Position numbers and translations under genes: made by a program. The notes under the pieces were generated by a model, which saw only the letters and a list, made by a program, of their open reading frames with translations, was not told where the DNA came from and did no database searches. From positions 460,681 through 524,680 of the forward strand of contig CAVOYH010000001.1 of the NCBI GenBank assembly GCA_963700635.1: a DNA stretch of 64,000 nt, written 5' to 3'. Source of the stretch: an uncultured Bacteroidota bacterium. Its GTDB lineage: Bacteria > Bacteroidota > Ignavibacteria > UBA10030 > UBA6906. Below are positions 1 to 64,000 of this stretch, piece by piece (positions within the stretch are counted from its first letter, which is position 1; each line of letters starts with the position of its first letter).

Positions 1-1
1 T

Positions 2-214
2 CACAAAGATGCAGGCGTCTATTTTGAGAGGGCTGCGGGAAAAGAGCCCACTCCAGGGACGATTGCAGAATACCTCAACAATGCTGCGCGCAATTTTGCT
101 CAGGCCGGAGAGAAGGAGCGTGCGCTCGAGATCTTACGACGTCTTCAGAAGAATCATCCCACGACGACCTACGGGCGGGAAGCGGAGCGCTTCATCTCCC
201 AGCTCTCGGTATAG
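2..214 (+). CDS. 3' end of a tetratricopeptide-repeat (TPR-like) protein, truncated by the window edge
   Basis: Frame 2 is open from base 2 to TAG at 212-214 (HKDAGVYFERAA...YLNNAARNFAQAGEKERALEILRRLQKNHPTTTYGREAERFISQLSV*), a TPR-like helix pattern. Not in the ORF track because it has no start codon in the window. Confidence 0.6.
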   Translation, partial: HKDAGVYFERAAGKEPTPGTIAEYLNNAARNFAQAGEKERALEILRRLQKNHPTTTYGREAERFISQLSV

Positions 215-256
215 CCCCGGTTAACGGGCATTAAGCGGGGATCATGGCAGGAGTGC

Positions 257-1606
257 ATGAAACTTCTACCTGAAAAAGCGCTTACCCGCTCCGTTCTGAA
301 AATCTCCACTCCGGCAGTTGCGGGGCTCTCGTTACAGATGGTTGTGACGGTGGCAGAAACTGCCATGGTCGGGCGTCTGGAGAACACAAAGGTCGCCCTT
401 GCCGCAATGGCCCTGGCTTCACTTGCCGGATGGGCGATCACCAGTGCGTTCTCAAGCCTCGCAACGGGAACCCATGTTCTTGTTGCCCGCCGCTACGGGG
501 AGCGTGACCGCCCCGGCGCAGGTAATGTGCTGAACAACTCCCTCCTCCTCTCATTCGCTGTCGGACTCCTGACCGCGCTACCTGGTTATCTCTTCTCCTA
601 TGATGTTATCAATTTTTTTGCGGCCAACCCTGAAGTTGCGATTGCCGGGACGGGCTATATGCAATGGCGGTTTATCGGGATAGGCGTCTTCCTTTTTGTC
701 GTGTCGTATCGTGGTTTTTTTAACGGCATCGGTCACACAAAAGTGTTCATGTATTCCGCGATCATCATCAGCCTCTCGAACATTATTTTCAACTATGTGT
801 TCATATTCGGGGCGTTCGGGATCCCCTCGATGGGACTCACCGGTGCGGGTCTGGCCGTGGCTCTTTCCAATGTCCTGGGATGTGCGTTCTTTCTTACTGC
901 AACTTTTCAGCCGGGATATCGAAAAACCTACAAGTACTACTCGAGGCTGCAGATCCGCATGGAAGTCCTTCGCCAGATTGTACGGATCTCGCTCCCGGTG
1001 TCATTCCAGAATATTCTGATACTGCTTGGATTTCTGGTTTTTGCAGCCATTGCGGGGTATGTCGGCACGACCGAACAGGCGGCGACGCAGGTGGTCATCA
1101 CTGCCCTGTTTATGTCATTTCTCCCCTGTTTCGGTTTCGGCATCGGCGCTCAGACACTGGTCGGGCAGAGTATGGGGAAATCCCAGTTTAAGCTTGCCCA
1201 TCAATACGGAATGGAAGCATCGCGGATCGCAACATATTTTACATTTGTGCTTGGCTGTGTGTTTATTCTGCTGCCGGACGCGGTTATCAGTGTTATTACC
1301 AATGACCCTGAAGTTGCCGCCATTGCCCGGCCGCTCCTGCAGATTGCCGGTGCAGCGCAGATGTTCTACGCGCCCGGTATCGTGCTGGCGCATGCCCTCC
1401 AGGCCGCCGGGGCGACGGTCTACGTCATGTGGGTGGAAGTGCTGACCCATTGGGTCATCTTTCTTCCCGTCTGTTATCTGCTTGGAGTCACGTATGGCGG
1501 AGGCATCCAGGGAGTATGGATGGCTCTCCCCGTCTACATTATTGCCTACAGTGCCCTCATATACATGAAGTACCGGAAGGGTACCTGGCTCCACATTAGG
1601 GTTTGA
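257..1606 (+). CDS. MATE family efflux transporter
   Basis: 449 aa with about 12 hydrophobic segments and two MATE-like halves (ETAMVGRL..., GIGAQTLVGQSMG); GGAG ribosome-binding site. Confidence 0.9.
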   Translation: MKLLPEKALTRSVLKISTPAVAGLSLQMVVTVAETAMVGRLENTKVALAAMALASLAGWAITSAFSSLATGTHVLVARRYGERDRPGAGNVLNNSLLLSFAVGLLTALPGYLFSYDVINFFAANPEVAIAGTGYMQWRFIGIGVFLFVVSYRGFFNGIGHTKVFMYSAIIISLSNIIFNYVFIFGAFGIPSMGLTGAGLAVALSNVLGCAFFLTATFQPGYRKTYKYYSRLQIRMEVLRQIVRISLPVSFQNILILLGFLVFAAIAGYVGTTEQAATQVVITALFMSFLPCFGFGIGAQTLVGQSMGKSQFKLAHQYGMEASRIATYFTFVLGCVFILLPDAVISVITNDPEVAAIARPLLQIAGAAQMFYAPGIVLAHALQAAGATVYVMWVEVLTHWVIFLPVCYLLGVTYGGGIQGVWMALPVYIIAYSALIYMKYRKGTWLHIRV

Positions 1607-3726
1607 GGATGATGAAGTTCCGGCGGTTCATTTTTCTGGGCGGGGCATTCCTGCTGCTCCTCGTAAAGTTTGCGGTTGATGTTATCCGCAAAAACGTGGA
1701 GCTGGAGGTGGGCGGCCTCATGGTCCTCCGTGAACTGAGCGCAGCCGGGGCATTCCTTCTGATCTTTCTCGCCATTCAGGCGTCTTTCTCGGACCGGAGT
1801 ATCAACCCCGTACGGCGCCTGGGAATTCTTCTGGTTCTTGTCGCCGCCTTCCTGATTTCTGCGGTGCTCCTGAATTACTTCCCGGCCAACGGTTTTGACG
1901 CAAAGGACTTTGGCCTGTTCGCGCTGGACTATGCAACGCTGTTCATGGCGTCCCTCTTTGGCCTTGTCGGAGGCACATTTGCTCTGCTGAATCTGCATTT
2001 CCTCCGGGATCTGGTCCTTGTGTCGCGAAAAAAAGGGACCCTGCGGAATTTTAGAATCTTCGTTGTCCTGTTGCTCGCCACCGCGGTCTCGTCGCTGTTT
2101 GTCCGCCCCCTGCAGTCAAGCTCTATCACCTCGGTGCTCTACGCCCTTACGATCACGATGGCAATCGTGAATGCCTTCCGGCTTCCGTGGATCGTGTATC
2201 TGACGAAGCGGGAGAAAATCCTGACGCTGATCTTTTCCTTCTTCCTTTTTGTGTTCCTCACCACGGCCAATATTCTGTTGAGTCAGAATGATCTGCTCTC
2301 ACGAGCCCTGGTGTACTACTCCCGTCCGGTTCAGGAGTTGATCTCGCTTTCGTTGTGGTTCGGGAACATCTTCAGCGGGATGGCATTTGTGAGCACGCTG
2401 TTTTACCTGCCGACCGCCGAGGCATTTGACAGGAAACGGTCAGAAGTAGCGTCGATCCATACGCTCAGCAAACTTCTGACGCAGGTTCTTGATTTTGATG
2501 AGCTTACAGAGACCGTGACAACGATGACCCTGCAGGTTGTGGAGGCACAGAGTTGCTGGCTGGAACTCCTGCCGTCACAGGAGGAGCTTCGGGAGAGCAC
2601 CGACCCGGATCGTGCTCTTACCGGGCAAACACAGATTGTTGGAGTAAAGAACATTACAAGAGCCGAGATCGAGGATCTCCTCGGATCGGGGCTGCAGTAC
2701 CTGCGTACGACAGTGTACCGCGAAGGGAAACCGGTTGTCATTGACTCGGTGGGGAAGGACCCGCGGTTCACGGAAGGCCCCGAAGGCACACCCCGGCCCG
2801 GGTCGCTCGTGATCGTGCCTCTTGCCTCACATGCCGGGCCCTTTGGATTTCTTTACGCGACAAAGGCGGCGGAGTACGGTTTTGTGAAGGATGATGTGGA
2901 ACTTATCTCCACGTTCGCCGACCAGGCGACCATCGCCATCGATAACTCCCGCCTGATCAAAAAATCAATCGAACGGGAGAGACTCGTTCGCGAGATGACA
3001 CTCGCGCAGGAAATGCAACGCAAACTCCTCCCGCAGCATGTGCCGGTTGTCCGGGGAGTGGATATTGATGCAATCTCAACACCGGCATTTGAAGTGGGAG
3101 GGGACTATTACGACTTCGTGCAGCTCTCCGATGACGTGATAGGAATTATCGTCGGGGATGTCTCGGGCAAGGGAGTTCCGGCCGCCTTCTATATGTCGGA
3201 AGTCAAAGGAATTTTCCAGTCCCTGAGCCCGCTCTATCCCTCTCCCCGGGATTTTATGGTGCGCGCAAACTCCGTCCTCACCGAATCTATTGACAAACAC
3301 TCCTTTGTTAGCTTACTTTATGGGATTATGGACATACGCACAGGACGATTTACGATCGCACGGGCGGGGCATTGCCCGTTGCTGCACGTCGGTGGATCGA
3401 CCAGTACGTACCTCCGGCCCGATGGGATGGGGCTCGGTCTCGCCAACCAGAAGCTCTTCGCAGAATCGATCGAAGAATTTACGCTGGAACTCAGTCCGGG
3501 CGACGTCTGTGTACTGTACACCGACGGGGTCACCGAGGCGCACCGGAACGGTGAAGAGTTCGGATACGAGCGCCTGCGTGCGGCATCAGGCGTTGCGGAC
3601 GGTAAATCGGCCGGACGTGTGAAGGAAGAGATTCTTCATGCTGTCGACGCCTTCATTGAACACGATGTGCCCCACGACGATATGACACTCGTGGTCGTCA
3701 GGTGGCTCGGTTCGCCGGCACAGTAA
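1603..3726 (+). CDS. Membrane-bound SpoIIE/RsbU-type PP2C phosphatase (multi-TM + GAF + PP2C)
   Basis: Hydrophobic N-terminal ~270 aa, a GAF region ending FADQATIAIDN, and PP2C motifs VGGDYYD, GDVSGKG, YTDGVTEA and HDDMT. The start may instead be ATG 1609 or 1612. Confidence 0.9.
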   Translation: MRMMKFRRFIFLGGAFLLLLVKFAVDVIRKNVELEVGGLMVLRELSAAGAFLLIFLAIQASFSDRSINPVRRLGILLVLVAAFLISAVLLNYFPANGFDAKDFGLFALDYATLFMASLFGLVGGTFALLNLHFLRDLVLVSRKKGTLRNFRIFVVLLLATAVSSLFVRPLQSSSITSVLYALTITMAIVNAFRLPWIVYLTKREKILTLIFSFFLFVFLTTANILLSQNDLLSRALVYYSRPVQELISLSLWFGNIFSGMAFVSTLFYLPTAEAFDRKRSEVASIHTLSKLLTQVLDFDELTETVTTMTLQVVEAQSCWLELLPSQEELRESTDPDRALTGQTQIVGVKNITRAEIEDLLGSGLQYLRTTVYREGKPVVIDSVGKDPRFTEGPEGTPRPGSLVIVPLASHAGPFGFLYATKAAEYGFVKDDVELISTFADQATIAIDNSRLIKKSIERERLVREMTLAQEMQRKLLPQHVPVVRGVDIDAISTPAFEVGGDYYDFVQLSDDVIGIIVGDVSGKGVPAAFYMSEVKGIFQSLSPLYPSPRDFMVRANSVLTESIDKHSFVSLLYGIMDIRTGRFTIARAGHCPLLHVGGSTSTYLRPDGMGLGLANQKLFAESIEEFTLELSPGDVCVLYTDGVTEAHRNGEEFGYERLRAASGVADGKSAGRVKEEILHAVDAFIEHDVPHDDMTLVVVRWLGSPAQ

Positions 3727-3759
3727 TGAATTGTGGCCTGTTAATGGAAGGAAGAAGGT

Positions 3760-4122
3760 ATGAGTGAGTTCACGATAGCGCAGAGAGAGCGCGAGAGCAT
3801 CCAGGTCCTTGAGCTCAAAGGATATCTGGATGCACACACCGCGCCAAAACTCGAAGAGGTGTTTCAGTCTCTTCTAAAATCTGAACGCTATAATATCATC
3901 ATCAACTGCAAAGATCTCTCGTATATCAGCAGTGCAGGCCTGGGCGTGTTCATGGCGTACATCGAGGATGTACGGAAGAACAAGGGCGACATCAAACTTT
4001 CCAATATGTCGGCCAAGGTCTACAATGTGTTCGATCTCCTTGGATTCCCCCTGCTGTACGAGATCACAAAGGATGAACAGGAAGCCTTCAGTAAGTTTGC
4101 CGGACCACGACTCGAGCCGTGA
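3760..4122 (+). CDS. STAS-domain anti-anti-sigma factor (RsbV/SpoIIAA-like)
   Basis: GYLDAHTAPKL and LSYISSAGLGVF (phosphoacceptor Ser motif). Confidence 0.92.
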   Translation: MSEFTIAQRERESIQVLELKGYLDAHTAPKLEEVFQSLLKSERYNIIINCKDLSYISSAGLGVFMAYIEDVRKNKGDIKLSNMSAKVYNVFDLLGFPLLYEITKDEQEAFSKFAGPRLEP

Positions 4123-4538
4123 ACCCCCGTACTCTTCATATTGAAAGTCGGACGGAACGACTGATCGCCGTACGGGAATTTGTCTCGGACGAGGCGCGCG
4201 AATTCGGATTCACGGATGAGGACGTGAGCAAAATCGCGCTGGCGGTGGACGAGGCATGCACGAATATCATCAAACACGCCTACCGCTTTGATCCCAATCG
4301 GGATATTACGGTTACGGTCAAAAGTAAGAACGGGGCATTTGAGATCACCATACACGATTCCGGCGCGGGCTTCGACCCGTCGCGGCTTCAAGCGCCGGAT
4401 ATGAAGGACTATTTCTCGAACTATCGAAAAGGCGGACTGGGCGTCTATCTCATGAAACGGCTCATGGACAAAGTGGAATATGAGATTAAGCCGGGCAAAC
4501 GGAACGAAGTACGCCTGACCAAATACCTCTCCCGCTGA
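4119..4538 (+). CDS. Anti-sigma factor Ser/Thr kinase (RsbW-like HATPase_c)
   Basis: LAVDEACTNIIKHAY, DSGAGFDP and GGLGVYLMKRLMDKV; GTGA overlap with the STAS gene. Confidence 0.92.
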   Translation: MNPRTLHIESRTERLIAVREFVSDEAREFGFTDEDVSKIALAVDEACTNIIKHAYRFDPNRDITVTVKSKNGAFEITIHDSGAGFDPSRLQAPDMKDYFSNYRKGGLGVYLMKRLMDKVEYEIKPGKRNEVRLTKYLSR

Positions 4539-4539
4539 G

Positions 4540-6264
4540 ATGAGACGACCCCCGCCATCCTACGAAAGCCACTTCGAACACGCCGCCCTGTTTGAATTCA
4601 GCACACTGATTAACGGTTCACTGGACCTCCGCTTTATCCTCGGCCATATCCTCCTTACACTCATGGGCAAACTGCTCTCCTCAAGGGGAATGGTTCTGCT
4701 CGCAGATGCTGAAGGAAAGTACCACGTCGAGATGACCAAGGGCATGTCTCCCGATCTGAAAGGACATACCCTGAAAATCTCTTCCCTGCCGGCCACGATC
4801 CAATACGCCGATCGTGTGCACGCCGGACGGGCACCCTGGGTGAAGTTTCTCCGGGAACAGGACCTGCATGTCCTGATCCCGCTTACGAGCTCAAAGAGGG
4901 CGATCGGTATGCTCGTCTTCGGCAAACGGCTTAACCGGAAGCCGCTGAAGAAACGGGAAGAGACGTACCTGCTCTCTCTGGCAAGTATCGCTTCCACCGC
5001 GATCGAAAAATGCCACAAGATCGAAGAACTCGGGTTGGTCAACCGGAAACTCGACCGGAAGATACAGGAATTGAATACACTGTTCGAGCTGGGCAAGGAA
5101 TTTGGACTGGTCCTCGATCCCGATAAACTTGTGCGCCTGCTGGCGCTTTCCCTCATGGGACAGGTGGGGGTAAACCGGTATTTGATTTGCGTGAAGGAGG
5201 GAGGTTCCATGCGGATAGCTGCTTCGCGACTGGATGGGCCGCTGCCACAACCGGAACTTCTGACGGGTCTTGCGCGAATCAAGGCGGGGATACGGATCGA
5301 GGATATCGTGGTCACAGGCGCCTCTGATCCGCGGCCCGTCCTCGGCGCACTCGATCTCAAGGTTATCGTCCCCATGGAACTGCAGGGGCAAACCAAGGGG
5401 ATCCTTCTGCTCGGCGACAAACTGAATCGTGATCCATTTGCAAAAGAGGATTTTGAATTCCTCTCTGCATTGTCAAGTCTGGCCATGATCGCCCTGGAAA
5501 ACGGAAGGTTGTTTCAGGAGGCGATCGAAAAGCAACGAATGGAAGATGAGCTGGTTATTGCCCGGGAAATCCAGAAAGGTCTGCTGCCGAGTGTGCTTCC
5601 TGCTGTCCCCGGAGTGGAGATCGGAGCCGCGAATTTTTCCTCGAAGCAGGTGGGTGGGGATTATTACGATGCCATACAGCTGGACGACCACCGGCTCATC
5701 CTGGCGATCGGTGACGTTTCCGGAAAGGGCACGCCGGCTTCACTGTTGATGGCCAATATTCAGGCAACCATACGGGCTCTTGTCCCGTTAAACCTGCCTC
5801 TGGGTGAATTAACTGCCCGTGTGAACGATCTGATGTGCATGAATACCGGCGACAGCCGTTTTGTGACGTTTTTCTGGGGATGCCTGGATTTTCACACGCG
5901 CCGCTTCACGTACGTCAATGCCGGGCATAATCATCCTTTCGTCATGCGGGCAGACGGGACGGTGGAGCGCCTGGACAAGGGGGGGATGATCCTGGGTGTT
6001 ATGGAGACCATCATTCCCTATGAAGAGGGATCGGTGGACTTGTGCACGGGGGATCTGCTCGTGCTCTTTACAGATGGTGTGAGCGAGGCAATGAATATCC
6101 GGAGCGAAGAGTATGGCGAAGATCGGCTGGAGACGGTGATCCGGAAGGCGGGGGGGTGGGGTGCTCAAGGCCTTATCGATATCATTCATCAGGATATCAC
6201 CGCCCATGCAGAAGGTGCTCCGCAGTCCGATGATATCACGATGATGGTGATCCGAATGGTGTAA
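4540..6264 (+). CDS. Soluble GAF-GAF-PP2C phosphatase (RsbU-like)
   Basis: Two GAF-like repeats followed by VGGDYYD, GDVSGKG, NAGHN, FTDGVSEA and QSDDIT. Confidence 0.9.
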   Translation: MRRPPPSYESHFEHAALFEFSTLINGSLDLRFILGHILLTLMGKLLSSRGMVLLADAEGKYHVEMTKGMSPDLKGHTLKISSLPATIQYADRVHAGRAPWVKFLREQDLHVLIPLTSSKRAIGMLVFGKRLNRKPLKKREETYLLSLASIASTAIEKCHKIEELGLVNRKLDRKIQELNTLFELGKEFGLVLDPDKLVRLLALSLMGQVGVNRYLICVKEGGSMRIAASRLDGPLPQPELLTGLARIKAGIRIEDIVVTGASDPRPVLGALDLKVIVPMELQGQTKGILLLGDKLNRDPFAKEDFEFLSALSSLAMIALENGRLFQEAIEKQRMEDELVIAREIQKGLLPSVLPAVPGVEIGAANFSSKQVGGDYYDAIQLDDHRLILAIGDVSGKGTPASLLMANIQATIRALVPLNLPLGELTARVNDLMCMNTGDSRFVTFFWGCLDFHTRRFTYVNAGHNHPFVMRADGTVERLDKGGMILGVMETIIPYEEGSVDLCTGDLLVLFTDGVSEAMNIRSEEYGEDRLETVIRKAGGWGAQGLIDIIHQDITAHAEGAPQSDDITMMVIRMV

Positions 6265-6303
6265 CCCCGTTCTGCGGCGCCGGAGTGCAGCACTCCGGTT
6301 GCC

Positions 6304-6332
6304 TTGATTGTTGCCCCGACTTTCCTTAGCTT
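6304..6332 (+). promoter_or_regulatory. Putative sigma70 promoter for the recombinase-like gene and leuS
   Basis: TTGATT-N17-TAGCTT, preceded by the hairpin CCGGAGTG-CAG-CACTCCGG at 6280-6298. Confidence 0.45.
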
Positions 6333-6364
6333 CTGTTATTGCAAACCCCCGGTTGATCACTCAC

Positions 6365-7333
6365 ATGCCCGACCCCATACTCCGACAGGTCCGTCTCTCT
6401 TCCAGGGCGCTATCCCGGCATTTTCAGGGCTTTGTGAGGAGTTTGCGTGGTTCGTCCCCCGAAACAAAAGGGACGTATGTGCGTGCCCTGCGGGAGTTTG
6501 TCCGATGGTACCCGCGCGACGGGACGTTCCGGTTCCGGGTAACGGACGTCCGGCGATACAAACGGCATCTCGAAACCCGCAAACGCCTCGCTGCCGTGAG
6601 CGTTTCCACCTATCTGACGGCATTCCGGCGCTTCTGTGACTATCTGGTACGCTCCGGCGTCCTGAAAGAAAACCCCGGCCAGTACGTCAGCGGAAACAGC
6701 CGGCCTGTTGTCCATTCGCGGGAGTATCTTTCGCCCGGGGATGTTGCTGCACTCCTTGCCGCCGTTCCGGCGGAGGATCTGAGGGGAACGCGGGACCATG
6801 CCATGATCCTCCTGATGCTCCGCTCTGCTTTGTCCGAGATAGAATTGATCCGGGCAGACGTTGGCGATCTTGAAGTGGATGGAAACAGATGCTGGATGAT
6901 GGTTCAGGGGAAGGGCCGTACGGCAAAAGACGAACGTGTGTTGATATCCCCCGAGGTCATGACGGCCATCAAACGGTATCTTTCCCTCCGGGGATCCGTG
7001 AGCCCGGCAGAACCCCTTTTCGCCAGTGCCGGGAACCGCACCCGGGGAAAACGGATGACGACGCGCGGCATACGCGATCGGATCAACGCGAACCTTTCGG
7101 CAGCGGGCGTCAAAAAAGGGAAGACCCGCCGGATAACCCCGTACTCCCTGCGCCACACCGCTGCGCTTATGATGGCTCGCAGCGGCGCCACGGCGGATGA
7201 AATCCGCCGGCGGATGAGGCTCGGAAGTAATAGAACAGCCGAATTGTACCTGCAGTATGAAGACTCGCAGGGTACACAACACCCCACCACGACAAAGGAA
7301 CAGCACGGTGCCCTACCCGTTCACTACGATTGA
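6365..7333 (+). CDS. XerC/D-like tyrosine recombinase-family protein with degenerate catalytic residues
   Basis: SAM-like N-domain ([31 protein letters not shown]), RDHAM, VQGKG and PYSLRHT...ELY. Probable start ATG 6365. Confidence 0.85.
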
Positions 7334-9887
7334 AGCAAAGTGGCAGAAATACTGGGAACATCACCAAACGTTTCGAACGGAACCGCTGTCGACGAAACCC
7401 AAACTCTTTATCCTGGATATGTATCCGTATCCATCCGGCGCAGGTTTGCATGTGGGACACCCGGAAGGATACACGGCAACGGACATCTTTGCACGCTACA
7501 AACGTATGCGCGGATTTCATGTGCTGCATCCGATGGGATGGGATGCCTTCGGCCTTCCCGCCGAACGGTATGCAATGCAGACGAACATTCATCCGAAGAG
7601 TACGACCGAGCAGAATATTGCAACGTTCCGCCGCCAGATCAAGATGCTCGGACTGAGTTATGACTGGGAACGCGAGGTGGATACCACCGATCCGGGATAT
7701 TACCGGTGGACACAGTGGATCTTCCTTCAAATCTTCAACTCCTGGTATGATCCCCGGCGGAACAAGGCGCGGCCGATCGAGACGCTGGCAGAAGAGCTTT
7801 CTCAACACGGCTCCGCGGTGCTGCCCGATGAACCGCCCTTCACGGCGGCAGAGTGGAATAGGATGTCGTCCAAGGAACACCATGATCTCCTTGCACACTA
7901 CCGGCTCGCTTACGTCGCAGAAATCCCCGTAAACTGGTGTGAGGGATTGGGGACCGTACTGGCAAACGAGGAAGTGGACGAATGGGTGGAAAAGGGGTAT
8001 TCCGTCGAACGGCGCCCCATGAAACAATGGATGATGCGCATTACGGCTTATGCCGAACGTTTGCTGGAGGATGCGGGTGAACTTGACTGGCCGTCCTCGA
8101 CACTGGACCAGCAACGGAACTGGATCGGACGGTCGGACGGCGCGGAAATTGATTTTCCACTGGCCCGCGGAGCCGGACGGCTGCGCGTCTTCACCACCCG
8201 TCCCGACACAATCTTCGGGGCAACCTACATGGTTCTCGCTCCCGAGCATCCGCTCGTGGATCAACTGACACTACCGGCACAACGAAGTGCCGTGGGGGAA
8301 TACCGGGAGGTCGCCCGGCGAAAAAGCGAGCGCGACCGCGACATCGAACAGGATAAATCCGGAGTGGCCACCGGGGGCACCGTCGTCAATCCCGCCACGG
8401 GAGCGGAAGTCCCTGTCTGGATTGCCGACTATGTGCTTATGGGGTATGGCACCGGAGCGATCATGGCGGTTCCGGGGCATGACGAACGAGACTATACATT
8501 TGCACGAAAATACGGTCTCCCGGTTGTCGAAGTAGTCCGTGGTGGCGATCTCAAGCACGAAGCGTACACCGGCGAAGGCACAGGGGTGAACTCGGCCAAT
8601 GCGGAAGTCTCCTTGAATGGCCTGCCAACGCCCGAAGCCAAGTCCCGCATTATTGCCTGGCTCGTCGAAACAGGGTACGGCAGGGGAGTCGTACAGTACA
8701 AGCTGCGCGACTGGCTCTTTTCACGGCAGCGCTACTGGGGGGAACCGATCCCGATTATCCATCTCGAAGACGGGACCATGAAGAGCCTTCCGGAGAGCGA
8801 TTTGCCCCTGTTGCTGCCCGATCTGAAGAAGTTTCAACCAAGCGGCACGACGGAATCACCCCTGGCGCTCGCTACGGAATGGGTGAACGTCACCGATGCC
8901 GCAACCGGACTTCGCGGGCGCCGCGAGACCAATACCATGCCTCAGTGGGCGGGATCCTGCTGGTACTATCTGCGCTTCATCGATCCCCGGAACGACAGGG
9001 TGTTCTGTGATCCCGAGCTTGAACGATACTGGATGCCGGTAGACCTTTACGTTGGCGGATCCGAGCATGCGGTGCTTCACCTGATGTACGCCAGGTTCTG
9101 GCATAAAGTGCTGCATGATCTGGGACATGTCAGCACGAAGGAACCGTTTGTAAAACTCCGGCATCAGGGGATCATCCTGGGTGAAGATGGCCGCAAGATG
9201 TCCAAATCCCGCGGTAACGTGGTGAATCCGGATGATGTGGTGTCGCAGTATGGCGCCGATGCCATGCGGCTCTTCGAAATGTTCATGGGTCCCCTGGAAG
9301 AAATGAAACCGTGGAGCACGCGCGGCGTGGAGGGCGTCTACAGGTTCCTCAATCGCGTCTGGCGTCTTTATCTCGACGAGGCCGGAAATCTTGATCCCCG
9401 CCTGTCAACCGCCCCACCATCGGCGGATCTGGAGCGGGTGTACCATGTCACGGTCAAGAAGGTGGGGGATGACATCGAGGGACTCCGCTTTAATACCGCA
9501 ATCTCCCAGTTGATGATTTTCGTCAATGAAGTGATGAAGACAGACGAACGTCCGCGTGTTCTGCTTGAACCTTTTGTGCTCCTGCTCGCCCCCCTTGCTC
9601 CCCACCTGGCAGAGGAGCTCTGGTCCGCCCTCGGCCATGAACACAGTCTGATGCACGAGCCGTGGCCGGTATTCGACGCGGCAAAAATTGCGAGCGAGAC
9701 CGTCGAAGTTGTTCTCCAGGTGAACGGGAAGATCCGCTCGAAAATGACCGCACCGACGGACGCTGCGGAAGCGGACCTCCAGCGGGATGCGCTTGCCGAC
9801 GAGAACATACAGCGGCACGTCCAGGGCAAACAGGTGATCAAAACGATTGTCGTAAAGAACAAACTCGTCAATATTGTGGTACGGTAA
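7308..9887 (+). CDS. leuS: Leucine--tRNA ligase
   Basis: [14 protein letters not shown] (HIGH motif), FTTRPDT editing domain, [11 protein letters not shown] start at 7308 after AAGGAA. Confidence 0.97.
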
Positions 9888-9890
9888 CCT

Positions 9891-10712
9891 ATGGATCGAC
9901 TCTCCGTTGTCCTCGTGACCTACAACGAGGAAAAGAATATCGATCGGTGTCTCGGCAGTATGCGCTGGGCCGACGAGATTGTCGTGGTGGATTCGTTCAG
10001 TACTGACCGGACGGTCGAGCGTGTCCGGGTCTATACCGACAAAGTGTTCCAGCACGAGTATCCCGGCACCAGCAAGCAGGTCGAACGGGGCATCGGGTAT
10101 GCAACCGGAGACTGGATTTTCGTCATTGACGCTGACGAAGAAATATCGCCGGAATTGAAGGCAGAAGTGCAGCAGGTGCTGCGCGATGGATCGGACAAGG
10201 ACGGTTTTACATTTATCCGGAAACCGAAGGCCTTTGGACGGTGGATCGAACACGGAGGATGGTTCCCGGATTTTCAGTTCAGGTTTTTTCGCCGGGAACG
10301 GTACTACCCGGAGCATCAGGAAATCCATGGCGGCTTTAACACCAGAGGATCCAAAGGAGCCCTGCAGGGTTACCTCTACCATCATACCTATGAGACCATC
10401 TACGCCTATGTGGAGAAGATGAACGATTACACCTCTCTCCACGTCTCGAACAAGTTGAAAGATACACCTGTAAAAGACGTCCGCTGGCGACACCTGATTC
10501 TAAACCCCCTCTCCCATTTTCTTCGTATGTATTTTTCACGCAAGGGGTACAAGGATGGATTTCACGGTTTTGTGCTGGCGCTGCTCGATGCGAATTATGC
10601 CATGTTGATGTATGCAAAACTCTGGGAATACAGAATGCGGCAGGAAGAAGGTGAGGGGCATCTTCCACCGATCACGAACGCGGAGCTGAACGTTTTGAAG
10701 AGACGCACATGA
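9891..10712 (+). CDS. GT2 glycosyltransferase (KdtX/WaaE-like, LPS core)
   Basis: VTYNEE, DSFSTDRT, DADE (DXD) and KGYKDGFHGF. Confidence 0.88.
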   Translation: MDRLSVVLVTYNEEKNIDRCLGSMRWADEIVVVDSFSTDRTVERVRVYTDKVFQHEYPGTSKQVERGIGYATGDWIFVIDADEEISPELKAEVQQVLRDGSDKDGFTFIRKPKAFGRWIEHGGWFPDFQFRFFRRERYYPEHQEIHGGFNTRGSKGALQGYLYHHTYETIYAYVEKMNDYTSLHVSNKLKDTPVKDVRWRHLILNPLSHFLRMYFSRKGYKDGFHGFVLALLDANYAMLMYAKLWEYRMRQEEGEGHLPPITNAELNVLKRRT

Positions 10713-12556
10713 TCATATACCGCAGGGTTCTCCGGTATCTCCGGCCGTACTGGCACAAGCTGGCGGCATCCATGGCGTGCTCCGTCATGTTCTCACTGTC
10801 CAGCGGCCTGTCCATTTATCTGACCATCCCGCTTCTCGAAACGTTGTTCTTCACCCCCTCCACCGACGCTCCGGTGGCGCCGGCTGCAACACCGGCATTG
10901 TCCATAATGCCCGGCTGGATGGTTACGCTGAAAGACGATGTGTCGCATCTCTTTCAGGAGCTGATCTTCCGGGACAACCCGGCCGATTCGCTGTTTAATA
11001 TCTGCATTGTGGTTGTTGCAGCATTCTTTCTCCGGAATATTTTCGGATATCTCCAGTCAAATTTGATGGTGGCCGTGGAACAGGGACTGATCCGTGATCT
11101 GCGGAATTCCCTCTACGGGCACATCCATGCATTGCCCCTGGCCTATTTCACCAATGAGCGCACCGGCAATCTCATTTCGCGGATCATGAACGACGTCCCT
11201 GTCATTAATACGGGCATATCCGCGACGTTTCAGACACTTATCCGCGAACCGATGCTCATTACTGTGTACCTGACGATCACACTGATCATCAGCTGGAAAC
11301 TGACGCTGATTGCATTTGTCGTGTTTCCTCTCGCGCTGCTGGTGATTGCCGGAATCGGGAGGCGTGTGCACCGCGAATCGGGGTTTGTGCAGGAACGAAT
11401 TGCCGATCTGACTTCGGTGCTGCACGAGACGATCTCGGGAGTCAAGGTGGTGAAGGCGTTCGGGATGGAAGAGTTTGAGAACCGGAAGTTTGCCCGCGAA
11501 GGGCAGGGGTATCTCGACACCATTCTTCGTGTCACCCGCATCCGGAACCTCGCGTCACCCAGCACCGAGTTTCTGAGCGCTGCCGCAGGAGCCGTCATCA
11601 TCTGGTACGGCGGCATGCAGGTGCTGGAACATGGCACACTCAAAGCGAGCGAGTTCCTGGGATTCCTGTTTGCGATTTTCCAGTTGATGCCGCCCATCAA
11701 AGAACTGAGCGGGGTCAACAACCGGATTCAGGAAGCCACTGCAGCCGGAAGACGGGTCTTTGAGATCCTGGACACGGAACCCGGAATCAAAGACCCGGCG
11801 GTGCCCGTCCGGATCGGTGAATTCTCTTCGTCGGTAGAATTCCATCAGGTCGCCTTCCATTATGTAGTGGGAGATCCGGTCCTTGTGGATCTCTCCCTGA
11901 CCATTCAGAAAGGGGAGGTCGTGGCCATCGTCGGCCCCAGCGGAGCCGGGAAATCGACGCTGGTGGACCTCGTCCCCCGGTTTTACGATCCCACAGCCGG
12001 CAGTATCACGATTGACGGTGTGGATCTGCGGGATATCGAAGTGAAGGCATTACGCGACATGATCGGCATCGTCACCCAGGAAACCATACTGTTTAACGAC
12101 ACCGTGCGGAACAACATCGCGTATGGTCTGGACGACTGTTCGATGGAGAGTATTGTGGCGGCGGCAAAAGCCGCGAACGCCCATCGGTTTATCACACAGA
12201 TGCCCGACGGCTACGAATCCCGGATAGGAGAACGCGGGGTGAAGATTTCGGGCGGTGAGAGGCAGCGGCTCGCGCTCGCCCGGGCAATCCTGAAGAACCC
12301 GCCCATTCTGATCCTTGATGAAGCAACCTCGGCCCTTGACACCGAATCCGAGATCCTTGTCCAGGAAGCCATTGAACGGTTGATGGCCGGGCGCACGTCC
12401 ATCGTGATAGCGCACCGGCTTTCAACAGTGCAGCATGCCGACCGCATCGTGGTTATCGAGGGAGGGCGTGTCGTGGAGAGCGGAAAACATACCGATCTCC
12501 TGAAGCAACGGGGGGGACTGTACAAAAAGCTGTTTGACATGCAATTCAGGGTATAG
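10709..12556 (+). CDS. MsbA-like ABC exporter (TMD + NBD)
   Basis: Membrane domain plus Walker A GPSGAGKST, signature ISGGERQR and Walker B ILILDEATSALD. Confidence 0.9.
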   Translation: MIIYRRVLRYLRPYWHKLAASMACSVMFSLSSGLSIYLTIPLLETLFFTPSTDAPVAPAATPALSIMPGWMVTLKDDVSHLFQELIFRDNPADSLFNICIVVVAAFFLRNIFGYLQSNLMVAVEQGLIRDLRNSLYGHIHALPLAYFTNERTGNLISRIMNDVPVINTGISATFQTLIREPMLITVYLTITLIISWKLTLIAFVVFPLALLVIAGIGRRVHRESGFVQERIADLTSVLHETISGVKVVKAFGMEEFENRKFAREGQGYLDTILRVTRIRNLASPSTEFLSAAAGAVIIWYGGMQVLEHGTLKASEFLGFLFAIFQLMPPIKELSGVNNRIQEATAAGRRVFEILDTEPGIKDPAVPVRIGEFSSSVEFHQVAFHYVVGDPVLVDLSLTIQKGEVVAIVGPSGAGKSTLVDLVPRFYDPTAGSITIDGVDLRDIEVKALRDMIGIVTQETILFNDTVRNNIAYGLDDCSMESIVAAAKAANAHRFITQMPDGYESRIGERGVKISGGERQRLALARAILKNPPILILDEATSALDTESEILVQEAIERLMAGRTSIVIAHRLSTVQHADRIVVIEGGRVVESGKHTDLLKQRGGLYKKLFDMQFRV

Positions 12557-12558
12557 TC

Positions 12559-13728
12559 ATGGTCTCCTTCAGGTATCTGATAACCGGACTGCTGTTCATT
12601 TTTGCGGCGTCCTGTTTCTTTTCGATCGCCGTGAATTCCCTGGCGCTCGGCCTCCTCGCGCTCATCTGGGCTGCCGAGATGATCGCCGGGCGGAGATGGA
12701 GTGTCTCTCCCACCCCCTACGACTGGTTCTTCCTTGCGTATGTCGCCGCCGAGTTACTGGCCACGCTCTTTTCGGCCAATCAGGCACAATCATTGCTCTT
12801 TTCGAAGCGCGTTTTGCTGATCGGGGTTGTCTATGCCGTAGTCACCCATCTGCCAGAGGAACGGGATGTCCGTCGGTTTCTGGTCGTCCTGCTCGGAAGC
12901 GCTACGGTGGTGGCTACGATCGGTGTCGCCAAGCTGATCCTTGCGGATCCGGCGGACGTGGTACGGCTTGGCATCTTTCAATTCTACATGACGACCTCCG
13001 AATTGATGATGATTGCGCTTCTGCTTGTCCTGCCCTTCGTGATCACTCCGGGGACGCCGCGCGGGGTCCGGATTGCGGGGATACTCGCGCTTATTCCGCT
13101 GGCGGTCGCACTCTATGCAACGGTGACGCGCGGTGCATACCTTGCCGCAGCCGCGGGAGCGCTCTTTATTAGTGTGGTGAGGAACAGGAAGATGCTGCTG
13201 CCTCTTGCCGGTATCATCCTTCTTGTGATTCTCTTTGCGCCTCCCTATGTTGAACAACGACTCCAGAGTATCGTGGATCCCGGGCACCCGGAAAACGCCA
13301 CCCGGATTGCACTCTGGCAGACGGGATGGACGATCTTCAAGCACTATCCGGTGTTCGGCGTGGGTGACATCGACCTCAGGGAAGTGTACGATGCGTACAC
13401 GGAAGTTGAGAACCCTGAACACCACGGACACCTTCACAGCGTTCCCCTGCAGATACTCGTGACACTCGGCGCCGTCGGGTTTATCGCTCTTTATGCCCTG
13501 TTCTTCCGGATCGCGGTGGTGGAATGGAAGACATACCGGCAGGTGAAGGAAGACTGGTTCCGGGGTTCTGTTGCCCTGGGTGCCCTCGGCGTGTTTGTGG
13601 GCTTTCACGTTATGGGACTTACCGAATGGAGTTTCGGGGATCAGGAAGTCGTGATTCTGTTCTGGATATCGGTGGGTCTCTCTCTCGCGGCTGGACGTTT
13701 GCCTGCGCACACGAACGACAAGGAATAA
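12559..13728 (+). CDS. O-antigen ligase (WaaL/Wzy_C) family membrane protein
   Basis: Multi-TM protein with TVTRGAY, RIALW...YPVFGVG and HLHS motifs; lies among GT2 and MsbA-like genes. Confidence 0.85.
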   Translation: MVSFRYLITGLLFIFAASCFFSIAVNSLALGLLALIWAAEMIAGRRWSVSPTPYDWFFLAYVAAELLATLFSANQAQSLLFSKRVLLIGVVYAVVTHLPEERDVRRFLVVLLGSATVVATIGVAKLILADPADVVRLGIFQFYMTTSELMMIALLLVLPFVITPGTPRGVRIAGILALIPLAVALYATVTRGAYLAAAAGALFISVVRNRKMLLPLAGIILLVILFAPPYVEQRLQSIVDPGHPENATRIALWQTGWTIFKHYPVFGVGDIDLREVYDAYTEVENPEHHGHLHSVPLQILVTLGAVGFIALYALFFRIAVVEWKTYRQVKEDWFRGSVALGALGVFVGFHVMGLTEWSFGDQEVVILFWISVGLSLAAGRLPAHTNDKE

Positions 13729-13740
13729 GGGCCAAGCGCC

Positions 13741-14535
13741 GTGGCGACACTGACGGTTATAACGCTGACGCTGAACGAAGAGCAGAACATCGTTCCCTGC
13801 CTGGAAAGCGTGCGATGGGCTGACGAGATTCTGGTCATCGATTCCGGCAGTACGGATAAGACCGTGGCTCTGGCGCGCACCTTTACAGACCGGATCTATA
13901 CGGTACAATGGGAGGGATACGGAGCGGCCCGTAATGTGGGGCTGACTCATGCATCGGGCGACTGGATCCTCTGGCTGGATGCCGATGAACGGGTGACGCC
14001 CGGACTGGCCTCCGAGATCCGCGACATCATCACGGAGAATGCAGGTGAAATCGACGGGTATGCCGTGGCCCGCAGGGCATATTTCCTCGGCCGGTGGATC
14101 CGACACTGCGGGTGGTACCCGGGGCGGGTGACGCGACTGTTCCGCCGCGGCAAGGGGAGATTCAGCGAGACCCGCGTGCACGAACAATTGTCCATCGATG
14201 GACCTGTGGCCCGCACGCGGCATGATCTGATCCACCTCACCGATCCGGACCTCCAGCACTACCTCCGGAAATTCAACCGTTATACCTCTCTCGCGGCGGA
14301 AGATCTGGCTGCATCGGGCAGAACGTTCTCGATCTTTGATCTCCTCTTCCGCCCGGCATTTCAATTTGTGAAAATGTATATCCTGAGAAGGGGATTTCTG
14401 GACGGAATGGAGGGATTTATCCTGTCGATACTCTCGTCGGCATATGTGTTCACGAAGTACGCAAAACTCCGGGAACATTTGCACCATCAACGCACCCGGC
14501 CGGCACCAGAACGTGTGCCCTTATCCGAAGGTTGA
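13741..14535 (+). CDS. GT2 glycosyltransferase (KdtX/WaaE-like), paralog of 9891..10712
   Basis: TLNEEQ, DSGSTDKT, LDADE and GFLDGMEG. Confidence 0.88.
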   Translation: MATLTVITLTLNEEQNIVPCLESVRWADEILVIDSGSTDKTVALARTFTDRIYTVQWEGYGAARNVGLTHASGDWILWLDADERVTPGLASEIRDIITENAGEIDGYAVARRAYFLGRWIRHCGWYPGRVTRLFRRGKGRFSETRVHEQLSIDGPVARTRHDLIHLTDPDLQHYLRKFNRYTSLAAEDLAASGRTFSIFDLLFRPAFQFVKMYILRRGFLDGMEGFILSILSSAYVFTKYAKLREHLHHQRTRPAPERVPLSEG

Positions 14536-14558
14536 CCAACACCCCGCGGAGGTTCCGA

Positions 14559-14822
14559 ATGGAAGAAGCGCAGAAGTATCAACTTCTTTTTACCCAGCTG
14601 GTGATCATGTTCCATGCCGCCTGCATGCAGCAACTGGGGAAGGTCAAACATCCTGTTACCGAAAAACTCGAAAAGGATCTCCCCGCCGCCCAGAGCACGA
14701 TTGACCTTCTCGACATGCTCCATGCAAAGACCAAAGGAAATCTTTCGCAGGAGGAGGAGCAGCTGGTCACACAGGTGGTCCAGGAGCTCAAGCTCGCATA
14801 CGTGCAGGAAAACAAGCCATGA
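14559..14822 (+). CDS. DUF1844-like protein
   Basis: QLGK..HP...DL..AQ.TIDLLDML..KTKGNL pattern; GGAGG ribosome-binding site before ATG 14559. Confidence 0.75.
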   Translation: MEEAQKYQLLFTQLVIMFHAACMQQLGKVKHPVTEKLEKDLPAAQSTIDLLDMLHAKTKGNLSQEEEQLVTQVVQELKLAYVQENKP

Positions 14823-15697
14823 AACTCTCCATCATCGGAAACCTCGAAAAGCCCGGCCTGCAGGATGCGGTGGCGAAGCTGGTGAGGAGTCTCGGCGAAG
14901 GGAATGGTGATTTTGTGGTTGATGAGCAGATCGGCCCCTTGCTGCGCGGAGCCGGCGTCAAGCTGGCCGACCACCACCTCTGTTCTTTTGACCAGTGTGT
15001 AAAGGAGGGTGACCTGCTTGTCGCGTTCGGGGGAGACGGGACCATCCTTGCCGCTGCAAGCGCAGTCGGTTCCCGCGGGATCCCGATTCTCGGTGTGAAT
15101 CTCGGGAAACTGGGATTTCTTGCGGAGCTCTCTCCGGATGAACTTCCGGCGGTGACCGGAGACCTTCTGGCGGGGCGATTCCTTGTGGAAGAACGGCTCG
15201 TGCTCGAGGCCAGCTCACCCGCACTCTCCGGACCGTCCATCTATGCAGTCAATGACATCGTCGTCTACAAATCGCGGTCCTCCCGGCTTATCGACGTGCA
15301 TACCCACATCAACGGGGCGTTTGCCGTGACCTACCGGGGTGATGGGTTGATTGTATCAACGCCTACGGGATCAACAGGGTACGCACTCTCCAACTTCGGA
15401 CCGATCGTCATACCGACGTGTAATGTTTTTGGCATCACGCCGATCTCTCCACACACGCTGAACGGCAGACCCATCATCGTGCCCGATACAAGCCAGATCC
15501 GGATCGTGGTGGAATCAGACAGTGATGAGGTGCTGTTATCAGCCGATGGTCAGGAAGAGGCTCTGGCGAAACCTCCTCTGGAAGTGGTAATCGGAAAGGC
15601 GGGGTATCCGGTGCGGCTGGTGAAACGTGTGGACCGTTCGTACTTCGATGTGTTGCGGGCAAAACTCTTCTGGGGCGCCGATGCCCGGTCTGTTTAG
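14819..15697 (+). CDS. nadK: NAD kinase
   Basis: GGDGT, GVNLGKLGFL, AVND and DGLIVSTPTGSTGYALS. Confidence 0.95.
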   Translation: MKLSIIGNLEKPGLQDAVAKLVRSLGEGNGDFVVDEQIGPLLRGAGVKLADHHLCSFDQCVKEGDLLVAFGGDGTILAAASAVGSRGIPILGVNLGKLGFLAELSPDELPAVTGDLLAGRFLVEERLVLEASSPALSGPSIYAVNDIVVYKSRSSRLIDVHTHINGAFAVTYRGDGLIVSTPTGSTGYALSNFGPIVIPTCNVFGITPISPHTLNGRPIIVPDTSQIRIVVESDSDEVLLSADGQEEALAKPPLEVVIGKAGYPVRLVKRVDRSYFDVLRAKLFWGADARSV

Positions 15698-16098
15698 TTG
15701 TTGAGGGCTCCTTCGCCGATCCAGGCACGGATGCCGGTGATCTGATTCTGGTTTAATGCCCTGCGGTTCAGCGGCATTTGGGACCCGACCCTTCCTTCTA
15801 TCCTCATCACAAGCGTACTCTGATCTGGCTGTCCCCTGACGATCACAAGTTGCCCGCCGAACATCAGGTTGTCATACGACGTGAGCCGGAGTCCGCTCTG
15901 CTGTTGCCCGTCGGCGTGACAGCCCGTCAGGGCACAGGTCTGATTAAAAAGCGGCTGGACATGCTGGGTGAAGCTCACATTTGCAACCGGAAACACGATA
16001 TTCGAAGGGCTGTCGCCGTCAACGGGGTTCTCATCTTTACAACCAATTCCCGACAGCAAACAGGCGGAGAGAATCAGCAGAGCGATTCGTGTACTCAC
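15694..16098 (-). CDS. Lipoprotein with a cytochrome c-like domain (CX4CH)
   Basis: Lipobox LSGIG-C, VSF..HVQPLF..TCALTGCH and a distal MP...IRAWI..GA. GTG start at 16098 or ATG at 16125. Confidence 0.7.
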   Translation of the reverse strand: MSTRIALLILSACLLSGIGCKDENPVDGDSPSNIVFPVANVSFTQHVQPLFNQTCALTGCHADGQQQSGLRLTSYDNLMFGGQLVIVRGQPDQSTLVMRIEGRVGSQMPLNRRALNQNQITGIRAWIGEGALNN

Positions 16099-16099
16099 G

Positions 16100-16768
16100 T
16101 CATTCTGCCTCGTTTTTTTGCGCATCCAGATACAATATCCCGCTCATGTGTGCCGAAACGACATAACTGTAGAACAGCGTGAAGAACATGCCCACGCCAA
16201 AAAGGAGAATTCCCGCTGGTGCCAGGGACTGAATCCCGACGGCGATGAGCGCGACAATAAGCGCGTTCTGCCAGTGCGCGGTAAATAGTCGGACGACGCG
16301 GACAACATCGATCGCGTCGCTGATATGTTCCCGCTCTGCAAACCGGTAAAGGATGATGGGAGAAATCAGCGTTAAGACCAGTCCGTAGGGGATCAGGAGC
16401 AGCGTGACACCGAACATGTAGATTGTAAAAATGATGGGGATTGCCTCGGTCTCATCTCCGGCGCTGCCTGCGATCAGCAGGCCGGCTACCGGAACGAGCA
16501 GCACCACCAGGACGGGAGTCAGGTACACCGCAAAGGACACGCAAAGTTTGAATCCGAGCACGATCTTCTTGCCGATATTGTTCCATGGCGGAAGTACCGG
16601 CTCTTCCTGGCGGATAACCCGCTGTGTGACCTGTACGAAATAGCCGGCGAGAACCAGGATGCCGATGCCGAAGAAACTCAGGATCATCCAGAGTGCGGCG
16701 CCGGCGGTTTTTGAAGGCCAGGCCGGATCCTTGAAAAACGAAGAGAATGCTTTTCCAATATCGTTCAT
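16100..16768 (-). CDS. DUF4013-like membrane protein
   Basis: DIGKAFS.F.D..W..K and GY......LP.W pattern; multiple TM segments. Confidence 0.7.
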   Translation of the reverse strand: MNDIGKAFSSFFKDPAWPSKTAGAALWMILSFFGIGILVLAGYFVQVTQRVIRQEEPVLPPWNNIGKKIVLGFKLCVSFAVYLTPVLVVLLVPVAGLLIAGSAGDETEAIPIIFTIYMFGVTLLLIPYGLVLTLISPIILYRFAEREHISDAIDVVRVVRLFTAHWQNALIVALIAVGIQSLAPAGILLFGVGMFFTLFYSYVVSAHMSGILYLDAQKNEAE

Positions 16769-16844
16769 GAGAGTTCGGAGGTGTCCCTTGTAGAAGAAGT
16801 ATACGGAAGGTTGGTCTTGTATTCAAGCGCCTCATCGAATCCCA

Positions 16845-16873
16845 TTGCTTTTTTCACGCCTTTTCAGTATTCT
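16845..16873 (+). promoter_or_regulatory. Putative sigma70 promoter of tRNA-Ala
   Basis: TTGCTT-N17-TATTCT about 55 nt upstream of the tRNA. Confidence 0.5.
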
Positions 16874-16930
16874 ATGGTGGAATCTGTGCAGTTGGTCGTG
16901 CTGTGTTTCCCGATTCGGATTATCTCGTGC

Positions 16931-17003
16931 GGGGCTGTAGCTCAGTTGGGAGAGCGCGTGAATGGCATTCACGAGGTCAGGGGTTCGATCCCCCTCAGCT
17001 CCA
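16931..17003 (+). tRNA. tRNA-Ala (anticodon GGC); CCA not encoded
   Basis: Acceptor stem GGGGCTG/CAGCTCC with the G3:U70 Ala determinant, D arm GCTC/GAGC, anticodon arm CGTGA-ATGGCAT-TCACG, T arm AGGGG-TTCGATC-CCCCT. Confidence 0.97.
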
Positions 17004-17055
17004 CATAAGTCAGACTAAGAATTCTGGATTCTCCATCGAGAATTCAGGGTTTCCT

Positions 17056-17078
17056 GGGACCTTCGTCGGGTCCCTTTT
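17056..17078 (+). terminator. Intrinsic terminator after tRNA-Ala
   Basis: GGGACC-N7-GGTCCC followed by TTTT. Confidence 0.65.
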
Positions 17079-17116
17079 GCGTTTTGTAGGCAGGCCCGAA
17101 CAACGTGGGAGCAACC

Positions 17117-19252
17117 ATGAGCCACCCTTCAAACACTAACCGGCTGGCAGCAGAAAAGAGCCCTTATCTTCTCCAGCATGCTACCAATCCGGTGGACTGG
17201 TACCCCTGGGGAGAAGATGCCTTTACCCGTGCCCGGACAGAGGACAGGCCGATATTTCTTTCCATCGGGTACTCTACCTGCCATTGGTGCCATGTTATGG
17301 AAAAAGAGTCCTTTGAAGATCCCGCAATTGCCGGATTGCTTAATAGTCTGTTCATCCCGATCAAGGTGGATCGGGAAGAACGTCCGGATGTTGACCGCAT
17401 GTATATGGCCGCGCTCCAGGCGATGGGACATAACGGCGGCTGGCCGATGTCCCTGTTTCTGACCCCTGACCTGCGTCCGTTCTACGGCGGTACATATTAT
17501 CCGCCCGAGAACCGGTACGGACGCGCCGGTTTCCCCCAGGTCCTCCGCAAGATTGATGAAGTCTGGCGGACCGAACGGAACACGGTGCTTGAGTCAGCCG
17601 GGAAGATCCTGGCCTACCTCGAGGAGGTCGCCGGTGCAACAGGTGAATCGCAGGTTGCGGCTGAGGGTATCGCCGCACGGTGTTTTGACGAGTTTGTGAG
17701 CACTTTTGACAGCGATCACGGTGGATTCGGGGGAGCACCGAAATTCCCCAGGCCCTCCGTCTTCCACTTCCTGGCCCGGCACCATTACCACACAGGGAAC
17801 CGGGAAGCGCTCAGGATGACGGATACCTCCCTGCGCGCCATGGCACGCGGGGGAGTCTACGATCACGTCGGGGGAGGATTACACAGATACTCCGTGGACG
17901 CCGGGTGGAGGGTGCCTCATTTCGAGAAGATGCTCTATGACCAGGCCCAGTTTGTTCACGCCTGCCTGGATATGTTCCAGATCACCCGCGATCCCTTCTT
18001 TGCCTCCCTGGTTTCCGACACGCTCGGGTATGTTCTGCGCGACCTGAAAGGAGGAGACGGGGCCTTTTTTTCCGCTGAGGATGCCGACAGTCCGCGCCCG
18101 GAAAACCCGGTGGAACATGGCGAAGGTGCGTACTACATCTGGACCGGACAGGAAATCAAGAGCCTGCTGCATGATGAAGCATCAGTCTTTTCTTATCACT
18201 ACGGCGTTGAGGAAGACGGCAACGTTCCCGTTGATCCCCAGCATGAATTCACCGGACGGAACATTCTCTACCGCGCCAATGCAGAAGATGACACCGCACG
18301 GTTTGCCGGATGCACTGTTGAAGAACTCCGGGTGCGACTGGCTGCATCCCGCCGGAAGTTGTTTGAGGCCCGGCTTGCGCGCCCGAGACCACAACGTGAT
18401 GACAAGGTCCTGACCTCCTGGAATGGGCTGATGATAGGCGCTGTTGCCAGGGCGTCGTTTGTTCTGGACATCCCGGCATATCTGCATGCGGCGGTTCAGG
18501 CTGCAGAGTTTGTGTTTTCCACGCTCTATGATGTCTGGGGCGGAGTGCTGAAACGCCGGTACCGCGATGGTGAAGCGCGCCATGAAGCTCATCTGGAAGA
18601 CTACGCCTTTTTGTCCAGCGGAATCCTCGCCCTGTATCGCGCTTCCGGAGACGTCACATGGCTGGAACGCGCCGTCGATCTGACGGCGACACAGGTGAGC
18701 CTGTTCTGGGATCAGGAACGCGGGGGGTTCTTCGATACATCGGGCAGGGACAAATCCGTTCTCGTCCGGATGAAAGAGCGGTATGACGGAGCGGAACCAT
18801 CAGGCAATGCGGTGGCGGCTGAAAACCTGATCCAACTCGCCGCGCTTACGGGAAACCCTGAGTACCGGGTAAAAGCAGGAAAGATATTCACCTCACATTC
18901 ACCCTGGCTCGAACGTCAACCCTCGATCATGCCGTACATGGTGTCGGTTGTCGCTGTCGAGGCAGCCGGGGATTCTCAGCTCGTCATCGTGGGAGCGAAT
19001 GACGATCCGCGCACACACGCACTCCGGAAGGAGTTCGCTGTCCGGTTTCTCCCGGCGACTGTGCTTGTGCATGCTGGAGATGGTAAGGATCAGAAACGTG
19101 TTGCGGCGCTCTCTCCCGCAGCAGCCCGGCTGACACAGCACGCGGAGGAACCCACAGCATATCTCTGCGAGAATTTTACCTGCAAGCTTCCGGTTACTTC
19201 CCCCGCTGAGCTCGGGACGCTGCTTGACACAATGCAGCGTCCGCCCACGTGA
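17117..19252 (+). CDS. Thioredoxin-domain protein of the YyaL/SSP411 (DUF255) family
   Basis: [36 protein letters not shown] and [12 protein letters not shown]. Confidence 0.93.
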
Positions 19253-19255
19253 GCC

Positions 19256-19993
19256 TCAGGCCGGAGTGGCCTCACCCAGAGTCAGATTAAGCGTGTAGGT
19301 CCTGCGATCGATCACCAGTGTCGCCTGCTGATTCCCGAGGAATGTGATCGTGGCAGTATAGGCGAAAATATTTCCGGTGCTGGTTTGCCCGCTCATGGAA
19401 AGCGTCGCAGTTCCGCTGGTGATCTTCTTCGTTGCCTTGTCAATCTGAAGTGCCGAGAACGCGAATGTGATGGTGCTGCTGAAATGCACCTTATTCCGCA
19501 CCTTGGATGTCTGGGTACCATAACGATTGTAGACGCCGGTAATCGAATACGCCTGGCCTGAGAGCAGATTTGACGCCTGTAACGTTGCCCATGCCGAATC
19601 GTTTGACGACATTCGCGGCGTGTCATAGACGCCCTTCATGGAGTAGGCAAAGTTAAACTGGTTCGCGTTGGCCAGCCCGTAACTGTACCGGAAGGTGTAC
19701 GTGAAACTGTAGGTGCCGAGCCGCTGGCGGGTGATCGTGGTGTCGAACATGACGCCGGATGAGGCGTCAACTTTTCCGATACCACCCCCTCCCGCCGCTG
19801 TCGCCAATTCCTCAAGTTGTGTGGTCAATCCGCTTGTGGTTGTCCCCCCGCCGAGGGAACTGGCGAAAGCATCGGCGGCATCGTCTGCGCTGAGTGTGAT
19901 GGCATCATCAAGATCTGTCCCCGCGCCGTCATTACAGCCAGAAATCAACACCAACGCAAGAAGAAGTACCGGGATGAAGAAAAGGGATTTCAT
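19256..19993 (-). CDS. Hypothetical beta-rich lipoprotein
   Basis: Signal peptide with lipobox LISG-C; Thr/Ser/Tyr-rich beta-strand pattern. Confidence 0.7.
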   Translation of the reverse strand: MKSLFFIPVLLLALVLISGCNDGAGTDLDDAITLSADDAADAFASSLGGGTTTSGLTTQLEELATAAGGGGIGKVDASSGVMFDTTITRQRLGTYSFTYTFRYSYGLANANQFNFAYSMKGVYDTPRMSSNDSAWATLQASNLLSGQAYSITGVYNRYGTQTSKVRNKVHFSSTITFAFSALQIDKATKKITSGTATLSMSGQTSTGNIFAYTATITFLGNQQATLVIDRRTYTLNLTLGEATPA

Positions 19994-20139
19994 GATTGAG
20001 CGCTCTCGCTGTGATTGAAGACGAAGCGTTTTGCTCTATCATAGCACAACTGGTGTGCCAGTGAAAAACCAGCGAAACCGGGTGCGGATTCGCTGGTTTT
20101 TTGGTGTTCTCGGACAGGCAATAAAAGGCAATCAACCAA

Positions 20140-21633
20140 TCAGGGATTTCGGCGGCGTGAAATGTACAATCCTCCACCTCCGAGAAAGAGCATGATAAAT
20201 GCCTGGACTGCAGTACGGTAGGCAACCTCCGGCCCGGCAAAAAGAGCCTGATACAGAAACCACGCTCCAAGGAGCACAAGAACCGAGTACAAGCCCGTCA
20301 TAATGCTCTTTGCCCGTGCCTGTGTCGCGGGTGTGTCAACCGCAAAAAAACGGTTGTATAATATCAGCCCGGCCATCGCCACCACGCCGAGGCCCGCGAA
20401 AATGAGCCAGAATACCTGAAAATGTCCGGCCGCGCCCTCTGTTCCGACTACGGGTTTCAGCATGGCTTCGTACAACACGCCACCCAGCGTCGATCCCACG
20501 AGGCTTCCGATTACGCCATAGAGGAATGCATACCCCATGTACACCGCTTTCCTGTCCTGCGGTGCCACAAGGCCCACGTAACTGTAGTATTTGGGATGTG
20601 CAGTCATCTCCCCGATGGAGAAAACGGCTATCCCGAGGATAAAGATCCAGGCGTGCGTGGCGAACGAGAGGCAGACAAACCCGAGGATTCCGATCGAGAT
20701 GCCTATGATCATCGCACGCAGGGGCGGGACTTTTTTTACAAGACGGCTGACGAGCACCTGGAGCAAAATGATCGTCCCGGCGTTGATCACCGTGACATGC
20801 TCGGCATCAAATTGAAGAGGTATTCCGAAGGAGGCAAAAAAGGAGTTTACCGGTTCGGGGTTTACAAAATCACGGAGGAACCAGAGTACCGAACCGAAGT
20901 TCTGGAAATAGAGAATCCAGAATCCCGAGTACACGAAGATCATCAGCATAAAGCGCGCATCACCCAGCACTTCGGCCGCACCGGAAAGCACCTCGCGCAC
21001 CGTCTTGGTATTCTTCGGCCGGGGAGGATCGCGGAATATGAACACCGTGGGAAGAAGCATGAGCGCGCAGTACAACGAGGATGCGGTGAACACCCAGGTC
21101 CATGAAAAACCTTTGAGGTAGCTTACAACAAGGGGAGCCAGAAATGCCCCGAGGTTGATCATCCAGTAGTAAATGCCGAATCCGAATCCGGAATTTTCTT
21201 CCGTTGTCGTGCGCGCAATGGTTCCCGAAATGATCGGCTTGAACAGTCCGGATCCCGTTGCCATGATCAGCAACGCGGCAAACACCATTCCGTATCCCGA
21301 CATGTGACCACTGAGGAAGTATCCCGCGGCCAGAAAGGAGAAGGCAATCAGGAGCATACGCCTGTATCCGTACCGCTCCGCCAGGGCGCCTCCCAGAATA
21401 GGGATGACATAGGTGCAGGCGTAAATCAGTCCCTGCAGAAATCCCACCGATTGTTCGGTGAATCCGAGCCCGCCCTCGGCGACGCTGTCGGTAAGATAGA
21501 TCGCCAGTACAGAGTTCAGGCCATAATACGCGGCCCGTTCAAACAGCTCCATAACATTGGCGGTCCAGAACACACGCGGATAACTCCGCAGGAGACCGAA
21601 TCCCCGGGATGTGGCCATAGGGATAACTTTCAA
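20140..21633 (-). CDS. MFS transporter (POT/peptide-transporter-like)
   Basis: MELFERAAYYG (ExxERxxYY), GGALAERYG, GLFKP and YWMINLGAF. Confidence 0.88.
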   Translation of the reverse strand: MKVIPMATSRGFGLLRSYPRVFWTANVMELFERAAYYGLNSVLAIYLTDSVAEGGLGFTEQSVGFLQGLIYACTYVIPILGGALAERYGYRRMLLIAFSFLAAGYFLSGHMSGYGMVFAALLIMATGSGLFKPIISGTIARTTTEENSGFGFGIYYWMINLGAFLAPLVVSYLKGFSWTWVFTASSLYCALMLLPTVFIFRDPPRPKNTKTVREVLSGAAEVLGDARFMLMIFVYSGFWILYFQNFGSVLWFLRDFVNPEPVNSFFASFGIPLQFDAEHVTVINAGTIILLQVLVSRLVKKVPPLRAMIIGISIGILGFVCLSFATHAWIFILGIAVFSIGEMTAHPKYYSYVGLVAPQDRKAVYMGYAFLYGVIGSLVGSTLGGVLYEAMLKPVVGTEGAAGHFQVFWLIFAGLGVVAMAGLILYNRFFAVDTPATQARAKSIMTGLYSVLVLLGAWFLYQALFAGPEVAYRTAVQAFIMLFLGGGGLYISRRRNP

Positions 21634-21652
21634 AGTTGAAATGAGAGAAGGA

Positions 21653-21943
21653 TTAGTGCGGGGGCCGGCGGAGCGTCCACCCGGGTTTGCGATTCTTGAT
21701 GAGGTCGGGTCCGTCTGTCAGGTCGGCTGTCAGCTGCCTGGCAAAGGTCTTTGCCTGATCCCCGTCCAGGAACCAGTCAGAGCTGATCAGGCGTCTGAAA
21801 AACAGAGCCCGTCTTTTGTACGTCCGTACTACCCAGGGCGAACCGATGTCCTTGCGGTGCTGTACGACGACGGTATACCCGTGCGGGGTCTTTGTATTGG
21901 TATCCACGGCATGACTTGCGGTATCTGAGGAAAAAGCTTTCAT
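21653..21943 (-). CDS. Small hypothetical protein
   Basis: Open frame with natural-looking composition (HRKDIGSPWVVRTYK...SSDWFLD..QA..FA) directly upstream of the MFS gene; start uncertain. Confidence 0.55.
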   Translation of the reverse strand: MKAFSSDTASHAVDTNTKTPHGYTVVVQHRKDIGSPWVVRTYKRRALFFRRLISSDWFLDGDQAKTFARQLTADLTDGPDLIKNRKPGWTLRRPPH

Positions 21944-21978
21944 TAGTATACTCAGAACATTGGAGAAGAGCAAGCAGC

Positions 21979-22398
21979 GTGCCGGATCTGTTTGTCAATG
22001 CAAGGTTGACCATTCCTTCAGCCGAAATCCGCTTCCGTTTTGCACGGAGTGGAGGTCCGGGTGGCCAGAATGTGAACAAGGTTGAAAGCAGGGTAGAAGT
22101 TCTCTTCGACGTGCAAAACTCTGCGGCATTGTCAGACCTCCAGCGGCACCGCCTCCTTGCTGTATTACGCTCACGGCTGGATTCAAAGGGAGTGTTGCAC
22201 ATCATTGTTCAGGACTCCCGGAGTCAGTACCAGAACCGGGAAAGTGCGCTGGTCCGGCTGGCAGAACTCCTGCGTGCGGCGCTCGTTCCGCGCAAAAAAC
22301 GCGTCCCCACCAAACCCTCCCGCGGTTCCCGGGAGAGAAGAATTACTACGAAGCGCAAACGGGGGGAGCAGAAACGGGCGCGCAGGTCCCTCGAATAA
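21979..22398 (+). CDS. arfB: Alternative ribosome-rescue factor B (peptidyl-tRNA hydrolase)
   Basis: RSGGPGGQNVNKV (GGQ), RSQYQNR and a basic tail RVPTKPSRGS; GTG start at 21979. Confidence 0.93.
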   Translation: MPDLFVNARLTIPSAEIRFRFARSGGPGGQNVNKVESRVEVLFDVQNSAALSDLQRHRLLAVLRSRLDSKGVLHIIVQDSRSQYQNRESALVRLAELLRAALVPRKKRVPTKPSRGSRERRITTKRKRGEQKRARRSLE

Positions 22399-22530
22399 TC
22401 CATCACTCCGCAAAGCCAAACCCCGGTTTCCATCCTGCGGGAACGATTTCAGGTTCAAAGTCGTTATATTAAGCAAGGTTCGTTTTGGCCGATTTAGATG
22501 AAATGACTTATAATTTGGAATGAACAACCA

Positions 22531-24810
22531 TTGAAACGTCTCCTTTTTCTTGTTTTTGCAGCCATTCTCATACATTCCGCCGCATCCGCCCAGACGGGCT
22601 CGATAAGCGGCATCGCCATCGATCAATCCACACAAGAGGCCCTGCCCCTTGCCGTGGTGCAGGTTCTGGGAAGCCCCTTCGGGACGTCGGCAGGCGTGGA
22701 TGGGAAATTCTCCATCACGAATATCCCCGTTGGAATCTACCAGATACGCGCATCACTCATCGGGTATGAACCCATGATCCTGAGCGATATTGTCGTCGCC
22801 ACAGGACGTCCTGCCGAACTGCGGCTTCAACTGGTTCAATCGGACATCGGCCTGGAGGGTGTCGAGGTCCGCTCTTCCTATTTCCAGAAATCACCGGACG
22901 CGCCGGTCAGTGTCCAGAGACTCTCGTACGAGGAGATCCGCCGGTCCCCCGGTGGATTTGAGGATGTTGTCCGGGCTATCTCCGTTCTGCCCGGCGTGGC
23001 CCAGGTACAGGCCGGTCGAAATGATCTGGTGGTGCGTGGCGGGGCGCCATCAGAGAATCTCTTTACAGTTGACAATATCGAAATCCCGAACATTAACCAC
23101 TTTGGCACTCAGGGATCCGGCGGAGGACCGCTGAGTTTTATTAATCTGGATTTTGTCCGTGAGACCTCATTCTCCACCGGCGGTTTTGGTGTCCGATACG
23201 GTGACCGTCTTTCTTCCGTGCTGAATATCAATCTGCGCGACGGTCGATCGGATCGTGTGGGAGGGAAAGCCACGATCGCTGCAACCCAGTTCGGACTCAA
23301 TCTGGAAGGCCCGCTGGGCGGGGATGGTTCCTTTGTTGTGTCCGCACGGCGCAGTTACCTGGATTTTATCTTCAAGGCCGCCGGGTTTTCGTTTGTTCCC
23401 GAATACTGGGACTTTCTCGGGCGTGTGAATTACCGGCTCGACTCGCACAATGAGCTCACGTTTCTTGTGCTGGGTGCCCTGGATGACATCAACATATTTG
23501 ACCGGGACGCCGACGACCGTTTTAGCAACTCGCGTATTCTCGGGACCGAGCAACGACAGTATGCGTCCGGGATCTCACTGCGCCACCTCTTCTCGCGCGG
23601 ATTCGCAACGTTCACGCTCGGGCGTTCATTTGTCCGATACGACGGAATCCAGCGCGATTCGCTGCTGAATCCCGTTTTCGTAAACAAATCGGATGAAAGT
23701 GAAACAAGCCTTCGTGCGGACGTTGTCTATAAGGTTTCTCGCTCCGCAGAATTGTCTTTTGGTTCCATCGTAAAACGTGTCAGGTTCCGGTCCAACCTCG
23801 CCCTGCCCGGATATGTAACGTCATTCGGCGACACTCTGCAGGTCCGTGTCGAGGAATACGCGACCGCCGCGACCAAAGCAGCTGCGTACGCACAATTCTC
23901 CCAGCGTCTGTTCGGGAACATCGTTCTTACCGCCGGCGGCAGGCTTGAATATTTTGATCTGATCAGTTCTCAATTTGTATTCAGTCCGAGAGGTTCGGTC
24001 AGCTATGAGGTAAGCCCGCAGACCACAGTTACGGCAAGTGTCGGGTTGTATCACCAGAGCCCGTCATACATCTGGCTTGTGGCTCACCGTGCGAACAGGG
24101 ATCTTGTTCCAGTGCGCGCGGTCCAGCACATCCTCGGTGTGGAGCACCTTCTCCGTCCCGACCTCAAGGTGCGGGTGGAGGGTTTTGTAAAAGACTACAG
24201 CAACTACCCGGCCAGTCTGGACCGCACATATCTTGTCCTTGCCAACACAGGGGGCGGATTCGGCGGATCGGATGACAACTTTTCTTCGTTCGGACTTGAT
24301 CGTCTCGTAAGCAGGGGAACGGGACGATCCTACGGACTGGAGTTCCTTCTCCAGAAGAAGCTTTCGGAAATTCCCCTGTATGGCCTGGCCAGCTTCACGT
24401 GGAGCCGCACAAGATTTACAGCGCTTGACGGTGTCGAGCGGCCCGGAGCGTTCGATCAGGAGTACCTTGTTAACCTCACCGCCGGCTATCAATTTGACGA
24501 ACGGTGGGAGGCAAGCATGAGGTTCCGTTATGCCACCGGACGCCCCTACACCCCGTTCACGAACACCGGCACCCAGAATGTCGCGGAATACAATTCTCAA
24601 CGCATAAAAGCCGGCCACGGGCTGGATGTGCGGGTCGACCGGCGGTGGAATTTTTCAAACTGGGATCTGATCATCTATCTGGATGTACAAAACGTTTACA
24701 ACAACAAGTTCTCGGGAGGTGTCCGCTGGAATGCCCGGGAGCAGCGTGTGGAAATAAACGACAGCGCCATCGGGATTCTGCCTTCAATCGGGGTGAGTGC
24801 CGAGTTCTGA
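22531..24810 (+). CDS. TonB-dependent receptor with N-terminal carboxypeptidase-like domain
   Basis: Signal peptide, plug region (LPGV...VRGG...EN), alternating beta-barrel strands and a C-terminal Phe. Confidence 0.9.
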   Translation: MKRLLFLVFAAILIHSAASAQTGSISGIAIDQSTQEALPLAVVQVLGSPFGTSAGVDGKFSITNIPVGIYQIRASLIGYEPMILSDIVVATGRPAELRLQLVQSDIGLEGVEVRSSYFQKSPDAPVSVQRLSYEEIRRSPGGFEDVVRAISVLPGVAQVQAGRNDLVVRGGAPSENLFTVDNIEIPNINHFGTQGSGGGPLSFINLDFVRETSFSTGGFGVRYGDRLSSVLNINLRDGRSDRVGGKATIAATQFGLNLEGPLGGDGSFVVSARRSYLDFIFKAAGFSFVPEYWDFLGRVNYRLDSHNELTFLVLGALDDINIFDRDADDRFSNSRILGTEQRQYASGISLRHLFSRGFATFTLGRSFVRYDGIQRDSLLNPVFVNKSDESETSLRADVVYKVSRSAELSFGSIVKRVRFRSNLALPGYVTSFGDTLQVRVEEYATAATKAAAYAQFSQRLFGNIVLTAGGRLEYFDLISSQFVFSPRGSVSYEVSPQTTVTASVGLYHQSPSYIWLVAHRANRDLVPVRAVQHILGVEHLLRPDLKVRVEGFVKDYSNYPASLDRTYLVLANTGGGFGGSDDNFSSFGLDRLVSRGTGRSYGLEFLLQKKLSEIPLYGLASFTWSRTRFTALDGVERPGAFDQEYLVNLTAGYQFDERWEASMRFRYATGRPYTPFTNTGTQNVAEYNSQRIKAGHGLDVRVDRRWNFSNWDLIIYLDVQNVYNNKFSGGVRWNAREQRVEINDSAIGILPSIGVSAEF

Positions 24811-24818
24811 GCCGGCAG

Positions 24819-24847
24819 TTGACTCTTCAGGAAAATAGTTGTATACT
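24819..24847 (+). promoter_or_regulatory. Sigma70 promoter of the his operon
   Basis: Near-consensus TTGACT-N17-TATACT. Confidence 0.75.
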
Positions 24848-24855
24848 CCTGTATT

Positions 24856-24930
24856 ATGAACATGAGCAAGACCATACGTTTTCATCATCATCACCATTGT
24901 ACCCCCCGCGCCAAGGCACCTGGTGGTTGA
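24856..24930 (+). CDS. hisL: His operon leader peptide (MNMSKTIRFHHHHHCTPRAKAPGG)
   Basis: 24-codon ORF with five consecutive His codons (24883-24897), between the promoter and a strong hairpin upstream of hisZ. Confidence 0.85.
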   Translation: MNMSKTIRFHHHHHCTPRAKAPGG

Positions 24931-24961
24931 TGGAATGGTATGCTGAGCAGACTGTAACGCA

Positions 24962-24994
24962 GAAGCCCTTCTTGGAACCCCAAGAGGGGCTTTC
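24962..24994 (+). terminator. Attenuator hairpin of the his leader
   Basis: AAGCCCTTCTTGG-AACC-CCAAGAGGGGCTT followed by a short T tract. Confidence 0.7.
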
Positions 24995-25010
24995 GACATT
25001 AAGAGGGCCC

Positions 25011-25976
25011 ATGGACACACTTTCTCCAGGTTTGCCGCCAGGTTTCAGAGACCTGACGTTTCACGATGCCGCGCGCCGCCGGAAAACGGAGGCACAACTG
25101 GCGGCACTATTCGAATCACACGGGTACGGCGAAGTGCTCCCTTCCAGCATCGAATTCCTGGATGTGTACACACGCGGGAATCAGGTTATATCGGATCGGG
25201 CTTTCAAGTTTCTGGACAGGGAAGACCGGCTCCTCGCGTTACGCGCCGATTTTACCCCTGCGGTCGCCCGGATGGTAGCCACCCGGCTCGGGGGTGGACC
25301 GGAGACCCTGCGCGTCTGGTACAGCGGCAACGTCTTCCGGCGCGTGCAAGCCCGTAACGGGGGGTATGCCGAATGCTGGCAGGTTGGCGCCGAACTTGTC
25401 GGGGACAGCACCGTAGAACATGATTGTGAGATATTGTCGATCGCGCTGGAGAGCCTCTCCGCACTTGGCATGCAGACGGCCGGAGTCCACCTGAATCATG
25501 CGGGAATATTCCGGGGTATTCTTCATTCGCTGGAGCTTCCCGAGTCGGCTCGTGACAGGCTCAAATCTGAGATCGATCACAAGGACGCGCGGGCACTGGC
25601 GAATCATCTTGAGGAACTTGGCGTCCCGGGCTCCATCGGGGAGCAGGTCCATGTTCTGGCCCGGTGTATCGGGGGTGTTGACGTGCTGCATGAAGCTGCG
25701 GCGGTTCTGAAGGACGAGGAGTCGCAGGCGGCCATCGCCCATCTACAGCTGGTCGCGGAGGGCCTCGGCGGGCGGCGAGAACGCGTGACGTTTGATCTGA
25801 CCGAAATTGACGAAATGGAATACTATACCGGCATCATGTTTACGCTATTCAGTCCCACCCGCCGGAGCCCCCTGGGTACAGGCGGGCGGTACGATTCACT
25901 GCTGCGGGCCTTCGGCAGTGACCGACCCGCCGTCGGGTACTCCTTGTCCATGGATAGTGTTCTGGAGGGACGATGA
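25011..25976 (+). CDS. hisZ: ATP phosphoribosyltransferase regulatory subunit
   Basis: LPPGFRD, LALRADFT..VAR, QVGAEL, YYTG and GGRYD.L; precedes a short-form hisG. Confidence 0.92.
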   Translation: MDTLSPGLPPGFRDLTFHDAARRRKTEAQLAALFESHGYGEVLPSSIEFLDVYTRGNQVISDRAFKFLDREDRLLALRADFTPAVARMVATRLGGGPETLRVWYSGNVFRRVQARNGGYAECWQVGAELVGDSTVEHDCEILSIALESLSALGMQTAGVHLNHAGIFRGILHSLELPESARDRLKSEIDHKDARALANHLEELGVPGSIGEQVHVLARCIGGVDVLHEAAAVLKDEESQAAIAHLQLVAEGLGGRRERVTFDLTEIDEMEYYTGIMFTLFSPTRRSPLGTGGRYDSLLRAFGSDRPAVGYSLSMDSVLEGR

Positions 25977-26608
25977 GGAATACATTGTTGATCGGCCTTC
26001 CGAAGGGGAGATTGTTCGATCCTGCGATCACGCTTATCACCCGCGCCGGCATTACGACGGATGGCGGGCAGGGGTCGCGCAAACTGACATTTTCGGACGC
26101 CGAAGGAAGATACGAGTTCGTCTCCCTCAAACCCGCCGACATACCCGTGTACGTCGAATCCGGTGCCGTCGATGCCGGCATCGTGGGCAGTGACATTCTC
26201 CGTGAACAGGAGTACGATGTGTACGAACCGCTTGATCTCCGTATCGGGTTGTGCCGCCTGGTTCTGGCGGCCCGGGAAGGAGTGGATGTGCATGGCATTC
26301 AACATCCCCGTATTGCGACGAAGTATCCGCGGACGGCGACACGCTTTTTTTCCATCCGTAACCGGCATCCCCATATCGTCCGGCTGGAAGGTTCGGTAGA
26401 GATTGCTCCGCTGCTCGGCCTGGCGGATGCGATCGTGGATCTTGTCGAAACAGGCAGGACCCTCCGCGAAAACGGGCTCCGGGTTGTAGAGGATGTAGCG
26501 TCCGTCAGCGCCAAATGTATTGTCAACCGGACCGCCATGAAAACCCGGAATACGGCGGTCCGATCCCTTATCACTCTCCTGGATGCGGTGGTCTATGCAA
26601 ACTCTTGA
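25973..26608 (+). CDS. hisG: ATP phosphoribosyltransferase, short form
   Basis: LPKGRL, IATKYP, GSVEIAP and DAIVDLVETG.TL.ENGL; 211 aa, no C-terminal regulatory domain. Confidence 0.95.
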   Translation: MRNTLLIGLPKGRLFDPAITLITRAGITTDGGQGSRKLTFSDAEGRYEFVSLKPADIPVYVESGAVDAGIVGSDILREQEYDVYEPLDLRIGLCRLVLAAREGVDVHGIQHPRIATKYPRTATRFFSIRNRHPHIVRLEGSVEIAPLLGLADAIVDLVETGRTLRENGLRVVEDVASVSAKCIVNRTAMKTRNTAVRSLITLLDAVVYANS

Positions 26609-27881
26609 GTACCCGGCGGAACAGGACATCCTGTTCCGTGTTCTGCGGAGACGTTACACTCTTGATGAAACGTCAGTTGCACGCGCGCGCGAAATCCTTC
26701 AGGATGTCGAGCAGAATGGAGATGAAGCCGTCCTCCGGTACACGCGGAAGTATGATTGCCCGGAAATCGGGACGCTGGGTTTACGGGTGGATGAGCAAGA
26801 GATCGCTGCGGCATATACTTCGGTGGAGCCGGGGTTTCTGCGATCACTCCGCCGCGCCCGGCGTGCCGTGGCGCGGTTCCATAAAAAACAGATTCCCGAT
26901 TCCTTTGTCCTGAATGAGAAAGGGCTGCGTCTGGAGCAGCGGTTTCTCCCCCTCGATCGTGTGGGTATTTATGTGCCGGGCGGAAAAGCGGTGTATCCTT
27001 CCACGGTAATCATGAATGCAGTCCCTGCCCGAATCGCCGGGGTCAGGGAAATCGTGATGGTCTCGCCTGCGGGGCGGGACGGCCGTCTTGCTCCCGAGGT
27101 CCTTGTGGCGGCGGCCGAGTGTGGCGTGACCGAACTCTACCGGATCGGCGGGGCACAGGCCATTGCCGCCCTGGCATACGGAACGGCAACCATACGGCCG
27201 GTCGATAAGATCACCGGACCCGGCAACGTCTACGTTGCCGCAGCCAAACAACTCGTGTACGGTCGTGTCGGGATCGACATGATCGCCGGACCTACGGAAA
27301 TCGTGATCATTGCCGATGAATCTGCCGATCCTTCCTTTGTCGCAGCGGACCTTATCGCCCAGGCCGAGCACGATGAGGAGGCCACCCCGATTGCGATCGT
27401 GACATCCGACCGCCTTGTGCCGGAGATTGTCGCGGAGATTACACGGCAACTGGAATCAAATCCCCGGCGCGGAATTGCGGGCAAAGCGTTTGAACAGAAT
27501 GGATATATTGTTGTGGTCCCGACTCTTCGCGACGCGGTTACCATCGTAAACACGATTGCCCCGGAGCATCTGGAAATCATGACCAGAAATCCGCGCCGGG
27601 TTGCGCGGAGGGTCCGGCATGCCGGAGCGATTTTCCTGGGCAGATGGACGACAGAGTCACTGGGCGACTATATCGCGGGTCCCAACCATACGCTCCCGAC
27701 CTCGGGAACTGCCCGGTTCAGCTCTGCCCTGAGTGTGTATGATTTCCTTAAGTTCACCAATATCATCGAATGTAACCGTAAACGATTTTTGAAGCTGGCG
27801 CCTCACGGCGAAACGCTGGCAACGGCGGAAGGTTTGTACGGCCACGCTGCCTCCATGGCGATCCGGAGAAAGTCCCGATGA
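26595..27881 (+). CDS. hisD: Histidinol dehydrogenase
   Basis: GIYVPGG, GPGNVYV, AGPTE, QAEHD, APEHL and GPNHTLPT. Confidence 0.96.
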   Translation: MQTLEYPAEQDILFRVLRRRYTLDETSVARAREILQDVEQNGDEAVLRYTRKYDCPEIGTLGLRVDEQEIAAAYTSVEPGFLRSLRRARRAVARFHKKQIPDSFVLNEKGLRLEQRFLPLDRVGIYVPGGKAVYPSTVIMNAVPARIAGVREIVMVSPAGRDGRLAPEVLVAAAECGVTELYRIGGAQAIAALAYGTATIRPVDKITGPGNVYVAAAKQLVYGRVGIDMIAGPTEIVIIADESADPSFVAADLIAQAEHDEEATPIAIVTSDRLVPEIVAEITRQLESNPRRGIAGKAFEQNGYIVVVPTLRDAVTIVNTIAPEHLEIMTRNPRRVARRVRHAGAIFLGRWTTESLGDYIAGPNHTLPTSGTARFSSALSVYDFLKFTNIIECNRKRFLKLAPHGETLATAEGLYGHAASMAIRRKSR

Positions 27882-28936
27882 CACAGATTCTGCGGCCTGA
27901 AATCCTCACCCTTGCGGAGTATCATCTCGCAGAGTTTCCTCACAGGATCAAGCTCAACCAGAACGAAAATCCGTATGAACTGCCTCCGGACATCAAGAAT
28001 GAAATCCTGAACCGCCTTGCTGCCGTATCCTGGTCGAGGTATCCGGCGTTTGTTCCGCAGGCGCAGATAGACCTTGTAGCACAGCACGCAGGCTGGATAC
28101 CGGAGGGCACATTGCTGGGTAACGGCTCGAATGACCTTCTCCAGCTGCTTTTTATGTCCGTGCTGGAACGCGGCAGATCGCTCGTCATCAGCCAGCCCAC
28201 CTTCACGCTCTACAAACTTCTTGCCCGCGGCCTGGGTGCGGATGTTCGGGAAGTACCGATGACCGCAGAGTTTCATTTTGACGTGTCCGGCATCATTACC
28301 GCTGCCCGTGAATCCGACGCTGCCATGATCGTGCTCTGCTCGCCCAACAACCCGACGGGAACCCTGATGGAAGAAGCAGATGTCATCCGGGTGATTGAAT
28401 CCACCTCATCGCTCGTTGTACTTGACGAGGCATACGTGCATTTTGCTCCCCGATCCCTGCGTCATCTCCTTTCCCGTTATGATCGTCTGGTGATCCTGCA
28501 GACTTTTTCAAAGGCGATGGGAGCTGCAGGGTTGCGGTTCGGCTATGCGCTCGCCGCACCGGCATTCGCCCGCCAGCTGAGCAAGATCAAGTTGCCGTAC
28601 AGTGTAAATATCTTCACCCTGCTCGGCGCAGAGGTGCTGATTCGCCGCTGGGAGCTGATCCGGGAATGGATAAACGTCATCCTGAAGGAGCGCGAACGCG
28701 TTCGCGCAGCCCTTTCTGCGATGCCGGGAATTACGGCACATCGCTCGAGCGCAAATTTCCTTCTCTGTGAATTGTCAGAACGATCTCCGCGTGAAATCTT
28801 TCTCCACCTTGCCGAACGCGGCATTCTGATCCGCGATGTGTCTTCGTATCCGATGCTCGGCAGGGGACTTCGCTTCACGATCGGCACGCCCGAAGAGAAT
28901 ACGGCGCTGCTGGCAGCCCTTCAGGAGGTTTTGTGA
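27878..28936 (+). CDS. hisC: Histidinol-phosphate aminotransferase
   Basis: NENPY, GNGS, SPNNPTG, DEAY and TFSKA.G.AGLRFGY. Confidence 0.95.
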   Translation: MTQILRPEILTLAEYHLAEFPHRIKLNQNENPYELPPDIKNEILNRLAAVSWSRYPAFVPQAQIDLVAQHAGWIPEGTLLGNGSNDLLQLLFMSVLERGRSLVISQPTFTLYKLLARGLGADVREVPMTAEFHFDVSGIITAARESDAAMIVLCSPNNPTGTLMEEADVIRVIESTSSLVVLDEAYVHFAPRSLRHLLSRYDRLVILQTFSKAMGAAGLRFGYALAAPAFARQLSKIKLPYSVNIFTLLGAEVLIRRWELIREWINVILKERERVRAALSAMPGITAHRSSANFLLCELSERSPREIFLHLAERGILIRDVSSYPMLGRGLRFTIGTPEENTALLAALQEVL

Positions 28937-29517
28937 ACCGCTCCGCACACATTACCCGTACAACAAACGAAACCACAATCGATCTGCGACTCGATCTCGA
29001 CTCGCGGGAGCCCGCCCACATTGATACCGGGGTGGGCTTCTTCGACCACATGCTCTCCCACGTGGCGAAGCATGGTAACATTCACCTTTCGGTCAGGGCC
29101 AAAGGCGACCTGCACATCGACGAACACCATCTGGTGGAAGATGTGGGGATCTGCCTCGGGAAGGCATTCGCGGAAGCTCTGGGTGACAAGCGGGGGATCG
29201 AAAGGTTCGGCGCCGGTTTTGTGACGATGGACGAGGCCCTGGCGCGCACGGTCATAGATCTGAGCGGCAGGAGTTATCTGGTGTTCCATGCCACATTTTC
29301 ACGTGAGATGATACAGGGCTTCGCACTGGAGATGATCAAAGAGTTCTTTCAGGCCGTTGCCAGCGAGGGACGGATGAACCTGCACATCGGCCTGCTCTAC
29401 GGAGACAATGCGCATCATCAGGCGGAAGCGATATTCAAGTCCTTCGGCAGAGCCGTGCGGCAGGCAGTCCGGCTTACGGGGGACGCGGATATTCCCTCCA
29501 CAAAAGGTGCCCTATGA
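28933..29517 (+). CDS. hisB: Imidazoleglycerol-phosphate dehydratase
   Basis: FFDHML, DEHHLVED, MDEAL, NAHHQAEA.FK and PSTKG. Confidence 0.96.
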   Translation: MNRSAHITRTTNETTIDLRLDLDSREPAHIDTGVGFFDHMLSHVAKHGNIHLSVRAKGDLHIDEHHLVEDVGICLGKAFAEALGDKRGIERFGAGFVTMDEALARTVIDLSGRSYLVFHATFSREMIQGFALEMIKEFFQAVASEGRMNLHIGLLYGDNAHHQAEAIFKSFGRAVRQAVRLTGDADIPSTKGAL

Positions 29518-30110
29518 TCACCGTTGTGGATTATGGAATGGGGAACCTCAGAAGCGTGCGCCGGGCGTTGCAGCATCTGGGGGCGGAGGTGCTGATTACG
29601 TCTGATCCGGCAATGATACGGAAGGCCTCAGCACTCATTCTGCCGGGTGTAGGGGCGTTTGGCGAGGCAGTCCGGCATATCGATACGCTCGGTCTCCGTG
29701 CCCCGATCCTTGATCATGCCGGGGCAGGGCGTCCGCTCCTGGGCATCTGCCTTGGCATGCAACTTCTGTATCCGGAAAGTGAAGAGTCTCCCGGAGTCCC
29801 GGGGCTCGGTCTGTTTCCCGGACGGGTGGTGAAATTCCGTGGTACATTGCCCGTGCCGCACATAGGATGGAACGATGCAACGCCCATCCGGCCTTCGCCG
29901 CTGTTCGAAATGAAGGCGGGGTGCTACTACTTCGTTCATTCTTTTTATGTTGAGACGGGGGCGGCAACAATCGCGACAACAACGTATGGAGAAACATTCG
30001 CCGCGGCCGTCCAATCTGACAATGTGCTGGGGGTCCAGTTTCATCCCGAAAAATCACACAATGACGGGCTTGCGATGCTGAAAAAATTCTGTTCGGCGGA
30101 TTACACGTGA
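29514..30110 (+). CDS. hisH: Imidazole glycerol phosphate synthase, glutaminase subunit
   Basis: DYGMGNL.SV, PGVGAF, GICLGMQ and QFHPEKS. Confidence 0.96.
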   Translation: MITVVDYGMGNLRSVRRALQHLGAEVLITSDPAMIRKASALILPGVGAFGEAVRHIDTLGLRAPILDHAGAGRPLLGICLGMQLLYPESEESPGVPGLGLFPGRVVKFRGTLPVPHIGWNDATPIRPSPLFEMKAGCYYFVHSFYVETGAATIATTTYGETFAAAVQSDNVLGVQFHPEKSHNDGLAMLKKFCSADYT

Positions 30111-30865
30111 ACGGACCACGCGATCATATGCACATTATCCCCGCGATTGATCTCAAGGGAGGGGCATGTGTCCGGCTGCGCCAGGGAAAAGACGATACGG
30201 CAACGCAGTATTCGGCCGATCCCGTCCGCGTGGCGGGTGAGTGGTTCGAGCAGGGAGCCCATCGTCTGCATGTCGTGAACCTTGACGGGGCATTCGGTCG
30301 CGACTCCGGCCATCTGGACCTCCTCCGCGCAATGACCGCGCTGCATCCTGCACCGGTGCAGTATGGGGGAGGGTTACGCTCGGTCGCCTCTGTCGAAGAG
30401 GCGTTTCAGGCGGGCGCCGCAAAGGTGGTTCTGGGTACCGTCGCGGTGGAAAACCCCGCCTTGCTCAAGGAAATGATGCAGGTACGCGGACCCGCGCAGT
30501 GTGTCATTGCCGTGGATGCGGTGCAGGGGTACGTGGCCACCAGGGGCTGGACCAGCATCTCTCCCATTGCTGTTGTCGATCTGGTCCGCCGTCTGCTGGA
30601 TGACGGAATTCGCGAAGTACTGTATACCGACGTAGAGCGGGATGGAATGATGACGGGACCGGATGTTACAACCCTCGTTCAGCTTGCCTCAACGGGGATG
30701 AAGGTGATCGCATCGGGGGGAGTGTCATCAGTGGACGATGTGAAGTCTCTGGTTACGCTGAACAACCCCAACATCTCCGGCGTTATTATCGGCAAGGCAC
30801 TCTACGAGAACCGCGTATCTCTTCCCGAGCTGGTTACCCTCGTAACCCGATCGGTTGAATCATGA
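30107..30865 (+). CDS. hisA: ProFAR isomerase
   Basis: IIPAIDL.GG..VRL.QG, GGGLR, DGMMTGP and IASGGV. Confidence 0.95.
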   Translation: MNGPRDHMHIIPAIDLKGGACVRLRQGKDDTATQYSADPVRVAGEWFEQGAHRLHVVNLDGAFGRDSGHLDLLRAMTALHPAPVQYGGGLRSVASVEEAFQAGAAKVVLGTVAVENPALLKEMMQVRGPAQCVIAVDAVQGYVATRGWTSISPIAVVDLVRRLLDDGIREVLYTDVERDGMMTGPDVTTLVQLASTGMKVIASGGVSSVDDVKSLVTLNNPNISGVIIGKALYENRVSLPELVTLVTRSVES

Positions 30866-30958
30866 ACACCCAATCCCGATCTCCGAACCCACTCCGGAAC
30901 CGGATGTCCGACCCGGCCATCCGGGAAAATCTCACACACAACCGGTCACAGAAATCCG

Positions 30959-31717
30959 ATGCTCCGTAAACGTATTATTCCCTGCCTCGATGTTCGTAAC
31001 GGCATCGTCGTCAAGGGTGTGAATTTTGTCGGACTCCGCGAAATGGGAGATCCGGCTGTTCATGCCCGCTTTTACAACGACGAAGGGGCAGATGAGCTGG
31101 TCATACTGGATATCACCGCATCGCGGGAAGCACGGGGAAGTTTGCTGCACGTTGTGGAAGCCGTTGCAGACACATTGTTCATACCTCTTACGGTCGGGGG
31201 GGGTATACGGACTGCTGATGATGTGCGGGATATGCTGAATGCCGGGGCGGATCGTGTGAGTCTTAATACGGCCATGGTGCAACGCCCGGAACTCATCCAG
31301 GAATCCGCGGACCGGTTTGGTTCACAGTGTATCGTAGCGGCTATCGATGCGCGGAAGCGCCCCGACGCGCCGGGTTGGGAGGTATTCATCTACGGCGGCC
31401 AAGAAGCAACAGGCCGTGATGTACTGGAGTGGGCGTGTGAGGTAGAAGAACGGGGAGCGGGGGAGATCCTGCTGACCAGCATGGACCGGGATGGGACCCA
31501 GATCGGGTATGATATCACACTGCTGCGCACGCTCACGGCGGCGGTGCACATTCCTGTCATCGCCTCCGGCGGCGCGGGTACCCCCGAACACTTCGCCGAA
31601 GGCCTCCGGGCGGGCGGCGCCAGCGCGGTACTCGCCGCCTCGTTATTCCATACGCGCGCTCTGACCATCCCCCATCTTAAATCATATCTGCATAGCCTGG
31701 GAGTACCCATTCGATGA
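30959..31717 (+). CDS. hisF: Imidazole glycerol phosphate synthase, cyclase subunit
   Basis: [35 protein letters not shown] and IASGGAG. Confidence 0.97.
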
Positions 31718-32376
31718 AATCTGCTGGATTTCGCTTCGATGACGCCGGACTCATTCCGGCTGTCGTGCAGGACGTACAAAGCGGCGCCGTGCTGACGGTC
31801 GCCTACATGAACAGGGAGAGCCTGCAGCAGACGCTGGATACCGGCCAGACAGTGTTCTGGAGCCGGAGCAGGCGTGAACTCTGGCAGAAAGGTGCGACAT
31901 CGGGGAACACGCAGCGTGTGGTGTCCATCAGTCAGGACTGTGATGCCGACGCCCTGCTCGTAAGGGTGGAGCAAACCGGTGTTGCGTGCCATACCGGAGA
32001 ATATTCATGCTTCCACACGCCGGTGTTTACCGACAAGGACCAGCCCGGCACTCTGCCGTTGGGAGAAGTTCTTGGCGCTGTTGCGCGGGTGATCCGTACG
32101 CGTAATCGCGAGCGGCCGGAGGGATCCTATACGACAAAGTTGCTTTCGGCCGGACTGGACAAGGTGTTGAAGAAGATTGGTGAGGAGGCCGGGGAGGTGA
32201 TTATCGCCGCAAAGAACCACGCTCCGGCGGAGATTACCTGGGAGGTGGCAGATCTGCTCTATCATACGCTCGTGATGATGGAACTGGAAGGGATCGGCCT
32301 TGAGGATGTCGCGGCAGTGCTCGACCGGAGGCGTGGCGAAACTCCGGAGAAATCCCGGCCCACTACTTCCGGGTGA
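31714..32376 (+). CDS. hisIE: Bifunctional PR-AMP cyclohydrolase / PR-ATP pyrophosphatase
   Basis: WSRSR..LW.KG.TSG, DCD.D and ACHTG...CF; then GSYT..L, KIGEEA.E and EVADL.YH. Confidence 0.96.
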
Positions 32377-33463
32377 TCGGACCGGTCACGACAAACCGGG
32401 CCAGCGCGGCCCGGTTGCCGTTTATGATAATCTCGACCGTGTGCCTGCCCGGATGGTGCTTCCGGGTTGACAGGTCGGCGAACGCATGACGTTTGGTGAT
32501 CGTATGGGACCCGGGCGTAAAACGTTTTTCAGAGAGTTGAAAAACCTTCCGGGATTCCCGCCCTCCGGGTCGTGCAAACGTGATGCCGTATTCCAGCCGG
32601 ACTGTCTGCGTGCTCTTTCCTCCTATCTGCAGAACAAAACTCATTACCAGTGCTCCTCCGATGCGTATGCTGGCAGGTGAGAGTCGCAGGTTTTTGATTG
32701 CCGCTTTCGCCGCCGGAAAAAATCCGAACAGTCGCATGGCCTGACTGTTTCCGGACCGGAGCAGTCCGCGGCATGCATGTTTGAGAAGTTTGTCGGTGTT
32801 CGGAGAGACTCCGATCCAGCGTTTGCACAGGGCGATCACGGTCTGTGGATGGTCCTTTGCTATGTCGTTCAGATTGTTTGCGACGCTCCGGCGAACGGTT
32901 TCGGACTCATCATTTTTTAATTTTTCCAGAAGCGGAAGAATTGGCGACGGATCCCTTTTGAATGCCGGCAGGCCCATAGCCCATGGTAACCGGGGCCGGC
33001 TCCCTTCACTGGCAAGACGGCGGACCCGGGGATCGGGGTCGTCAGCCCACCGCAGCAAATAAGGAATTGTCCGCTCAGGGTCACGATCCAGAAATGGGCG
33101 GATTGCAAATTCCGAACTGCCAAATTGCGTAAAATAGCCGAGCGCGGGAAGCGATCGATCCGGGTCTTCCTGACCGTAAAGCTCTACAAAGTCCGGACAG
33201 ACCATCACCTCAAAGCCGTGCACGGAAGGGATAGACCGCTTAAGTATCTCCAGCGCGTCGCCATAATGCTGTGGCAACGTAGCACCGAGCGACCGTGTGA
33301 TGTGGTGCATGCGATTTTTGAGTTCAAGTCCGCTCCAGGTTTGATCAAAGACGAGTGCGACGAACCGATCCGCATCGAATGCCGGGTAGACGTCCTTGAT
33401 CGCCGAGGCAAATCGCAGGATGGAATCGCGTGTGAGAAACTGGTCTTTTAACCGGTCGGCCAT
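32363..33463 (-). CDS. DNA alkylation repair enzyme (AlkD/YhaZ-like HEAT-repeat)
   Basis: [25 protein letters not shown] and [16 protein letters not shown]; probable start ATG 33463. Confidence 0.88.
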
Positions 33464-33473
33464 GATGCGGGCT

Positions 33474-34337
33474 TCAGTGTGATTGAGAGAGGGATCCGTC
33501 CAGATGGCGCAGGAAGGAGATCCCGTCACGGATGAAGGCGGGGCCGTCCGGGCACACATTGTGGAACATCCCGCGCTCCATGGCAAAATCTCCGATGCCG
33601 GAATTGTATCCTTCAAGACCTACATACCCCGTAAACCCGATTGAATGGAGCGTGCGAAAGATATCCTCCCACGGGATGAGCCCACCCCCCGGTTTTCCCC
33701 TGTCGTTCTCGCATGCGTGGAGGGCAAAAAGGCGGGGTGCGACACGCCGGAGCGCTGCAGGGTAGTCGCGCACTTCGGTGACCAGATGGTATGTGTCAAA
33801 GAGTACACGCAGAGCCGGGTGATCGGCGAGCTGGATGAGATGCATGATCTGGTCGGGAGTGTTCACCATGTGTGACCGGAAATGACTCATGGGCTCGAGG
33901 GCGAGCAGCACGTTCCGCTCGGCTGCGTATTCGGCGAGCGCGTGCAGCCCTTCGGCAGTCCGGGGGTACTCGTCGGCTGGCGGCCGGCGCCGCTTGACCA
34001 CACCGGGATGACCGTATGTCGCGCCTGCATACGCCACGGCTCCCAATTCGGCGGTCAGGTCGACAATGCGCTTATGCCATTCCAGGCCGCGCGCGCGATC
34101 GGCTGCCGAATCAGCGGAGAGATCACACTGGACGGGCCACTCTCCTCCCGGTCCCACGAGGAGATCCAGGCCGAGTTCCCGGGCATGCCGGCCGGTTGCC
34201 CGGGCATCAAAGAAGACATCGTCTCCCACGGAAAGTTCAAACATGTCCAGCCCGAGTGCACGCGCCGTATCAAGATGGTGGAGCTGGTCGTCGGCCCAGC
34301 GGGGAGTGAGGAGGTAACAGTGTGCGCCGTAGAGCAT
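33474..34337 (-). CDS. Sugar phosphate isomerase/epimerase (D-tagatose/psicose 3-epimerase-like TIM barrel)
   Basis: LEPMSHF, FDTYH, HACENDRG.PG.G and GLE metal-binding pattern. Confidence 0.85.
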   Translation of the reverse strand: MLYGAHCYLLTPRWADDQLHHLDTARALGLDMFELSVGDDVFFDARATGRHARELGLDLLVGPGGEWPVQCDLSADSAADRARGLEWHKRIVDLTAELGAVAYAGATYGHPGVVKRRRPPADEYPRTAEGLHALAEYAAERNVLLALEPMSHFRSHMVNTPDQIMHLIQLADHPALRVLFDTYHLVTEVRDYPAALRRVAPRLFALHACENDRGKPGGGLIPWEDIFRTLHSIGFTGYVGLEGYNSGIGDFAMERGMFHNVCPDGPAFIRDGISFLRHLDGSLSQSH

Positions 34338-34347
34338 GATTCCTGCG

Positions 34348-37300
34348 TCAGTAAGTGATAAGAAGAGTTACAATACTGTTCCGTTGTACGTCGAGGATGA
34401 TGCGGTTTCCCTTAAAGGGGACCGCCTCGCCCTCTTCCTCCAGAAAGTTCGAGCGTCGCACAAGCCGGGGAGTGGCCGGCAGCAGAAGCTCGGCCTGCGC
34501 GTCAATACCCTCGGCTTCATACAACTGATACGTCCAGGTGCCACCCGACTCCGATTGTTTGATGGTCGTGAGAATAAGATTGGAAGGCAGGAGAGTCCCG
34601 AAGGATGACGATAACGGGAGTACGCCGGTGTGACGGGAGGTCAGGGTGGTGATCAGGGGAGTGTTGTACTCATACCCCTTCTGCACGGTATTGGCATCCT
34701 GCCATGATCCACGATGCGGGTAGAGCGCGTAGTGGATCACATGTTTTCCCCGGTCCGCCGTCGGGTCGGGCCATTTCGGCGATCGCAACAGCGAAAGCCG
34801 CATAACGTTTCCTTTTATGTCGTATCCGTACTTGGACGTATTAAGCAGGCTGATTCCATAGTCGGGTGAAGACAGATCCGCCCACCGGAGGGCAGGGACT
34901 TCTTTTTTGGCGCGGTCAAAACTTGTCACCGATTGCGTAGAGCGCCGGATCGAGCCGTACGGGATCTCGTACGTAGCCGCGGTGTCGGAGGTTGTAACGG
35001 GGAAGGCGACTTTGAGCATGGTGCGTTCCTCCCACCAGTCCACATCCGTCCGGAATTCCACAATGTCTTTTCCTGCAGTCAGAAAAACTTCCTGCGTGAA
35101 AAACGAACTCGGAAATCCCTCAGCCGGATAGTCGCGTTTGAACGACGGCCCCAGCATATCACGCCTGACCCGCAGAGAAATGCGGAGAGGGCCCCGCTCG
35201 CCGATCTCCACCGAGCGTAGTGTGGTCGGATAGACTGTTCCGGTCCATCCGATATTCCATGCGTCCCACGCCTTGGGTTTGTCTTCCAGAAGCTGGAGCT
35301 GATTGCCGTATCCGGCGAGCACCTCTTTTCCCAGACGCTTATCCACGATGCTCTTAATCCAGCCGGAATCAGGATCGAGAGTGACTCTGAAAAATTCATT
35401 TTCCAGAGCTGACGGTGTCTGGGTCAGCCGGGTGGAAACGGATGCGCCCGGGGACGTCCTGAGTGTAAATGTACGGTACCCGAGGGGTGGTATACGTTTT
35501 GCCTCAAAGAGGAGCTTCCGGTTGTATGGTCCGGCTGTAACAATTTGAGAGGTCACCTCCACAGGTCCATCCATGACCGAGTATTCCTGCGTATCTCCTT
35601 CGGGCAGATCGACGACGGCGATCTCTGACCGCTCCCAGGAAAGCGGATTATACACGATAAGCGGAGTTCCGCGGGTGATGGCTGTTGTTGTGATTTTATT
35701 GCTCAACGCAGAAAGTGCGTGGTGCAGGGCGACCCGGCTGGCCTGTTCCGTCTCAGCGTACCGCTCTGCTGCATCGACAAAGACTTCGCGGATGCTGGAA
35801 CCGGGGAGGATGTCGTGAAACTGATTAAACAGGAGATTTTCCCAGGCTTTGCGGAGGTCAGGATAGGGTGCGCCATAGCGTGCGGCAAACGAAGCAAACT
35901 TCTCCGCCGTGGTAAGCTGTATTTCGCTCCGGCGGTTGGATTCTTTGGTTTTTGCCTGAGTCGTGAATGTCCCGCGGTGATACTCCAGATACAACTCATC
36001 GCGCCATACGGGGAAGAGCTCGGGGTTCTGCTCGCGGAGAAACGTAATATAGGACTCCGCCGTGGCAAAACGGACCTGCGGGTAGATATCAAGACCCTGC
36101 AGATAGTCCACGCGCGCGAGCATATCAGGCGTAGGTCCACCACCGTGGTCACCGACGCCGAAAAGGACCATCATGTGGGTAAGGCCGGTGTTGGCCTCAA
36201 ACTGCCGAAGCCAGTCAACAAGCTGGAACGAGTCCGAAAGATCGTTGACATAGCTGAAGGGGAAATAGACAAGCACACGGGACCCGTCCGGGCCTTCCCA
36301 CCAGAACACTCTGTGCGGAAAGACGTTCGTGTCATTCCAGCTGATTTTTTGGGTGATAAACGCATCGATCCCGGCATGCTGAAAAAACTGCGGCATATTC
36401 CAGGTATAGCCGAATGAATCGGGATTCCAGCCAAGGCGCGGCATAAAGCCGAATGTCTTTTTGAAATACGTCTGGGCATACAGGAAATGCCGCATCCAGG
36501 CTTCCCCTGCGGGGAGGTTACAATCGGGTTCGACCCACATCCCTCCGGTGATCTCCCACCGTTTGTCCTTTACACGCTCGCGGATACGTTTGAACACATC
36601 AGGGTGATCCTTCTCCATCCATTCGTAGTACTGGGCAGCACTCTGTGAGTATGTAAAATCCGGCCGCGCGTCCATCATGTTGAGAACAGACGTAAAGGTA
36701 TTTTTGGCGACGAGTTTTGTTTCCCCCTCACGCCATAACCAGGCCGCGTCAATATGGGCGTTTGAGGTGAATGTGAGCGTGAACCGTTTGGCGAACGCCG
36801 CAATGGGTGCCAGCCGGAGACGCATCGATTCGAGAGACGCCAGCAGCGGTTCTATCTCGCCCCGTTGTACCGACTGGTAATCGACGGCTGAGGTAATCTC
36901 TTGTAGGAGTGTATTCAACTCCAGCCGCTCGGAACGCGGGACAAACGTCTTGTCAATGCCAGGATCTTCCTTCTGACCGGAGTAGGCATTCTCCTGGTAG
37001 GTATCGAGACTGAGCAACCGCTGTCCGACGGTAATGCTGAGGGCAAAATCTTTCATGGTCTTCCGTATTTCCCGGGTGGACTCCATGTCCAGTTCTGCCC
37101 GGACCAGGCGGAGGGGTCCTCCGGTATTGACCGCACGGATTGCAACAAGAAAACGGTCACCCGGTCTGGCATTTTCCGTCAACACAAAGGCGCCGTCCCA
37201 CAGGAACTTCCCCCGGGACTCACCGTTCACCCACAGGGAACCGTAGTCATCCACGGTCAATAGGAGGCGCACCGGCCCGCGCACGGGGGTACCCAGAATC

Positions 37301-37575
37301 CGGTCCGGAAGAATAATCTCCCTGCGAAGCCAGCACGAGTCAGGATACACGGATTTCCCGAGTGTAAGCATTTCCCATGTCCCGTCGTTGAAATCAGAAG
37401 CCGCAGGCGCAAGACCATCAATCCGGGCATTCTTGAGATCCGGGCTCATCCGCCATTGATCAAAGGACACGGTGGAGAGTGAATCAAGCGTGTGGACCAG
37501 TCTCTCGACAGGGGACAGTGCCAGTGATTGTGAAATCAAGAGCAGTGTCGGGACAAGGAGCAGCACCGGTTTCAT
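34348..37575 (-). CDS. Secreted GH38 alpha-mannosidase
   Basis: Signal peptide, NAHIDAAWLW, WNPDSFGY, GDHGGGP, ELYLEYHRGTFTTQ and NQFHDILPGS. Confidence 0.92.
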   Translation of the reverse strand: MKPVLLLVPTLLLISQSLALSPVERLVHTLDSLSTVSFDQWRMSPDLKNARIDGLAPAASDFNDGTWEMLTLGKSVYPDSCWLRREIILPDRILGTPVRGPVRLLLTVDDYGSLWVNGESRGKFLWDGAFVLTENARPGDRFLVAIRAVNTGGPLRLVRAELDMESTREIRKTMKDFALSITVGQRLLSLDTYQENAYSGQKEDPGIDKTFVPRSERLELNTLLQEITSAVDYQSVQRGEIEPLLASLESMRLRLAPIAAFAKRFTLTFTSNAHIDAAWLWREGETKLVAKNTFTSVLNMMDARPDFTYSQSAAQYYEWMEKDHPDVFKRIRERVKDKRWEITGGMWVEPDCNLPAGEAWMRHFLYAQTYFKKTFGFMPRLGWNPDSFGYTWNMPQFFQHAGIDAFITQKISWNDTNVFPHRVFWWEGPDGSRVLVYFPFSYVNDLSDSFQLVDWLRQFEANTGLTHMMVLFGVGDHGGGPTPDMLARVDYLQGLDIYPQVRFATAESYITFLREQNPELFPVWRDELYLEYHRGTFTTQAKTKESNRRSEIQLTTAEKFASFAARYGAPYPDLRKAWENLLFNQFHDILPGSSIREVFVDAAERYAETEQASRVALHHALSALSNKITTTAITRGTPLIVYNPLSWERSEIAVVDLPEGDTQEYSVMDGPVEVTSQIVTAGPYNRKLLFEAKRIPPLGYRTFTLRTSPGASVSTRLTQTPSALENEFFRVTLDPDSGWIKSIVDKRLGKEVLAGYGNQLQLLEDKPKAWDAWNIGWTGTVYPTTLRSVEIGERGPLRISLRVRRDMLGPSFKRDYPAEGFPSSFFTQEVFLTAGKDIVEFRTDVDWWEERTMLKVAFPVTTSDTAATYEIPYGSIRRSTQSVTSFDRAKKEVPALRWADLSSPDYGISLLNTSKYGYDIKGNVMRLSLLRSPKWPDPTADRGKHVIHYALYPHRGSWQDANTVQKGYEYNTPLITTLTSRHTGVLPLSSSFGTLLPSNLILTTIKQSESGGTWTYQLYEAEGIDAQAELLLPATPRLVRRSNFLEEEGEAVPFKGNRIILDVQRNSIVTLLITY

Positions 37576-37677
37576 GGAATCCTCGCGTGCAGGTGGGGAG
37601 CATAAATCATGTTGAAGATAGGGAAGCAGGACCCCAAATGCCACCCGGGAGGATCAAAGGCTCTCGCGGCGTATTTC

Positions 37678-37716
37678 TGTGGGATTTGCCTACAGGGGGT
37701 GTTGGGATTCCCCCCA
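37678..37716 (+). promoter_or_regulatory. Tandem imperfect palindromes; candidate enhancer (UAS) for a sigma54 activator
   Basis: TGTGGGATTTGCCTACA (37678-37694) and TGTTGGGATTCCCCCCA (37700-37716), 22 bp apart and about 85-125 bp upstream of the -24/-12 element. Confidence 0.5.
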
Positions 37717-37801
37717 CCTTTCGAGTGCTGGGAACTGGTCAGCACAATGAGATTCACCGTAACTCGTTATGGAATAACGTTTATCAATATACCCTGTGTC
37801 C

Positions 37802-37817
37802 GGGCACGGAGCTTGCA
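37802..37817 (+). promoter_or_regulatory. Sigma54 (-24/-12) promoter of the qrc-like operon
   Basis: GGGCACG-GAGC-TTGCA, i.e. GG-N10-GC closely matching TGGCACG-N4-TTGCW; a GAFTGA activator is encoded at 44731-46095. Confidence 0.75.
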
Positions 37818-37871
37818 GTGTTGAGCCAGGAAGGGTCGAAATCTTTTTCACATTTCTGGAAAGGAACTCCA

Positions 37872-38105
37872 ATGTTCGAATTGTCGGATCCCCGCACATG
37901 GCAGATCATCACCAACCTGCTGCTCGTAACTGTCGCCCTTGTGGCTGCGACGTACATCGGCATCGGTGTGTACAAACAATCCCGTGCGAAGTCACGACGG
38001 GTATTTCACGCCCATCCGGACCATGACACGCACACGCTGATCCTCCCCGACCTCGGCATTACCATGGCCGATGGTGGTGAAAAGCTTGACGATAAAAAAT
38101 CATGA
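37872..38105 (+). CDS. Small single-TM protein with a His-rich linker and C-terminal LGITMADGGE motif
   Basis: AAGGA ribosome-binding site, ATG 37872, 77 aa, TM IITNLLLVTVALVAATYIGIGVY, then HAHPDHDTH. Confidence 0.75.
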   Translation: MFELSDPRTWQIITNLLLVTVALVAATYIGIGVYKQSRAKSRRVFHAHPDHDTHTLILPDLGITMADGGEKLDDKKS

Positions 38106-38139
38106 ACTCCTATACCGGCGTCCAGTAGAGGCGATCACC

Positions 38140-39114
38140 ATGCGATGTCCATTTCTGCGGGAAGTACGAGTCAAATCCTGCCGCGCCTCGAGCTGCCGAA
38201 AGATGATAGCTCAGGTGTCGGGTCAGCCTGCAATGGAACGATGTGTCACTCCGGCGTATCTGGAATGTCCGGAGGCGAAGCCCCTTCTCGAAAAGAACGT
38301 CACGCTCGACCGGTGTCCGTACCTTCATGAGTCCCTCATGCAGTATTGTAGCGCGGCGTCCCAGACAAAATATATTCCGTACAGCGAAGCAATCCTGTCC
38401 CAGTGTGGTACGGATAGCCACCGTTACTGTTATCTCTTCCTGGCATTCGCACAACCCGACCGCCATAAGGAAATCTCAGCTGTGGACACCGTTCACCCGG
38501 AATTGTCCACACCCGGAAGGGAAGTTGATGTGGATGGGATTGGTGTGCGAACGGATCTTCTGTACACTCCGAACCATATGTGGGCGGATATAGGCGAGGA
38601 CAATACGGTGCATGTCGGCATAGATGCGCTGCTGGCGGGACTGCTCGGAGACGCGGACCAAATTACGTTTGTTACGGTGCGGGGAAAACAACGGCCGACC
38701 GTGGTGTTCAGCGTGAATGGAACCGACCTGCCGGTGATGTTTCCCTACAAAATGTCCATCACTGCAGTGAACACATCCCTGCGCGCACATCCCTCAGACC
38801 TGTTCGCGGATCCATATACCCATGGCTGGCTGTTCGAGGGGACCGAGCTGGAAGTGCCGGCGTCTTCGGAAGAGACGCCAGGACACCCCCTCTTGCTTCC
38901 CGGATCCAGGGCGCCGGTGTGGATGCGCAATGAACTCCGGCACGTTGCGAAAGTGGTTCATGAACTGTCCCATGCGTCTGACAGTTCAGGCGTGGTTCTT
39001 ATGGCTGATGGTGGCAATCCGCAACCCGGCGTCGCACAACACCTGAAACGGAACGAACTGTTGCATCTGTTCAACGATATGTTCTCGCCTCTGGCGGGAT
39101 GGAGGAATGTGTAG
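38140..39114 (+). CDS. Cys-rich tandem-repeat + GcvH-fold protein lacking the lipoylation motif
   Basis: Two CP(F/Y)L...C...C...C repeats, then LLYTPNHMW, VHVGID, AVN..L...P...DPY..GWLF (H-protein hallmarks) with no ExxK hairpin. Confidence 0.8.
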   Translation: MRCPFLREVRVKSCRASSCRKMIAQVSGQPAMERCVTPAYLECPEAKPLLEKNVTLDRCPYLHESLMQYCSAASQTKYIPYSEAILSQCGTDSHRYCYLFLAFAQPDRHKEISAVDTVHPELSTPGREVDVDGIGVRTDLLYTPNHMWADIGEDNTVHVGIDALLAGLLGDADQITFVTVRGKQRPTVVFSVNGTDLPVMFPYKMSITAVNTSLRAHPSDLFADPYTHGWLFEGTELEVPASSEETPGHPLLLPGSRAPVWMRNELRHVAKVVHELSHASDSSGVVLMADGGNPQPGVAQHLKRNELLHLFNDMFSPLAGWRNV

Positions 39115-39701
39115 TGAAACAGCGAGGTGTTATAGTATTTCTCGCAGGAGTGGTCGCGTCGCTTGCGCTGGGCTGGTTCGTTTTTCCGATGGCCCTGTAC
39201 CGTACCGAACTCCAGCCTATCGGGTTCAACCACGTGGTCCATACGGGGGAACAGAACGGGATGACGTGTGACATGTGCCATGAGTTCACCGAAGAAGGTA
39301 GATTCACGGGCATTCCCCGCACGGCAAAATGCGCGGAGTGTCACAGCACAGCGCTCGGAACGACGGAGATCGAGAAGCAACTTATCGAAGAATTTATCAC
39401 CCCGGAGAAGGAGATTCCCTGGAAAGTATATTCCCGGCAGCCGGACAATGCCCATTTTTCGCATGCAAGCCATGTGACCCGGGCAGAGGTGCCGTGCGAG
39501 GAATGCCACGGCCCGCACGGCGCCAGTGCCGAATTGCCTCCCTACCAGCGTAACCGAATCACCGGGTACAGCAGGGATATCTGGGGGAGGAATATCTCCG
39601 GCATTCCGTCAGAACCATGGCAGGGAATGAAAATGGATCGTTGCGTGCGGTGCCATGCCGATCGTAACAGAGTGGATGGTTGTGTTGCCTGTCACAAGTA
39701 A
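39114..39701 (+). CDS. qrcA: Membrane-anchored pentaheme cytochrome c (QrcA-like)
   Basis: N-terminal TM, QPIGFNH..H and five CxxCH motifs (CDMCH, CAECH, CEECH, CVRCH, CVACH); W.VYSRQPD...FSH. GTG start after GGAGG. Confidence 0.8.
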   Translation: MKQRGVIVFLAGVVASLALGWFVFPMALYRTELQPIGFNHVVHTGEQNGMTCDMCHEFTEEGRFTGIPRTAKCAECHSTALGTTEIEKQLIEEFITPEKEIPWKVYSRQPDNAHFSHASHVTRAEVPCEECHGPHGASAELPPYQRNRITGYSRDIWGRNISGIPSEPWQGMKMDRCVRCHADRNRVDGCVACHK

Positions 39702-39713
39702 TCGAAAGACACA

Positions 39714-41864
39714 ATGAAACTCACGCGGAGAGATGTTCTACGTTTGGCCGGAGGTTCGGTAGTCGGGGCCATGTTTACGCCTGTACCCTGGAAGTTGCTG
39801 GATGACAGCTCCATATGGACGCAGAACTGGTCGCTGGTGCCGCCTCTTCCGCGGGGCCCCATGAGCACCCGCTATTCCCACTGCAATCTATGTCCGGCCG
39901 GCTGCTCGCTCAAGGCCCATTGTGTCAACGGCATACCAGTACGTCTGGCGGGTGTTCCGAACGGTGTTCTGAAAAACGGTACGTTGTGTGCCGTGGGGCT
40001 TGCCGGTCATCATGTGGCGTACCACCCGCTGAGGTTGTCCGGGCCCCATACATTCACGGGGAAAGCCGACGGCAGTTTTCTACTGCCCGTTACCATAGAT
40101 ACCCTCGTGGCAAATCTGGTTCCAAAATACCGCCGCGCGATGTCTTCCTCGTCTGCCGGTGTCGTCGCGGTCCTTGACCAACGCCCCGGCCGGGCCATGT
40201 CGCGCAGATATCAGGAGTTTCTGAGCGCATTCCCCGGGAGTATGTACATCGTCCCGCCTTCGGGTGAGGATGGTATGCTCCGCACCATGCAGGGGCTTTC
40301 CACTGAACCGTGCGCATCCCTGGGGTTTGATTTTGAGCACTCCCGTACCATACTCAGTATCGGTGCACCACTTCTGGACGGATGGGGCGTCCCCGAGCGG
40401 ATGCAGGCGCTGTTTGCGGACCAAACGTCTTCGGGCAGAACCCTTATTCAGGTCGAAAGTTCACAGTCCAGAACCGCACGCGCTGCGGCGATCTGGCTGC
40501 CGGTCGTCCCTGGAGCGGAAGCGGCACTGGTCTTGAGTCTGGCCAACGTTATCGTCAGAGAGGGACTCTATCCCAAAGAGGTTGAGCGTACGATAATAGA
40601 CTTCTCCAGGTACCGGGACCTGGTATTACGATATCATCCTCATCCGGTCTCTTCCCTTGCCGGTGTGAGTCCGGGCGCGATTGTCGAAACAGCCCGGGCT
40701 ATTGCTTCCTCCCCCTCGATTGTGATCGCCGGGGCCGATCCTGCCGGAGGCCCCATGGCGCAAGCGACAGAGATCCTTGTAGCCGGATTGAATCTGCTTC
40801 TCGGAAATCCTGGAAGGAAAGGTGGCATTGTCTATCGCCGTGAAACGCCGGACGCATCTGCCAGCGGCGTGCCGGAGATCGCCCTTCACCAGATTCCAGA
40901 CCACTCGATCGAACTCCTGATTATGGACGGAGCAGAAGCCGGCCAGACTTTCCCGTCGTCATTGTTAAAACGGAAGATGGTGCGTGATGGCGGGACGGTG
41001 GTGCTTCTCTCCCCGCATCTGTCACCACGCTCCGCATCGGCGGATTATCTGGTCTCCACACCCGCGCCCTTTGAATCCTGGGACGAAACCCCAGCGTCCC
41101 CGGGGTCCCCGGTTGCGTCTTTCGGCGTTTCGATGCCGCTGATGGCTCCGCGGACGAGCAGTGTGGAGGCAATAAGTTTTCTCTCTCTGCTTTCCAGTGC
41201 AATCGGCCATGTTTCAGAGGGGGCAGGTTCGCTGGAGCAGTTGCTCCGCCGGAAGGCAGATGCCATTACGGCCGCTGGCCGGGGTATGGCGTACCCGCCG
41301 GACGGATCCGGTGGCACCCCCGTCTCTTCATTTGCTGATGCGGAGGCACTGTGGGAAATCCTCAAAGAGGGCGGAAACTGGGTGGATGAACCCGCTCCTC
41401 CGGCAAAACGCGGACAGTTCAAGATTCTCGGGTCTCTGACCGACGACACCCTTACCTCCGCCGCGCATCTGCACCAGCCGGAGGGGGGGTCCATCACGTT
41501 GACACCCTTTGGAGTGCGCGCCGCCCTTGCCAGTGGCGCGGTGTCTCCGATTCTCAGCAAAATTTTCCAGGAATCAGATCTCCGCAATAGCGGCGGCACT
41601 GTGCTGATAAACCCGGCGACGGCGTCACAGTTCGGGTTGCTGGACGGGGACCGTGCCGCGATCCGGACCAGGAACGGAAGTATGCGTGTGCGTGTGTTGC
41701 TGGATCCCGCCGTCAGACCAAACATGCTCCATGCCGCAGTAGGTCCATTGCCGAATGGAACCCCCGACGCCGACGAATTAACTGGAGAGGGTGTGCTGGC
41801 GCTCTGTGTCGTACAGAACGACGGGACCTGGCGTTTCACTGATGTGACGATTGAGAAGGCTTAA
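39714..41864 (+). CDS. qrcB: Tat-exported molybdopterin-oxidoreductase-fold subunit (QrcB-like)
   Basis: Tat signal TRRDVLR, TPVPWKLLDDSSIWTQNW, CNLCPAGC...C and a C-terminal molybdopterin-dinucleotide-binding-like domain (INPATA..GL.DGD). Confidence 0.75.
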   Translation: MKLTRRDVLRLAGGSVVGAMFTPVPWKLLDDSSIWTQNWSLVPPLPRGPMSTRYSHCNLCPAGCSLKAHCVNGIPVRLAGVPNGVLKNGTLCAVGLAGHHVAYHPLRLSGPHTFTGKADGSFLLPVTIDTLVANLVPKYRRAMSSSSAGVVAVLDQRPGRAMSRRYQEFLSAFPGSMYIVPPSGEDGMLRTMQGLSTEPCASLGFDFEHSRTILSIGAPLLDGWGVPERMQALFADQTSSGRTLIQVESSQSRTARAAAIWLPVVPGAEAALVLSLANVIVREGLYPKEVERTIIDFSRYRDLVLRYHPHPVSSLAGVSPGAIVETARAIASSPSIVIAGADPAGGPMAQATEILVAGLNLLLGNPGRKGGIVYRRETPDASASGVPEIALHQIPDHSIELLIMDGAEAGQTFPSSLLKRKMVRDGGTVVLLSPHLSPRSASADYLVSTPAPFESWDETPASPGSPVASFGVSMPLMAPRTSSVEAISFLSLLSSAIGHVSEGAGSLEQLLRRKADAITAAGRGMAYPPDGSGGTPVSSFADAEALWEILKEGGNWVDEPAPPAKRGQFKILGSLTDDTLTSAAHLHQPEGGSITLTPFGVRAALASGAVSPILSKIFQESDLRNSGGTVLINPATASQFGLLDGDRAAIRTRNGSMRVRVLLDPAVRPNMLHAAVGPLPNGTPDADELTGEGVLALCVVQNDGTWRFTDVTIEKA

Positions 41865-41868
41865 CAGT

Positions 41869-42618
41869 ATGGAACACGGAGCAGTAAAGAAGTCGCGGTA
41901 CGGAATGCTTATCGACCTTGACCGCTGTAATGGGTGCGGGGCGTGTATGATTGCCTGTGCTGTGGAAAACAATGTAGCCCCTGCCGAAAACAAAGCAACC
42001 GCGCGCACCGGTGTCACCTGGCTGCGCGTCGCCCCTATGACCAACGGGGCGGAATTTCCTGCGACGGACACCGTGTACGTGCCGATGCCCTGCCAGCAAT
42101 GCGAAAAGGACACTCCCTGTGTGGCAGTGTGCCCCCAGAATGCTGTTGACCTCGATCCGGTAACCGGGATAGTCGGACAGGTGCCGCAACGTTGCCTCGG
42201 CTGCCGGTATTGTATGACGGCATGTCCCTATCATGCACGGTACTTCAACTGGTGGGATCCGCGATGGCCGGAAGGGATGGAACAAACCCTGAACCCCGAT
42301 GTGGCTCCCCGCATGCGGGGTGTGGTGGAGAAATGTAATTTCTGCCATGGCAGGTTACATGCAGCGCGTGCCAAGGCTGCAGCGGACGGGCGAGCGGAGA
42401 TCGCGGCGACAGACTATGTGCCCGCGTGTGTAGAAGCCTGCCCGGGCAAAGCGATCAGCTTTGGAGATCTGGATGATGCCTCGGGTGAATTGGCTCATGC
42501 CATCAGGCATCCCCACGTATTCCGCTTTCTCGTAAAACTCGGGACGGAACCGAAAGTGTACTATCGCTCCTCCAAACAGTGGGTGCGGGACAAAGTGGCA
42601 TCGTTACAAACGGTCTGA
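41869..42618 (+). CDS. qrcC: 4Fe-4S dicluster subunit (QrcC/NrfC-like)
   Basis: CNGCGACMIAC, CQQC...PCVAVCP, CLGCRYCMTACPY and KCNFC...PACVEACP. Confidence 0.85.
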   Translation: MEHGAVKKSRYGMLIDLDRCNGCGACMIACAVENNVAPAENKATARTGVTWLRVAPMTNGAEFPATDTVYVPMPCQQCEKDTPCVAVCPQNAVDLDPVTGIVGQVPQRCLGCRYCMTACPYHARYFNWWDPRWPEGMEQTLNPDVAPRMRGVVEKCNFCHGRLHAARAKAAADGRAEIAATDYVPACVEACPGKAISFGDLDDASGELAHAIRHPHVFRFLVKLGTEPKVYYRSSKQWVRDKVASLQTV

Positions 42619-42641
42619 CGACGACAAATAGGAGTTGCCTC

Positions 42642-43874
42642 ATGGATAAGCAGTTCATACCGCGCGGTCTGCGGCGCACCACGTTTGGAAAGTTTTTGAT
42701 CTGGCTTGTTCCCTGGATTTTGCTCCTCGGATTCGGGCTCTATGCGATTTATCTCTGTCTGGCCGAAGGGCTGTTTCACACCAATATGGACAACCGTTTC
42801 GCGTTCGGACTCTGGATCTACCTTGATCTGACGATCATCGCCCTGGGCGCAGGAGCCTTTTTCACCGGGTTTCTTCTGTATATTCTGCGGCGTGAGGAAC
42901 TCCGGGCTGTCATTAACAGTGCGGTGGTGCTCGGGCTTATTTGTTACAGCGGCGCCGTTGCCGTTCTTATGGTGGATGTGGGTCAGCCCCTCAGGGCCTG
43001 GTTTACGTTCTGGCACCCGAACACTCATTCCATGCTGACCGAGGTGACCTTCTGTCTGACGTGTTACCTCACGGTGCTTCTGATCGAGTATCTTCCGGTT
43101 GTGCTCAAGAACCGGAAGCTCCGGCAGATTCCCCGCTTTCTGGTCTTTGAGTTTCAACTCCATAAAGTTATGCCTGTTCTTGCCGGCGTAGGCGCGTTTC
43201 TTTCCTTTTTCCATCAGGGCTCATTGGGCGGGTTGTATGGCGTCTTGCAGGGAAGACCGTTTGCCTATCGCGAAGCCCTGGGAATCTGGCCTTCCACGTT
43301 CTACCTTTTTGTCCTTTCCGCCGCAGCCGCAGGTCCAAGCTTTGTGCTCATTACTACCTGGCTGGTCCAGCGGATATCGGGGAAGACGCTCGTCAAACCG
43401 GAGGTCTTCCAGTTGTTGGGAAAAGTGTCGGGCATGCTTCTTATCGTCTACATCTTCGCGAAGGCCATCGATACATTCGTCTGGATCAACTATACATCAC
43501 CAAGCGCAGGTTTTGCCGCATTTGCCTTCTACCAGGAAGGTTCGTTCGGTACGTGGATTCTTGTCCTCGAGATTGTCTTTCTCGGACTCATTCCGGCAGT
43601 GATGTTGTTGAACAGGAAGATGCGTGGCAGACCGGCCGTGCTGGTCAGTGCGGCATTTCTGGCCTGCTGCGGGGTCATGCTGAACAGATTTGTTTTGACG
43701 ATACAAACGCTCGCGCTTCCCACGCTTCCGTTCGACACGGTCCTTAGTTATGCTCCGAGTTGGCAGGAGGTGGCCGCCTTCCTTGCGGTCGTCGCGTACG
43801 GGGTGCTGCTCTACTCTTTGTCATACCGGTACCTGACATTGTTCCCGCAGGAAAAAGATATCAGACAACATTGA
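42642..43874 (+). CDS. qrcD: NrfD/PsrC-family quinone-interacting membrane subunit (QrcD-like)
   Basis: TNMDNRFAFGLWI..DL..IALGAGAFFTG, DVGQPLRAWF.FWHPN.HSMLTEV and FFHQGSLGG; about 10 TMs. Confidence 0.85.
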   Translation: MDKQFIPRGLRRTTFGKFLIWLVPWILLLGFGLYAIYLCLAEGLFHTNMDNRFAFGLWIYLDLTIIALGAGAFFTGFLLYILRREELRAVINSAVVLGLICYSGAVAVLMVDVGQPLRAWFTFWHPNTHSMLTEVTFCLTCYLTVLLIEYLPVVLKNRKLRQIPRFLVFEFQLHKVMPVLAGVGAFLSFFHQGSLGGLYGVLQGRPFAYREALGIWPSTFYLFVLSAAAAGPSFVLITTWLVQRISGKTLVKPEVFQLLGKVSGMLLIVYIFAKAIDTFVWINYTSPSAGFAAFAFYQEGSFGTWILVLEIVFLGLIPAVMLLNRKMRGRPAVLVSAAFLACCGVMLNRFVLTIQTLALPTLPFDTVLSYAPSWQEVAAFLAVVAYGVLLYSLSYRYLTLFPQEKDIRQH

Positions 43875-43886
43875 TGGAGGTATATC

Positions 43887-44720
43887 GTGTTTCCATGGAT
43901 CTATGAATTCCGCTGGAGTCTCGGGCATCTTCTGTTTCTGGGAGTGTTCTTCGCCGTTGCCGGTGTTGTGGTCTCCACCCTGGTGCTCGCGCTGCGCAGA
44001 GCACAGAAGTCCATGGCGGACGGGCGTCACGAAGTGCTTCAATGGAAGACGGAGTTCGAAGACCTGCCTCTGGCCAGCCGGGCATGCAGGCATCAGCTTA
44101 CAGGAGAAATGAAAGAGCGCACGTGCCACCACGAATTTGACTGTGCCACCTGCGCGACCCATTCCAGGCTGCTCATGCTCAATACTCCGGCACTATGTAC
44201 TGCTGTCCCCGGGGAAGACCTTTTTGGGCTGGCTATGCCAATGGACCGGTACTATCACCGGGGGCATACCTGGGTGAAACCCGAAGAAGATGGAACGTAC
44301 ACGATAGGGCTTGATGCGTTTGGTACCCGGATGATCGGTGTTCCCGATGCTGTTGATCTTCCGGACGTGGGGACCAGACTGAGAGCAAATGGTACCGGCT
44401 GGAAGATGCGCAAGCGTGGTTCTTTATTGCGTGTACTGGCGGCCGTTGATGGGGTCGTTGTGGAACAGGGTGGACCGCAAAAAGGGTGGTATGTGCGGAT
44501 TCGTCCGGAAGGGTCCGAACCGCAATTCCGTCATCTCCTGCGGGGAGAAGAAATCCGGCCCTGGCTGATGCGCGAACTGGAGAGGCTTCAATTTGCCCTT
44601 CCTGCTGACGGCATTGGCATGAGTCTGGCAGATGGCGGCGAGCTCATGCCGGATGCGTGGAAACATGCGCCGGAAGTCGACTGGGAAGGCGTCTGGGGCG
44701 CAATGCTCCTCCAGGCGTAA
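43887..44720 (+). CDS. Membrane-anchored 4-Cys + GcvH-fold protein lacking a canonical lipoylation motif
   Basis: N-terminal TM; CRHQLTG......CHHEFDCATC; YYHRGHTWV, TIGLDAF, VDLP.VG, DG.VV and GW; C-terminal GMSLADGGE. Confidence 0.8.
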   Translation: MFPWIYEFRWSLGHLLFLGVFFAVAGVVVSTLVLALRRAQKSMADGRHEVLQWKTEFEDLPLASRACRHQLTGEMKERTCHHEFDCATCATHSRLLMLNTPALCTAVPGEDLFGLAMPMDRYYHRGHTWVKPEEDGTYTIGLDAFGTRMIGVPDAVDLPDVGTRLRANGTGWKMRKRGSLLRVLAAVDGVVVEQGGPQKGWYVRIRPEGSEPQFRHLLRGEEIRPWLMRELERLQFALPADGIGMSLADGGELMPDAWKHAPEVDWEGVWGAMLLQA

Positions 44721-44730
44721 ACCGTCCGGA

Positions 44731-46095
44731 TCATGGCCGCGGGAGATTGTGCTTTTTAAGCCGGTCATACAGAGTTGACCGATCAATGCCGAGGATTCCC
44801 GCGGCCTCAGAAATGTTCCCCCTGGTACGTTTGAGCGTAGCTGTAATGATGTGGTTCTCGGCCTGTTCAAGTGTCATGTCTGCCGGGAGACTCCACTCCT
44901 TATCATCCTGAACCCGCGTGGACCCGATAAACCCGCAGTCCTCCTCAGTGATGACCTTCGTTCTTGTTGTTACGATAGCCCGCTCGATCGCATTTTCGAG
45001 TTCCCGGACATTTCCCGGCCAGTCGTAGTTCATCAGGACTCGCAGTGCGCCCTCTGAGATAGCGGTGACCTCTTTGCCGAGTTCGTGCACAAGCCGTTCG
45101 ATGAATGTTTCGACAAGCAGGGGAATGTCTTCCCTCCGCTCGCGGAGCGGGGGAATGTTGATGCTGATGACGTTGAGCCGGTAGAACAGATCATCGCGGA
45201 ATGTGCCTTCCCGCACCGAACGTTCGAGATCGACATTGGTTGCGGCAATAACCCGGACGTCCACGTGCAGTTCTTCCGTCCCGCCCACCCTGTAGAATGT
45301 CCTTTCCTGAAGAATACGCAACAGATCCATCTGCAGCTTCGGCGAGATATCCCCGATCTCATCAAGGAAGATCGTCCCGCCGTGTGCCATCTCGAATTTT
45401 CCCTTCCGGTTCGCCACCGCTCCGGTGAACGCCCCCTTCTCGTGGCCAAAGAGTTCTGATTCGAGGAGTGTTTCTGCGAGCGCGGCACAGGAGACTCCTA
45501 TAAACGGCTTGTTTGCGCGGTCCCCGGAATAGTGGATGGCGCGGGCAACAAGTTCCTTCCCGGTGCCACTTTCTCCCTGTATGAGTACCGTGCTGCGCAG
45601 ACTTGCCACGTCGCGCACAAGCTCGAAGAGTTTCATCATTGCCGGGCTTTTGCTGATGATATCGTGCAGCTGGTACTGCTTTGTGAGCTTTTTGCGCAGG
45701 ATAAGATTTTCCCGTTGCAGGTTTTTCACCTTGATGATGCGCCTGACAAGCAGCGAGATTTCTTCGGGGTTACAGGGTTTGACGATATACTCCTGTGCTC
45801 CCTCCTTCATTGCGGTGATTGCGGTATCGACGGTCGCGTACGCCGTCACGATGATGATGGGCGCGTCCGGATGGAGCTTGCGGACTTCCATCATGGTTTC
45901 AATCCCATCGATACCACCCGGCATCTTAAGATCCACGAAATAGATTGCGTAGTCGACGGATCGTGCCTTTTGGAGGGCCTCTGCTCCTGATGTTGCGGTT
46001 TCCACCGTATATCCATCTTCACGGAGCCAGGCAGCGAGGGATTCGCGCATCACTTCTTCATCATCGACGACAAGAATCGGCCAGTGTGTTGTCAT
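44731..46095 (-). CDS. Sigma54-dependent response regulator (NtrC/AtoC-like)
   Basis: Receiver domain (VDD, DLKMP), GESGTGKE, ELFGHEKGAFTGA, WPGNVREL and a Fis-type HTH. Confidence 0.95.
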   Translation of the reverse strand: MTTHWPILVVDDEEVMRESLAAWLREDGYTVETATSGAEALQKARSVDYAIYFVDLKMPGGIDGIETMMEVRKLHPDAPIIIVTAYATVDTAITAMKEGAQEYIVKPCNPEEISLLVRRIIKVKNLQRENLILRKKLTKQYQLHDIISKSPAMMKLFELVRDVASLRSTVLIQGESGTGKELVARAIHYSGDRANKPFIGVSCAALAETLLESELFGHEKGAFTGAVANRKGKFEMAHGGTIFLDEIGDISPKLQMDLLRILQERTFYRVGGTEELHVDVRVIAATNVDLERSVREGTFRDDLFYRLNVISINIPPLRERREDIPLLVETFIERLVHELGKEVTAISEGALRVLMNYDWPGNVRELENAIERAIVTTRTKVITEEDCGFIGSTRVQDDKEWSLPADMTLEQAENHIITATLKRTRGNISEAAGILGIDRSTLYDRLKKHNLPRP

Positions 46096-46673
46096 AGAGT
46101 CTTTCGTGCGGCATCCGAACGGTCGTCCGTCAGCCGCATATGTGGTTTTCGTTCTTCAAACAGCGTGGCACAGGTTGCGCAGAGGTCCGGCCCCTTCGCG
46201 TCCACGTGCCGTACAGTATTGGAAAGAGACATGGGGCATCTGCTATCGGTGCAATGTATCAACCCGAAGGTATGGCCGATCTCATGGACGGCCTCCTTGA
46301 CAGCCCGCGATTGCAGAAGTCCGGCATCAGGGGGGAGTCCGTAGAATTCCTGCCTGAGGCGCGCCAGCGAAATCGCAGCTGTCGGGCCGTTGAGTTGGGC
46401 CTGGCCCAGAACAAAACTCAGCATGGGAATAAAGAGATCCCTTTCGGTGACACCCAGTACCCTGATGGTGGAACCGGACACCTGCTCCAGGAGATCGCGC
46501 AGGATCAGCACGGAGCTGTACTGGCCCCGTTGTGCATCGTACGCAAACGAAGGATCCGGGAGTGCGGGAAGCACACGCACAGGAAACTGGAATGCGCGTT
46601 GAAGGCCGCGTGTCACGGAATCAAGAATGGTATCTTCCACGGATCCCAACGCAGCCAGGACGATGGCGTTCAT
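46092..46673 (-). CDS. Archaemetzincin-family zinc metalloprotease (peptidase M54)
   Basis: RGQY.S, DLFIP.L.FV.G.A and KEAVHEIGHTFGLIHC....C.MS.S......D.K...LC..C (HExxHxxGxxH plus Cys4). Real start ATG 46673. Confidence 0.9.
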   Translation of the reverse strand: MNAIVLAALGSVEDTILDSVTRGLQRAFQFPVRVLPALPDPSFAYDAQRGQYSSVLILRDLLEQVSGSTIRVLGVTERDLFIPMLSFVLGQAQLNGPTAAISLARLRQEFYGLPPDAGLLQSRAVKEAVHEIGHTFGLIHCTDSRCPMSLSNTVRHVDAKGPDLCATCATLFEERKPHMRLTDDRSDAARKTL

Positions 46674-48298
46674 CCCGTATCGCTCACGGGAGCCGCCGTT
46701 TCCTCTTCCATGATCGGCATGGTTACCCGGAATGTGGTGCCTTCTCCGACCTTCGTGTTCACGTCGATGTCCCCCCCATGCGAGCGTACAATGCCGTACA
46801 CGACGGCCAGTCCAAGCCCGACTCCTTTTCCCTCTCCCTTTGTGGTGAAAAACGGCGAAAAGAGATTTGCCATGTGTTCGGGCTGGATTCCGTCGCCGGA
46901 ATCGTGCACTTCGAGGACGAGTGATTTTCCGGAAGTCGAAAGATTTGTCGTAATGCGTACACGTGCATCCGGGTGCCCCTGGGCAGCCTCCGCGCCGTTC
47001 ATCACCAGGTTGATCAACACCTGCTGCATCTGTGACGCGTCGCAATGAATGTTGGGAAGCCGGTCATCAAGCTGCAGGTCCATCTCGACGTTCATCAGTT
47101 TTAGCTTATGCCCGATCAGCGTTACCGTTGTCGAGACAACCGAGTTGAAATTGACATTCGCCCGCTGGTGCGGTTTGGAGCGGCGCGAGAATGAGAGGAG
47201 ATCCTGCACGATTCTGCCTACCCGTGTGGTCTCGCTGACGACCTGCGCAAGATACTTGCGGAATTCACCCAGCCGTGGTGGGGGGATGCCGTCATCCTTG
47301 ACAATCCGCTGCATCAGCATGGAAAGATTCAACACTCCGGAGAGTGGGTTGTTGATTTCGTGTGCGACGCTGGCGGAAAGCTGGCCGAGGGAAGCCAGAC
47401 GGTCGCTGTGCAGCAGTTTCTGGTGCGCAGCCTTAAGTTGCTCGGTCCGCTCTTCAACTTTGATCTCAAGGTTCTGGGCCAGGCTGTTGAGTTGCTCAAT
47501 GGCTGCCTTCAGCCGGAGTCGCATGATGTCGAATGACCTGGCAAGTTCCCCGAGTTCTTCGCTTGAACTGATCGTCACCTGCGTGTCCAGATTCATTGCG
47601 CTCACGGCCCGCGTGGCCTCAATCAACTGACGGATGGGTGCCACAACATACCGGCGGGTGAAGACCACGATGAACAGGACCAGCGATACGGACAGTGCAA
47701 AGGAGATGAGCAGGACGCGCGTCTGGATTGCGATGATCTCTTTGTCAACGGCCGACAGATCCAGTGCAACGTCGATGACACCGAGGACATTCATTGATGC
47801 GGGATGCGCATGGCAGCCCGCATTGCTGCACGCGGGTTCGTTATAGACCGGTGTGACGATCCCCAGGGTCCGTTTTCCCGTCGCGTCACGGAATACGCGG
47901 GCGCGTGACGGCACATCAACCTTGACCAGCGGGCGGTCCGTGGCATGGCAGATGGAACATGCCTCCGCGTCCTTGTCGACACTTCCGGAATCACCGGACG
48001 CGGTTGAGAACATCACGCGGCCCTCTTTGTTGTAGATCCGGATCCGGTTGATCCCCTGTTTGAGGGCGATGGTTTGCATGATTTCGTACGCCGATTCGCG
48101 CTGGTCGGCCAGCATGGCATGCCACGTGGCACTCGCAATACTCCCGGAAAGCTGGTCCGCCCCAATTATCATCGTATCCAGAAGTTGTGACTCCTGCGAT
48201 TTCATGTGCACATATCCCGCGGCCAACCCTACGAGCGTCACCAGGAGGAGCAGCGGAATCATCAACTGAAGCCATAACTTTCGTGGTAGAAAATGCAT
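46670..48298 (-). CDS. Sensor histidine kinase with periplasmic heme-c motifs, HAMP, HisKA and HATPase
   Basis: Two TMs flanking CSICH and CSNAGCH; VAHEINNPL, QVLINLVMN, DSGDGI and FFTTK...GVGLGL. Confidence 0.92.
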   Translation of the reverse strand: MHFLPRKLWLQLMIPLLLLVTLVGLAAGYVHMKSQESQLLDTMIIGADQLSGSIASATWHAMLADQRESAYEIMQTIALKQGINRIRIYNKEGRVMFSTASGDSGSVDKDAEACSICHATDRPLVKVDVPSRARVFRDATGKRTLGIVTPVYNEPACSNAGCHAHPASMNVLGVIDVALDLSAVDKEIIAIQTRVLLISFALSVSLVLFIVVFTRRYVVAPIRQLIEATRAVSAMNLDTQVTISSSEELGELARSFDIMRLRLKAAIEQLNSLAQNLEIKVEERTEQLKAAHQKLLHSDRLASLGQLSASVAHEINNPLSGVLNLSMLMQRIVKDDGIPPPRLGEFRKYLAQVVSETTRVGRIVQDLLSFSRRSKPHQRANVNFNSVVSTTVTLIGHKLKLMNVEMDLQLDDRLPNIHCDASQMQQVLINLVMNGAEAAQGHPDARVRITTNLSTSGKSLVLEVHDSGDGIQPEHMANLFSPFFTTKGEGKGVGLGLAVVYGIVRSHGGDIDVNTKVGEGTTFRVTMPIMEEETAAPVSDTG

Positions 48299-48420
48299 GG
48301 AGAGCGACCTCAGGAGGCGGGAAGAGTTATTATCTAAAAGGAATGGAACGTTCTGCGAAACCGGCTTTTCTCTACACAATGTACGGAAGAGGTTTTGGAT
48401 ATTCAACTTCAATCGGGTTC

Positions 48421-48455
48421 AAAAAAAAGCCGGCCGTCAAGCGTTGACGGCCGGC
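48421..48455 (-). terminator. Intrinsic terminator of the csp gene
   Basis: GCCGGCCGTCAA-GCG-TTGACGGCCGGC with an adjacent A8 run (U tract on the minus strand). Confidence 0.85.
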
Positions 48456-48497
48456 CGTTCATCCGCTCGCTGTGCAGCGAGGGAAGGTGTTGTAGCG

Positions 48498-48698
48498 TTA
48501 GACCTTCGTGACGCCGGTGGCCTGAAGACCCTTCGGTCCACGGGTGATTTCGAAGCTCACCTTGTCGCCCTCGTTAAGCGTCTTGTATCCGTCGCCAACG
48601 ATTTCGCGGAAGTGGACGAATACATCTTCGCCAGTTTCGCGTGTAATAAATCCGAAGCCCTTGGCCCCGTTGAACCATTTCACTGTCCCCTTTTCCAT
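48498..48698 (-). CDS. Cold-shock protein (CspA family)
   Basis: [18 protein letters not shown]...DVFVHF (RNP1/RNP2), 66 aa. Confidence 0.96.
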
Positions 48699-48918
48699 GG
48701 AACAGATCCTTTCTGTTGCTGAACGTCCGCAACCGGCGGACTCGGTCATGCACGTCCCGATGTGTGCTTTAAACGAACAATCGCAACCACTTATGACCAC
48801 CATGGTTGCGATTTTTGCTGTTCTGCAACGGGTTCGGACTCCGAACTCCAGCGAACCATGTCCCGGGTCACCCGGAACCGAAAAAGCCCTACAACGGTGT
48901 ACATTAAAGCTAGTGGCA

Positions 48919-48947
48919 ATAATACAATTCTCCAAAACAAAAAGCAA
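48919..48947 (-). promoter_or_regulatory. Putative sigma70 promoter of csp, implying a ~210-nt 5' UTR
   Basis: Minus strand TTGCTT-N17-TATTAT. Confidence 0.55.
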
Positions 48948-48949
48948 GA

Positions 48950-50020
48950 CTATTTTTGACCCTGGCGTCTCCTGCGAAAAACAGCGAAAATGCCCATTCC
49001 CACAATGCCAAGCACCGCTATGCCCGAAATGGCGACTGCCCACCCGTGTACCTCCCTCGACTCCACCCACAGGGTGTAATCACCGACATAGGCCATTGTT
49101 ATGAAGCTCTCCCATGTAACCCGGCTCCCCTCAACGTCTCCTGCGTTGGTGGCCGTGACGATCCCGGGGACCACCACGTGGACCTTGTGCGATGAGGTCA
49201 AAACACGTTGCTGGAAGTCCAGCCGGCTTCGAAACGCCTCAATGTTACTCCGGTTTGCATCCAGCGCCCGCCTGACAAGCGGTGTCCCCAGTATTTCAGC
49301 AAACTGCTGCTCCAGTTCCTCCAGATTTCCGCTTGTCCAGTCGAAACGCCTGGCCTTCGTAAAACACCGCTCCTTCTGCCCCTCCGCCATCGCCTCCGTA
49401 AGCCGCGGATCGGCGAGCAGGCGGATCCCCTGTTTGAACAGTCTGAAATATTCTTCGAAGGAATTGCGGCTATTCCAGGCATTGAACCGCTCACTGGATT
49501 CCTCTGACGCCAGGCTGTCAGATCCGGACAACACGGACTTTGGTCCCGAGATACGCAGCGCAAAGGCGTCAATCTCCGCCTTCGACAAATATTCGGACAC
49601 AGGCACAACGTCGGTCGGATTTAATTTTGACCAGGTTTCTTCATACCGGTATGTTGTGAAGAACCAGTAGAATGTCCTGGTGAGTCGCGGTTTGATGTCT
49701 ATTTGGCGTCCGGGCGCCCCGGCAAGCGCTTCGCTCATCGCCTCCGCCGAGCTGTACGTCCGCGACGCAACGAGTGTCCGCTCCCGCTGTTTCACGGGAA
49801 AGTGTTCGACAGTCCATGCGCTGTCAATCCTGAACATCTGGATCCCGGAGGTCAGGCTTGAAGAATCACCCTTGATGGTGACGGATCGGGTTAACGAGCC
49901 ATCGGAGTGTACCACGGTGGTCGTTTCCGTTTCAAGGCAGCCGCCAAGGAGCAGGGAGGCGATGAGAATCATCGCTGAACGGGACATGGTCAGACTGCTG
50001 AACACGATTTTCATTGGCAT
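48950..50020 (-). CDS. Hypothetical lipoprotein with a C-terminal TM anchor
   Basis: Lipobox LLGG-C; C-terminal hydrophobic helix followed by RRRR; start uncertain. Confidence 0.7.
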
Positions 50021-50138
50021 CGTCCTTCATTCATGACAATGGAACGTACGAAAATGAATGATGGTATGGAAGTTGTTTTTCGGGCCGACCCTCGGTATAT
50101 TGCTCCTTCTGTTGTTGATTACCACGAGGGAAGGTCTT

Positions 50139-51779
50139 ATGAGACGATATCACCGCACGTTGCTGCTCCTGTTTGTTGTTTTCACTTTTGACCCGGCAAG
50201 TCTTCTTGCCTGCACGAATATCCTTGTTACCAGAGGTGCGTCCAGGGATGGGTCCACGATGATTACCTACGCGGCGGACTCACATACCCGGTATGGCCAG
50301 CTCTATTTTTTGCCTGCCGGAGACCATCCCGCCGGTACCATGGTGGATATCCGCGACTATGGCAACGGTGCCTATCTGGGCAAAGTGAACCAGGTTCCGC
50401 ACACGTTCTCCGTGGTCGGGTTCATGAATGAACATCAGGTGTCCATCGGCGAAACCACCTTCGGCGGTCGTCCGGAGCTTGTGGACACCGCCGGTATCAT
50501 AGACTACGGCAGCCTGATGTTCCTGACGCTTCAACGCTCGCGTAACGCGCGGGAAGCCATCAAGACGATGGGGGCGCTGGTGGCGGAGTACGGCTACCGC
50601 AGCTCGGGGGAGTCCTTCTCCATCGGCGATCCGAACGAAGTATGGATCATGGAATTGATCGGGAAGGGATCCGGCAACAGGGGAGCCGTCTGGGTGGCCA
50701 TGAGAATCCCGGAGGGATATATTTCGGGGCATGCCAATCACCCGAGGATCACGACGTTTCCGCTCAACGATACGGTGAATTGTTACTATGCACCGGACGT
50801 GATTTCCGTAGCCAGAGCAAAAGGGTATTTCTCCGGTACGGACTCCGAGTTCAGCTTCTCCGACGCATACGCCCCGCTGGATTTTGGAGGGGCACGATTC
50901 TGCGAGGCACGGGTCTGGTCAGTGTTTAATCGAGTGAACAGCACGATGGGCCGTTATCTGGATTATGCAAAAGGACAGGACCTCCGCCATCGGATGCCCC
51001 TCTGGATCAAACCTGACACGAAGCTGTCTGTCCATGACGTTATGGAACTTATGCGGGACTACTATCAGGGAACTGAGCTGGACATGAGCAAGGATGTCGG
51101 GGCGGGGCCGTACGGCTGTCCGTACCGCTGGAGACCGATGACGTGGAAAGTGGATTCTGTGGAATATCTGAACGAGCGTGCAATCTCAACCCAACAGACG
51201 GGGTTTTCCTTTCTCGCGCAGGGACGATCCTGGCTCCCTGATCATATCGGCGGAATTTTCTGGTTCGGTGTTGATGATACCTACCATACGGTCTACACCC
51301 CGATGTATTGCAGTATCACGTCAACCCCTCCCGCGGTTACAGTGGGCAACGGTTCAATGATGGAGTTCTCGGACGACGCCGCGTTCTGGATTTTCAACCA
51401 GGTCTCCAACTTCGCATACACCCGGTTTAATGCGATCAGCCCTGAAATACGGACGAAACAGGCGGAACTGGAACACAAGTATATTGCGCTGGTCCCCGGC
51501 ATTGACAGGGCGGCCGTGGAGTTGACGAAAAGCGGAAAAAACGCTGCGGTGGAATTTCTCACGGATTTTAGCACGTCCCTCGGGCAAGCGACGTTCAAAG
51601 AGTGGAAGGCGTTGTACCGGATGCTCTTTGTGAAATACATGGATGGCAACATCAAGACAACGGTGCCGGGCAAATTGAATCCGGCAGTCCAACAGCCCGG
51701 TTACGGTGAAGAGTGGCAGCGACGTGTTGTGCGGGAAACAGGGGAGAAGCTGAAGGTTGTACAGACCGGGAAAAAGTAG
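50139..51779 (+). CDS. C69-family dipeptidase, secreted
   Basis: Signal peptide, then nucleophile A-CTNILV..GAS.DGS, MNEHQVSIGETTFGG and ERAIS.QQT. Confidence 0.9.
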   Translation: MRRYHRTLLLLFVVFTFDPASLLACTNILVTRGASRDGSTMITYAADSHTRYGQLYFLPAGDHPAGTMVDIRDYGNGAYLGKVNQVPHTFSVVGFMNEHQVSIGETTFGGRPELVDTAGIIDYGSLMFLTLQRSRNAREAIKTMGALVAEYGYRSSGESFSIGDPNEVWIMELIGKGSGNRGAVWVAMRIPEGYISGHANHPRITTFPLNDTVNCYYAPDVISVARAKGYFSGTDSEFSFSDAYAPLDFGGARFCEARVWSVFNRVNSTMGRYLDYAKGQDLRHRMPLWIKPDTKLSVHDVMELMRDYYQGTELDMSKDVGAGPYGCPYRWRPMTWKVDSVEYLNERAISTQQTGFSFLAQGRSWLPDHIGGIFWFGVDDTYHTVYTPMYCSITSTPPAVTVGNGSMMEFSDDAAFWIFNQVSNFAYTRFNAISPEIRTKQAELEHKYIALVPGIDRAAVELTKSGKNAAVEFLTDFSTSLGQATFKEWKALYRMLFVKYMDGNIKTTVPGKLNPAVQQPGYGEEWQRRVVRETGEKLKVVQTGKK

Positions 51780-51962
51780 GTCTTCCCCGACTCGAATTTT
51801 TTCCTGATTTCTTCTCTGCGTCGGCGGCTCGCATGGTGCGGGCGAGAACGACCGCGTGTCTATGTCTACACAGCGATCCCGCAGCGCGTCTCCAGTTTCC
51901 CACAATACCGCGCGATATTCGTGTCGCGGACTGTTCTGACACCGCACCCGGCACGCCGATGC

Positions 51963-52694
51963 TCAGGCGCGGATGAGCATTGTTTCTTCCAGCTCGATTG
52001 CTTTCGGGAAGAGGATGTTGTTTTCCAGGTGAATGTGCTGGTGCAGATCACGTTCAAAATCTTCGAGCTCGCGGTATGCCACGGTGTACGTTGTACACGC
52101 ATCCGGTGGCAGCGTATACCCGTTGCTGGCGGTGCGTATGAATGACAGCGCGTCTCCGGCAGACCGGTGTTCGGCCTCCATCATCATGATCGGATTCCGG
52201 ATACTCCCGAACGGTGAGGTGCTGACATCCCCGCCCTGTTTTTTTGTCTGGACAAGTGCTTTGATATAAGGAAAGAGCACGGCCTCCTCCTTGTGCATGT
52301 GACTGGTGAGCTCGTCTCCGATGGCATGAACATGTTCTGCGATGCCCGCCAGTTCGGGATGGTTCTTGCCGTGGACTGAGGCCACCTTGTCAATGTGGGC
52401 CAGAACCAGAGGCAGGGACCGTCGCACATATCGGTGGTGGGTATTGATGATGAAGTCTGCCAGCGCATCGAGTTCCCATTCTGCGGGGCGGAACACGCTC
52501 GTGTCGCGGATCGCCTCAAGCTGCTGGAGGTCGTGGACCACCGTTGCCGGATCAACCCCTCTGGCCGCACAGGCCGCACCAAGGGTTTGTCCCCCATTAC
52601 AACAGAAATCGATCGCATATTTTTCAAAAACGGCCGCGGTACGGTGATCCTCAGTGACCATTTGTTTTACGGCTTTTGTCATCATGCTTTCCAT
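51963..52694 (-). CDS. ric: Iron-sulfur cluster repair di-iron protein (Ric/YtfE/ScdA)
   Basis: IDFCCNG, HHRY, HMHKEE..LFP, EH and HIHLENNILFP. Confidence 0.93.
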   Translation of the reverse strand: MESMMTKAVKQMVTEDHRTAAVFEKYAIDFCCNGGQTLGAACAARGVDPATVVHDLQQLEAIRDTSVFRPAEWELDALADFIINTHHRYVRRSLPLVLAHIDKVASVHGKNHPELAGIAEHVHAIGDELTSHMHKEEAVLFPYIKALVQTKKQGGDVSTSPFGSIRNPIMMMEAEHRSAGDALSFIRTASNGYTLPPDACTTYTVAYRELEDFERDLHQHIHLENNILFPKAIELEETMLIRA

Positions 52695-52797
52695 CTGTCC
52701 ATTCCTTCTCTGATTCTGTTTGTGGGCTTCCCCCCGGAGTTTGTGTGCCGGGACTGTGACATCATCACGATGGGTCTCCGGCGGCTTTTCGTCAGGG

Positions 52798-53409
52798 TCA
52801 GTGTTCATGCTCCCCGGCCGGAGCGGTATGGCTTGATCCGGAGGGTACGATGGCCTGGTGCAGCCGTTCGATATAGTGGATGTAGTGGACATATGCCTCG
52901 ACGTATCGCCGGCCAGCTTCAACATCAGTCGCTGCAAAACCCTTTGCCTTCTGCACGCGTTGAAAGGCATCATCAACCTGCCGCTGCAACGCGCCGGTCA
53001 GCTTCGCTGACAGTTCGGCCGGGGAGTTCGCCTGCAATGCGTGTTCCGCTGCAACGATTCCCGGTTCGGGATGAACATCGACCTCCTTCAGACCGGTGTA
53101 GGGTGCGCCTTCACCGGACCGATGGACGCGGACGAGCGTCTCGAAGAAGTACCTGTCAGCGAGTGCCCTGGCTTCATCACCACGGGCCCGCACTGCGATG
53201 GTTCTGGCAAACGCCGAGCGTATTTCCGGCTCGTCACCGTGCCGGACCCAGACCAGGGCATACCGGACGTCCCCGCGCTCCAGGGCCTGTTTGCCCGCTT
53301 CAACGACCGGTCCGGTCATGGTATCGCAGTGGGCGCGGGTTTCACCGGTGGTCAGCAGCACGGCTACAATAATCAGTGCAACAATGCGGAGAATAGAGAT
53401 CCGTGTCAT
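52798..53409 (-). CDS. Exported DUF6448-like protein
   Basis: Signal peptide ending AHCDTM.GPVV, YFFETLVRVHR.GEGAPYTGLK and GR.YV.AYV.YIHY.E; His-containing tail. Confidence 0.75.
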   Translation of the reverse strand: MTRISILRIVALIIVAVLLTTGETRAHCDTMTGPVVEAGKQALERGDVRYALVWVRHGDEPEIRSAFARTIAVRARGDEARALADRYFFETLVRVHRSGEGAPYTGLKEVDVHPEPGIVAAEHALQANSPAELSAKLTGALQRQVDDAFQRVQKAKGFAATDVEAGRRYVEAYVHYIHYIERLHQAIVPSGSSHTAPAGEHEH

Positions 53410-53464
53410 GGGTTTGCCTCCTTGGAATTGTGGTGAACAGTCATTGCTGGTCGGATGTCTGTTG

Positions 53465-53496
53465 TATTTCAGAGTCTTTTGTCTGATATTATAACA
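53465..53496 (-). promoter_or_regulatory. Extended -10 promoter with an adjacent palindrome (candidate repressor operator) for DUF6448-ric
   Basis: Minus strand TGTTATAAT immediately followed by ATCAGACAAAAGACTCTGAAAT (TCAGA-N9-TCTGA). Confidence 0.45.
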
Positions 53497-53524
53497 CAGG
53501 GCACCTTAAAATTGTTCCCATGAT

Positions 53525-54436
53525 TTACCCAGCCTTGATAAATGTCCCGTTTCGGAGTTCCGTGTAGGCCTGCCGCAGTTCTTCCTGCGTATTCATCACA
53601 ATGGGGCCCTGCCACGCGACCGGTTCCTGCAGCGGCTTGCCCGAGACAAGCAGGAACCTGATGCCGTCTTCACCTGCCTGTACCGTCACTTCATCGCCGC
53701 TGTCAAACAACACCAGCGATCGGTTGCCTGTGTCTGCGGGAAAAGCGGCGACGGGGGAGCCCACGGTTTCCGTACGCACCGCGCGGGGTTCCGACGCATC
53801 CCGGAACGTCCCTGCGCCTTCAAAAACATACGCAAACGCGTTTCTTGAAGACTCGACCGGCAGGGTTTTGCGCCTTCCGGGTGGCACGAACACGTCAAGA
53901 TACTTCGGGTCTGCGGCAATGCCATCCACCGGGCCGGATTTTCCCCAGAACTCGCCGCAGATCACGCGGACCCGGGTTCCGTCGTCATCAACGATTTCCG
54001 GGATTTCGCCGGAGAGCACATCCTGATAGCGGGGCTGCGTCATTTTTAGTGAGGACGGGAGATTCGCCCACAACTGAAATCCGTGCATGCGCCCCCTGTC
54101 ATCGCCGTTTGGCATTTCCTGATGAAGAATGCCGCTGCCGGCCGTCATCCATTGCACGTCACCCGCCCGTAGAGTCCCCCGGTTGCCCAGACTATCTCCG
54201 TGCACAACAGCGCCGGCCAGGACATAGGTGATCGTTTCGATCCCGCGGTGCGGATGCCAGGGAAAACCGGCGAGATATGCGCCGGGATCATCGTTCCGGA
54301 AGTCGTCGAACAACAGAAATGGATCAAATGTGCTGGTTGCACCGAACCCAAATGCGCGGCGGAGGTGTACCCCCGCTCCTTCAATCGTTGGCTGGGCCTG
54401 GATGACACTGGCGACAGGTCGTATGGACATGTACAC
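53525..54436 (-). CDS. Pirin family protein
   Basis: DPFLLFD, GFPWHPHRGIETITY, QWMTAGSGILHQE and QLWANLP. Confidence 0.93.
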   Translation of the reverse strand: MYMSIRPVASVIQAQPTIEGAGVHLRRAFGFGATSTFDPFLLFDDFRNDDPGAYLAGFPWHPHRGIETITYVLAGAVVHGDSLGNRGTLRAGDVQWMTAGSGILHQEMPNGDDRGRMHGFQLWANLPSSLKMTQPRYQDVLSGEIPEIVDDDGTRVRVICGEFWGKSGPVDGIAADPKYLDVFVPPGRRKTLPVESSRNAFAYVFEGAGTFRDASEPRAVRTETVGSPVAAFPADTGNRSLVLFDSGDEVTVQAGEDGIRFLLVSGKPLQEPVAWQGPIVMNTQEELRQAYTELRNGTFIKAG

Positions 54437-54760
54437 TCCTCCTCATTCTGCAATGGGTACAGATACCTCCTCTTCCTATCAATCTAAACAAGACCTCCCG
54501 AAGTACCGTTCCCGGATCAGCTGGCATCGCCCCGGCCTCAGATAAAACCCGGCCTCCCTGTGAAGTGTATCCGGGCCGGCATCGCCCCGGCTTCCGGATA
54601 TCATCGCGCTTCTGTGGGGCTGCAAGGCCATAGATCTTGACATTGTCCTTGCCAGGCCCGATACTTTAGTACCGTTGCCAATCCGGCACTATTCTGTTCA
54701 AACCACGACACAAATGTAGGTCACCAGATTCCCCTCACTCTTAACGATAGGAGAGCAACA

Positions 54761-56446
54761 ATGAGGCGACTCGTACTTCTGTCTATGCTGATGGTGTTCG
54801 CCATCGGTGCCGGCTTTTCACAACAGTGGTCCAGGGTGTGGAAACTCACCACCCCGCCGTACCTGACCCTCGAAGACATCACGGACATGGGAATTGTGAA
54901 GGCGGGGTTTGACACAGACAAGGATGGGTGGGGAGAGATCCTCTGTGCGTGGACGGACGCGGACACGAATGCCATCATGATGTATGAGGCCAACGGAGAC
55001 AACTCCTACGCGCTGGTCTGGTCGTGGGCGTACCCCTATGGTCCGGGCGAAACCAACTCTTTTGCCGGGATCGCGGTGGGCGATATCAACAATAACGGCG
55101 TTGTCGAGATCGTGACTACCCTTCCCGCTGTGGTCGGCGCAGATCCCAATCCGCTCCGCGTGTGGGCCTTTGAGTGGAACGGCGTGGTGGGGAAGAATGC
55201 GTACGGGTTCTATGACAGCACCAAACGTACGTACAGTCCCTCCGGCGGCTGGAATTTCGATGCCCCGAGCAACTACGATCTGCGTCCGTACAGCCTCACG
55301 ATTGAGGACATCGACAAGGACGGCAAGAATGAACTGATCACCGGCTTTCGGCAGGCGGGGAGCGGAATGCGTGAAGTGATTGTTTCTTCGGTCGACGGCG
55401 ACTTTGACGGTTTTGCCACCTGGAACCTGGAATGGAAATATTCCAACGCGTTCGGCGGTTCGAACTATAGCACCACCACCGGAGACCTGGACAATGACGG
55501 GAACCGGGAAATCTATATGTTTGTATGGAATTTCTTCACGATGAGAATCTTCGAATGTACCGGTGAAGGGCAGTACACCGAAGCCTTTGCCCTCGACCAG
55601 TTCTCCAGCACGCAGGGTATCGATCACGGTGCACTCGATGCCGTGCGCGTGGCGGACGTGAATAACGATGGCATGATGGAGATGTATATCGCCTCAACAG
55701 AACCCCAGAACAGCATCTTTATCATCACCGGCGTGACCGACGTCAGCGCCATGACTGCGGCCAACATCAAGCAATTGTACACGATACCGGTGAACATGGG
55801 GGGAAAATTCCGTTCCATGTACATCGCCGATCCCGATCATGACGGGAAGGCCAACCTGATGATCGGCGGAGAGCTGAACGGCCAGATCTTCTCGCTGGAG
55901 TACAACGGCACGGGTGACCCGGCGGACTCCGCAAGCTGGCAGCACCAGGTGGTGTTTGACATATTCGCGGAGAGCGGAGTTCCGACAATTTCGCCACGCC
56001 TGTTCTACGGATCCCCGGCGGGCGACATGGACAAGGACGGGAAAGACGAATATGTCTTTGTCAACTATTCACCGGATTTTACCGCCTGGCCGGGTGACTC
56101 CCCGTTATGGATCATCGAGATTGATGTCGCGACAGACGTGCGCAATGAGGTAATGGGTATCCCGGGCGACATCCAGTTGCTCCAGAATTATCCCAATCCG
56201 TTTAACCCGACGACAACAATCCCGTACCGTCTCCCGGTCCGGAGTCGTGTCCAGCTGGATGTGTTTGATGTGTACGGCCAGCACGTGGCCTCCATCGTCA
56301 ACGGTGAACGCGAGCCGGGATACTATCAGGCAACCTGGACCGGAAGGGTATCAAGCGGGACATACCTCTGCCGATTGGTGGTCGAACCGCTGGAAGGTGG
56401 GGGGAGTACGTACAGGGAAGTCAAGAAGATGCTTCTCGTCCGATAA
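54761..56446 (+). CDS. Secreted FG-GAP/VCBS-repeat protein with a T9SS-like C-terminal sorting domain
   Basis: Signal peptide; about seven DxDxDG..E repeats; C-terminal QNYPNPFNPTTTI...KKMLLVR. Confidence 0.85.
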   Translation: MRRLVLLSMLMVFAIGAGFSQQWSRVWKLTTPPYLTLEDITDMGIVKAGFDTDKDGWGEILCAWTDADTNAIMMYEANGDNSYALVWSWAYPYGPGETNSFAGIAVGDINNNGVVEIVTTLPAVVGADPNPLRVWAFEWNGVVGKNAYGFYDSTKRTYSPSGGWNFDAPSNYDLRPYSLTIEDIDKDGKNELITGFRQAGSGMREVIVSSVDGDFDGFATWNLEWKYSNAFGGSNYSTTTGDLDNDGNREIYMFVWNFFTMRIFECTGEGQYTEAFALDQFSSTQGIDHGALDAVRVADVNNDGMMEMYIASTEPQNSIFIITGVTDVSAMTAANIKQLYTIPVNMGGKFRSMYIADPDHDGKANLMIGGELNGQIFSLEYNGTGDPADSASWQHQVVFDIFAESGVPTISPRLFYGSPAGDMDKDGKDEYVFVNYSPDFTAWPGDSPLWIIEIDVATDVRNEVMGIPGDIQLLQNYPNPFNPTTTIPYRLPVRSRVQLDVFDVYGQHVASIVNGEREPGYYQATWTGRVSSGTYLCRLVVEPLEGGGSTYREVKKMLLVR

Positions 56447-56463
56447 GAAGACCCGACCCGATC

Positions 56464-56497
56464 ACAAAGCCCCTTCCTTTGCAGGATGGGGCTTTGT
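56464..56497 (+). terminator. Intrinsic terminator
   Basis: ACAAAGCCCC...GGGGCTTTGT followed by TGTTGT. Confidence 0.75.
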
Positions 56498-56545
56498 TGT
56501 TGTACGGGCTGCCGGCAGGCCGCCGGGTACCACCATGAGCCGGCC

Positions 56546-56666
56546 GTCAATGTGTTTAGTGCTATGAGCGGTTCAACAGTGAAGCACGACTTTGATTTTC
56601 ACGAAACATTTTCATTTGTTCTTAATGCTAAACATCAGGAAGATGTTGATTACTATATCATATTGT
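56546..56666 (+). pseudogene. Fragment of a PhnB/VOC-family (3-demethylubiquinone-9 3-methyltransferase-like) gene
   Basis: Translation VFSAMS....HDFDFHETFSFVLNAKHQEDVDYY resembles the F.FNEA.SF.V.C..Q.E.DYYW motif; no start codon or C-terminus. Confidence 0.55.
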
Positions 56667-56707
56667 CGGAAGTCATTATCAATCACAAATAGAAAAGGAC
56701 TATCCAT

Positions 56708-57619
56708 ATGAACAAACGCGCTTTTGTATATCGATATAAATCGATTGTAATGTTATGCTGCTTTCTTTTCTCATCAACAGGTTACGCACAGAATTACTCA
56801 GATCTTGATGCACTTGATGGCTATAAAACTAAGGTGTATTTCAGTCCGGGAAATGAAAACAGGGCTAAAACAGTCGCAGAAAGAATGGACAGAGTTCTTG
56901 AGTTTTATAATAAGACAATTGCTTTTGAGCCGAGTGTAACGCTGCTGATATTAAATCCGACGGATTGGCCGAAGCATACAACATTCCCGGTTTACGGGAT
57001 GCCGCATTATGACGAGAAGAGAGATTTATTAGTTATTGCATCGGAGAATAATAGTTTCTGGAATAGCTTTATCCCGCCAATCGAACAGCTTCCGAAAGAT
57101 CTGGCAGGTAAAATCTCAACAACCTATGTTGATGAGAATGGCAGTTTGACTATGCAGGCTTTTTTCGATTTGCTTGCCATTCACGAAATAGGTCATGCGT
57201 ATCACTTTCAAGCCGGTGTAAATGTTCAGCGTATGTGGATGGGTGAACTGTTCTGCAATATGTTACTGCATACTTACATTGCTGAAAATGAACCTGAACA
57301 ATTGCCTGCTCTCACAGTATTTCCTCAAATGGTTATTGCTGGCGGAAAAGAAGAATATAAGTTCACCTCGCTAAACGATATAGAGGATCGGTATGAAGAG
57401 ATTGGACAAAAACACCCAAAGAATTATGGTTGGTACCAATGCCGCTGGCACTCGGCAGCGAAAGATATTTATGATGCAGGGGGGGAAGAAACGTTTATAC
57501 GTTTGTGGAATGTTCTGTCACAACAAAAAGAAAAACTAAATGATGAGACATTAGCCGTTCTGCTATCGGAGAAAGTTCATCAAAGTGCTGCCAATGTCAT
57601 GCTAAAATGGGATGAATAA
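56708..57619 (+). CDS. Secreted hypothetical protein with an HExxH zinc-peptidase motif
   Basis: Signal peptide, HEIGH followed by W.GE (gluzincin-like third ligand); AT-rich coding sequence. Confidence 0.7.
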   Translation: MNKRAFVYRYKSIVMLCCFLFSSTGYAQNYSDLDALDGYKTKVYFSPGNENRAKTVAERMDRVLEFYNKTIAFEPSVTLLILNPTDWPKHTTFPVYGMPHYDEKRDLLVIASENNSFWNSFIPPIEQLPKDLAGKISTTYVDENGSLTMQAFFDLLAIHEIGHAYHFQAGVNVQRMWMGELFCNMLLHTYIAENEPEQLPALTVFPQMVIAGGKEEYKFTSLNDIEDRYEEIGQKHPKNYGWYQCRWHSAAKDIYDAGGEETFIRLWNVLSQQKEKLNDETLAVLLSEKVHQSAANVMLKWDE

Positions 57620-57622
57620 AAA

Positions 57623-57712
57623 ATCCCTTCTAAGAAATCGGGCAAGAATCAAATAGATTCTCTCGATGATTATATCGATTCTTTTCCAGAGGATGGTCAA
57701 ATCATTATTTGT
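57623..57712 (+). pseudogene. 5' fragment of a DUF1801/YdhG-like gene
   Basis: Translation ...IDSLDDYIDSFPEDGQII resembles the TIDEYI..FPEDVQ.IL N-terminus; no ATG, and cut off by the convergent gene. Confidence 0.45.
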
Positions 57713-57722
57713 CATCAAGCCC

Positions 57723-59792
57723 TCACCGCAGCAGGAGCATCTTTCGGGTCTGCGTTACTCCCTCCAGACTCAGCCGGTACAGGTACACTCCGCTGGCATA
57801 GGCGCGCGCGTCGAATTCGTGATGGCGTGTACCCGCTTCCTCGACCCTGTCTACGAGCGTCACAACAGCCTCGCCGAGCAGGTTGAACACGGTGAGTGTG
57901 ACGTGCCCCCGTGAAGGGAGTTCATAGCGGATTGTCGTCACGGGGTTGAAGGGATTCGGGTAATTCTGCCATATCCTGAAACGGCGCGGCGTGTTTTCCT
58001 TGCCTGCAGAAAGCACCGGTGTCGTGTTTCTGTAAAAGAAAAGACCGCCCTGGAAACGTCCTGCGATTACGTCCAGGTCCGAGTCCCCGTCCAGGTCACC
58101 CAGGGAAAAGCGGATTCTGTTGTTGGAGCCGGTCTCGATCATTCCGAAGAAGGACTCCACGGGTTCAAATACGGGAGCAAAGCGGGTTCCCGAGTTGCGG
58201 TGGAGGTCCAGATACCCGTCGGAAATGCCGATCAGCAGGTCGAAGTCGCCGTCGTTGTCGATGTCCGCAAACCTGAGTGCCGAATCGTATTTGCGGATCA
58301 CCGCTCCTCCCGCGTCGCGAAGGCTGTCGGACCGGATGCTGAAAGCGGCGCTGTCTGACCTGCCCGTGTTTTCATACCACCGCACCACGTCCGTATTGCC
58401 GGCGGGATCGTACCCGATGCCGAAGAGGTCCAGGTCCCCGTCGCCGTCGATGTCAACCAGGTCGGCGTTTCGGCTGGCGATTGCTACGCCGGCGGAATCT
58501 TTCAACAGGCCGAGCGAATCGAGGACGGGCGCGGCCGGTGTGCCGCTGTTGCCATACAGGAGCAGACCGCCGCTGTTGCTGAGAACCAGATCAAGGAGGC
58601 CGTCGTCGTTCAGGTCGACCCACGTCGGGTTGGCGTCAAAGATCCCGGGGTTTCCGACAAGGTTTCCCGTTTGCCATGTGAACGCCGGGGACTGTGCCGT
58701 GCCGGTGTTCCTGAACAGATGAAGGTCCCCGCCCCCGGTCCCGAGCGTGAGATCGAGCAGGCCGTCCCCGTCAAGATCCGCCAGCGCGGGCGCGGAGTAA
58801 AACCCCACGTCCAGGTATGCGATCACGGGCACGTCAGGGACCCGTTCGAACGCGGGGGGAGTCGGTGAAACGAGGTTGCGGTAGAATGCCGGGATCCCCT
58901 CGTTGTTGCCGAAGAAGAGGTCGCTGTCCATATCGCCGTCGATATCCGCGAGCACCGGAGTCCTGAACCTGAGATCGGCACCGGGGAGATAATTGGCTGA
59001 TTCCACCACGAACTGTGGTGCGGAGCTTGTCCCGGTGTTCCGCACCAGCACGAACAGGTCGTTGCTGCATCCGAGCAGGAGATCGATATCGCCGTCCCCG
59101 TCAAGATCTCCCGGGCCCGGCACGAAGAATATGCCGGGAGGCTTGATAATGGTTCCTGTGGTATTCCGGAGCGTGTCCGCGGCGGCAAACTGGCGGGGAC
59201 CGACGGGTGTGCGGAGAAAGAGATGGACACCGGAGTTGTATTCGCCGACCAGCAGGTCTTTCTCACCGTCCCCGTTCACGTCGGCGAAGGCGGGGGCGGC
59301 CTGGTAGCCTACGTCGATGGAGTCGAAGAAATCCGTTTCGAACGTGAAGGCGGGAGAAAACGCAGTGCCTGTGTTCCGGAACAACAGTATGCGGCCGTTG
59401 TCCTGTCCACCAAAGAGATCGAGATCGTTGTCCCCGTCGATGTCGGTGAGCGCGATGCGGACATTGGAACGGTCGTAGATAGGGGTCCCGACGAGGTCCG
59501 GGGAAGCGAATACGAAATCTCCCGAGGCACCGCCCCCGTCGTTTCTGTACAGCTGGATACGGAAGTCGTTGGTCCCGGTCAGGAGCAGGTCCAGATCGCC
59601 GTCCCCATCTATATCGCCCAGGGCCACGGTGAGAGTATTCAGCCCGCCTATCCAGGGATACTCGAGGACGGCTCCGCGAAAGGACAACGGAACAGAGTCA
59701 TACTCCCGCTGAAACGTCTGTGCCTGCAGGAGTGTTGGGACGGCAACGGTGACGGCGAGAAGCGACAGAAAACCACAGGAGCGCAGCGTCAT
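57723..59792 (-). CDS. Secreted FG-GAP repeat protein with a T9SS-like C-terminal sorting domain
   Basis: About ten repeats of D(I/L)DGDGD.DL..G...G.....RN.GT...P.F; C-terminal QNYPNPFNPVTTI...RKMLLLR. Confidence 0.88.
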   Translation of the reverse strand: MTLRSCGFLSLLAVTVAVPTLLQAQTFQREYDSVPLSFRGAVLEYPWIGGLNTLTVALGDIDGDGDLDLLLTGTNDFRIQLYRNDGGGASGDFVFASPDLVGTPIYDRSNVRIALTDIDGDNDLDLFGGQDNGRILLFRNTGTAFSPAFTFETDFFDSIDVGYQAAPAFADVNGDGEKDLLVGEYNSGVHLFLRTPVGPRQFAAADTLRNTTGTIIKPPGIFFVPGPGDLDGDGDIDLLLGCSNDLFVLVRNTGTSSAPQFVVESANYLPGADLRFRTPVLADIDGDMDSDLFFGNNEGIPAFYRNLVSPTPPAFERVPDVPVIAYLDVGFYSAPALADLDGDGLLDLTLGTGGGDLHLFRNTGTAQSPAFTWQTGNLVGNPGIFDANPTWVDLNDDGLLDLVLSNSGGLLLYGNSGTPAAPVLDSLGLLKDSAGVAIASRNADLVDIDGDGDLDLFGIGYDPAGNTDVVRWYENTGRSDSAAFSIRSDSLRDAGGAVIRKYDSALRFADIDNDGDFDLLIGISDGYLDLHRNSGTRFAPVFEPVESFFGMIETGSNNRIRFSLGDLDGDSDLDVIAGRFQGGLFFYRNTTPVLSAGKENTPRRFRIWQNYPNPFNPVTTIRYELPSRGHVTLTVFNLLGEAVVTLVDRVEEAGTRHHEFDARAYASGVYLYRLSLEGVTQTRKMLLLR

Positions 59793-59899
59793 CAGGACCT
59801 CCTACGAGTATGGTTGGACTGACTGTTTCGCTGTTGTGCCCGGGCTCGTCCCGAACGAAAAGTGAAGAAACCTGCATCAATTTCAGATGCTTTTGTCTG

Positions 59900-59928
59900 T
59901 ATATAGAAACTCCACAACCTAATGTCAA
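59900..59928 (-). promoter_or_regulatory. Putative sigma70 promoter of 57723..59792
   Basis: Minus strand TTGACA-N17-TATATA. Confidence 0.55.
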
Positions 59929-60029
59929 GGGGTTGGATAGGCGATTGGATTTTTTTTCGAAGTAGGGTCCGTGTAGCGTGGTAAGGCATTGGGGGGGTGA
60001 ACGAACATACGTCTCCTGTTGGCCGGTGA

Positions 60030-60290
60030 GGGAGCCGCACGATTTGATTCTCAAATTCCCAGGTGCTTAAGAATCTTGCGAACTATCGGCGGCGGCCCTG
60101 AGCGCCTTCTTTCACAGACCCCGGCTTTTATTGGAGTACCACCCGAAATAGCGAACCAGATGCTGTCCTCTATTGGGGATGTGGTCGGTAATGGCGGTCA
60201 GGACGTCCAAAGGGTCGTGGTGTAGAGCGTCGTCACCGAGCGACGGGTGGCCCGAGGATGACCTGGGTCGATACTGCACCGTACCGTTAT
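60030..60290 (-). mobile_element. IS91-family (Y2) transposase remnant
   Basis: DPLDVLTAITDHIPNRGQHLVRYFGWYSNKSRG, then a stop, then PIVRKILKHLGI* followed by RAAP; these are C-terminal motifs with the intervening part deleted. Confidence 0.7.
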
Positions 60291-60372
60291 CTTGTATGGA
60301 ACAACGGAGAGGAGCCATGAAACGACTTGAAATTGCAGGTGCCGAGATCATGCGTATTGCCATCCAACAGAA

Positions 60373-62037
60373 CTATTTCAATACCATCATTTTTTTAACG
60401 CTTGTAAAATCGGCAGTTTCTAACTTATAGAAATACACACCACTTGTTAAAGTCGAAGCATTAAAACTTACCTGATAATTTCCCGCCCGTACATTTGCAT
60501 GTACAAGTTGAGCAATGTTTTCCCCGAGTAGATTATACACAGCCAAACCTACAAATCCATCTATCGGAACGGAATAGCCGATCACTGTGGTTGGATTGAA
60601 GGGGTTCGGGTAGTTTTGTGCGATAGAGAAATCTGATTGCAGCACATTATCATTGTCAACTTTCGTCGGATACTTTTCAATTTTTCCTTTTCGGGAAAGA
60701 TCTTTTCCGGCAAAACCAGGATAGGAAGGAGAATAGCGGCAAACTCTAAATACAGGATTAAATTCCGGATATTGTCCTTGATTAAGGATTCCGTTACGTG
60801 TAACAGGATTAATGTATTCCCACACTAGAGTTCCTAAACTATCAACCTCAAAGAATTTACCTGCCGGACCCTCACAAATCAAAGTATTACCATTGTGAAG
60901 TCGTTCGGCACCTGAAATGTTTTGTGCGAAAAATAAAGTGGGCGTCAGTGCGGTATATTTCCAAACTAAATCAGTTGGTCCAAATGTGCCAGAAGGTTCT
61001 CTATAATAATTACCATTCACATCAAGTGGGGGCACTATTTCATCAACAGTTGAATAGTTGCCGCCAGGTCTTCCTTGACCATTATTGAATATTAAAATAT
61101 CATTTTCACCCGGCAGCCCACTGCCAATCCAGCGCGAATCGTGTTGGACAAAAAGTTTTTGATCCAACAAGGTTCCTGTATTATAGGACCGGGGATTTCC
61201 CCAACGATAAATTAGATCGCCGCCTTTTCCTCCATTTCCTCCAGTATGACCGGCTGCCTGTAAGGTTGTGGTTGAATGATCGAGTATCCAGATTTCACTA
61301 AAGTTGTGAACGCTTAAGAGTATCTCGTCTCTTTCGGAGTTGTACCGCACTGAATTTATGTGGAGCCAATCTTGATTAATGGACCCAAAATTAAGATTTA
61401 TCAATTCCGGATGATCGGCTATATTCCCATACAGTAATTTTGATGAATCAAAATCTTGGATTACATGATCCCATACATGCCATTCCCATACAATATTGGC
61501 ACCGCTTGTCTCGCTCGGATTAATTTCAATTATCCTTTCGGACCAAATGGAAGAGCCTACATGTGAAGGATTTCTTCCAGCGGCAACGGCTTCATTGTAA
61601 GTTTTGTTCTCCCATACTATTAAAAGTATATTCCCGTTTGGAAGGACCTCAACATCATGATGAGAGGAATATTCTGATGAATAACAATTGAAAGACCAGA
61701 TGAGATTGCCATCCCAATCAATCTTTTCCACCCTTCCGCCTGCACCACCAGCAGTAAATGGGTTTGTATTTTTCACAAAAGCCGTTCTCAGTAAACTACC
61801 ATCCTCTAAAAGCATCACTGCCTGACCTGGTTCATATGAACTGTTCCATGAATGGACAAGATAGCCTTCATTATCAATCAAATAGGTGACTTTAGAGGGA
61901 AGCGGTGCGAACAAAGTATAACCATTAAATGAAGCGGTGGAATCGTGCATAATTAGTCCTACCGTATTGGTTTGGGATTGAGCTAATTCTGCACTGAGCA
62001 TAAAAACAAATAGAACTAATTGTGATAACCTTGTCAT
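60373..62037 (-). CDS. Arylsulfotransferase (ASST)-family protein with a T9SS-like C-terminal domain
   Basis: HHDVEVLPNGN, DWLHINSV, YRWGNP, QHD..W and SGAERL.NGNTLI; C-terminal QNYPNPFNPTT. Confidence 0.85.
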   Translation of the reverse strand: MTRLSQLVLFVFMLSAELAQSQTNTVGLIMHDSTASFNGYTLFAPLPSKVTYLIDNEGYLVHSWNSSYEPGQAVMLLEDGSLLRTAFVKNTNPFTAGGAGGRVEKIDWDGNLIWSFNCYSSEYSSHHDVEVLPNGNILLIVWENKTYNEAVAAGRNPSHVGSSIWSERIIEINPSETSGANIVWEWHVWDHVIQDFDSSKLLYGNIADHPELINLNFGSINQDWLHINSVRYNSERDEILLSVHNFSEIWILDHSTTTLQAAGHTGGNGGKGGDLIYRWGNPRSYNTGTLLDQKLFVQHDSRWIGSGLPGENDILIFNNGQGRPGGNYSTVDEIVPPLDVNGNYYREPSGTFGPTDLVWKYTALTPTLFFAQNISGAERLHNGNTLICEGPAGKFFEVDSLGTLVWEYINPVTRNGILNQGQYPEFNPVFRVCRYSPSYPGFAGKDLSRKGKIEKYPTKVDNDNVLQSDFSIAQNYPNPFNPTTVIGYSVPIDGFVGLAVYNLLGENIAQLVHANVRAGNYQVSFNASTLTSGVYFYKLETADFTSVKKMMVLK

Positions 62038-62055
62038 TGAACTTCCTACGTAGTG

Positions 62056-63621
62056 CTATTGTAATAACATCATTGTGATTGTCTTTGACATATTGTCTAT
62101 GTGTAGTGTGGTGAAGTACACGCCACTAGATAAATGACTCGCATCGAATAACACTTCAGAATTACCGGGCAAGTGTTGTTCGTTGACCAATGTTGCAACC
62201 TCGTTGCCGAGTATGTCATAGACTTTTAATGTTACCTGTTGTGGAACAGCAATGTGTGTGTTCTTTACAGCTGGAATTGTAAAACTGATTATTGTACTTG
62301 GATTAAATGGATTAGGATAATTCTGGTTCAATCTAAAATCATTGGGCTCGCTTTTAACATCCTTGATATCTGTTGTCATCCCATCCCTCACCAAACGTAC
62401 ATAATTGTATATGCGGACAGCGTCACCCTGCGGTCCAAAACCAAAGGGATAATTTGCAGGATCACCAGTTTTAGGATCGCTTCGTTGAGCCCCTGCACCA
62501 TGTACATCAATCCAACCTCCATATATAGACATATAACCCATTGCTCTTCCGAAAGATAAATAGCAGGCATGAGTACCATTGGTTGGTGTCTGTGAACAGA
62601 AAGTAGTGTTACTCCAATAGAAACCATAATCTGTATTACCGGCTTCATTCGTAATCTGGGTACAGTTAAATATTGGATGTATTGCAGCTGAATGTGTTGT
62701 TTCAGGTGAACGAGAATAATCGATGATACTTTGCAGTTCCTTGGCATCTGGCAAACGCCAGTCTGAATAACCTGCGTATGAAAAAGTCTCAGCATAACTG
62801 AGTGCATTTTCCCATAATACGCCTGACCCGTTATCGTTCTGCATCCACATCAAACCAGTTGCGTTATCGGTAATTGTTCCGTCACCATTATTCGCAAAAC
62901 TATTGGTTCCGTATGCTGTATTGCTACGACAATAAAGCACATAATACTTTTTCTGGTTACCTGAGGGATATCCTTTTATGCGTCCGTCGGCAAAAGTTAC
63001 CCCAAACATGGTTGGTTGTCCGTTCATCGTTGTAGAAACATAGATTGAAGAGGTGGCATATTGAGCATCAATAAGACGTTCATTAGCAGTGGCTCCATGA
63101 TCACTTGCATTAAGATCTCCATACCCGAAACCAAAGTAATGAGTATTAATATAAGGTACCGCAGTACCCTGTGATGTAGCGGTGGGGTTTGGTTCAGCAC
63201 CATAGTACATTATTAATGAGTACAGTTCTTTAATGGTGGGTAGTCTCCAGTCAACATAACCACCGGTATTACAAGACGATACTGCTGCAAGAGCACCCGC
63301 ATAGGTCAGTTTATCGTAATAATTAATAACCCCGTCACCAGTCCTATCGGATGTCTTTTGCCACATTAAACCTGAAACATTATCTGTGATCGTGCCGTTG
63401 CCGTTGTCTGTATAAGAGGGAGTGTTACCGGAATGATTTGTGTTCTGACCGTAGAACGGTTGCCCAACTGTTGGTGCAGAGATTATTCCTGAGTTATTGT
63501 ACGAATTGGTTTGACCTGTACCTACAATTGGATAAGCCATACTTTGACAAAAGACATAATGATTTGCCAGTAAGTACAGTAACAATGTAATTATGATCTG
63601 TGTGATCGATATGTTCTTCAT
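62056..63621 (-). CDS. Tandem DUF1566 (Lcl C-terminal) protein with a T9SS-like C-terminal domain
   Basis: Two DNG.GTITDN..GLMW.....DWRLP..KEL.S repeats; C-terminal QNYPNPFNPST. Confidence 0.85.
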   Translation of the reverse strand: MKNISITQIIITLLLYLLANHYVFCQSMAYPIVGTGQTNSYNNSGIISAPTVGQPFYGQNTNHSGNTPSYTDNGNGTITDNVSGLMWQKTSDRTGDGVINYYDKLTYAGALAAVSSCNTGGYVDWRLPTIKELYSLIMYYGAEPNPTATSQGTAVPYINTHYFGFGYGDLNASDHGATANERLIDAQYATSSIYVSTTMNGQPTMFGVTFADGRIKGYPSGNQKKYYVLYCRSNTAYGTNSFANNGDGTITDNATGLMWMQNDNGSGVLWENALSYAETFSYAGYSDWRLPDAKELQSIIDYSRSPETTHSAAIHPIFNCTQITNEAGNTDYGFYWSNTTFCSQTPTNGTHACYLSFGRAMGYMSIYGGWIDVHGAGAQRSDPKTGDPANYPFGFGPQGDAVRIYNYVRLVRDGMTTDIKDVKSEPNDFRLNQNYPNPFNPSTIISFTIPAVKNTHIAVPQQVTLKVYDILGNEVATLVNEQHLPGNSEVLFDASHLSSGVYFTTLHIDNMSKTITMMLLQ

Positions 63622-63728
63622 TGTTCTCTCAACTTGTCGGTTCTTCTTTAGGATTTAGACAAATTACAATACGTAATAGTTTAACTGATGTTTTGCAGTT
63701 AATTACTGAGAGAAAGGTTTTGATAATG

Positions 63729-64000
63729 TCACATTGATAAATAATGTTTGATTAAATAGTTCACGCTGAAAAAGTGCTCTACGATAACCCGAAGTTTGTC
63801 GGGACAAACCAATGGGGAAACCAGATAGACTTTGTCGAAAAGCTGAGCCCACGTGCGTCGGCAAGCTCTGCGGTAGGGAGTGTCGCCGGAACCTTGAGCG
63901 GAAGCCTGGAATGGATTGTCCAAAATAGCCGGTATGTTTTGAGCTGTAGTGCCGGCGGCGGCCAGCCAGTCGGCGAAGGCGGAATTCTGGGCAGTATTCG
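63729..64000 (-). mobile_element. Second IS91-family transposase remnant, running off the window edge
   Basis: RRACRRTWAQLFDKVYLVSPLVCP resembles W..LI.KVYE.DPL.CP; upstream A.ADWLAA; sequence becomes GC-richer here. Confidence 0.55.

Follow-up and report, generated by a model that had tools for sequence, protein, structure and literature searches.

Three differently built proteins of one operon carry a short (M/L)ADGG peptide near their C-termini, and this sharing is real and not a matter of chance. The operon lies in a 64,000-nt stretch of DNA (the window) from an uncultured Bacteroidota bacterium and encodes a membrane micro-protein, two GcvH-like proteins and four Qrc-type subunits. Our tentative reading is that the peptide serves as a docking loop common to the three proteins, and that the micro-protein is a membrane-tethered adaptor or competitor.

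Operon layout and the three peptides

The gene order micro-gcvH1-qrcABCD-gcvH2 forms a sigma-54-type operon with the micro-protein gene at its head (Table 1). The original prediction that this gene is transcribed first is supported by a GGCAC-N5-TTGC element 69 nt before its ATG. Within 250 nt 5' of the micro-protein gene the strict pattern occurs in 16 of 78 related loci, where about 0.003 are expected per 250 nt, and a looser pattern in 29/78 (expected 0.023 per 250 nt). No terminator-like site was found between the micro-protein and GcvH-like 1 genes, the qrcA start overlaps the end of GcvH-like 1, and 13 nt separate qrcD from GcvH-like 2. Behind its sigma-54-type promoter, the operon adjoins its likely regulator gene.

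Table 1. Features of the operon and its neighbours, with positions in the window.
Feature	Positions	Strand	Remarks
Sigma-54-type promoter element GGCAC-N5-TTGC	37803..37816	+	69 nt 5' of micro-protein ATG
Micro-protein CDS, 77 aa	37872..38105	+	predicted: short periplasmic N-terminus, one transmembrane helix, cytoplasmic tail
Micro-protein conserved tail peptide D52-x-H54-...-P59-x-L61-G62-x-T64-M65-A66-D67-G68-G69-E70	38025..38081	+	alignments A1, A3, A4; 149 representatives
GcvH-like 1 CDS, 324 aa	38140..39114	+	soluble; N-terminal part with 8 invariant Cys, GcvH fold, C-terminal extension
GVVLMADGGNP loop, GcvH-like 1 residues 284-294	38989..39021	+	DGG in 74/74 homologs
qrcA-like multiheme cytochrome c	39099..39701	+	NF041781 213.4 bits, cut-off 180
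qrcB-like molybdopterin-family subunit, twin-arginine N-terminus	39714..41864	+	best match NF041783 257.8 bits, below cut-off 440
qrcC-like 4Fe-4S subunit	41851..42618	+	best match NF041782 345.8 bits, below cut-off 400
qrcD-like NrfD-family membrane subunit	42579..43874	+	NF041784 575.3 bits, cut-off 570
GcvH-like 2 CDS, 277 aa	43887..44720	+	N-terminal transmembrane helix, Cys/His finger, GcvH fold, C-terminal extension
IGMSLADGGELM loop, GcvH-like 2 residues 243-254	44613..44648	+	LADGG in 48/50 homologs
Sigma-54-dependent response regulator (REC, AAA+, HTH_8)	44731..46095	-	domain matches
Archaemetzincin, 193 aa	46092..46673	-	NF033823 160.1 bits, cut-off 145
Sensor histidine kinase	46670..48412	-	CSICH and CSNAGCH in the segment preceding the HAMP domain

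All three peptides were confirmed, in frame and on the plus strand. In the micro-protein, LGITMADGGEKL spans residues 61-72 (38052-38087) and is followed by five residues, DDKKS; thirty residues follow GVVLMADGGNP in GcvH-like 1 and twenty-three follow IGMSLADGGELM in GcvH-like 2. The coordinates first proposed were exact for GcvH-like 1, whereas the micro-protein end at 38081 reaches only to E70 and the GcvH-like 2 end fell 6 nt short. The codons do differ as described (GCC GAT GGT GGT, GCT GAT GGT GGC and GCA GAT GGC GGC). Among homologs the codons of A, D, G and G vary, as does that of the first-position Leu in GcvH-like 2, while Met is always ATG; since every synonymously variable motif codon varies, selection acts on the protein, in agreement with the proposed protein-level conservation.

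[ML]ADGG occurs 24 times in the 4,802,019 residues of whole-genome six-frame ORFs of at least 60 aa. About 0.011 occurrences are expected in the operon (about 2,280 residues) against 3 observed, two of which are not independent because they are carried by paralogs, and about 4e-4 in the 77-aa micro-protein alone. Judged by the alignments, D-G-G is the universal core and (M/L)A is strict in the micro-protein and GcvH-like 2 only. The full motif proposed at the outset thus stands for these two families (MADGG in 73 of 74 species-level micro-protein homologs, LADGG in 48 of 50 GcvH-like 2 homologs, with DGG in 50/50), but GcvH-like 1 keeps only DGG.

The micro-protein family

The micro-protein belongs to an unannotated family of 617 representatives (clusters at 50% identity) at E<=0.001. 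It matched no family in Pfam or NCBIfam, and searches of these two databases and of a set of papers turned up neither the motif nor the micro-protein family. Motif positions were counted in 149 sequences retrieved of the best 150 of the 617 representatives; among these, DGG is present in 149/149 and MADGG in 145/149, with 6-44 variable residues after DGG. Each retrieved sequence is an intact ORF of 73-160 aa, so that the family does not consist of decayed GcvH fragments, and in every homolog set the motif is the best-conserved part of the micro-protein; on both points the original prediction had staked its refutation. The tail consensus D-x-H-x-[FL]-x2-P-x-L-G-x-T-M-A-D-G-G-E is the sole conserved cytoplasmic element, and L61, G62, T64, M65, D67, G68 and G69 are invariant in all 74 species-level homologs. 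The His-rich linker that had been described is not conserved, except for one His (H54, at least 90%).

Hydropathy peaks at 2.19 at residue 16, and K+R are enriched on the C-terminal flank of the helix in 74/74 homologs. By these positive-inside counts the family is predicted to be single-pass and N-out/C-in, with a cytoplasmic tail. The N-terminus and transmembrane face conserve W10, T14, N15 and L18.

GcvH-like proteins and kinship of the tails

GcvH-like 1 and GcvH-like 2 match PF01597 above the gathering score (E 6.8e-5 and 4.9e-8), and their AlphaFold2 models have pLDDT of 86.9 and 87.0. Residues 134-271 of GcvH-like 1 superpose on 1dxm_A with Z 15.4 and rmsd 2.1 over 126 aligned residues; the H-fold matches 5a35_A (GcvH-L) with Z 12.5, and Foldseek gives TM 0.8 to the E. 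coli H-protein. No transmembrane-like segment was detected in GcvH-like 1 by hydropathy. GcvH-like 2 has invariant C67, R68, H69, C80, C86 and C89, and K+R are enriched on the C-terminal flank of its helix in 49/50 homologs. All three motifs are predicted to face the cytoplasm.

In the AlphaFold2 model of GcvH-like 1 the loop is a coil between helix 255-277 and helices 298-314; block 281-290 has pLDDT 67 against 84-94 in adjoining blocks, and block 241-250 of GcvH-like 2, at 47, is the minimum of its model. Such locally low values in confident models fit an exposed loop, although they could also stem from alignment gaps. The residues before DGG vary among the 74 GcvH-like 1 homologs (MADGG 28, AADGG 16, others 30). 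That only DGG is fixed there speaks against docking and would also fit a structural turn before the conserved terminal helices.

Comparison of the two GcvH-like families by hhalign (probability 99%, E 6e-18, loop included) indicates that they are paralogs, whose DGG loop was inherited from a common ancestor. The micro-protein tail aligns with that of GcvH-like 2 over 26 columns (E 3e-5, probability 73.5%), and a search with the micro-protein profile gave weak matches in GcvH-like 2 proteins, to their transmembrane part as well as to their tail. Constraint is graded, with about 10 fixed positions in the micro-protein peptide, 5-6 in GcvH-like 2 and 3 in GcvH-like 1.

Synteny and loss of the cassette

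A micro-protein homolog lies immediately 5' of GcvH-like 1 in all 80 loci found via GcvH-like 1, from several phyla, and GcvH-like 1 immediately 3' of the micro-protein in 11 of 12 assessable loci found via the latter, as in loci L001-L011; related genomes are kin, so such counts overstate independent support. Of the 43 loci with long flanks, 40 contain GcvH-like 2. In three loci the flanks lack qrc genes, and the genomes show no QrcD above cut-off. The micro-protein is frameshifted in two of these three, and one such GcvH-like 1 has EGG for DGG; an orphan micro-protein without GcvH-like 1 reads TLPDGG. Such joint decay, like the strict pairing and the tight operon, favours the docking reading. 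At locus L055 the micro-protein and GcvH-like 1 are both intact and lie beside regulator-protease-kinase genes, and the genome as assembled has no QrcD above cut-off, so the Qrc surface may not be the receptor.

Archaemetzincin and its regulator operon

The archaemetzincin has HEIGHTFGLIH and four Cys, is soluble by hydropathy, and its gene overlaps the kinase stop and the regulator start. An ORF with HExxHxxGxxH fills 24 of 30 such regulator-kinase gaps beside cassettes, in several phyla. The enzyme is present in 40/80 loci (26 of the 43 with long flanks), and all five tested genomes whose cassette flanks have none contain an HK-M54-RR operon elsewhere. In a comparison set of 41 relatives, 12 with the micro-protein and 29 without, the HK-M54-RR form occurs in 10 of the 12. 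Twenty-one of the 29 have archaemetzincin and 8 do not; no HK-M54-RR was seen in the loci read from 20 of these 21 genomes, all RR-M54 (genome G009 left out). In genome G014, 98% complete and with the cassette, RR-M54 was the only form seen. Each of the 39 archaemetzincin loci that we inspected in these genomes adjoins a sigma-54 regulator, and none of the papers listed in our literature search joined the two. Archaemetzincin had been named as a candidate reader; its HK-M54-RR form does co-occur with the cassette, but the enzyme is not specific to it, being present in those 21 micro-protein-less relatives.

Relation to known systems

In their central domain the two GcvH-like proteins share the barrel-sandwich fold of the H-proteins GcvH and GcvH-L. 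Unlike in GcvH, the lipoyl-lysine is not conserved (the GcvH-like 1 hairpin has no Lys majority, that of GcvH-like 2 has Lys in 29/50), and with the NCBIfam GcvH equivalog model, whose cut-off is 115.85, the two proteins score 27.9 and 35.3. To the fold GcvH-like 1 adds an 8-Cys N-terminal region and GcvH-like 2 a transmembrane helix with a Cys/His finger, and both proteins add a C-terminal extension with the DGG loop. The cassette has the four subunit types of the QrcABCD menaquinone reductase of sulfate-reducing Desulfobacterota in identical order; the window's QrcA and QrcD exceed the NCBIfam equivalog cut-offs, whereas QrcB and QrcC fall below. The abstract of PMC13059093 describes a four-subunit Qrc complex in Desulfobacterota, and the terms 'cytoplasmic subunit' and 'additional subunit' are absent from the paper; the cassette described here has three extra genes and occurs in Bacteroidota/Ignavibacteriota, Acidobacteriota and other phyla. 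The archaemetzincin exceeds its family cut-off (peptidase M54) and has the HExxHxxGxxH and four-Cys signature, but its gene sits between those of a sensor kinase and a sigma-54 regulator.

CydX, MgrB and SafA are small single-pass membrane proteins whose genes belong to operons for membrane complexes or to two-component regulons. The micro-protein resembles them in having fewer than 100 aa, one transmembrane helix and co-transcription with its presumed target system; it is not known to be related to them in sequence, and its conserved part is a cytoplasmic peptide also found in two larger operon proteins. The pentapeptide is identical to part of the FE-x-A-D-G-G-T segment of sigma-54 activator AAA+ domains, which there belongs to the strand leading to Walker B of a folded ATPase. 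Cassette-linked regulators read FEMADGGT 13 times and FELADGGT 7 times among 40 pattern matches, and the window's own regulator reads FEMAHGGT; the match is probably coincidence.

Interpretation

The main rival, which we hold to be unlikely, makes the loop a site that the cytoplasmic archaemetzincin recognises or cleaves; by cutting the three tails the enzyme would link the cassette to the two-component system, and the micro-protein would serve as tethered substrate or decoy. The frequency of the protease beside cassettes, its HK-M54-RR form elsewhere in genomes whose flanks have none and among micro-protein carriers but not in the loci read from the 29 others, and the predicted cytoplasmic location of both protease and motifs agree with it. 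The passages of PMC4681839 on archaemetzincin assays, done with casein and synthetic substrates only, mention no natural substrate, and the abstract of PMC3427221 calls the biological role of the family little known. Since archaemetzincin is paired with a sigma-54 regulator in 21 of the 29 relatives without micro-protein, however, it must have another task, and G014 has the cassette with RR-M54 only. Past the loop, the sequence of each GcvH-like protein stays conserved and is modelled with confidence, unlike a discarded propeptide, and protease sites are seldom as strict as seven invariant residues across phyla.

Absolute invariance is more typical of catalytic or ligand-binding loops than of docking motifs, and D-G-G invariance in three families would suit a site that binds a ligand, metal or cofactor, or one at which the Asp is covalently modified, possibly completed by several chains. 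D52 and H54 (both at least 90% in alignment A3, H54 also in A4), E70 (at least 90% in A3 but 55/74 in A4) and the invariant Cys or His clusters of the GcvH-like proteins could add ligands. We consider such a site quite unlikely, given that no ligand-binding family matched in Pfam or NCBIfam, that we know of no cofactor-attachment motif fitting the loop, and that the lysine lipoylated in true H-proteins is not conserved. It is improbable, too, that there is no shared reader and DGG is a structural turn inherited by two paralogs, plus a relic tail in the micro-protein, left by an internally deleted GcvH-like 2-type gene and kept, for example, for helix-helix packing in the membrane. Common descent of the GcvH-like loops, the weak profile matches to GcvH-like 2 and the fixation of DGG alone in GcvH-like 1 are in its favour, but in a relic 7-10 residues would not have stayed invariant between free flanks over 149 clusters and several phyla, the tail has no domain to stabilise, and the varying Ala, Asp and Gly codons show purifying selection on the peptide. 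Chance recurrence has next to no credibility: the pentapeptide is short and turns up in unrelated proteins elsewhere in the genome, five sigma-54 activators with FELADGG among them, but the expected number, the tail profile alignment and retention of the motif in all three families contradict it.

Conservation, synteny, topology, tail homology and local model confidence are the observed parts of the docking reading. The original proposal of a linear motif with a tethered adaptor or decoy holds in so far as the motif is predicted to be cytoplasmic, is invariant in a tail with no domain, falls in low-confidence loops and sits in a tail like that of GcvH-like 2. Three accessory proteins of the Qrc cassette would share a short tail module with (M/L)ADGG as its invariant core, and all would present it to the cytoplasm. 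Within the GcvH-like proteins the module would be an exposed loop between the long post-barrel helix and the terminal helices. The micro-protein, a separate and widely conserved small membrane protein, joins a transmembrane anchor through a variable linker to a free copy of the loop peptide, nearest to that of GcvH-like 2. Its peptide, invariant with no surrounding domain, would need a partner in trans, and graded constraint would be expected if the folded scaffolds contribute part of the binding energy. The loop may dock on one common receptor surface, for which a GcvH-like fold or the part of the Qrc membrane subunit that faces the cytoplasm are candidates, and the micro-protein would then compete or adapt at a site used by soluble GcvH-like 1 and self-anchored GcvH-like 2.

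Motif copies in the window

The original prediction held that a (M/L)ADGG motif is shared by three differently built proteins of one operon. These are a 77-aa single-pass membrane protein (the micro-protein), a soluble, Cys-rich GcvH-like protein (GcvH-like 1) and a membrane-anchored one (GcvH-like 2). All three peptides were found at the predicted sites, and their codons differ as had been said; the end formerly given for the micro-protein motif, 38081, falls on E70. Across the whole genome, six-frame ORFs of at least 60 aa (4,802,019 residues) contain 24 matches to [ML]ADGG, five of those outside the operon being the FELADGG segment of sigma-54 activators. The operon (~2,280 residues) holds three, versus ~0.011 expected, and recurrence of the pentapeptide by chance is excluded.

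Features of the cassette, its flank and related loci elsewhere (window positions unless a contig is named)
Feature	Position	Strand	Details
Sigma-54-type element	37803-37816		GGCAC-N5-TTGC, 69 nt before the micro-protein ATG
Micro-protein motif	38052-38087	+, in frame	LGITMADGGEKL, residues 61-72 of the 77-aa ORF 37872-38105
Apparent Cys repeat of GcvH-like 1	38140-38450		CPFL-x-E...C...C...C, twice
GcvH-like 1 motif	38989-39021	+, in frame	GVVLMADGGNP, residues 284-294, ORF 38140-39114
Cys cluster of GcvH-like 2	44080-44170		C-R-H...C-x5-C-x2-C (C67, R68, H69, C80, C86, C89)
GcvH-like 2 motif	44613-44648	+, in frame	IGMSLADGGELM, residues 243-254, ORF 43887-44720
Sigma-54 response regulator, archaemetzincin, histidine kinase	44731-48412	-	Identified by Pfam, NCBIfam
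Histidine kinase	46670-48412	-	CSICH at residue 152, CSNAGCH at residue 195
Two adjoining REC-GcvH-like genes	C4:634301-636345		Outside the window
Regulator-archaemetzincin pair with GcvH-like protein	G333:C2:160217-163723		Locus L154

Micro-protein family

The micro-protein has no family in Pfam or NCBIfam. Pfam run on 74 homologues gave scattered transmembrane noise only (at most 7/74 for any one family), every ESM Atlas cluster returned, at 0.90 or less, was a 'hypothetical protein', and a word-indexed protein search found just 23 clusters, every one 'hypothetical'. Far more came from a profile search, in which 617 of 1.84 billion representatives matched at E<=0.001, 204 of them at E<=1e-10. 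The 150 best of these 617 are all 73-160 aa long, with no fused micro-GcvH form among them; in the 149 readable sequences DGG is always present and MADGG is kept in 145. The tail follows the consensus D-x-H-x-[FL]-x2-P-x-L-G-x-T-M-A-D-G-G-E and continues with 6-44 variable residues, so conserved in orthologues and variable in its flanks, as is looked for in a docking motif. In the species-level alignment of 74 sequences W10, N15, L61, G62, T64, M65, D67, G68 and G69 are invariant; synonymous codons vary among homologues at the motif's Ala, Asp and both Gly, the Met being always ATG. The motif is thus conserved in micro-protein homologues and the micro-protein gene is genuine and widespread rather than a decayed GcvH fragment; therefore neither of the two objections that the original prediction had raised against itself holds.

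A second conserved peptide, NI[QHTV]RS[EDV]N, occupies the extreme C-terminus of many homologues from Bacteroidota and Terriglobia (loci L024, L026, L029-L030, L032-L035, L038-L043, L056 and L088) and is lacking in the window's own micro-protein. In ubiquitin-like and Pup-type tags GG or GGE forms the very C-terminus, either from the start or after processing. Such a GG(E) tag was considered and rejected, the DGG not being terminal as encoded: the variable residues follow it in all 149 micro-proteins, and GcvH-like 1 and 2 continue past it for 30 and 23 conserved residues.

Gene cassette

Synteny was studied with one genome per species, searched with the GcvH-like 1 alignment, which gave 80 loci. 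By record titles these belong to Bacteroidota/Ignavibacteriota/Kryptoniota, Acidobacteriota (Terriglobia, Thermoanaerobaculia, Holophagales, Bryobacterales), KSB1, Eisenbacteria and Myxococcales. At all 80 the ORF immediately before GcvH-like 1 matches the micro-protein profile; M[AT]DGG is kept in 77, and three appear frameshifted. The order micro, gcvH1, qrcA-D, gcvH2 is kept wherever the flanks reach, GcvH-like 2 being present in 40 of 43 long-flank loci. The micro-protein was detected in 12/41 related genomes (E<=4e-7), with GcvH-like 1 and then qrcA downstream of it at loci L001-L011. Of 301 genomes sampled from the phylum, the reverse search with the micro-protein profile found it in 13, and GcvH-like 1 comes next in 11 of 12 assessable loci. 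The sole exception (L113, G186:C139) is an orphan homologue, LGVTLPDGGE, beside an unrelated opposite-strand gene, in a genome that yielded no full-length GcvH-like 1.

No terminator-like site was found between the micro-protein and GcvH-like 1 genes; the latter overlaps qrcA, and the GcvH-like 2 gene begins 13 nt past qrcD. In the 250 nt before the micro-protein gene, the sigma-54-type promoter pattern occurs in its strict form at 16/78 loci and in a looser form at 29/78, versus 0.003 and 0.023 expected per 250 nt. The cassette resembles the menaquinone reductase QrcABCD in its four subunit types: QrcA (213.4 bits, cut-off 180) and QrcD (575.3, cut-off 570) exceed the NCBIfam equivalog cut-offs, and QrcB (257.8, cut-off 440) and QrcC (345.8, cut-off 400) fall below, each still the best match. 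Three loci have micro-gcvH1 adjoining regulator, protease and kinase without qrc genes, in possibly incomplete genomes whose best QrcD score is 163 bits versus the cut-off of 570; the micro-protein is frameshifted in two of them, the GcvH-like 1 copy of one of these having EGG, and the third locus is intact.

QrcABCD is described as a four-subunit complex of Desulfobacterota (PMC13059093). Term searches in the main text of that paper and of PMC6303296 brought up neither other phyla nor extra Qrc subunits. Literature searches, also of main texts, found no relevant link of GcvH-like proteins to NrfD or Qrc, and for MADGG the matches were unrelated.

H-protein-like proteins

Both GcvH-like proteins exceed the gathering score of PF01597 (GCV_H; 22.2 bits), with 23.2 bits for GcvH-like 1 and 33.4 for GcvH-like 2. 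The AlphaFold2 model of GcvH-like 1 (pLDDT 86.9) superposes on pea H-protein 1dxm_A with Z 15.4 and rmsd 2.1 over 126 aligned residues (model residues 134-271), and Foldseek matches it to H-proteins at E about 1e-7. The barrel-sandwich fold of GcvH is therefore present, by structure in the GcvH-like 1 model and by PF01597 in GcvH-like 2. Unlike GcvH, neither conserves the lipoyl-lysine at the hairpin tip: aligned to the canonical GcvH of this genome, whose E-x-V-K-A site reads EAVKA, the column has no Lys majority in GcvH-like 1 (74 sequences) and Lys in 29/50 GcvH-like 2. Their scores of 27.9 and 35.3 bits also lie below the NCBIfam equivalog cut-off of TIGR00527 (115.85 bits).

Eight Cys are invariant in the N-terminal part of GcvH-like 1, in an arrangement that resembles a tandem duplication; the protein has no hydrophobic segment. 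GcvH-like 2 carries a transmembrane helix at its N-terminus, and between this helix and the H-fold stands its invariant Cys cluster, which includes H-x3-C-x2-C and is followed by a mostly conserved His. An origin of GcvH-like 2 by fusion of micro-protein and GcvH-like 1, as a 'SMADGR' just past the transmembrane helix might have implied, was rejected, that stretch being unconserved in the alignment. Weak matches of the C-terminal extension, in the GcvH-like 1 model, to acyl or peptidyl carrier proteins were likewise set aside: Z values of 3.9-4.7 need reflect no more than a common helical arrangement, and the attachment position has no Ser.

Residues 215-277 of GcvH-like 2, searched against proteins of 152-485 aa, gave 274 matches, and all 120 listed carry PF01597. 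Other arrangements of the domain were seen as well. Contig C4 has two adjoining genes that each join a REC domain to a GcvH-like domain, one product having a C-terminal extension without DGG, and contig C3 of G186 has a cluster of three GcvH-like matches. The gene after a regulator-archaemetzincin pair at L154 encodes a soluble GcvH-like protein that has LAADGG and two Cys fingers, an arrangement found in one genome only.

Relation, topology and structure of the loops

Profile comparison by hhalign joins GcvH-like 1 and 2 (99%, E 6e-18) over 182 columns that span the fold and the C-terminal extension including the loop; they are paralogues, loop included, and have the motif from a common ancestor. 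The local match of the micro-protein to GcvH-like 2 takes in the motif and spans 26 columns (E 3e-5, probability 73.5%), that to GcvH-like 1 only 12 (probability 6.9%). MADGG is found in 73/74 micro-proteins and LADGG in 48/50 GcvH-like 2; all 74 GcvH-like 1 have DGG, but only 28 read MADGG, while 16 read AADGG and 30 some other variant. Among 120 GcvH-like 1 clusters of lower diversity, 97 have MADGG and 119 x-x-DGG. Judged from these alignments, the universal core of the motif is D-G-G.

Beside the transmembrane helix, Lys plus Arg favour the C-terminal side in 74/74 micro-proteins and 49/50 GcvH-like 2; given this bias and the soluble nature of GcvH-like 1, a cytoplasmic position is expected for all three motifs. 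The GcvH-like 1 model places the motif in coil between helix 255-277 and helices 298-314, and block 281-290 has a pLDDT of 67 versus 84-94 in neighbouring blocks. Block 241-250 of the GcvH-like 2 model (pLDDT 87.0) is, at 47, the lowest of its chain. The micro-protein tail has no domain. A complex prediction of GcvH-like 1 with this tail (residues 34-77), with alignments supplied and without controls, scored 0.00 and counts neither way.

Kinase, archaemetzincin and regulator

The archaemetzincin beside the cassette scores 160.1 bits (NF033823 cut-off 145), and its translation has the signature HExxHxxGxxH, then C-x4-C ... C-x2-C, as HEIGHTFGLIHCTDSRC...CATC. The three genes overlap end to end in the window, kinase stop with protease start and protease stop with regulator start. 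An ORF with HExxHxxGxxH fills 24 of 30 gaps between regulator and kinase. Archaemetzincin was found in 40/80 cassette loci and in 26/43 with long flanks; five genomes without it in the cassette flanks all have a kinase-protease-regulator operon elsewhere. Among the 41 relatives this form occurs in 10 of 12 with the micro-protein; the 29 without gave no example of it. Twenty-one of these 29 have an archaemetzincin, the other eight none; in 20 of the 21 (loci fetched, that of G009 left out) it directly follows a sigma-54 regulator. Adjacency to such a regulator is seen in all 39 inspected loci of related and cassette-bearing genomes (L119-L157), in two forms, kinase-protease-regulator or regulator-protease.

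The kinase carries CSICH and CSNAGCH N-terminal of its HAMP domain, and both patterns occur in 12/12 full-length homologues beside cassettes, which suggests a heme c-binding periplasmic sensor. Regulators beside cassettes (L021-L100) read FEMADGGT in 13 and FELADGGT in 7 among 40 matching the pattern, the window's own (residues 234-253) FEMAHGGT. FE-x-ADGGT is a generic segment of sigma-54 activators before Walker B, and mimicry of this strand by the motif was set aside as probable coincidence.

Discussion

Since the tail peptide is invariant across phyla, domain-less and tied to its membrane anchor through a variable linker, it needs a partner in trans. The reading that we tentatively prefer is that the loop would be a docking element for a common receptor, with the micro-protein as a membrane-tethered adaptor or competitor; it is a candidate role, and the finding is a lead rather than a mechanism. 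An inherited structural turn without any shared reader would account for the loop that the two GcvH-like paralogues share by descent; the domain-less micro-protein tail carries it as well, and this explanation is improbable.

The main rival to a docking element is recognition or cleavage of the loop by the archaemetzincin. The protease is linked to the cassette, yet unspecific to it, because it co-occurs with the cassette and is also found in 21 of the 29 relatives without micro-protein. In PMC4681839 archaemetzincin activity is reported on casein and synthetic substrates only, and the main texts searched gave no description of natural substrates; no paper among those listed brought archaemetzincin and sigma-54 together. 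We regard this rival as unlikely. Next after it ranks a ligand or modification site, which seems distinctly unlikely. A wider and similarly doubtful proposal makes the loop the archaemetzincin's natural recognition or cleavage site: heme-sensing kinase, protease and sigma-54 regulator would then form a proteolytic switch on Qrc accessory proteins, with the micro-protein as tethered substrate or decoy. If true, the M54 (archaemetzincin) family would gain its first physiological substrates; the co-occurrence of kinase, protease and regulator with the cassette offers a concrete, testable candidate substrate for that family.

The micro-protein represents a large family of small membrane proteins without current annotation, and its conserved tail is a precise handle of 7-10 residues for mutagenesis. 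So far the complex has been described as a four-subunit enzyme from sulfate reducers, yet the cassette is widespread in Bacteroidota/Ignavibacteriota and Acidobacteriota. Should the loop serve for shared docking or processing, its three carriers would be new components of a Qrc-type quinone reductase.
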